Below are positions 1 through 30,234 of a stretch of DNA of 30,234 nucleotides, in pieces; the stretch's first letter is position 1; each line of letters begins with the position of its first letter. The notes below the pieces were generated by a model. The model made no database searches. It saw nothing but the letters and a program-made list of their open reading frames with translations, and was not told where the DNA came from. The position numbers and the translations under genes were made by a program. Source of the stretch: Armatimonadota bacterium (lineage in GTDB: Bacteria > Armatimonadota > SYMT01); contig JBKBRF010000066.1 of the NCBI GenBank assembly GCA_046292385.1, positions 1 to 30,234 of the forward strand, in the 5' to 3' direction.

Positions 1-120
1 TAGCGTTTGCGTGTCTTGTTCATCATGGCAGAGGGCGCCCAGCGCGTTCGCAGCGACTGCGGCGTACCTCAGCTTAGTCACAGAATAGAACGACTGTTTT
101 CTAGAGTTCCGTACACCCTC
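1..120 (-). mobile_element. Left end of a probable IS5-family (IS1031-like) insertion sequence, with the transposase N-terminus running off the window
   Basis: The minus strand reads GAGGGTGTACGGAACTC (120-104), which resembles IS1031-group terminal repeats. It is flanked by TTA/TAA (121-123), matching the TWA target. An ORF from ATG 26/23 reads MMNKTRKR followed by TA, like the RKRYPSD start of these transposases. Only 8 codons are visible. Confidence 0.6.
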
Positions 121-121
121 T

Positions 122-236
122 AAGAGCCCTCCTGCGGGTGATGTGACTGTGGTGGTCAGCATCTTCCCACAGAGAGGGCTCTTCTCACCTGCGCTGAGCC
201 ACCCCCGAAATTCGGGATGACTCATGACTCCATACA
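122..236 (-). other. Two imperfect hairpins, possibly the leader or end of a second element interrupted by the IS
   Basis: AAGAGCCCTC (122-131) pairs with GAGGGCTCTT (174-183), with extended imperfect inner pairing. TGAGCCACCCCCGAAATTCGGGATGACTCA (195-224) is a near palindrome. Confidence 0.5.
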
Positions 237-360
237 CCGGCCCGCGAGCTGGTCCCGCCTCGCCCGCGCGGCGAAATCCCGGTCCGCAGCTCTCCGCCCG
301 AGCCTCCGTTCAGAGCCACGCTGCCCCGCGAAGAAATCGCACCCTAACCGGAGGGTTCGG

Positions 361-407
361 CTTTAGCCTTTAGCCTTTAGCCTTTAGCCTTTAGCCTTTA
401 GCCTTTA
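361..407. repeat. Heptamer tandem repeat (CTTTAGC)6 plus a partial copy
   Basis: Six exact copies plus CTTTA, read directly from the sequence just downstream of moaA. Confidence 0.97.
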
Positions 408-434
408 AGGGCCTGTAACGGCCTGCAACGCCTT

Positions 435-1490
435 CTATCCGCCTATCTGGCTCATGTTTCTCGCGGGCGGGGTGAAGTCGGCCTGGTGGATCAGGTGGCC
501 GGCCCACTTGGCGCGGACCGTCTCCACGAAGAGCCACCCGAGCTCCTCGTCGCTGGCGCCGGCGCGGAGGGGGTTCTTGAGGTCGGTCTCCTCGACGGAG
601 AAGAGGCAGTAGCGCAGCTTTCCGTCCGCGGTGATCCGGATGCGGTTGCAGCTCGCGCAGAACGGCTCGGTGACGGTGGGAATGATGCCGATCTCCCCCC
701 GCCCGTCTGCGAAGCGGTAGACCGTGGCGGGATCGGAGGAGCCGGGCTGGCTCGCTCGCTCCAGCGGGTAGACGGCGGAGATCGTCTCCAGGATCTCGGC
801 GGAGCCGAGCACGCGGGAGCGGTCCCACGCGCCGTCGCCGTCGAGCGGCATGAACTCGATGAAGCGGACCTGGTACTGCCGGTCCCGGGCCAGCTCCGCG
901 AACCGGATCAGCTCCCCTTCTGTGTAGCCGCGCATCGCGACCGCGTTCACCTTGATCGGCGCGAAGCCGACTCGCGACGCCGCTTCCAGGCCCCGGAGCA
1001 CGGCATCCAGCAGCGGACGGCGCGTCAGCTCCGCGAACTTGGTCGGATCGAGGCTGTCCAGGCTCACGTTGAGGCGGCGAAGCCCGGCGTCCCACAGCTC
1101 ACTCGCCATATGCTCCAGGCGCGCGCCGTTGGTGGTGAGGCTCAGGTCCCGCAGCGTCCCCAGCTCCAGGAGGCCGCGGACCAGCACCGGCAGATCCCGT
1201 CGGACCAGCGGCTCGCCGCCGGTGAGCCGGATCTTGTCCACCCCCAGGGTGCACGCCACGCGGGAGAGGCGGATGATCTCCTCGTACGTGAGCACCCGCT
1301 CCTTCGGGTAGAACTCCATCTCCTCCGGCATGCAGTAGACGCAGCGGAAGTTGCACCGGTCGGTGATGGAGATCCGGAGGTTGGTGTGGACGCGCCCGAA
1401 GCCGTCGACCAGCCGGGACGGCAGTGGCCCACGTGCCGCCGCCCGCACGGGGGCGGCTCCAAGCTCCGTGATCGGAATGAGAGAGGACAT
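435..1490 (-). CDS. moaA: GTP 3',8-cyclase (molybdenum cofactor biosynthesis radical SAM enzyme)
   Basis: Motifs LRISITDRCNFRCVYCMP (CxxxCxxC), RLTGGEPL, FCASCNRIRITADG and C-terminal MSQIGG. Start placed at ATG 1490 because the longer ORF extends into a repeat. Confidence 0.96.
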   Translation of the reverse strand: MSSLIPITELGAAPVRAAARGPLPSRLVDGFGRVHTNLRISITDRCNFRCVYCMPEEMEFYPKERVLTYEEIIRLSRVACTLGVDKIRLTGGEPLVRRDLPVLVRGLLELGTLRDLSLTTNGARLEHMASELWDAGLRRLNVSLDSLDPTKFAELTRRPLLDAVLRGLEAASRVGFAPIKVNAVAMRGYTEGELIRFAELARDRQYQVRFIEFMPLDGDGAWDRSRVLGSAEILETISAVYPLERASQPGSSDPATVYRFADGRGEIGIIPTVTEPFCASCNRIRITADGKLRYCLFSVEETDLKNPLRAGASDEELGWLFVETVRAKWAGHLIHQADFTPPARNMSQIGG

Positions 1491-1530
1491 ACCGTGCCGG
1501 TCCGCCGTCAGGCCGGGATCGCCTGGCGTG

Positions 1531-1610
1531 GTAGGAGTGGGAGAGTGAGAGAGCCGGTGAGCTTGAAAATCTGCTCTCGGGAGCGGGTCTCCCACTCCCC
1601 CACTCTCCTT
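1531..1610. repeat. Short inverted tandem-repeat element upstream of moaA
   Basis: The left arm GTAGGAGTGGGAGAGTGAGAGAG is roughly complementary to the right arm CTCCCACTCCCCCACTCTCC. Confidence 0.6.
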
Positions 1611-1771
1611 TGCTCCCACTCCAGCTCTTCAGAAGTAGCTGGACTGACTATGAGTATAGCGGCGCCTGCCCGCGGGGTGAAGTGCGCCGGTCCGGAGAGA
1701 CTGGTGGGGACCGGCGGCTCAACCCGGTCATCGCGGTGGCGCCGCGCGATCGAGCCGCCGGTCGGTCCGGA

Positions 1772-2254
1772 TCAGTATTCCTCGGTGCCCCAGCCCTTCG
1801 GGACGTTCGGCTCCCGGTCGCCGTAGGTGGTCTGCAGGTAGTTGAGCTGCCCCTGCCAGTAACCGGCGACGGAAGAGACCCAGTAGAGGAACGACTCGAC
1901 CGGGACCTCGGTCCGCCAGGGCACCGGCATCGTCCGCTGCAGGTCTTCGTCGGTCAGGTTCCGCACCACGTCGGCCAGGGCGTCGAACGCGTCTCCCAGC
2001 CGCTGCTTGGCGCTCTCGCGGTCCGGGGAGGCCGGCGGAAACTCGCGCGACTCCGGCATCGCGCCATTCTTCAGCGCGTAGCCGACAAAGCCAAAGAACC
2101 CGGCACAGCTATCGGCGATCTGGAGCGGCGTTTTGGCTCCCTCACCGGGGCTCCAGTTCAGGCGCTCGTCCGGGACACAGTCGAGGCCGTGCACGAAGCG
2201 CGACCTGGCCATCGCCAGGTACTTGAGCAGATACTGCACGTCAGCGCTGGGCAT
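1772..2254 (-). CDS. DinB/YfiT-family four-helix protein lacking the His triad
   Basis: VPDERLNWSP..KTPLQI, LTDEDLQR and YWQGQLNYL follow the DinB_2 pattern. RBS AGAAGGA lies upstream. Confidence 0.8.
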   Translation of the reverse strand: MPSADVQYLLKYLAMARSRFVHGLDCVPDERLNWSPGEGAKTPLQIADSCAGFFGFVGYALKNGAMPESREFPPASPDRESAKQRLGDAFDALADVVRNLTDEDLQRTMPVPWRTEVPVESFLYWVSSVAGYWQGQLNYLQTTYGDREPNVPKGWGTEEY

Positions 2255-2344
2255 CGTTCGTTTTCCTTCTCCGTCGTCGTTTCACTCGAGGGAGCCGGCA
2301 AGCAGCCACCGGCTCGCTCCGAGATAGCGTAGTCAGGGAGAGCG

Positions 2345-2361
2345 AAAAACGCGCCGCGCGT
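2345..2361 (-). terminator. Possible weak intrinsic terminator after the dehydrogenase gene
   Basis: Minus strand ACGCG-CGG-CGCGT followed by TTTT, directly after the stop codon. Confidence 0.4.
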
Positions 2362-3225
2362 CTAGGCCGCCGGGTATTCGAAGAAGCCGCGGCCGTTCTT
2401 GCGTCCGAGCCAGCCCGCCTCCACGTACTTCTTCAGGATCGGAGCCGGGTGGAAGCGCGGGTCGCCGAGCTCCCCGTGGAGGACCTGCAGGATCGCCAGG
2501 CAGACGTCGAGGCCGATCAGGTCGGCAAGCTCCAGGGGCCCCATCGGGTGGCCCATCCCGAGCTTGAAGGTCCGATCGATATCCTCCGCCGTGCCGACCC
2601 CCTCTTCCAGCACGTGGAACGCCTCGTTCAGGAGCGGCATCAGGATGCGGTTGGAGAGAAACCCGGGGCGGTCGGCGCTGCGGACCGGCGTCTTTTCGAG
2701 CGTCCGGACCAGCCGCTCCGCGAGGGAGAGCACCTCCGGATCGGTGCGGAGCCCGGAGACCACCTCCACCAGGCGCATCACGGGCGCGGGGTTGAAGAAG
2801 TGGAGGCCGAGCGTCCGTTCCGGGCGGCCGGTGGCGGCGCCGAGACGGGTAATCGAGTTGGAGGAGGTGTTGCTCGCCAGGATCGTCTCCGGCTTGCACA
2901 GTCGCCCCAGCGCGCGCAGGAGGTCCTCTTTCGCGCCCGGGTCCTCCACGATCGCTTCTACCACGAGGTCGCAGCCGTGGAGCGGCGCCAGGTCCGCGCA
3001 CGCCTCCAGGCGCTCCAGCGTCCCGGCGGCGGAGGCGAGCTTTCCCTTCGCCTCCCAGCGCTCCAGTCCGGCGCGGATCTTCTCGACGGCGAACTCACTC
3101 CGCTCCGCGTCCTGGTCGTGCAGGCAGACGGGGTAGCCGGCGCCGAGAAAGACCTGCGCGATGCCGGCGCCCATCGTCCCGGCGCCGATGATGCCGACCG
3201 TTCCGATCGCTTCTCGTGGCTCCAC
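2362..3225 (-). CDS. hbd: 3-hydroxybutyryl-CoA/3-hydroxyacyl-CoA dehydrogenase
   Basis: Rossmann motif GIIGAGTMGAGIA plus VEAIVE, LASNTSS, GLHFFNP and HPMGPLELADLIGLD. Confidence 0.92.
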   Translation of the reverse strand: MEPREAIGTVGIIGAGTMGAGIAQVFLGAGYPVCLHDQDAERSEFAVEKIRAGLERWEAKGKLASAAGTLERLEACADLAPLHGCDLVVEAIVEDPGAKEDLLRALGRLCKPETILASNTSSNSITRLGAATGRPERTLGLHFFNPAPVMRLVEVVSGLRTDPEVLSLAERLVRTLEKTPVRSADRPGFLSNRILMPLLNEAFHVLEEGVGTAEDIDRTFKLGMGHPMGPLELADLIGLDVCLAILQVLHGELGDPRFHPAPILKKYVEAGWLGRKNGRGFFEYPAA

Positions 3226-3229
3226 GGCT

Positions 3230-4414
3230 CTACTCCGGTCTCTCGACGGCCATCGCGACCGCTTCCCCGCCGCCCAGGCAGAGCGCCGCCACGCCGCGGC
3301 GCAGTCCGCGGCGCTGCAGCGCGTGGAGCAGGGTGACCAGGATGCGGCAGCCGGTCGCGCCGATCGGGTGGCCCAGGGCGATCGCGCCGCCGTGCACGTT
3401 CAGCCGCTCCGGATCGATCCCCAGCCGGTCCTGGAGCGCCACCACCGCCGAGGCGAACGGCTCGTTCAGCTCGTACAGCTCGGCCTCATCCCACCCGGCG
3501 CGCTCCAGGCACCGCCGCACGGCATCCTCCGGCGCCAGCATCACCCACTCCGGCTCCCGGCTGTGCGTGGCGACGGCCGCGATCCGGGCGAGCGGCGGGA
3601 GCCCGCGGCGGGCCGCTTCCTCCTCCGCCATCACGCAGACGGCGGCCGCACCGTCCGCCAGCTTGCTCGCGTTCCCGGCGGTCACCGTGCCGGTCTCCTC
3701 GAAGGCGGGCGAGAGCGCCGCCAGGGCCTCGCGCGTCGTCTCTCGCGGCACCTCGTCCCGCTCCACGCGGGCCGCTCCCTTCCGGCTGCGGACCTCCACC
3801 CCCACGATCTCCGCGTCGAAGGCGTCGCCGGCCTGGGCGGCCAGCGCGCGGCGGTAGCTCCGCTCCGCGAGCTCGTCCTGGCGCTCGCGCGAGACTCCCG
3901 CCTCCCGGGCGCAGAGCTCGCCGGTAGAGCCCATGTGGTAGTCGTGGTAGACGTCCCACAGGCCGTCCCGGATCAGCGAGTCGACCAGCTCCCCATGGCC
4001 CAACCGGTAGCCCTGCCGCGCCCGCGTGAGCAGGTAGGGAGCATTCGACATGCTCTCCATCCCGCCGGCAACGACGATCCGCGCGTCGCCGGCCCGCACA
4101 GCCTGGTCGGCCAGCATCACCGCTTTCAGGCCGGAGCCGCAGACCTTGTTCACGGTCAGCGCCCCGACGCTCGGCGGCAGCCCGCCGCGGATCGCCGCCT
4201 GCCGCGCGGGGGCCTGCCCCAGCCCGGCGGAGAGGACGCTGCCGAGGATCACCTCGTCCACCACCTCGGGCGATTCCGCCAGCCCGGCGCGGCGCAGCGC
4301 TTCCCGCAGGACCACCGCGCCGAGCTCCGGCGCCGGAAGCGCGCTCAGGCCGCCCTGGAACGCGCCGATCGGGGTCCGGCACGCGCTCACGATGACGGCC
4401 CGGCGGTCAGGCAT
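3230..4414 (-). CDS. Acetyl-CoA C-acetyltransferase (thiolase)
   Basis: Motifs RTPIG, NKVCGSG (catalytic Cys), GGMESMS, NEPF, GHPIGATG and LCLGGG. The start overlaps the E2 stop. Confidence 0.95.
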   Translation of the reverse strand: MPDRRAVIVSACRTPIGAFQGGLSALPAPELGAVVLREALRRAGLAESPEVVDEVILGSVLSAGLGQAPARQAAIRGGLPPSVGALTVNKVCGSGLKAVMLADQAVRAGDARIVVAGGMESMSNAPYLLTRARQGYRLGHGELVDSLIRDGLWDVYHDYHMGSTGELCAREAGVSRERQDELAERSYRRALAAQAGDAFDAEIVGVEVRSRKGAARVERDEVPRETTREALAALSPAFEETGTVTAGNASKLADGAAAVCVMAEEEAARRGLPPLARIAAVATHSREPEWVMLAPEDAVRRCLERAGWDEAELYELNEPFASAVVALQDRLGIDPERLNVHGGAIALGHPIGATGCRILVTLLHALQRRGLRRGVAALCLGGGEAVAMAVERPE

Positions 4415-5645
4415 CGCGCAGCTCCGCCAACCAGAAGAGCATCAACGCCGGGTCCTCCAGGTAGGTGCGCAGCGTCCGGATGAACGCCGCGCCCGCGAAG
4501 CCGTCGACGTAGCGGTGGTCCAGCGTCAGCGAGAGATTCCCCATCTGCCGCTGGACGATCTCCCCCTCCCGCACCACGGGGCGCGGGGTGATCTTGTGGA
4601 CACCCAGGATGCAGACCTGCGGCGTGTTGAGCATCGGCGTCGCCATGATCCCGCCGAGCGGGCCGAGGCTGGTGATCGAAAAGGTCCCGCCCTGCGTCTC
4701 CTCGCGACTGAGCGAGCCCTGGCGGGCGGCTGCCGCCAGGCGCTCGATCTCGCGTGCCAGGTCGAGCAGGTTCCGCCGCTCCACGTGGTGCAGCACCGGC
4801 ACGACCAGTCCCTCTTCCGTATTCACCGCGACCCCGAGGTGCTGCGCCTCCGAGATCACCAGGTCTCCGGACTCCGGATCGGCCGTGGCGTTCAGCTCCG
4901 GGTGCTCCTTGAGCGCCCTGCTGACCGCGGCGATCAGGAACGGGAGGTAGGTCATCCGGGCGCCCGCCTTCTCCGCCAGCGGCTGCACGCGCTCCTTCAG
5001 GCTCACCAGGTCGGTGAAGTCGACTTCCTCCACGTAGGTGTAGGGCGCCGTGGTGCGGTGCGACTCGAGCAGGTGCTCGGCGATCCGGCGGCGCAGGCCG
5101 CGCAGGGGGACCCGCCGCGTCGTGCCGGGGGCGGCCGGCACCGCGGCGCCTCCGGCCGCGGCGCGGACGTCGGCTTCGGTGATGCGGCCCTCGGGACCGC
5201 TCCCTCGGACCGCGTGCAGGTCGAGACCCAGCTCGCGGGCCAGGCGGCGGACGGCGGGTACCGCCAGCGGGATGCCGCCGTTCCCCTGCGCCGGCGCGGG
5301 CTCGGGCGCGGCGGTCTTCACCTCCGGAGCGGTGGCGACCAGCGGGGCTTCGTGGACGACCGGCTCGGCGCCGGAGCCCGGTGCCTGCCCCGCCCCTTCC
5401 GGCTCGGCTTCCGTCTCGATCTCCACGAGGACGGAGCCGACCGGTACCACGTCGCCCGGCTCCCCAAGGCAGCGCTGCACCGTTCCCGCCACCGGAGAGG
5501 GCAGCTCCGCCGTCACCTTGTCGGTCATCACCTCTACCAGCGGCTGCTCCGGCTGGACGGTCTCGCCCGCCTGCACCAGCCACCGGATGATCTCACCCTC
5601 CTGGACTCCCTCTCCCAGGTCCGCGAGCCTGAACTCAAAAGGCAT
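4407..5645 (-). CDS. Dihydrolipoamide acyltransferase (E2) of a 2-oxoacid dehydrogenase complex, probably branched-chain type
   Basis: Lipoyl domain EVMTDKVTAE, E3-binding domain AVPAVRRLARE..GSGPEGRI and catalytic DHRYVDG. Start placed at ATG 5645 (MPFEFRL). Confidence 0.93.
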   Translation of the reverse strand: MPFEFRLADLGEGVQEGEIIRWLVQAGETVQPEQPLVEVMTDKVTAELPSPVAGTVQRCLGEPGDVVPVGSVLVEIETEAEPEGAGQAPGSGAEPVVHEAPLVATAPEVKTAAPEPAPAQGNGGIPLAVPAVRRLARELGLDLHAVRGSGPEGRITEADVRAAAGGAAVPAAPGTTRRVPLRGLRRRIAEHLLESHRTTAPYTYVEEVDFTDLVSLKERVQPLAEKAGARMTYLPFLIAAVSRALKEHPELNATADPESGDLVISEAQHLGVAVNTEEGLVVPVLHHVERRNLLDLAREIERLAAAARQGSLSREETQGGTFSITSLGPLGGIMATPMLNTPQVCILGVHKITPRPVVREGEIVQRQMGNLSLTLDHRYVDGFAGAAFIRTLRTYLEDPALMLFWLAELRDA

Positions 5646-5779
5646 CCCAATCTCCGCAGGCATCCCGTCGCTCGGCCGGCTCAGCCCCGGGCTGGTCTCA
5701 TGGACCGCCCCGGGCTAGCTGCACGTTCCGTGACGGGGACCGACTCTCCTGGCAGCCGGCGCGCCGGGCCCGTGGAGAA

Positions 5780-7402
5780 TCAGTTTCCGTTCTGATCTGC
5801 CGCCGGCTCCGACTTGCGCATGTAGATGCCGCCGAGGGGGAACCGCGCGGTGCCGCGATCGAAGTTCTCCAGCGTGAGCGTGGCGACGCGCACGTCGGAC
5901 TCGAGCAGCGGCTGCGAGATCATATCCTCATCGTCGAGCGCAACGATCAAGTTGCGCCCTTCTCGACGCAGGGTGAGCTTGAATCCCCGGCGGAAACCGG
6001 GGCCGTCCGGATCGAGCTGCTTGCCGTCGATCAGGCGGACCTTGCCTCCCTTCTCCCGCCCCTGGATCGTTACCCACGGCGCGCCGTTGTAGATCACGTT
6101 GCCCCGGTAGAGGCTGCCGTCCGCCATGTCGAGCGTGATTCCCACGCCCTTTCGGCGCGAGCGCCAGTCCGGCTCCGGGCGCACGGTGACGGTGACCAGG
6201 AAATCGTCGCCCGCCGGGCGAGCCAGGGTCACGGAGACGGGAGAGCGGACCTGCTCGATGGCGAAGGTCTTGGTGCGGTGCAGCAGCACCGGATCCCCCA
6301 GCTCCCGCGGCGCCGGCAGCGGCTCCGGCCGCCCGTTTACCGGCGGCATCGGCGGCACCACCGCCGGCTCCGGCTGGGCCACCACCGGCTGCGCCGGCTC
6401 CGGCTTGGGCAGCACGGCGGCCACCTGCACCACCGGGCGGGTCCAGGCCGTTCCCTGCACCCGCAGGCCCTGCCGCTCCGGCTCCCAGATCGACTTCATG
6501 CCGGTGCCGTCGGCGTTCATCACCGCGAGCCGCGAAAGGCCGGCGTCGGAGCCGGGATCCGCGGCGGTGCGGAACAGGATCTGCTTGCCGTCCGGCGACC
6601 ACGACCCGAAGGCGGCGTTGGGGAGCGCCTTCCCCCGCGGGACTTCCTGCGGCTCCGGGCGAGCCAGGTCGAGCGTGTAGAGCGAGTAGCCGGCACGGCT
6701 GGAAGTCGAGAAGAGGAGACGGCTCGCGTCCGGCGCCCACTCGAGGGAGACCACCTGCCCGTACGATTCCGGCAGCGTGAGGCGCAGGCGCGGCTCGAGG
6801 GTGTCGACCGGCATCACCTGGAGCTGCCAGCGGTCCCGGCCCTCCACGATCGCCGGCGCGATGACCGCGAGCTGCTTCTCATCCGGCGACCATCTCCCCA
6901 GCGAGCCGCGCGTGAGCGGCTTCAGCCCCTGGTCCTTCTCGGTGCCGTCCGCGCGGATCGCGTAGACGAAGTAGTCGTTCATCTCCCGGCGGGAGAAGAG
7001 GATCCGCTGTCCGTCCCGCGACCACTGCGGATTACCTCCCACCGCCAGCGGCCGGGTGTCTCCCGACTTGAGCGAGAGCACTACCACCCGCTCCAGGCCG
7101 AGGCGGTCGGTGCTCTGATAGGCGATCTGCTCTCCGTTCGGAGAGAACGCCGGCGCCCGGTCCCGGCTGGCGCCGCTGGTGACGGCGCGCGCCCCGGAGC
7201 CGTCCGGGTTCGCCACGAAGAGGCGGCTGCCGAGCCCGCCCGCGGCGTCCTCCACCGCAAACGCGATTCGCCCCGCGGGCGCCTCGCCCTGCGCGGCCAC
7301 CGCTCCGGCGCCGGCTGCGGCCAGCGCCGCCAGAACCCAGGCCCGCGCAGCGGCGCGCAGTAAGCCGCGCATCAGGGGGGGAAGGGGGTAGTACAGCTTC
7401 AT
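5780..7402 (-). CDS. Exported TolB-like beta-propeller (PD40 repeat) protein with a Pro-rich linker and an unknown C-terminal domain
   Basis: Signal-peptide-like N-terminus and repeated PAFSPNG, PQWSRDG, WSPDE, WAPDA and WSPDG motifs. RBS GGAAGG precedes ATG 7402. Confidence 0.82.
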   Translation of the reverse strand: MKLYYPLPPLMRGLLRAAARAWVLAALAAAGAGAVAAQGEAPAGRIAFAVEDAAGGLGSRLFVANPDGSGARAVTSGASRDRAPAFSPNGEQIAYQSTDRLGLERVVVLSLKSGDTRPLAVGGNPQWSRDGQRILFSRREMNDYFVYAIRADGTEKDQGLKPLTRGSLGRWSPDEKQLAVIAPAIVEGRDRWQLQVMPVDTLEPRLRLTLPESYGQVVSLEWAPDASRLLFSTSSRAGYSLYTLDLARPEPQEVPRGKALPNAAFGSWSPDGKQILFRTAADPGSDAGLSRLAVMNADGTGMKSIWEPERQGLRVQGTAWTRPVVQVAAVLPKPEPAQPVVAQPEPAVVPPMPPVNGRPEPLPAPRELGDPVLLHRTKTFAIEQVRSPVSVTLARPAGDDFLVTVTVRPEPDWRSRRKGVGITLDMADGSLYRGNVIYNGAPWVTIQGREKGGKVRLIDGKQLDPDGPGFRRGFKLTLRREGRNLIVALDDEDMISQPLLESDVRVATLTLENFDRGTARFPLGGIYMRKSEPAADQNGN

Positions 7403-7542
7403 CACGAATCTTTCCTTCCGGTCGCCAGCCGGCGCAGCCGAAGGGGAGCGGCACGGTAGGCGCGCTTCCCCGCAGCATAGACGCTCGCGAATCGCGACCG
7501 TTACATTACCTCGCGCCGATCCTGCGCAAACGCAACCACCCG

Positions 7543-8379
7543 CTACGCCTCCGGACGAGACCGCAGCGCGCCGAGATGGCGCCGGAGCGCCGGAACGTCC
7601 GGCCCCTCCGGACAGCGCTCGACATACGTCTCCAGGTGCTCCGCCGCTCGCTCCCGGTCGCCGGCGCGCAGGTAGAGCAGCGCCAGGTCCCGCTGGTGCA
7701 GAGGGTTGGAGGAGTCGATCCGGGCGACGAGCTCCGTTGTCCGCGCTGCCTCCTCGTACCGCTGCTCCCGCACGTGCAGCATGCGGATGTTGTTCAGCAT
7801 CCGGACGACCACGCCGGCCGGATCTGCCGGCTCCAGCACCCCGGCGGGGGGCGGCGGCTCCTCCCCGGTGGCAAGCCTCCACCGCTCCCCCAGCTCTTCC
7901 GGCCCCAGGAGCAGCCCGTCGAACGGATCGAGGACCGCCGTCTCCGCAGCGGACGCGGCCGCCACCAGGAAGTGGGCCGGGAAGTTGACCGGATAGACGC
8001 TCCACTCGAGACGCCGGCTCACCCCGAGCACGACCGCGGCGAGACTGATCGGGATGCCGCGCCGCCGCTCGAGCACCTGGCTCAGCAGGCTGTTCGACAG
8101 ATCGTAGTACAGCTCCCGGTCGCCCCGCAGGCCGCCGTCCTCGTAGAGCGCCCGTCCCAGCGCGGCGAGCCGCTCACGCGGCCCGGGAGCGTCCGGCGCG
8201 TGGATCGCTGCCGCAGCCGCCAGCTCGTTCAGCACGCGGCGGCTCGGCCCGGGATCAAGCGAGCTGCACTCGAACGCTTCCACCCGCAGCGCCGCCTCGT
8301 CGTAGGGGAACGGCGACGGCCGGTCGCGGAGAAGCTGCAGCAGCTCCTCGCGGGCAGCCTCGGCGGAGAGGAGCGACAA
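7543..8379 (-). CDS. SirB1-family (transglutaminase-like core plus TPR) protein
   Basis: GLRGDRELYYDLSNSLLSQVLERRRGIPISL, VNFPAHFLV, DPFDG, RMLNNI and a C-terminal TPR-like segment. Confidence 0.88.
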   Translation of the reverse strand: MSLLSAEAAREELLQLLRDRPSPFPYDEAALRVEAFECSSLDPGPSRRVLNELAAAAAIHAPDAPGPRERLAALGRALYEDGGLRGDRELYYDLSNSLLSQVLERRRGIPISLAAVVLGVSRRLEWSVYPVNFPAHFLVAAASAAETAVLDPFDGLLLGPEELGERWRLATGEEPPPPAGVLEPADPAGVVVRMLNNIRMLHVREQRYEEAARTTELVARIDSSNPLHQRDLALLYLRAGDRERAAEHLETYVERCPEGPDVPALRRHLGALRSRPEA

Positions 8380-8385
8380 CGGGAT

Positions 8386-8490
8386 CTACTTCCGGGAAGT
8401 GGTCCGCGCCTGTTCCGGCTTTCGGGCCTTGACTGCCTGCTTGCGGCGGTGCCGGCGGCGGCGCAGCTCGCGCTTGCGTTCAGATGCCAT
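8386..8490 (-). CDS. Small highly basic protein, 34 aa (MASERKRELRRRRHRRKQAVKARKPEQARTTSRK), resembling DUF6800-type peptides
   Basis: A strong RBS (TAAGGAG) lies 5 nt before ATG 8490. The stop at 8386 is 6 nt before the sirB1-like start. It is below the ORF track cutoff. Confidence 0.75.
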   Translation of the reverse strand: MASERKRELRRRRHRRKQAVKARKPEQARTTSRK

Positions 8491-8567
8491 GAGGTCTCCT
8501 TAGAATCATCCGGCGGCGGCCGGGAGAGCCGGCGCCCTGTGTACTTAACCCGACTGGCGCGAAAGCG

Positions 8568-9986
8568 TCAACCTGCGGCAAGCAGGCCCTCGACCGCCGT
8601 TTCGGCGCTGTGGATGCAGTCCGGGATGCCGACGCCGCGGTAGGCATTGCCCGCCAGCCGGAGACCCGGCAGCGCCTCTACCCGCCGCTCGATCTCTCCC
8701 ACGCGCTCCAGGTGCCCGACCCGGTACTGCGGCATCACCTGCTCCCCGCGCCAGAAGACGGTGAACTGCGGCTCCGCGGTGATGCCGAGCAGCTTGCGGA
8801 GATCGGCCCGCACCCGCGCCTCCACCTCCTCCCGCCCGCGCCCCTGCAGGGCGCCCTCTCCCAGGAAGGCGCGGAGCAGGGCGACTCCGGCCGGCGCCCG
8901 GTGGGGGTACTTCACGTTCGTAAATGTACAGCCGTGGAGCGTAAGCCCCTCCAGCTTCGGCACCACGAAGCCGAAGCCGTCGAGCGGATGTGGAACGTCT
9001 TCGCGGCGATAGCAGAGGCTCAGGGTCGCCGCCGAGGCGTACGGCACGGAGCGCAGCACCACAGCCAGCTCCGCCTCGTGCGGCGCCACCAGGTCGGCGG
9101 CGCGGTAAGCCGGCAGCGCGACCACCACCCCGTCGGCCGCGATCTCCTCTCCCTCCAGCACCACCCGCCAGCCGGAGCCGTCTCGCTCCAGCGCGCGGAC
9201 CGGCTTCTCCAGCCGGGCGGCGCCTTCGGGCAGGCGCGCGGCCAGGGCGTCGGTGAGCGTCTGCATGCCGCGCCGGAAGGAGGCGAAAAGTCCGTAGCGC
9301 GCGCCGCTGACGCCGGACTTCTCGCCGTTCCCGGCGGAGGTCCGCGCCTGTGCCTGCCGCATCCGCGCCCACATGCCTCGGATCACGCTGCCGTGCTCCC
9401 GCTCCATGTCGAGAAACCGCGGCAGGGTGGCGCGCAGGCTCAGTTCCATCGGGTCGGCGCCGTAGATCCCCGCGATCATCGGCTGCGCCATCCGGTCGAG
9501 CGCCTCCCGCCCCAGCCGGCGCAGCACGAAGCCGCCCAGGCTCTCGTCCGCGTCGTCGCGCCTCGGCGGGATCACCAGGTCGAGCGCCATCCGCGCCTTC
9601 CCGCCCCAGGAGAAGATCGGGCTGGCGGCGAGCGGCGCGAAGCGGGAGGGCGCCAGGAGCTGGAAGCCTTCCGGAACCGGGACGAGCTGGCCGCCGCGCA
9701 CCACGAAGCTGCGGCGGTGCTCGTCGTTCGTCCCAACCAGCTCCCCTTCCAGCCCGATCCGCCGCGCCAGGGCAACTCCCCACGGCTTATCGGTGATGAT
9801 CGAGTCCGGCCCCTGCTCCAGCACGAACTCACCGCGCAGCTCGGTCCCGATCACGCCTCCCAGGCGGGGACCCGCCTCCAGGAGCTGGACCTGAAGATCC
9901 AGACCGCGCTCGCGGCGCAGCTCCACCAGCCGGTGCGCCGCGGCCAGCCCCGTGACGCCGCCGCCTATCACTACGATCCGCTTCAC
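8568..9986 (-). CDS. hemY: HemY-type protoporphyrinogen/coproporphyrinogen oxidase
   Basis: FAD motif VVIGGGVTGLAAA plus RLGGVI, EQGPDS, GIYGAD, MPQYRVGH and GVGIPDCI. Confidence 0.94.
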   Translation of the reverse strand: MKRIVVIGGGVTGLAAAHRLVELRRERGLDLQVQLLEAGPRLGGVIGTELRGEFVLEQGPDSIITDKPWGVALARRIGLEGELVGTNDEHRRSFVVRGGQLVPVPEGFQLLAPSRFAPLAASPIFSWGGKARMALDLVIPPRRDDADESLGGFVLRRLGREALDRMAQPMIAGIYGADPMELSLRATLPRFLDMEREHGSVIRGMWARMRQAQARTSAGNGEKSGVSGARYGLFASFRRGMQTLTDALAARLPEGAARLEKPVRALERDGSGWRVVLEGEEIAADGVVVALPAYRAADLVAPHEAELAVVLRSVPYASAATLSLCYRREDVPHPLDGFGFVVPKLEGLTLHGCTFTNVKYPHRAPAGVALLRAFLGEGALQGRGREEVEARVRADLRKLLGITAEPQFTVFWRGEQVMPQYRVGHLERVGEIERRVEALPGLRLAGNAYRGVGIPDCIHSAETAVEGLLAAG

Positions 9987-10086
9987 ACGCCCCCCTCACT
10001 ACCGGGCACCGGGGCCCAAGAGTTGCTTTTGCCGCCCCCGGCACCCGGGATGGATGAAATCACGGTGAGAGCTACCTCTCACGCGG

Positions 10087-10186
10087 CCTCACCCCCGGCC
10101 CCTCTCCTGCGAGGAGAGGGGAGCTATGGATGTCAGGCAAGCTGACTCCCCCTTCCCTCACAGGGAAGGGGGTTTGGGGGGTTAGG
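10087..10186. repeat. REP-like double-hairpin element between hemH and hemY
   Basis: Hairpins CCCCTCTCCT-GCG-AGGAGAGGGG (10099-10121) and CCCCCTTCCCT-CAC-AGGGAAGGGGG (10148-10172), enclosed by the near-complementary arms CCTCACCCCC and GGGGGTTAGG. Confidence 0.8.
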
Positions 10187-10280
10187 CCGCGCCGGAGTGC
10201 CAACCGATCGCCCTACGCCTTCGAGGGTCACTTTCATTTTCCCCGTCCGGCGGCTCGCGGCGCAGCGACGGCGCGAAGTC

Positions 10281-11219
10281 TCAGGGCTGCTCCCCCTCCG
10301 CCGCCAGGGCGGCGATCCGCCGGGCCAGCATCTCGATGAAGGCGGGGTGGTCGCCTACCGTCCCGGCGCGGTGCATCTTGAGGCGCAGCGCTTCGGCGGT
10401 CTCTCGCGCCTCCACGTCGAGATCGAAGAGCACTTCCACGTGGTCGTGCAGAAAGCCAATCGGCTGGACCACCACCTCGCGCGTGCCTTCCGCGGCCAGC
10501 TCTCGCAGCACGTCGCTCACGTCCGGCTCCAGCCACGGTACGCGCCCGTCGCCGCTGCGGCTCTGGTACGCCAGCCGCCACTGCGGCGCGCCCAGGATCT
10601 CCGCCACCCCGCGGCAGGAGACGAGGAGGTCTTCCACGTACGGGGAGCCGTCCGCCATGCTGATCGGAATCGAATGCGCGGTGAAGACGATCGGCACGGG
10701 GGCGGGCCACTCCCCGCGTCGATAGCCGGTCGCCTCTTCGATCCGGGCCGCGTTCGCCTCCAGGAAGAGCGGGTCATCGAAGAACGGCTCCAGGTACCGC
10801 ACCCGCGGCCCACGGCCGCCGTTCGCCTCGATCGCGCGGGAGACGTCGAGCCGGTACCGCTCCAGGCTGGTGTTGCTCCGGTGCGCGGCGAGGATGACCC
10901 CCGCGGCGCTCCGGCGTCCCGCGCGGTTCATGCTGGCGATCACCTGGCGCATGAACGGATGCCAGTTCCGCATCCCGGCGTAGACCGGCAGGCGCAGCCC
11001 GTACGCGTCTCGGAGCCGCCGTTTGAGCGCGACCGCCTGCCGGAACGTCAGCTCGTTGTACGGCGAGCGGCCGCCGATCTCGTGGTAGTGATGGGCCACC
11101 TCCTCCAGGCGCTCCCGCGGCACGTTGCGCCCCTTCACCACCGTCTCGAGGAACGGCATGATGTGCTCCGGCCTGGTGGGCCCGCCGAAGCCGACAAACA
11201 GGACCGAGTCGATGCTCAT
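10281..11219 (-). CDS. hemH: Ferrochelatase (HemH/CpfC)
   Basis: Motifs GFGGP, HYHEIGGRSP, GMRNWHP, FTAHSIP, YQSRSG..PWLEPD and GFLHDHVEVLFDLD. Confidence 0.95.
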   Translation of the reverse strand: MSIDSVLFVGFGGPTRPEHIMPFLETVVKGRNVPRERLEEVAHHYHEIGGRSPYNELTFRQAVALKRRLRDAYGLRLPVYAGMRNWHPFMRQVIASMNRAGRRSAAGVILAAHRSNTSLERYRLDVSRAIEANGGRGPRVRYLEPFFDDPLFLEANAARIEEATGYRRGEWPAPVPIVFTAHSIPISMADGSPYVEDLLVSCRGVAEILGAPQWRLAYQSRSGDGRVPWLEPDVSDVLRELAAEGTREVVVQPIGFLHDHVEVLFDLDVEARETAEALRLKMHRAGTVGDHPAFIEMLARRIAALAAEGEQP

Positions 11220-11388
11220 AGCGTCAGTATACGCGCTTCCACGCGGAAGACTTCCGGTTGCTGGAGCGCATGGAGCTCCCGCAGCACGCGGCGAGCAGCC
11301 GGCCGTGCGTCAGGCGGGAGGAGTTACTGGCTGAAATGCGCAATTACTTAGTGCGACAGTCTCCATCCTGAGTCGCCGGTACTCTGCC

Positions 11389-13659
11389 ATGCGATTCCCA
11401 CGCCTTTCCCCTCTCGCTCTCGCCGCCGCGGCGGCGCTGTTTTTCCTGGCCTCCGCGGCGTGCGCCCAGCAAGCGGCGGACGCGCGCGTCCTGATCCTGG
11501 GGGTGCTCTACGTCGAGGACGAGCCGATCGGCGGCAGCGCCGACTGGATCGTCTGCCGGGCGGCTCCGGGCGAAGGAAAGGTCTACATGGTCAGCGACAC
11601 CGTGGCCGGACCGGATGGAGAGGATCTCCTGAAGGCGCTCGCGAAGTCGGTCATCGCGCTCCGGACCGAGGCGCGGCTGCCCGGCGGCGCCCGCGCGGAC
11701 TATACGAGGTTCGATCTCTTCTACGAGGTCGCGGACGACGATACGCCAATGGGCGGCGGCTCGCTCGGCCTGGCGGCCGGAATCACCGCCTTCTCCGCGA
11801 TGACGAAGAAGCCGCTGCGTCCGAACGTTGCGGTCACCGGCGCGATCGGGATCGACGGCGGCTCCGGGCAGATCGGCGGGATGGAGTACAAGATCGAGGC
11901 GGCGCTGGAGAAGGGCGCGGAGATCATCATCATCCCCGCGAGCCAGGCAGACGTCGCCATGCGGCTGCCGCTCGACCTCCGCCTGAGCGCGCCGATCTTC
12001 CCGGTGCGGAACCTGAACGAGGCGCTGGCCACCGCGCTGGTGCCCCGGGATCCGGAGAGCCGGGCGTTCGACGCCTACCTGACCCGGCAGAAGGCCGCGA
12101 TCCGGCAGTTCGTGGAGGTCTACGACGAGTTCGAAGAGAAGCACGGCCGATTGCCGTACCTCGACGCCTGCCCACCTGAGATCGAACGGGAGCTGCAGCT
12201 CTACATCGAAAAGAACCCGAACGCCGCGGGAAGGGTCTTCACCGACATCGACGACCTGATCCGCCAGTTCCCGCTCAACATCGCCCTGCGGAGCATCTCG
12301 GAGGTGAGCCGCCGGCTGCGGGCGGTCTACGCGGCGGACGATGAGGTGGAGCGCGGGAAGACGCTCTCCGCCGCCGGCAAGCACCTGGAGGCGTACGCGG
12401 CGTACGAGCAGGCGCGACGGCTGCACCCGGAGCACCAGTTCGTCATGAAGCTGCGGGACCAGGCCGCCGAGGCTCATTTTTCCGAGACGCTGAAGTCGTC
12501 GATCGAAGACGCCGACGAGAAGCACCGGCGGCGCGAGTTCGCCGCGGCCGCGGAGGCCTACCAGTCGCTGGCGAAGATCACCCAGGGCTATCACACCCGC
12601 TTCCCCGTGATGCAATCGCTGATGGAAGCCCGGCTGCGCGCCGAAGCTGACCCGCAGAATCCGGAGCTCCGCCGGCACGCCGGGAGCCTGGCCCAGGAGA
12701 ATGGGGTTCATGAAGCCGCGATCGAGGAGTACACCGCGCTGCTGCGCCTGGAGACCTCTGCCGAGAATGCCGGCCTGCTGTTCCGCACGCTGCTGGCTGC
12801 CGAAGCCGCGCCGGAACGCTCCGACCCCGCGGTGAGCCTGCGGCGCGTGAAGGACCGCGCCGAGGAGCTGGCGGCTTCGCTGCCCTCCGGCGCGGCGGCT
12901 CGGATTCGCCACGGCCTGGCCGACGTCTTCCTGGAGAAGGGCGATCATACCCAGGCGAGCGAGCTGCTGCAGGAGGTCTTCGCGTCTGCGCCTTCCGCGG
13001 CGGTCGCCACGAGCCTGCTAACCAGCTATCTGGCCATCAGCCGCGCCCTGCCGGCGGAGCAGCGGGAAGCATCTCTGGCGAAAGCCTCTGACGTGGTGGA
13101 CGCGATCGTGGCCCACAACTGGACGTCGCCGGAGCTCCACCGGATCCGGGAGGCGCTCGATCTGCTGCGGGGAAAGGACACCACCCCTCCGCTCATCGAG
13201 GTGAAGCTGCCGTCCGACTCCCGGACGGGACAACTCACGGTCCGCGGGGTCACCAGCCTCCGGGTCTCACTGCGGGACGGCGCCGGTACCCGCAGCATCC
13301 GGGTGCGGTTGGGCACCACGCAGGTGGTGGAACTGAATGACCCGAACCCGGAGTCCGCGATCCTGTGGGACAGCTCGCGCCACCTGAACGGCGTCTACCC
13401 GCTCACCCTCATCGCCGTCGACGCGCACGGAAACGAGAGCCGCGTGGAGCTCACGTGTGAGGTCGCCAACTCTATCAAGACGACCGTCTACGGCAGCCTC
13501 GACACCAAGAAGTACCACCTCGCGCACTGCCGGTTCGTCCCCAGCAGCGGAGCCGGCGGCCGGCGGGAGGTGCTGGTCTCCCCCCTGCAGGCACAAACCC
13601 ACGGCTTCAAGCCGTGCATCTACTGCATCCCGAAAGGAAAGAACCCGTTCGGCGGCTAA
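11389..13659 (+). CDS. Exported multidomain protein: Lon/S16 protease domain, helical/TPR region, Ig-like domain and C-terminal Ada-type Zn motif
   Basis: Signal peptide, MGGGSLG (S125), AVTGAIGIDG, IGGMEYKIEAA (K168), DTTPP..WDS..NGVYPLTLIAVDAHGN (bacterial Ig-like) and KKYHLAHC..GFKPCIYC. Confidence 0.8.
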   Translation: MRFPRLSPLALAAAAALFFLASAACAQQAADARVLILGVLYVEDEPIGGSADWIVCRAAPGEGKVYMVSDTVAGPDGEDLLKALAKSVIALRTEARLPGGARADYTRFDLFYEVADDDTPMGGGSLGLAAGITAFSAMTKKPLRPNVAVTGAIGIDGGSGQIGGMEYKIEAALEKGAEIIIIPASQADVAMRLPLDLRLSAPIFPVRNLNEALATALVPRDPESRAFDAYLTRQKAAIRQFVEVYDEFEEKHGRLPYLDACPPEIERELQLYIEKNPNAAGRVFTDIDDLIRQFPLNIALRSISEVSRRLRAVYAADDEVERGKTLSAAGKHLEAYAAYEQARRLHPEHQFVMKLRDQAAEAHFSETLKSSIEDADEKHRRREFAAAAEAYQSLAKITQGYHTRFPVMQSLMEARLRAEADPQNPELRRHAGSLAQENGVHEAAIEEYTALLRLETSAENAGLLFRTLLAAEAAPERSDPAVSLRRVKDRAEELAASLPSGAAARIRHGLADVFLEKGDHTQASELLQEVFASAPSAAVATSLLTSYLAISRALPAEQREASLAKASDVVDAIVAHNWTSPELHRIREALDLLRGKDTTPPLIEVKLPSDSRTGQLTVRGVTSLRVSLRDGAGTRSIRVRLGTTQVVELNDPNPESAILWDSSRHLNGVYPLTLIAVDAHGNESRVELTCEVANSIKTTVYGSLDTKKYHLAHCRFVPSSGAGGRREVLVSPLQAQTHGFKPCIYCIPKGKNPFGG

Positions 13660-13662
13660 GCG

Positions 13663-13692
13663 AGGGATGAGTGATGAAGGATGAGGGATGAG
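13663..13692. repeat. Degenerate heptamer tandem repeat (GGATGAG-like, about 4 units)
   Basis: AGGGATGAGTGATGAAGGATGAGGGATGAG directly after the protease stop codon. Confidence 0.7.
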
Positions 13693-13751
13693 TCCTTCTG
13701 GAAAATGAGAAGAGGCCTCTCGCACGGCAGCGACCCAACGGAGGCTCTAAG

Positions 13752-14030
13752 ATGAGTGGAATAGTCAGAATGGACGTATTAGACTTCTTCCGATTGGATG
13801 GCGGGCGAATTGTAATCGCGGGTCGGGTAAGCGATCCGCGAGAGGATATCGGCGCATGCTCTGGCACGCTCTTAGAACGAGGCGAGGTGGTAGCGACCGT
13901 CTCTATCGAGGGCGAAATGATGCCTAGACACCCCCGGGACCCATTGCTACGTGCGGTGTCGACCACTTCCACACTTGACGTGGAAGGTCTTAGATCCTGC
14001 AACGATCTTGTGCTCGTTTGCGGCAAATAG
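13752..14030 (+). CDS. Hypothetical 92-aa protein with atypical, lower-GC codon usage
   Basis: RBS GGAGG lies upstream. Many A/T-ending codons (ATA, GTA, TTA, AGA) that are rare in neighbouring genes. The sequence is beta-strand rich. Confidence 0.6.
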   Translation: MSGIVRMDVLDFFRLDGGRIVIAGRVSDPREDIGACSGTLLERGEVVATVSIEGEMMPRHPRDPLLRAVSTTSTLDVEGLRSCNDLVLVCGK

Positions 14031-14047
14031 GAGACTTGAGTTCCACC

Positions 14048-15316
14048 CTACTCCCCCTCTCTCCGCCCGGTCACCTTTTCGATGAGGGGCTTCGCGCGCT
14101 CCAGCAGGTGCGGCTTGAGCGGCTCCAGGCGAGGTTGGGTGCGCAGGTACTCCTCCAGCGCCTCCAGCGGGGTGAGCTGCGTGGTGAGGCCGCCGTGGCG
14201 GGCGCGGTGCTCCGGGCGGATCACCTCGCGCCGGATCCCGGCCACGTAAGCGGCGCCGTCGAGCGCCTGGCGAACCTCCCGCTCCGGCAGGTTCGGATGG
14301 CCCGGCGCCAGGGTGTAGATGACGCGCACCACCGCCCCCTGGAGCTGGGCCTGCTTCTCCTCGATGGCGGCGCGGACGCTGCCGAGCGGGTCGGCTTCGT
14401 CCGCTTCCACGCGGATCGTCACGAACGGCCGCGGGTTCAGGGGGACCGTCTTCCAGGTAGCCTTCCCGCGGGCAAGCTCCGCCAGCACCGCCACCTTGTC
14501 CTCATGCTCCTCGCCGAAGTCGACCCGCTCGATGCTGCCGGGGTAGATCACCGGCGGCTGCCCGTCGAAGTCGTTCTTGGGAATCGTCTGGAACTGGTGG
14601 ATGTGCGCCAGCGCGACGTAGTCGAAGACCGGATTCCGCACCGCTCCGAGCGGAAGGTCGAGCTCCGGCGCGAGCTGGGCGCCGCGCCCGTAGCCGCCGA
14701 ACTCCGCCCCGGCGATCGTGTAGTGCGCCATCAGCACCGCGGGCGTGGCCGCGCCGCGCCGCACCCGCTCCGCCTCCACGTCTTCCGCCAGCACCCCGAT
14801 CTGCTCGATTAGCTTCTCTCGCATCATGCCGACCACTTCCGGGATCGTCTTCCCCTTCGCGTCGTCGGTGGCGACCAGCCGGCTGCGCGGCATGAACGGA
14901 AGGCCGGCGACCAATACCTCGCCGCGCGCGGTCGGGATCGGCACCACCTCCGGCCGGCGCATCACGTAGACGCCTTCCAGCTCCAGCACGTGGAAGATGT
15001 CGATGCTGCTGGCGCGCGCGAACGCGTTCGGGATGTCGTGGTTGCCGGGGATGATCGCGACCGGCACCCTCCGCGCGACCTTGCGGATGCGAGAGGCGAA
15101 CTCGCGCTGGATCGTCGGGTTCGGATCGCAGTTCTTGTAGATGTCGCCCGGGAAGAGGATGAGGTCCGCCTCCTCCGCCAGCGCCAGCGCGCGGTCGAGC
15201 GCGCCGAGGAAGTCCGCCGTCCGGGTGCCGTAGCCCTTCTCCGGGAGCGGCCGGCCGTACAGCTCCACGCCGAGGTGGACGTCGCCGATATGGAGCACGC
15301 GGATCGGTTCAGCCAT
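14048..15316 (-). CDS. sbcD: Mre11/SbcD-family metallophosphoesterase nuclease
   Basis: LHIGDVHLG, PGDIY, PGNHD, MAHY, YVALAHIH and YPGSIERVDFGE phosphoesterase motifs. Confidence 0.93.
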   Translation of the reverse strand: MAEPIRVLHIGDVHLGVELYGRPLPEKGYGTRTADFLGALDRALALAEEADLILFPGDIYKNCDPNPTIQREFASRIRKVARRVPVAIIPGNHDIPNAFARASSIDIFHVLELEGVYVMRRPEVVPIPTARGEVLVAGLPFMPRSRLVATDDAKGKTIPEVVGMMREKLIEQIGVLAEDVEAERVRRGAATPAVLMAHYTIAGAEFGGYGRGAQLAPELDLPLGAVRNPVFDYVALAHIHQFQTIPKNDFDGQPPVIYPGSIERVDFGEEHEDKVAVLAELARGKATWKTVPLNPRPFVTIRVEADEADPLGSVRAAIEEKQAQLQGAVVRVIYTLAPGHPNLPEREVRQALDGAAYVAGIRREVIRPEHRARHGGLTTQLTPLEALEEYLRTQPRLEPLKPHLLERAKPLIEKVTGRREGE

Positions 15317-15319
15317 ACA

Positions 15320-16939
15320 TCAGTCCCACAGCTCCCGGTCCCGCCGGGCGCGCGCGCTCCGCTCCTCCGCGTCGAGCACGCCCAGGCTCTTCCAGAAGCT
15401 CTCGTCGTAGCTCCGCGTCTTCACCACCACCGGCATCGGCACCGCGTGCCCGAAGATGAGTGACTGCTGCCGCGTGTCGAGGCTCGCCAGCACGCTGCGC
15501 AGCCCGCCCGCGCTGCTGGTGCCGGCGAGGACGGCGTCCACGTCGGCGCTGTCGTCCAGCAGGCAGCAGATCTTGGTCCCGAGCTGCGACAGCACCTCCC
15601 GCTCGATCTGCGACGGGCGCTGGTCGACCACCAGCAGCGTGACCGAGTACTTCCGCAGCTCTCGCGCGATGCGACCGAAGATCGTCTGGTCGGCGATCCC
15701 CGGCTCCAGGAACTTATGCGCCTCTTCGATGGTGATCACCAGCCGCCGCGGGCGCGGGTGCTTGTCCGGCGCGGAGAGCCAGAGCTCCGTCTTCTCCCGC
15801 CACCGCTCGTCGATCCGGCGGGTCAGGATGTTCGCCACCAGGATGTAGTGGAGCAGGCTGCTGTAGCGGCCGAAGTCGATCACCGTGTGGATGCCGCGCT
15901 CCAGGTTGTTCAGGATCAGCGGCACGGCGTCTTCCAGCACCTCCGCATCCGGCTTCAGGAAGCCCTGGCACTCCCGCTGCATCCGGCTCAGCTTGCGCCG
16001 CAACGCCTGCATGGCGCCCTCGTGGGCCTGCTCCTCGCCCGCCACCTCTCCCGCGTCCATCTCCAGCGTCTTCTCGAACCAGTGCTTGCCGAAGCGGCGC
16101 TGCAGCAGGTAGGTGTTCTCCGCCGCCGTGGAGGTAAGGCCGAGGATCTTCTGGAGGCCGAGCAGGTCCTCCGGCTCCAGGAAGCTGTAGGGGATGCGGA
16201 CCTCCCGGTCGGCGCGGACCGATGGCCGCGGGTCGAGCGTGAAGACCTGCACCCGGTCCGGGAAGAGCTGCTTGAGCCCCTTCGTGGTGCCGCCCGGACG
16301 CCCTTCATCCGTGCCCTGCCAGCCGTACTCCCCGTGCATGTCGAAGATCAGGTTCACCGCGTCGGAGCGGCTCGCCAGGCCGCAGAGGACCAGCCGCGTG
16401 AGGAACGTCTTCCCGGTGCCGGACTTCCCGAAGATCCCGTTGCTCCGCTCCGCGAACGCTGCCAGGTTGAGACAGACCGGGATCTCTTCCATCTCCAGCG
16501 GCGCGCCGATGTGGAAGTGGTGCGGGGAGCCCTGCTCGCTCCCGAAGACGCGGTTCACGTCGTCCGGGGAAGCGCGGCGTACTTCCGTAAAGTGGCCGGG
16601 AATCGTTTTAACCGGCAGCAGCGCCTTCGTATCGTCCGGCTCCGCGCGGTCGACCATCAGGTGCGGCCGCAGCACGGCGCGCGCGTAGATGCTCTCCCCC
16701 ACCAGCACCTGCCGCAGCAGCGAGTCTCGCTCCGGGGTCGGCGCGTCGAGTGCCTCCGGCGTGGTCGCGGTGAGCTCCATGTCGGTGATGAGCGACACGA
16801 AGTCGAACTGCTCCCCGCCCGCCACGGCGAACATGCCGGCGCGGAGCTTCTCCAGGGAGACGTCCGGGTCGAGCTTCAGCTCCAGCCCCTTGGAGAGCGA
16901 GCCGCGCACCACCACCCCGAGGTAGTTCGGATCGATCAT
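15320..16939 (-). CDS. herA: HerA-family helicase/ATPase with N-terminal HAS barrel
   Basis: Walker A GKSGTGKT, IFDMHGEY, Walker B ITIEEAHKF, RELRKY (arginine finger) and VDQRPS. Confidence 0.92.
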   Translation of the reverse strand: MIDPNYLGVVVRGSLSKGLELKLDPDVSLEKLRAGMFAVAGGEQFDFVSLITDMELTATTPEALDAPTPERDSLLRQVLVGESIYARAVLRPHLMVDRAEPDDTKALLPVKTIPGHFTEVRRASPDDVNRVFGSEQGSPHHFHIGAPLEMEEIPVCLNLAAFAERSNGIFGKSGTGKTFLTRLVLCGLASRSDAVNLIFDMHGEYGWQGTDEGRPGGTTKGLKQLFPDRVQVFTLDPRPSVRADREVRIPYSFLEPEDLLGLQKILGLTSTAAENTYLLQRRFGKHWFEKTLEMDAGEVAGEEQAHEGAMQALRRKLSRMQRECQGFLKPDAEVLEDAVPLILNNLERGIHTVIDFGRYSSLLHYILVANILTRRIDERWREKTELWLSAPDKHPRPRRLVITIEEAHKFLEPGIADQTIFGRIARELRKYSVTLLVVDQRPSQIEREVLSQLGTKICCLLDDSADVDAVLAGTSSAGGLRSVLASLDTRQQSLIFGHAVPMPVVVKTRSYDESFWKSLGVLDAEERSARARRDRELWD

Positions 16940-17667
16940 GCGTCCTCAAACGGGTCGAGGCTGCGCCGGACCGGGCTCCCGGCGAGCGGTAGGGGCGCTT
17001 CCCAGCCGGGTCCGTTCCCGGCCGGAGGAGCGGCGGAGGGCCGCGCCGGCACGGCCGCGGGGCGGAGCGGGGGGAGCGTCGACGGCGGCGAGACGCGCCG
17101 CAGCACGCCTTCCAGCGTCACGTAGTCGCGAGCCAGGAGCCGCGCCAGGTACTTGCCCCAGGTCACCAGCCGTCCCCCCGCCTCGGGACCCGAGGCATCC
17201 CGGGCGGCGCCGAGCGCGCTGACCAGCAGGTCCTCCAGCGGCACCTCGGTCACCTGCGTCAGCGACCGCAGGAACGACGGGCTCTCCGTCACGGCGCGCA
17301 CGTCCGCCTCCTCCGCCGGGTAGGCGTAGGAGTGGAGCCTCGGCGGCCGCGGTGGGGTCCCGGCCAGCAGCACGTCGCCGGAGCGGTAGCCGACCATCTG
17401 CGCGTGGAACACGGTGCGGAAGAGGGTCGGCAGGTGCGGCTTCTTCTGCTCCAATTCCCCGGGCGGCAGACCGTGCGCCTGCACCAGCCGATTGGAGTCG
17501 AACGGGGCGGTCGAGACCTGCGTCACCACCGCGAAGACGGTGATCTCGCCACCGCTGCAGTCGATCCGCGCGAAGCTCCCGAACGGCGGCGCGCAGTAGA
17601 GCTTGTGGCACTGAATCTCCAGGAGCTGGGATTCGGATCGGATTACTTCGCCAAGCGCGTCGGGCAT
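16936..17667 (-). CDS. Stand-alone HAS-barrel domain protein
   Basis: LGEVI..QC...APPFGSF..VFAVV and GTPPRPPRLHS match the HAS-barrel pattern. It overlaps herA by ATGA and has a Pro-rich tail. Confidence 0.8.
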   Translation of the reverse strand: MPDALGEVIRSESQLLEIQCHKLYCAPPFGSFARIDCSGGEITVFAVVTQVSTAPFDSNRLVQAHGLPPGELEQKKPHLPTLFRTVFHAQMVGYRSGDVLLAGTPPRPPRLHSYAYPAEEADVRAVTESPSFLRSLTQVTEVPLEDLLVSALGAARDASGPEAGGRLVTWGKYLARLLARDYVTLEGVLRRVSPPSTLPPLRPAAVPARPSAAPPAGNGPGWEAPLPLAGSPVRRSLDPFEDA

Positions 17668-17719
17668 GCTCTACCTCTAGTGGTGTGTCCGGCTACGTCT
17701 GATGCGTGGGGACCGGAAC

Positions 17720-17808
17720 CAGGTTAACAGGTTGCAGGTTTGCAAGTTGCAGGTTCCGAACCCGGCTGCCGAGGTGGCCAACTTGCAACCTGCCAACTTG
17801 CCCACCTG
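17720..17808. repeat. Inverted tandem heptamer-repeat element within the nurA cluster
   Basis: The left arm has CAGGTTG/CAAGTTG-type units. The right arm has the complementary CAACTTG/CAACCTG-type units. Confidence 0.8.
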
Positions 17809-17855
17809 AAGCTCGCCCGCGCTCCCGGGCGACAGTCACCCATCGATCTCGCCCA

Positions 17856-19091
17856 TCAGGCCAGGGGGCGCTGCTTGCTGACTGCCTTGGCGGAGTAGGC
17901 GGCGGTGTAGAAGCCGTGGTCGTTCAGGACGCGCTCCACCAGGGCGTAGAACTCCGTGCGGTCCGGGCCTCGCACCACCGCCTGCTCGTGCGCTTCGGAG
18001 AGCACCATCGGGTAGCCGTTCCCGTTCTCGCACTGGTCCGCCAGCACCCCGTGCAGCCGCCCCAGGAGCGCTTCGTTCTGCCAGACCCAGCCCGGCACCT
18101 CCACGCGAGCGATCTCGGTGCCGGTATTCAGGTAGAAGAAGCCGGCGGCGTCGTTCCCGCCGGTGAGCTGCTCCCAGTCTTCCGACTTCAGCTCCAGCAC
18201 CTGCGTGCGGTAGTACCGCTCCGGTATCAGCCGCTCCGCTACGTGCACGTCGGTCAGGCCGGCCAGCCCGGCGTGGTGAGCGTCCGGATTCGGCGCCGCG
18301 TACCGGCTCAGGAAGTCTTTCTTGCACTTTGCGCAAAGCGCGCCTCGGACCGGCACGTCCGGGCAGAGGCTCAGGCGGAGCAGCGTGATCCAGGCGACGG
18401 CCCGGGAGCGGCTGATGTACCCCGCCACCAGCGTCTGCTTCCGGTGGCACGCCTCCAGCAAGTCCTGAAAGAGATCGAGTAAGAAGCGGGCATCGGGTCG
18501 CTCTCGCAGCTCCTGGATCATCCGCCACTGGACCAGCGGCCCGTCGAGCAGCAGCACCGTGCGGCCGGGATCCGCCTCCTCGCGCACCAGGTCGCGCGCG
18601 CACGCCAGCTCCGCTTCCAGCCGGTCCAGCTCCACCCTCCCGGTCACCGAGGCCGCGGAGGCGCGGGCATCCGCCTCCCGGTCCGGCTCGGCGGCGGCGC
18701 GCTTCGGCGGCAGGAGGCGCGGCACGGAGAGGAGCCGGCACCGGTCTCGCCCCTCCGGGGCGCCGTAGCGCAGCACCACCCCACCCGCGTTCACCACGTA
18801 CCAGGGCGCTACGTGGTGGTAGTCCGGCACGACCTGGGAGCCGTCGGTCGCGATGACGGTGTAGTCCCCGGCCGGCGGCGCGGGATAGGTCTCCCGCATG
18901 TCCCGCCCCTCGGCGGGCAGTGCCATGCTCTGACGGAGCTCCTGGACGGCCTCCCGCAGGCGCGGCATCCCCGCGGCCTCGGCGACCTGCTCCACGGCCT
19001 GCTGCTGACGGTCGAGCGTGTCCTGCGCGCTGCGCACCACCTCTTCCGCCAGTCCATGCATCTCCCCAACCAGGGCTTCCAGGTCCAGCAC
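17856..19091 (-). CDS. nurA: NurA-family DNA double-strand break repair nuclease
   Basis: Motifs IATDGSQ, LLDGPL, GYISRSR, RVEVPGW and GYPMVLSEAHEQAVV. GTG start with RBS GGGGGAG. Confidence 0.92.
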   Translation of the reverse strand: MLDLEALVGEMHGLAEEVVRSAQDTLDRQQQAVEQVAEAAGMPRLREAVQELRQSMALPAEGRDMRETYPAPPAGDYTVIATDGSQVVPDYHHVAPWYVVNAGGVVLRYGAPEGRDRCRLLSVPRLLPPKRAAAEPDREADARASAASVTGRVELDRLEAELACARDLVREEADPGRTVLLLDGPLVQWRMIQELRERPDARFLLDLFQDLLEACHRKQTLVAGYISRSRAVAWITLLRLSLCPDVPVRGALCAKCKKDFLSRYAAPNPDAHHAGLAGLTDVHVAERLIPERYYRTQVLELKSEDWEQLTGGNDAAGFFYLNTGTEIARVEVPGWVWQNEALLGRLHGVLADQCENGNGYPMVLSEAHEQAVVRGPDRTEFYALVERVLNDHGFYTAAYSAKAVSKQRPLA

Positions 19092-19110
19092 GCCGTTTGC
19101 TCCCCCGGCA

Positions 19111-19139
19111 ATGATACTTCAGCCCGGAGTAGCGGGCAA
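19111..19139 (-). promoter_or_regulatory. Sigma70-type promoter for nurA
   Basis: TTGCCC (19139-19134), a 17-nt spacer and TATCAT (19116-19111). Confidence 0.65.
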
Positions 19140-19162
19140 ACTTACGCGCGAACATTCAGACG

Positions 19163-19204
19163 CGACGAAGGGCAGGCGGTGCCGTTCCCGGCTCCGCCTG
19201 CCCT
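19163..19204 (-). terminator. GC-rich hairpin after the STAS gene, possibly a terminator
   Basis: AGGGCAGGCGG pairs with CCGCCTGCCCT (11 bp) around an inner stem. The U tail is poor. Confidence 0.5.
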
Positions 19205-19220
19205 GCTGCAGGCTCCGGAT

Positions 19221-19634
19221 TCAGGCGCGGCCCGCGGAAGCGGCGGAATCGGCCGCGGCGCGCTCCGTCTCGCCGTCCGCCGGGGCGGGGTCGAGCTCGT
19301 CCGCGGGGTAGCTCTCGATGTCGAAGGCGCCCTCGAGCTGGACCAGCCGGAGCGTCCGCTCGGCGCGGCAGCCTTCCCGAACCGCCAGGCGCAAGCCGAT
19401 GCCGCGCGCTGCCAGCCGTGCCTGAAGCCGCATGAGCCACCGGATGCCGTCGCTGTCCACGTAGTCTGCCGGACCGAGGTCGAGGCAGAGGCTGCGGCAG
19501 CCGCCGCGGAGCAGCCGCGCCACGCGCTCCTCGAAGTGAGGAATCGTCTCGCGGTTGACGGCGCCGACCAGCCGCGCGAACGCGGTGGCGCCGTCCCGGT
19601 AGGCAAGAGCTGTGGGCATTTCGTGCTGCGGCAT
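19221..19634 (-). CDS. STAS-domain anti-sigma factor antagonist
   Basis: ARLVGAVNRET..F, LCLDLGPADYVDSDGIRWL and RTLRLVQL. RBS AAGGAG precedes ATG 19634. Confidence 0.88.
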   Translation of the reverse strand: MPQHEMPTALAYRDGATAFARLVGAVNRETIPHFEERVARLLRGGCRSLCLDLGPADYVDSDGIRWLMRLQARLAARGIGLRLAVREGCRAERTLRLVQLEGAFDIESYPADELDPAPADGETERAAADSAASAGRA

Positions 19635-19744
19635 GCTTGGCTCCTTACTGTCTCTGGCCGGACACTCGCTGCATGTATAGCGGCAGCGGTGTCGCTTCAA
19701 AACGCGGTCCCATTTCCACCTGCTCCGGAGCCCCCAGAAACCAC

Positions 19745-19771
19745 GAAAAGCCACGACCTCTCGTCGTGGCT
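19745..19771 (-). terminator. Intrinsic terminator, likely the riboswitch expression platform
   Basis: Minus strand AGCCACGAC-GAGAG-GTCGTGGCT followed by TTTCGTGGTTT. Confidence 0.75.
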
Positions 19772-19835
19772 CGAAGAAAACCGGGCTGGCAGCAGGCGGA
19801 CGCGTCCGCGGAGCCGCAGCAAAGCTGCTCTTCGG

Positions 19836-19946
19836 CCACGCTTACGAGGTTAGCTGACGGGCTTGGGCTCGAAGATGCCCCGGACCTTCCGGTCCTGCGC
19901 CCCAGTCTGGTGGGTCCCCCGCTTCCCCGAAGGGAATTGAGCGTTA
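19836..19946 (-). ncRNA. Cyclic di-AMP riboswitch (ydaO/yuaA class)
   Basis: The minus strand reads ACGCTCAAT..GGGAAGCGGGGGACCCA..GGGGCGCA..CTTCGAGCCCAAGCCCGTCAGCTAACCTCGTAAGCGT. It has the hallmark 3' CCCGTCAGCTAACCTCGTA segment and a P1 of ACGCT/AGCGT. Confidence 0.92.
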
Positions 19947-20024
19947 GTTTGTTGGAATGGTGTTCGACACCCGGGCGCCCGCCTCCTTCTCCAAGAGTCG
20001 ATCAGAGGGCGGATTTCCAGGCCC

Positions 20025-20053
20025 AGTCTACCAGCGATCCCCGGGGAGAACAA
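20025..20053 (-). promoter_or_regulatory. Sigma70-type promoter for the riboswitch leader
   Basis: TTGTTC (20053-20048), a 17-nt spacer and TAGACT (20030-20025) with an extended -10 TG. Confidence 0.65.
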
Positions 20054-20182
20054 GCTCCTGGCGCGGGCTCCAGCGCTCCCCTACCAATCTTTAGCGGTCC
20101 CCTGCCAGAAAGTAAAGCAGGGGCAGCCGCAGCGCGGCCGCCCCTGATCTCCGTTCCCGTGCCACGGGGTCCGAAAGCTCTG

Positions 20183-21688
20183 TTACTGCTCGCGCGCCAC
20201 CGGCTCGCCGCCCTCGGCGGTCTCCTCGCCGGAAGCATCCTCGGTCGCCGGCTCTTCGGCAGCCGGCACTTCCGCGACCGGAGCTTCCGCGACCGGCTCC
20301 TCGGCAGTCACGTCTTCGGCGGCCTCCGCCTGCTCGGCCGGGGTCTCCTCCGTCGCCGCCTCGGCCGGGGCTTCCTCGGTTACCGCCGCGGCATCGACCG
20401 CGCCGGACTCATCCTGGGCCACCGCCGCGGTTTCGCCTGCCGTCGCTTCCGCCGTCACTTCGCCCGCTACCGCCGTCGCGCCGTCCGCGGCCTTCTCTTC
20501 GGCCGGCTCGGTGGCGGCAGCCTGCGGCTGCTCTTCCGGCTCCGGCTGGTACTCCTCGAAGAGATGCCCGAACAGGTCGCCCAGCGTGGTGCGGTCGCTG
20601 CGGCTGGAGCGGCGCTGGTAGTTCTCCACCACCTGGCGCTCGCGGCGCTGCTCCAGCTTTCGCATGCTGAAGACGATCTTCCGCTCGCGCGGGCGGATGT
20701 CGATGACGGTCGCCTCGACCTCCTGGCCGAGATGGACCACTTCCTCGACGTTGTTCACCCGCTGGTTGCCCAGCTCGCTGATCGGCATCCAGCCTTCCAG
20801 GCCTTCGGAGACTTCCACCTCCACGCCTTTCGCGTCGAGCTTGGACACCTTCACCGTGTGCAGGCTGCCTACCGCGTACTTGCGGCGGGCCTCCTCCAGC
20901 GGGTCGGTCATCGTCTGCCGCATGGAGAGGGAGACGCGTCCCGCGTCCGGATCGACGCGCAGCACCTTCACCGGGATCTTCTGGCCCACCTTGAGCACGT
21001 CCGACGGATGGTCGACCCGCTTCCAGGAGATCTCGCTCACGTGGAGCAGGCCGTCCACGCCGCCGACGTCGACGAAGGCGCCGATGTCGGTGAGCCGGCG
21101 GACCGTGCCGCGCCGCTCCTCGCCTTCCTGCAGGCGCTCCAGCGCGCCGCGGCGCTTCTGCGCGCGCTCCTCTTCCATGATCTGCCGGTTGGAGAGGATT
21201 ACCGTGTGGCGGCGGCGGTCGACGTCCAGCACGCGCATCTTCAGCGTCTGGCCCACGAACTGGCCCAGGTTGCGCGGCACGCTCAGCCCGAGCTGGGAGG
21301 ACGGAATGAAGCCGCGGACCCCCAGGTCCACCACCACGCCGCCCTTCACCGCCTCGGTTACCGTGGCGGTCAGCACCTCGCCGGAGGCCTTGGCGCGCAT
21401 CACGCGGTCCCACGCCCGCTCGCGCGGGTCGAGCAGCGGCGTCAGCCGCGCCAGCAGCGAGGCATCTTCCGCCTGTCCGTTGGCCGCCGCCTGCACCAGG
21501 ACCCGGCGCAGGTTCTCAACCTCATCCGTGGAGATCCCGGAGCGCGCGTACTCTTCCAACGCCTCGGTCCCCAGGCCCCTTTCGGACAGGGCCTGGGTCA
21601 CGCTGGGAGGCGGGCTCTCCACCCACTCTTCCAGCAGCGCCTTCAGGTCCTGGCGCTGGGTCTCGGCGTTCTCAAGCGTCTCCGTCAT
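20183..21688 (-). CDS. S1-domain RNA-binding protein (ribosomal protein S1-like) with three S1 repeats and an acidic tail
   Basis: VKGGVVVDLGVRGFIPSSQL, GAFVDVGGVDGLLHVSEISW, GLEGWMPISEL and TLGDLFG, then a Glu/Ala-rich C-terminus. RBS AGGTGGAG. Confidence 0.88.
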   Translation of the reverse strand: MTETLENAETQRQDLKALLEEWVESPPPSVTQALSERGLGTEALEEYARSGISTDEVENLRRVLVQAAANGQAEDASLLARLTPLLDPRERAWDRVMRAKASGEVLTATVTEAVKGGVVVDLGVRGFIPSSQLGLSVPRNLGQFVGQTLKMRVLDVDRRRHTVILSNRQIMEEERAQKRRGALERLQEGEERRGTVRRLTDIGAFVDVGGVDGLLHVSEISWKRVDHPSDVLKVGQKIPVKVLRVDPDAGRVSLSMRQTMTDPLEEARRKYAVGSLHTVKVSKLDAKGVEVEVSEGLEGWMPISELGNQRVNNVEEVVHLGQEVEATVIDIRPRERKIVFSMRKLEQRRERQVVENYQRRSSRSDRTTLGDLFGHLFEEYQPEPEEQPQAAATEPAEEKAADGATAVAGEVTAEATAGETAAVAQDESGAVDAAAVTEEAPAEAATEETPAEQAEAAEDVTAEEPVAEAPVAEVPAAEEPATEDASGEETAEGGEPVAREQ

Positions 21689-21961
21689 TTGTGCTCCACC
21701 TAGGAAAATGCAAGGCCGGGGTCGAACTGATCAGGAGGGCGCGCGTAAAACGTCCCGGCCGGCGCCCATGTGTTATATCACCGGAACGCTCCGGGGCCGG
21801 TTGCGTTTACGTAGTTGTCGTCATTCGCATGGTCCACCGGCATTCTGCCCTCCCCTTCGTGCCCGGAAACCTGTTCTAGCTCGCCGATGAAGCGGGTAGA
21901 ACGGCCCGGATCGCCCGCCCGGCTGCGAGTTACCGGGGCCCGGCGCGGGGGAGGGGCAGAG

Positions 21962-23632
21962 ATGACGGGGACGGTGCGGCGGTTCGCGGAGGTGGCGGAG
22001 CAGGTCCGCGCCGCTTCCGGCAAGCTGGAGAAGACGCGGCTCGTGGCGGAGCTGCTGCGGGAGCTGCCGGACGACGATCTCCGCGCCGCGGTCCTCTTCT
22101 TCTCCGGCTCGCCGTTCCCGCGCAGTTCCGGCCGCACCATGCAGGTCGGGTTCGCCGCGCTGCAGTCGGCCGCGCTCGCGGTCTCCGGCCGCACGGCGGA
22201 GGAGCTCCACGCCGCTTACCTGCGCTGGAGCGACGTCGGCGACGCGCTCCGCGAGCTTTTCGGCGAGCGCCGCCCGCCGTACGACCACTCCCTGGCCGAG
22301 ATCGCGGCGCGGTTCCACGAGATCGCGGAGACGCCGGCCGGCGGGCCGACTACCCTGGCGCTGACGCAGCTCTTCATGGAGCTCGGCGCCGAGGAAGCGC
22401 GCTACGCGGCGAAGATCCTGGTCGGCGAGCTGCGGATCGGGTTGCGGGAGGGGCTGGTGGAGGACGCGGTGGCCGCCGCCTTCGGCGTGAAGGGCGCGGA
22501 GATCCGCAAGGCGCACCAGCTCTGCGGCGACCTGGGCGAGGTGGCGGTCGGGGCCCGGCACGGCCGGCTCTCGCTGCTGCAGGTCGCCCCGTTCACGCCG
22601 CTCAAGCCGATGCTCGCCACGCCGGAGGCCTCCGCGGAGGGGATCGCGCAGCGGCTCGGCGAGACGGTCTGGGTGGAGGACAAGCTCGACGGCATCCGCG
22701 CGCAGGCGCACGTCGGCGGCGGTCGGGTGGCGCTTTACTCCCGCGATCTGAAGGAGGTCTCCGCGCAGTTCCCGGAGGTGATCGCCGCGCTGGAGCGTCT
22801 GCCCGGCGAGCTGATCCTGGACGGAGAGCTCCTGGCGCAGCGGGACGGCCGCGCGCTGCCGTTCTTCGAGCTGCAGAAGCGGCTGGGACGCAAGGAGCTG
22901 ACGGAGGCGATCCTCGCGAGCGTTCCGGTGACCTTCGTCGCCTTCGACCTCCTCTACCAGGACGGCGATCCGCTGCTGGACCACCCGTTCCGGGAGCGAC
23001 GGGTCCGGCTGGAAGGCCTGCCGCAGCTTCCCCACCTCCGGCACTCCGCGCTGCGGGTCCGTCCCGCGGCGGAGCTCGACCTCGAGTTCGAGGCCGCCAA
23101 AGCCCGGGCGAACGAGGGGCTGATGGTAAAGGACCCGGAGAGCGTCTACGCCCCGGGCCGGCGGGGGATGAGCTGGCTCAAGTACAAGAAGCCGCTGGAG
23201 CCGCTCGACGTGGTGGTCACCGGGGTCGAGTACGGGCACGGTCGCCGGCGGGAGGTGCTCTCCGACTACACCTTCGCGGTGCGGGACGACGAGACGGGGC
23301 AGCTCGTGAACATCGGCAAGGCGTACAGCGGACTCACCGACGCGGAGATCCTGGAGCTGACGGAGTACTTCAAGCAGAACACCCTCCGCAGCTTCGGGCG
23401 GTTCCAGCTCGTCAAGCCGGAGCTGGTGATCGAGGTCGCCTTCGAGGCGATCCAGGAGAGCCCCCGGCACAAGAGCGGGTTCGCACTCCGCTTTCCCCGC
23501 ATCGTGCGGCTCCGGCCGGACAAGACGCCGGCCGACGTCAACTCCCTCGCAGACGTGCGGCGGCTCTATCAGCAGTACCGCTCCGTCTACGCCGCCGCCG
23601 AGCCCGAGGGGGATCCGGCTGCCATTTCTTAA
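21962..23632 (+). CDS. ATP-dependent DNA ligase (LigB/archaeal-like, with N-terminal DNA-binding domain)
   Basis: Motifs PMLA, EDKLDGIR (KxDG), ILDGEL, AFDLLY, EGLMVK, WLKYK and ALRFPRI. Start placed at ATG 21962. Confidence 0.95.
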   Translation: MTGTVRRFAEVAEQVRAASGKLEKTRLVAELLRELPDDDLRAAVLFFSGSPFPRSSGRTMQVGFAALQSAALAVSGRTAEELHAAYLRWSDVGDALRELFGERRPPYDHSLAEIAARFHEIAETPAGGPTTLALTQLFMELGAEEARYAAKILVGELRIGLREGLVEDAVAAAFGVKGAEIRKAHQLCGDLGEVAVGARHGRLSLLQVAPFTPLKPMLATPEASAEGIAQRLGETVWVEDKLDGIRAQAHVGGGRVALYSRDLKEVSAQFPEVIAALERLPGELILDGELLAQRDGRALPFFELQKRLGRKELTEAILASVPVTFVAFDLLYQDGDPLLDHPFRERRVRLEGLPQLPHLRHSALRVRPAAELDLEFEAAKARANEGLMVKDPESVYAPGRRGMSWLKYKKPLEPLDVVVTGVEYGHGRRREVLSDYTFAVRDDETGQLVNIGKAYSGLTDAEILELTEYFKQNTLRSFGRFQLVKPELVIEVAFEAIQESPRHKSGFALRFPRIVRLRPDKTPADVNSLADVRRLYQQYRSVYAAAEPEGDPAAIS

Positions 23633-23755
23633 GAGCCCTTAACACTTAAAGGCTTCTAACCTCGCCCGGCAGGGAGGAGGCGGGGCTGGGTCCTATTACA
23701 CACCCATCGGTGCCGGGGCGATCGTTTCCCCGCCACCCCGGGAGGATCCAATCCG

Positions 23756-24604
23756 ATGCACTCTTCTAACCGTCCCGCTCACCGCCGCGGCTTCACCCTG
23801 ATCGAGCTGCTCGTGGTGATCGCGATCATCGCCATCCTCGCGTCGATCCTCTTCCCGGTCTTCGCCCAGGCCCGCGAGGCAGCCCGAAAGGCCTCCTGCA
23901 CGTCCAACATGCGGCAGATCGGCATGGGGATCACGATGTACACGCAGGACCACGACGAGACGCTGCCGTTCGCGGCGTGGAACCCGCCCGGCCAGCCGCT
24001 GGTGATGTGGTACGACCTGATCGAGCCGTACGTGAAGTCCGGCACCGGCGGCGTCATCACCCCGTCCGGGGGCGGCGCGGGCCGGAAGCAGGCGACGTTC
24101 TACGTCTGCCCCAGCTTCCGGAACGACTCGGTGCCGGCGCGGCCGGGCGACCCGGCCCCCCATTCTTTCCCCGCCGCGCAACTCGACCCGGCGATGAGCT
24201 ATGCCGCCAACGGGAACCTGATGCCGATGATGCACAACCGGTTCGTGGGCGTCACCTTCCCCGGCGCCATCACCACGCTCGCGCAGATCAACGCCCCCGC
24301 GCAGGTGGTCCTCGCCGCGCACGCCCGCGGCGTTCGCCCCGCCATCGCCGGCGATGACGTCACCTCCGGCTGCACCGGCGACGAAGCCGGCTACCCACCC
24401 ACCGGCAACCCGGCGATCTCCGGCGCCAGCGTCTACTGCTCCGCCCGCTACCGGCACAACGGCGGCTCCGTCTACCTGATGGCGGACGGCCACGCGAAGT
24501 GGTTCCGCGGTCCCGGCGCCTCCTGGCGGGACACCAGTACCGCCGGCGTAGCATGGAAGAAGAGCCTGGCGCCGAACGCCGCCGCCTGGTTCCGCGAAGA
24601 CTGA
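23756..24604 (+). CDS. DUF1559-type prepilin N-terminal cleavage/methylation protein with H-X9-DG motif
   Basis: [42 protein letters not shown] and [25 protein letters not shown]. Confidence 0.93.
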
Positions 24605-24639
24605 GCTCCTCCCACCCCGAACGCTAGAAAGCAAGAACG

Positions 24640-25644
24640 ATGCACACGCTCCACCTGGCAGCCGCGGCCACGCTCCTCGCAGCGGGCACCGCCGCGGCCG
24701 CCCCGAAATCCAAGCCGGCGCTCCGGCCGGTGACCGTCTCCGCCGCGCAGGAGGCGAGCCTTCAGCGCCACCTGCAGGCGGAGCTGCCGACCGTCTTCGT
24801 CTTCCTGCGCCCCGACAGCTCCGTGGAACGGGAGTTCCTCGCCGAGATCCAGGGCGAGGCGAAGGACCGGGTCGGCCTCCGCGTGGTCCACGTTCGCACC
24901 GGGCGCGAGCCGCTGGTGCGCCAGTACGACGTCAAAGAGACGCCGACCGCCATCATCTACGACCGCCGCGGCCGCGTGACCGGCCGCAGCTCCCAGCCCG
25001 CGGAGATCCGCGCCGCCCTCCAGAAGGCGGCCGGGGTGATGCGGATCGACTGGGCAGAAGAAGGCGACCCGCGGATGGACCAGGTCGAGCGGATCCTGGG
25101 ACGCCGCGCCGCCCCCGGCATCCTGCGCACGATGAGCCTGAAGCCCGAATACATGGCGCTGGTCAACGAGCTGGCCGGCCGGGCTCACTTCTCGGACGGG
25201 TTCCTGGACCGGCGGACGAAGGAGCTGATCGCCACCTACGTCTCCGCTCTCAACGAGTGCAAGTATTGAGTGGGCTCGCACGCGCGCTTCCTGCAGTTGC
25301 AGGGCCAGAACCCCGAAGAAGTGGATCTCGTTGGACAGGCAGACCTGGAGAACGCCAAGCTCCCCGAAAAGGAGCGGGCTCTCCTCGATTTCGTGAAGGT
25401 GCTGACGCTGGAGCCGGCGAAGACGCAGGACTCGCACGTGGAGCGGCTGCGTAAAGTCGGCTACACGGACGAGCAGATCTTCGAAGCCTCCTTCATCACG
25501 GCGCTCTTCGCCTTCTTCAACCGGATGGCGGACGCCTACGGCCTCGACTACCCGGCGAACGGCTGGATGCCTCCGTCGATCCGCGAGAGCCGCGGCGCGG
25601 CGGAGCCTCCGCCCGCCCCGGCGCCGCAGGCCGCCCCCCGCTGA
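24640..25644 (+). CDS. Putative selenoprotein (334 aa): signal peptide, thioredoxin-like domain and AhpD/CMD peroxidase-like domain with CxxU
   Basis: ORFs 24640-25269 and 25270-25644 are in frame and separated only by TGA (25267-25269). Readthrough gives KELIATYVSALNECKY-U-VGSH, where U sits at the second Cys of the AhpD CxxC..H motif. Confidence 0.87.
25289..25304 (+). promoter_or_regulatory. Candidate bacterial SECIS apical hairpin
   Basis: UCCUGC-AGUU-GCAGGG. The loop begins 26 nt after the UGA and contains GU at positions 2-3. Confidence 0.6.
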
Positions 25645-25672
25645 GGCGAGCCCGGCAGTCCCGGCACCCTGG

Positions 25673-25702
25673 ACCTCCCCGTCACCGCGGGGAGGTTTTT
25701 TT
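25673..25702 (+). terminator. Intrinsic terminator after the selenoprotein gene
   Basis: ACCTCCCCG-TCACCG-CGGGGAGGT followed by TTTTTT. Confidence 0.9.
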
Positions 25703-25747
25703 GTTGCGTTCGATCCGGCCCGCGTACCCGTCCGGATCCCCACCCGT

Positions 25748-25863
25748 TAGAATGTGCGAACAACTGAACCTGTCGAGCTCCGGCAGGTTCTACGCAGTCG
25801 CCGCTGGGTAAGGAGAAAGCGACTGACACCCGGGGCGCCGACGATTGCCGGCTTCAGCCGGTA
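25748..25863 (+). promoter_or_regulatory. Probable -10 element and structured 5' leader of terC
   Basis: TAGAAT (25748-25753) is followed by three hairpins (25766-25790, 25795-25825, 25846-25863) and a possible pseudoknot. Confidence 0.5.
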
Positions 25864-25884
25864 CTCCGGATCGAAGAACGCTAA

Positions 25885-26889
25885 ATGGACAACCAGGCCT
25901 ATCTCTGGATCGGATTCAACCTGTTCGTGCTGGCGATGCTGGCGCTCGACCTCGGGGTCTTTCACCGCCGGTCCCACGTAGTCTCCGTAAGGGAGGCGAT
26001 GATCTGGAGCGCGGTCTGGATCAGCCTGGCGCTGCTTTTCAACCTGGGGATTTACTACTACCGCGGCACGGAGCCGGCGCTTCAGTTCCTGACCGGCTAC
26101 ATCGTCGAGAAGTCGCTCAGCGTCGACAACATTTTCATCTTCCTGGTGATCTTCTCGTATTTCCGGGTCCCCGCGCAGTACCAGCACAAGGTGCTCTTCT
26201 GGGGCATCCTGAGCGCGCTGATCATGCGCGCCATCCTGATCTTCCTGGGGGTGGCGCTGATCAAGACGTTCCACTGGGTGATCTTCGTCTTCGGCGCGTT
26301 CCTGATCTACACGGGTATCCGGCTGGCGTTCCAGAAGCACGACGACATCGACCTGGAAGCAAACCCGGCGATCCGCATCCTGAAGCGGTTCATGCCGGTC
26401 ACGCGGGACTACCACGGAGACCGGTTCGTGGTGAAGATCGAGGGCCGCACCTGGGCGACACCGCTGCTGGTGACGCTCCTGGTGGTGGAGGTGACCGACC
26501 TGCTCTTCGCGCTCGACTCGATCCCGGCGATCCTGGCGATCACCCCGGACCCGTTCATCGTGTATACCTCGAACGTGTTCGCCATCCTGGGGCTGCGGTC
26601 GCTCTTCTTCGCCCTCGCGGGGATGATGGAGCGGTTCCACTACCTCAAGAGCGGCCTCTCCGCCGTGCTGATCTTCGTCGGCGTGAAGATGCTCATCTCG
26701 GACTGGTACAAGATCCCGGTGGCCGTCTCTCTCGGCGTCATCGCCACGATCCTGACCATCGCCATCGTCGCCTCGCTCCTGCGACCACTCCCCGAAGAGG
26801 TGCATCCGCCCGCGCTCGGGGAAGACTCCACGGAAGAGCCCCCGCGCGAGGCTTCGTCGCCCGATAGGGCCGGAGAATTCCCGTCATGA
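25885..26889 (+). CDS. TerC/Alx-family membrane protein (metal homeostasis)
   Basis: LALDLGVF, GYIVEKSLSVDNIFIF, QHKVLFWGI, VEVTDLLFALDSIPA and SNVFAILGLRSLFF, with multiple transmembrane segments. Confidence 0.95.
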   Translation: MDNQAYLWIGFNLFVLAMLALDLGVFHRRSHVVSVREAMIWSAVWISLALLFNLGIYYYRGTEPALQFLTGYIVEKSLSVDNIFIFLVIFSYFRVPAQYQHKVLFWGILSALIMRAILIFLGVALIKTFHWVIFVFGAFLIYTGIRLAFQKHDDIDLEANPAIRILKRFMPVTRDYHGDRFVVKIEGRTWATPLLVTLLVVEVTDLLFALDSIPAILAITPDPFIVYTSNVFAILGLRSLFFALAGMMERFHYLKSGLSAVLIFVGVKMLISDWYKIPVAVSLGVIATILTIAIVASLLRPLPEEVHPPALGEDSTEEPPREASSPDRAGEFPS

Positions 26890-27221
26890 ACTGTCCCGTC
26901 TGTGCCATCCCGCTCACGCTCGCCGAGCGCCAGGGCGTGGAGATCGATTACTGCCCGCAGTGCCGCGGCGTCTGGCTCGACCGCGGAGAGCTGGACAAGA
27001 TCATCGACCGCTCCGCCGGATTGACCTCTCCCGGAACACCGCCGCCCGGCGGCGGACCGCGCCCTCGCGAGGAGCGGCCCCCGGTGGAGTGGAGAGGCGA
27101 CCGCGACCGCGAGCAGCGCCCGCCCTACCGGGAGCCGGACGACCACCGCCGCCACGACTACGAGCACGGCCGCCGCAAGAAGCGAGAGGGCTGGCTGGGC
27201 GAGCTCTTCGACTTCGACTAG
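26886..27221 (+). CDS. zf-TFIIB-type zinc-ribbon protein
   Basis: MNCPVC..ERQGVEIDYCPQCRGVWLDRGELDKII and C-terminal KKREGWLGELFDFD. It overlaps terC by ATGA. Confidence 0.9.
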   Translation: MNCPVCAIPLTLAERQGVEIDYCPQCRGVWLDRGELDKIIDRSAGLTSPGTPPPGGGPRPREERPPVEWRGDRDREQRPPYREPDDHRRHDYEHGRRKKREGWLGELFDFD

Positions 27222-27308
27222 AATGGCGGCGGGAAGCCTGCCGAATTGCAAAGGGTAGCCTCTGGCACCCCGCTTCGGCGCGGCCGATGATAGTGGTAGG
27301 ATGCTCCG

Positions 27309-27338
27309 GGACCACCGGCGGCTCTTCGCCGGTGGTCC
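27309..27338 (+). other. Perfect 12-bp hairpin just upstream of the hydrolase start
   Basis: GGACCACCGGCG-GCTCTT-CGCCGGTGGTCC. Confidence 0.7.
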
Positions 27339-27352
27339 TTCCCTCACGCCGT

Positions 27353-28915
27353 ATGCCTCGCCTTCCGCTGTACTACACCCTCGCCGGGCTCTCCGCCCCG
27401 GCGCTGCTCTTCACGACGGTGGCGCCGTCCGCCTTCTCGGCCGACTCCGCCCCCACCCCACCCGCGGAGGTGAAGCCCGCCGCGACGCCGCTGCCTGCCG
27501 TGCCGGCTCCGGAGCGGGAGATGCGAGGGGTGTGGGTGGCGACGGTCGACAACATCGACTGGCCCAGCCGGCGCGGACTGCCGGCGGCGGAGCAGCAGCG
27601 GGAGCTGCTGGCGATCTTCGACCGCGCCGTGGAGCTGAAGCTCAACACGATCGTGCTCCAGGTCCGCCCCGCCTGCGACGCGTTGTACGAGTCGAAGCTG
27701 GAGCCGTGGTCCGAGTACCTGACCGGAGAGATGGGACGCGCGCCGGAGCCCCGGTACGATCCGCTGGCGTTCGCGGTGAAGGAGGCGCACCGCCGTGGAT
27801 TGGAGCTCCACGCCTGGTTCAATCCGTACCGCGCCCTCCACCCCTCCGCAAAGGGTCCGATCGCCGGCGGCCACGTCAGCAAGACGAAGCCGGCGCTGGT
27901 GCGGAAGTACGGCAGGCACCTGTGGCTCGATCCGGGTGATGCAGCGGTGCAGGACCACTCCCTCGCCGTCATCCTCGACGTGGTGCGCCGCTACGACATT
28001 GACGGCGTCCACATGGACGACTACTTCTACCCTTACAAGGAGCGGGACACGGACGGCAAAGTGATCCCGTTCCCGGACGATCCGAGCTGGAGCCGGTACC
28101 GGGCGAGCGGAGGCAAGCTCTCCCGTGATGACTGGCGCCGGAATAACGTCGACCGCTTCGTCAAGCGGCTCCACGGCGCCATCAAGAAGGAGAAGAGCTG
28201 GGTCCGCTTCGGCATCTCCCCGTTCGGGATCTGGCGCCCGGGGCACCCGCCGCAGATCCAGGGCTTCGACCAGTACTCCGAGCTGTACGCTGACGCCCGC
28301 AAGTGGCTGGTGGAGGGCTGGGTCGACTACTTCACCCCGCAGCTCTACTGGAAGATCGACCAGGCGGCCCAGAGCTATCCGGTCCTGCTCAAGTGGTGGA
28401 CGGAGCAGAACCCGAAGCAGCGCCACCTCTGGCCCGGAAACTTCACCAGCCGGGTGGGCGACGGCAGCGGAAGCCAGTGGGAGCCGGCGGAGTTGGCGAA
28501 CCAGGTGCGGCTCACGCGCGCCCAGCCGGGCGCGGGCGGCAACATCCACTTCAGCATGAAGCCGCTGATGCAGAACCGCGCGGCAATCAACGACCACCTG
28601 GCCGGCACCGTCTACCGGGAACCGGCGCTGGTGCCCGCCACGCCCTGGCTCGACAGCCAGGCCCCGGCGACGCCGAATCTAGAGGTAGACCACTCCCCGA
28701 CGGGAGAGCGAACGGTCACCTGGAAACCGGGCGACGCGGAGAAGCCGTGGCTCTGGGTGGTGCAGTATCGCCGCGGCGGGAAGTGGACCACGGAGGTCCG
28801 CCCCGCCGGCGCCACCGGGTGTGACTCGCCGGCGACCGCCGGCGTGGACTACCTCGCCGTCTCGGCAGTCGATCGCTGCGGCAACCAGAGCGAACCGGCC
28901 GTGACCGCGCTCTGA
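27353..28915 (+). CDS. Exported glycoside hydrolase-like family 10 (YddW/DigH-like) protein
   Basis: REMRGVWVATVDNIDWPS, QVRPACDALY, LELHAWFNPYR, YDIDGVHMDDYFYPY, FGISPFGIW and PQLYW, with a C-terminal FnIII-like region. The start codon is uncertain. Confidence 0.92.
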   Translation: MPRLPLYYTLAGLSAPALLFTTVAPSAFSADSAPTPPAEVKPAATPLPAVPAPEREMRGVWVATVDNIDWPSRRGLPAAEQQRELLAIFDRAVELKLNTIVLQVRPACDALYESKLEPWSEYLTGEMGRAPEPRYDPLAFAVKEAHRRGLELHAWFNPYRALHPSAKGPIAGGHVSKTKPALVRKYGRHLWLDPGDAAVQDHSLAVILDVVRRYDIDGVHMDDYFYPYKERDTDGKVIPFPDDPSWSRYRASGGKLSRDDWRRNNVDRFVKRLHGAIKKEKSWVRFGISPFGIWRPGHPPQIQGFDQYSELYADARKWLVEGWVDYFTPQLYWKIDQAAQSYPVLLKWWTEQNPKQRHLWPGNFTSRVGDGSGSQWEPAELANQVRLTRAQPGAGGNIHFSMKPLMQNRAAINDHLAGTVYREPALVPATPWLDSQAPATPNLEVDHSPTGERTVTWKPGDAEKPWLWVVQYRRGGKWTTEVRPAGATGCDSPATAGVDYLAVSAVDRCGNQSEPAVTAL

Positions 28916-28996
28916 TCCGTCCCCCGCCCGGTCTACCCGCGGAGTGATGAAGGTTTACTGGATAGCTGGGTAGCCAGGCGGAGCATCCGGGGGGCC

Positions 28997-29183
28997 GCGA
29001 GGCATTGAAATACCTCGCTGGACGGCCTGCGGCCACGCGTCCTCCGGACGCCCAAATCGAGCCTTCTCAGTCCGCGAAGGCGGACTTCGTGCCGTCGTTG
29101 CAGCGGTTTCAACCGCCCGGCGGCTAATCCGGGGCTGCGCTGCGCTTGCACCCCGGCTAACTTCCAGCGCCCCTCCGGGGCGC
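28997..29183. repeat. Cluster of REP-like palindromes
   Basis: GCGAGG-CATTGAAATA-CCTCGC (28997-29018), AGTCCGC-GAAG-GCGGACT (29069-29086), GCGGTT-TC-AACCGC (29103-29116) and GCGCCCC-TCC-GGGGCGC (29167-29183). Confidence 0.7.
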
Positions 29184-29196
29184 CATCCCCGCCGCT

Positions 29197-29268
29197 CTCC
29201 GTCCCTCCGTCCCTCTGTCTCTCTGTCCCTCTGTCTCTCTGTCTCTCTGTCCCTCTGTCTCTCCGTCT
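29197..29268. repeat. Octamer tandem repeat (CTCYGTCY)9
   Basis: Nine consecutive units counted directly from the sequence. Confidence 0.95.
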
Positions 29269-29330
29269 CCGTGGCGGGCGCGCCGGGATCGCTCGCGCGG
29301 GGGATACAATTCCGCGGAGGGAGTGCGCGC

Positions 29331-30035
29331 GTGAGTGAGACGAAGCGAGACCGGGTCCGGGCGATGTTCGGGCGCGTGGCGGCCCGGTACGACTTTCTAA
29401 ACGGCGTCCTGAGCATGGGCCTGCACCATGGCTGGCGCCGCTTCGCCGTGCGGCAGTGCCGCTTTCCCGCAGGGGGACGCGCGCTCGACGTGGCGGTGGG
29501 AACGGGCGACTTCGCCATCGAGACGATCGCGCCGGGCGGGATCGCGGTCGGCGTGGACCCCTGCGAGCCGATGCTGCGGGAGGGATTGAAGAAGCTCGAC
29601 CGGCTGCAGCTCCGGGACCGGATCACGCTGGTGGTCGGCGAGGCGGAGGCGCTGCCCGTCTCTACCGGAGAGTTCGACTGCGCCACGATCGGCTTCGCGC
29701 TGCGGAACGTCACCGATATCGACCGCACCTTCGCGGAGATGGCGCGCGCCGTGCGGCCCGGCGGCCGCGTGGTGGCGCTGGAAATCGCGAAGCCCCGGAA
29801 CCCGGTCCTGCGCCCGCTCTTCTTTTTCTACTTCTACCACGTCTCTCCGTGGGTGGCGCGGCTCTTCGGGGGCGACCCGCAGGCGTACCAGTACCTGCCG
29901 AACTCGCTGAAGGAGTTCAAGTCGCGCGAGGAGCTGTGCGACTCGATGCGCCGAGCCGGCCTGGACGAGGTGCGCTTCTACGACCTCTCCGGCGGCATGG
30001 TCTGCGTACACGTCGGCACCAAGCCGGGCGCATAG
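29331..30035 (+). CDS. ubiE: UbiE/MenG-family quinone C-methyltransferase
   Basis: VRAMFGRVAARYDFLNGVLSMGLHHGWR, LDVAVGTGD, GFALRNV, RPGG and YQYLPNS. GTG start with RBS GGAGG, and TACAAT at 29305-29310. Confidence 0.92.
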   Translation: MSETKRDRVRAMFGRVAARYDFLNGVLSMGLHHGWRRFAVRQCRFPAGGRALDVAVGTGDFAIETIAPGGIAVGVDPCEPMLREGLKKLDRLQLRDRITLVVGEAEALPVSTGEFDCATIGFALRNVTDIDRTFAEMARAVRPGGRVVALEIAKPRNPVLRPLFFFYFYHVSPWVARLFGGDPQAYQYLPNSLKEFKSREELCDSMRRAGLDEVRFYDLSGGMVCVHVGTKPGA

Positions 30036-30234
30036 TCCATCCACGAGCAACGCGGGTCGAGTAGTCTCGGGCACGTCGCCTTCCGTGGCACGGGATAGAC
30101 GTCACGAGCCGGCCTTTGGAGATTCTATGCTTCGCGTCAAGCGGAAAGTTCGAGGGTAGCTCCCGTACGTAGCCCCACGGAGCCGACGGCGCCGAAGACA
30201 TCACGGGTTCTTCGCCGCCGGCTCCGTTCCGGCG

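Follow-up and report, generated by a model that had tools for sequence, protein, structure and literature searches.

A probable AhpD-like selenoprotein with a putative cysteine-free thioredoxin-fold domain encoded by an Armatimonadota bacterium

Gene organization of the locus

The window analysed here is the whole stretch of 30,234 nucleotides from an Armatimonadota bacterium. Two abutting open reading frames lie on its forward strand in the same frame, the first (24640-25269) encoding 209 amino acids with the C-terminal end ...ALNECKY-TGA, and the second (25270-25644) encoding 124 amino acids and starting at the codon directly after the TGA at 25267-25269. Both coordinates and translation agree with a preliminary description of the DNA, in which these frames were said to be split by one TGA at the position of the second Cys of the AhpD/CMD motif. 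Reading 24640-25644 (+) through this codon, its sole internal stop, yields 334 residues with selenocysteine U210 at the second position of the motif (C207-K-Y-U-V-G-S-H214), before termination at a second TGA (25642-25644). An intrinsic terminator follows at 25671-25708 (+), comprising a 12-pair stem with seven G-C pairs (25671-25698) and then a T run, and is the strong terminator noted earlier.

Frame, profile matches and homologues indicate that 24640-25644 is very probably one gene, whose product is an AhpD-like (TIGR01926, CxxU) selenoprotein of 334 residues with an additional, putative N-terminal thioredoxin-fold domain. In this protein, a signal-peptide-like N-terminus would be followed by the thioredoxin-fold domain, which is free of Cys, and then by an all-helical AhpD/CMD domain. 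The proposal of one 334-amino-acid Sec protein had already been made in the preliminary description, and is favored by the TGA/Cys pairs among homologues, the Sec machinery of the genome and the hairpin downstream of the UGA.

Selenocysteine machinery and the candidate SECIS hairpin

The source genome encodes all four components of the Sec machinery that the preliminary description had named as a check: selA (486.8 bits), selB (367.5 bits) and selD (362.3 bits) were recovered with profiles above their curated cut-offs, and selC as a tRNA-Sec of 66.6 bits with the anticodon TCA (UCA). The selD gene itself carries one in-frame TGA, with a GUG-loop hairpin 33 nt downstream. By analogy with established bacterial Sec biology, SelB loaded with Sec-tRNA(Sec) would bind an mRNA hairpin at 25289-25304 during translation, and this binding would lead to insertion of selenocysteine at the UGA (25267-25269; a conserved alignment column) in place of termination.

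The candidate SECIS element (UCCUGC-AGUU-GCAGGG; 25289-25304, +) has six pairs, including one U-G, and a 4-nt loop whose second and third positions are G and U. It lies 20-35 nt past the TGA, with 25 nt from the TGA to the loop, and has a folding energy of -7.8 kcal/mol; the SECIS-like hairpin with a GU-containing loop reported at this distance in the preliminary description is thus present. The hairpin lies within all four published constraints on bacterial SECIS elements, namely a loop of 3-9 nt, a stem of 4-16 bp with G in loop positions 1-2, a distance of 16-37 nt from the UGA and a minimum free energy of -7.5 kcal/mol or lower (PMC13188914). A 3' hairpin within the same generic constraints also follows 89 of the 540 TGA triplets that the window, with 70% G+C, contains (16.5%), and the surrounding 74-nt stretch is no more stable than its shuffles (z = +0.84; 164 of 200 fold at least equally well). 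By itself the hairpin is weak evidence, and it is conservation across homologues that supplies the signal beyond chance.

Homologues were drawn from 301 genomes of the phylum, giving a set of 22 two-domain proteins with 43-63% identity. Of 26 aligned Sec genes, 23 retain the hairpin at an unchanged distance, and 91.7% of cells across these 26 sequences are paired, versus 30.8-62.8% with the partner offset by one to three columns. The stem persists despite amino-acid changes from QL to RS (loop GGUC) and from Q to A (5-nt loop). In G062, the second stem pair remains U-A through two synonymous changes, with G244 representing a U-G intermediate. Synonymous codon identity is maximal at residues 207-223 (0.70-0.75 vs a gene mean of 0.477), and all three Cys forms lack either the hairpin or its loop G. 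Nucleotide conservation is partly confounded by protein constraint, since the stem falls on the conserved residues L-Q-L-Q-G. Formal covariation support is weak: double-sided changes occur in one pair only, with a non-significant score matched by 60 of 500 shuffles, and of the four double-change cells, three (G198, G087 and G293) belong to rows whose best hairpin is a different, shifted one, leaving only G062 as cleanly compensatory.

These rows bear on an alternative of low probability: that the Sec codon is real while the functional SECIS is larger than, or different from, the 16-nt hairpin, for example by including an upstream stem at 25268-25289. The minimum-free-energy fold does place a second stem right after the UGA, the best hairpin in G198, G087, G293 and the CFYU group is shifted 5' and has a GUU loop, and chance alone produces hairpins within the generic constraints at 16.5% of TGA triplets. 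However, the hairpin at 25289-25304 is the one retained at a fixed distance in most Sec genes, synonymous conservation is highest there, and either the hairpin or its loop G is missing from the Cys forms.

Family, fold and continuity across the UGA

The read-through product is a member of the AhpD-like family, scoring above the cut-offs of TIGR01926 (93.2 vs 81.8 bits), the TIGR00778 AhpD core domain (56.4 vs 27.8) and Pfam CMD (74.1 vs 23). Its score against TIGR00777, which defines true AhpD, is far below the cut-off (22.1 vs 191.95 bits), and the protein is therefore not an orthologue of true AhpD. It also falls below the cut-off of NF041238 (AhpD_rel_CFYUT; 67.5 vs 175 bits), the motif here being CKYUV.

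The AhpD/CMD domain is all-helical and occupies residues 144-318 (25069-25593, +), with the active-site residues E195, C207, Y209, U210 and H214. In the predicted structure, which has a mean pLDDT of 85.9, the helices of this domain are mostly at 88-98 and the vicinity of the active site at 96-98. Foldseek matches the model to 6k40, 2prr, 2oyo, 3c1l and 2pfx (E-values 1.5e-10 to 3.4e-08; TM-scores by target 0.72-0.79), and sequence-profile matches to solved structures are led by 2prr (1.3e-29) and 6k40 (3.2e-28), extending overall to 4.3e-26. Alignments to 2prr and 6k40 pass through the motif to residue 306, matching CxxCxxxH column for column. E195, C207, U/C210 and H214 are invariant in all 22 rows, and their spacing, including Y209, equals that of the proton relay described for Mycobacterium tuberculosis AhpD (E118/C130/H132/C133/H137) and Pseudomonas aeruginosa PA0269 (E36/C48/Y50/C51/H55; PMC3141380).

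This continuity weighs heavily against two separate genes, a 209-amino-acid protein ending at the TGA and a 124-amino-acid protein starting at GTG 25270, a reading considered very unlikely even though standard ORF calling yields exactly these products and public gene calls end at the TGA. As stated in the preliminary description, the second half carries on the same fold: the Pfam CMD domain (PF02627, 8.8e-21) spans residues 169-230, and it, the alignments to solved structures and the model all cross the TGA, whereas a stop at this codon would separate Y209 from H214 and break up the active-site motif. The Cys forms each consist of one full-length protein. Conservation extends over both flanks of the TGA in the alignment of 22 two-domain homologues, with invariant residues on its 3' side including F290, F292, N294, R295, M296, G301, L302 and Y304, and the two halves have coding-like third-position GC values of 0.92 and 0.88. 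The earlier observation that the second half has no ribosome-binding site also stands, in that no Shine-Dalgarno-like sequence is seen upstream of GTG 25270; this is a weak argument, because a strong one is missing before ATG 24640 as well.

Distribution of the TGA codon among homologues

An alignment of homologues for Cys/TGA pairs, as proposed in the preliminary description, places TGA in the same column in 19 of the 22 two-domain homologues and a Cys codon (TGC or TGT) in the remaining three. The TGA-bearing members span several GTDB families, and the source genome has three such genes (contigs C66, C2 and C5). TGA also occupies the matching column in every located relative of other types, comprising seven single-domain CPYU and eight CFYU/CHYU sequences. 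Among the best 120 database matches, 13 CxxC and 11 SxxC full-length forms contrast with 95 sequences that end at the TGA. In the SxxC forms, the sole position retained is the one occupied by Sec in the window protein, which suggests that the second motif position is the indispensable one.

A strain-specific nonsense mutation, a pseudogene or a sequencing error would require a single base change, given that TGC and TGT, which encode Cys, each differ from TGA at one base. This explanation is nevertheless highly improbable in view of the retention of the TGA column across families and in two paralogues of the same genome, together with the conserved protein sequence and third-position GC downstream. 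Equally remote is decoding of the TGA by a reassigned code (as Trp or Gly) or by near-cognate read-through without Sec: one database homologue does have Gly at the Sec position (CRYG, P0016), but the same gene terminates with TGA, the residue alternating with TGA is Cys, and the locus has a SECIS-type hairpin in a genome with the complete Sec machinery.

The N-terminus and the putative cysteine-free thioredoxin-fold domain

Residues 1 to about 21 (MHTLHLAAAATLLAAGTAAAA; 24640-24702, +) form a hydrophobic, signal-peptide-like stretch, the first 18 residues of which have a pLDDT below 50. A comparable stretch is found in 17 of the 22 homologues and is absent from five. From this feature, the selenoprotein is probably exported.

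A putative thioredoxin-fold domain free of Cys occupies residues 31-131 (24730-25032, +), as assigned from the model, Foldseek and the alignment. Its elements are ordered beta-alpha-beta-alpha-beta-beta-alpha in the model, and its structural matches include Trx1 (6esx), YbbN (3qou) and designed thioredoxins (E-values 3e-4 to 5.5e-4; TM-scores by target 0.61-0.66). Thioredoxin profiles remain below threshold (Pfam Thioredoxin_2, 17.1 vs 27; TrxC, 18.2 vs 125). The sequence P-D-S-S-V takes the place of the thioredoxin CxxC, a T-P-T cis-proline-like loop is conserved, and P102, D108 and R109 are invariant across the 22 rows. The window protein is devoid of Cys from residue 22 to residue 206, and none of the 22 rows has Cys in the N-domain region, including the CxxC position. 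The domain is rare among public sequences: a search of 1.84 billion cluster representatives recovered it in only 38, where it is nearly always fused to an AhpD-like domain. Two odd matches, P0123 (3486 amino acids, 26 stretches) and P0133 (531 amino acids, nine stretches), were set aside as they appear to be repeat-driven.

Genomic neighbourhood and a possible DUF1559 partner

Directly upstream of the selenoprotein gene lies a DUF1559 gene (23756-24604, +; PF07596) with a prepilin-type N-terminal methylation motif (PF07963). In seven of 20 homologous loci, a DUF1559 orthologue (57-74% identity) immediately precedes the selenoprotein gene in the same orientation, and the DUF1559 protein has four invariant Cys. 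Where the DUF1559-selenoprotein pair is duplicated, the two trees have matching topology, suggesting joint duplication and inheritance of the two genes. The DUF1559 gene is a conserved neighbour and possible operon partner of the selenoprotein gene, and their products may be functionally linked. In the literature text consulted, DUF1559 and selenoproteins occur together in one paper, in unrelated sections.

The only other recurrent neighbour, a divergent NUDIX or NADH-pyrophosphatase-like gene, is present at three loci of one family, a pattern that was interpreted as shared ancestry. No AhpC partner gene is nearby in the window. An Rfam scan upstream of the downstream TerC gene detected no riboswitch at the gathering threshold; the window's single Rfam match, a c-di-AMP riboswitch, is unrelated.

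Proposed mechanism

A catalytic cycle can be proposed for the selenoprotein. The selenolate of U210 would attack an oxidized substrate, which may be a hydroperoxide or, on a partner protein such as a peroxiredoxin, a sulfenic acid or a disulfide. The adduct would then be resolved by C207 to form a selenenylsulfide, to be re-reduced by a reductant. A more speculative and rather doubtful extension envisages an exported selenoenzyme in which the Cys-free thioredoxin-fold domain serves for docking or holding the substrate, and which works with the upstream DUF1559 protein as a distinct, lineage-restricted extracytoplasmic module. As an example of such a partnership, the selenoenzyme might keep a surface or periplasmic DUF1559 protein reduced, or repair its oxidation. 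If true, this would give a first indication of function for any protein of the very large DUF1559 family, as well as a new pairing of a selenoprotein with its client.

Comparison with known systems

AhpD-like selenoproteins were represented by 27 sequences in the 2005 survey of the Sargasso Sea (PMC1088965) and by 299 Sec versus 902 Cys forms in the 2008 GOS survey (PMC2398784). A 2026 review has the entry 'AhpD-like protein, TIGR01926, CxxU' (PMC13188914), bearing out the earlier assertion that Sec-containing AhpD/CMD proteins exist. The window protein has the same CxxU site and helical domain as this family (TIGR01926/COG2128; 'AhpD-like 1' of both surveys), and shares with it the occurrence of Sec/Cys pairs and a SECIS just 3' of the UGA. 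However, the solved and profile-defining members of TIGR01926 are single-domain proteins of about 180-200 residues, to which the window protein adds the signal-peptide-like N-terminus and a thioredoxin-fold domain of 100 residues. No mention of such a fusion was found in the available text of the literature on the family.

The alkyl hydroperoxide reductase AhpD of Deinococcus radiodurans (6k40) and the peroxidase-related proteins 2prr, 2oyo, 3c1l and 2pfx have the same fold and an aligned motif, but contain Cys instead of Sec, do not have the N-terminal domain and are only 23-27% identical. NF041238 ('hypothetical protein 1' of the Sargasso Sea survey) is also a CxxU family with an N-terminal extension (357-position profile) and has TGA in relatives of the same phylum; it differs from the protein described here in its motif, CFYU(T/V/I)ESH rather than CKYUVGSH, and in the distance of its hairpin.

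Annotation and significance

The main value of the finding is for annotation. The preliminary description anticipated that pipelines would mis-call the gene, and the public record indeed contains its 209-amino-acid product as a truncated form. The 95 truncated sequences among the best 120 database matches stop likewise, at N-x-C-x-x, one codon before the TGA, and are mostly labelled 'hypothetical protein', so that selenoproteins of this Armatimonadota lineage are under-counted. This is missed annotation, not new biology: the CxxU AhpD-like family has been in print since 2005, and the gene in the window adds little to its biology. A modest extra lies in the architecture of the protein and its locus, combining probable export, a thioredoxin-fold domain without Cys and a neighbouring DUF1559 gene that appears to be co-inherited. 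This architecture offers a testable lead on the function of one branch of AhpD-like selenoproteins, and perhaps on that of one DUF1559 protein.

Reading frame across the TGA

The gene under study (24640–25644, forward strand) comprises two abutting in-frame open reading frames parted by one TGA, as the preliminary description had it. The first (24640–25269, forward strand) encodes 209 residues ending S-A-L-N-E-C-K-Y before the TGA (25267–25269), and the second (25270–25644, forward strand) starts at the next codon of the same frame and encodes 124 residues. Reading through the TGA yields a 334-residue protein with position 210 within C207-K-Y-U210-V-G-S-H214, placing the TGA, as proposed, at the second Cys of the AhpD/CMD motif. 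The Pfam CMD domain (PF02627, 8.8e-21) spans residues 169–230 and therefore straddles the TGA; together with a PDB-sequence profile alignment reaching residue 306, this bears out the claim that the second half continues the same fold. At third codon positions, G+C is 0.92 before the TGA and 0.88 after it (window G+C 69.6%), and both halves therefore look coding in frame. The gene is followed by the strong terminator described earlier (25671–25698, forward strand; 12-pair stem and T run). Sequence inspection also found no Shine-Dalgarno-like sequence ahead of GTG 25270, in line with a second frame lacking its own ribosome-binding site, but this is a weak argument because ATG 24640 also lacks a strong one.

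The expectation that annotation pipelines would split the gene is matched by public records, in which the 209-residue product stands as a separate protein. Among the best 120 of 163 database matches, 95 end at N-x-C-x-x (CKY 64, CKF 17, CRY 10, CRF 4), and the others comprise 13 full-length forms with CxxCxxxH, 11 full-length forms with SxxC and one match with Gly at the site. Most of the 95 truncated entries are named 'hypothetical protein'; the rare alternatives, 'peroxidase-related enzyme' or 'carboxymuconolactone decarboxylase family protein', occur in Armatimonadota metagenome-assembled genomes.

Conservation of the TGA among homologues

Six-frame translations, with stop codons read through, were searched for homologues first in 41 related genomes and then in a phylum-wide sample of 301. 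Matches at E <= 1e-30 occurred in 20 of the 301 genomes, and 22 of the 30 matches listed covered both query domains. Aligning these for Cys/TGA pairs, the check proposed at the outset, placed TGA at the U210 codon in 19 of the 22 two-domain homologues and TGC or TGT in three (G228, G300 and a tandem paralogue in G031). The three Cys forms fall at three separate places among the Sec forms in a maximum-likelihood tree. TGA occupies the same column in seven shorter, single-domain relatives (CPYU) and eight more distant ones (CFYU or CHYU). Were the TGA a true stop, strong conservation would not be expected downstream of it; the sequence that follows is among the best-conserved parts of the 22-row protein alignment, with F290, F292, N294, R295, M296, G301, L302 and Y304 invariant.

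The window's genome holds three AhpD-like genes with TGA, located on contigs C66 (the gene under study), C2 and C5. The C2 copy (119122–120027; CKFU) has two domains, 61% identity to the window gene and a DUF1559 gene upstream, while the C5 copy (193728–194348; CPYU) is single-domain, with hairpin loop GGUC. Elsewhere, G031 carries the two-domain gene twice in tandem, once with Sec and once with Cys (contig C1, 1467983–1469732), an arrangement that could permit selenium-dependent choice between forms. In G062 (contig C33), the two-domain gene is followed ~1.4 kb downstream by an AhpD-related gene with TGA in C-H-Y-U-I-E-S-H, so that selenoprotein genes of two related families lie close together.

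Selenocysteine decoding machinery

The proposed genome search for selA, selB, selC and selD (7.04 Mb, 91 contigs, 98.45% complete) recovered all four above curated cut-offs. On contig C11 lie selA (88809–89894; 486.8 bits), selD (87691–88614; 362.3 bits; one in-frame TGA) and tRNA-Sec (87438–87532; 66.6 bits, gathering 47), the last called tRNA-SeC with anticodon TCA by ARAGORN; a tRNA-Ala gene follows this cluster, and selB is on contig C16 (4680–6554; 367.5 bits, cut-off 242.25). selD is itself a selenoprotein gene: 33 nt downstream of the UGA in its K-C-G-G-U motif begins the loop of a hairpin (GGCGCAG-GUG-CUGCGCC), a second SECIS-type element of this genome and likewise one with GU in the loop. 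The preliminary observation is correct, and the reading of the window gene as one 334-residue selenocysteine protein is supported at every testable point.

The probable SECIS hairpin

The GU-loop hairpin noted 20–35 nt downstream of the TGA is found at 25289–25304 (forward strand; UCCUGC-AGUU-GCAGGG), with a six-pair stem, GU at loop positions 2–3, a UGA-to-loop spacing of 25 nt and an energy of -7.8 kcal/mol. It fits the bacterial SECIS model in all four of its constraints; as given in the part of the source available, the model specifies a loop of 3–9 nt, a stem of 4–16 bp, G among the first two loop nucleotides, a UGA spacing of 16–37 nt and MFE <= -7.5 (PMC13188914). Taken alone, the hairpin means little, its weight deriving from comparison across homologues: a hairpin fitting the same model follows 89 of the window's 540 TGA triplets (16.5%), and the 74-nt stretch is no more stable than shuffles (z = +0.84; 164 of 200 fold equally well or better).

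In the alignment of 26 Sec genes, pairing holds in 91.7% of cells and falls to 30.8–62.8% if the 3' arm is displaced by 1–3 columns; protein constraint is a partial confounder, the stem lying over the conserved peptide L-Q-L-Q-G. In G062, two synonymous substitutions (CTG to TTG, CAG to CAA) make pair 2 U-A, and G244 has a U-G intermediate. The stem is also kept where residues Q-L become R-S (loop GGUC; four two-domain and six single-domain genes) and where Q becomes A in G001 (5-nt loop). Codon identity among same-residue pairs averages 0.477 over 156 informative columns; nine of the twelve best 5-column windows, at 0.68–0.75, lie within residues 205–223, and identity reaches 1.0 at Q219 and L220. 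No hairpin was found at the equivalent site in two of the three Cys forms, and the third retains a 4-bp remnant with loop AAAU and the loop G lost. Changes on both sides occur at one pair only, and 60 of 500 shuffles attain a covariation score at least as high. Of the four double-change cells, three come from G198, G087 and G293, in which the best hairpin is another one, shifted 5', with a GUU loop as in the CFYU group.

Domains and active site

The protein scores 93.2 bits against NCBIfam TIGR01926 'peroxidase-related enzyme' (cut-off 81.8) and 56.4 against the AhpD core domain TIGR00778 (cut-off 27.8). It falls below the cut-offs for true AhpD (TIGR00777; 22.1 versus 191.95) and for the CFYUT (seleno)protein NF041238 (67.5 versus 175). 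An AlphaFold2 model built from the 22-row alignment (mean pLDDT 85.9; 96–98 around the active site) comprises disordered residues 1–18, a beta-alpha-beta-alpha-beta-beta-alpha domain (31–131) and an all-helical domain (144–318). The best Foldseek matches are Deinococcus radiodurans alkyl hydroperoxide reductase AhpD (6k40) and the peroxidase-related 2prr, 2oyo, 3c1l and 2pfx (E 1.5e-10 to 3.4e-08), followed by the debrominase Bmp8 and smaller AhpD-like proteins. In the profile search, the motif aligns column for column with NQCLYCVVAH (2prr) and NRCVYCAVSH (6k40). The proton relays described, in the available part of the source, for Mycobacterium tuberculosis AhpD (E118, C130, H132, C133, H137) and PA0269 (E36, C48, Y50, C51, H55; PMC3141380) have the same spacing as E195, C207, Y209, U210 and H214 here, and E195, C207, position 210 and H214 are invariant in the 22 rows.

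The S-x-x-C homologues among the best 120 of 163 matches (343–383 aa; P0061, P0070, P0071, P0075, P0078, P0080, P0094, P0099, P0116, P0120 and P0122) form a branch of full-length proteins without the first cysteine. They keep only the Sec-equivalent position, which suggests that the second motif position is the indispensable one. The single match with Gly in place of Sec is P0016 (C-R-Y-G).

A hydrophobic, signal-peptide-typical start in 17 of the 22 homologues makes export of the selenoprotein likely; the five without it all belong to the G031, G018, G233 and G192 group. In the Foldseek search, the N-terminal domain matches thioredoxins (6esx; designed proteins based on 1r26) and YbbN (E 3e-4 to 5.5e-4). 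It is cysteine-free, with P-D-S-S-V at the CxxC site and S60 and E63 nearly invariant, and C207 and U210 are the protein's only Cys/Sec residues beyond the signal-like region. Residues 30–140 alone, searched against 1.84 billion cluster representatives, matched 38 proteins at E <= 1e-3 (24 at <= 1e-10), of which 12 end at N-x-C-x-x, six are full-length CxxCxxxH forms and the remainder are mostly short fragments or weak matches. The domain is rare and essentially limited to fusion with the AhpD-like domain.

Genomic neighbourhood

A DUF1559 protein gene (23756–24604, forward strand; 282 residues, prepilin-type N-terminal methylation motif) ends 35 nt ahead of the selenoprotein start codon, with an ATP-dependent DNA ligase gene farther upstream and a TerC-family membrane protein gene downstream, beyond the terminator. 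In seven of 20 homologous loci, including the Cys-form locus of G300 and the paralogous C2 locus, an orthologue (57–74% identity) immediately precedes the AhpD-like gene on the same strand, though most of the seven come from one GTDB family and are not independent observations. Because the genome contains 43 DUF1559 matches, what recurs beside the AhpD-like gene is one particular orthologue rather than any chance member of the family. Four invariant cysteines are common to the eight DUF1559 orthologues. The C2 copies pair with those of locus G005b in separate trees of both proteins (support 100/99 and 99/98), so the two genes were duplicated together and have been inherited as one unit.

Elsewhere in the window, the only Rfam hit is a c-di-AMP riboswitch (RF00379; 80 bits, gathering score 38) at 19824–19953 on the reverse strand, upstream of a reverse-strand frame with a STAS domain (19221–19754), an unusual-looking target for this riboswitch class. 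A co-directional four-gene cluster (14048–19091, reverse strand) encodes NurA (17856–19091), a 243-residue product without Pfam match (16936–17667), a HerA-type helicase (DUF87; 15320–16939) and a calcineurin-like phosphoesterase (14048–15316). This is a bacterial HerA-NurA set, possibly with a role in DNA-end processing or defence.

Relation to known selenoproteins

The claim that Sec-containing AhpD/CMD proteins exist agrees with the sources, so far as these were available: a 2005 Sargasso Sea survey described AhpD-like CxxU selenoproteins (27 sequences; PMC1088965), and AhpD-like 1 was among the most abundant selenoprotein families of the GOS data, with 299 Sec and 902 Cys forms (PMC2398784). 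A 2026 review places them under TIGR01926 (PMC13188914), and BSepDB includes them as a family (PMC13326102). In the accessible portions of this literature, no mention was found of a fusion to a cysteine-free thioredoxin-like domain or of a DUF1559 partner. The gene is a member of this already known family, to which the thioredoxin-like fusion and the putative DUF1559 partner add leads rather than results.
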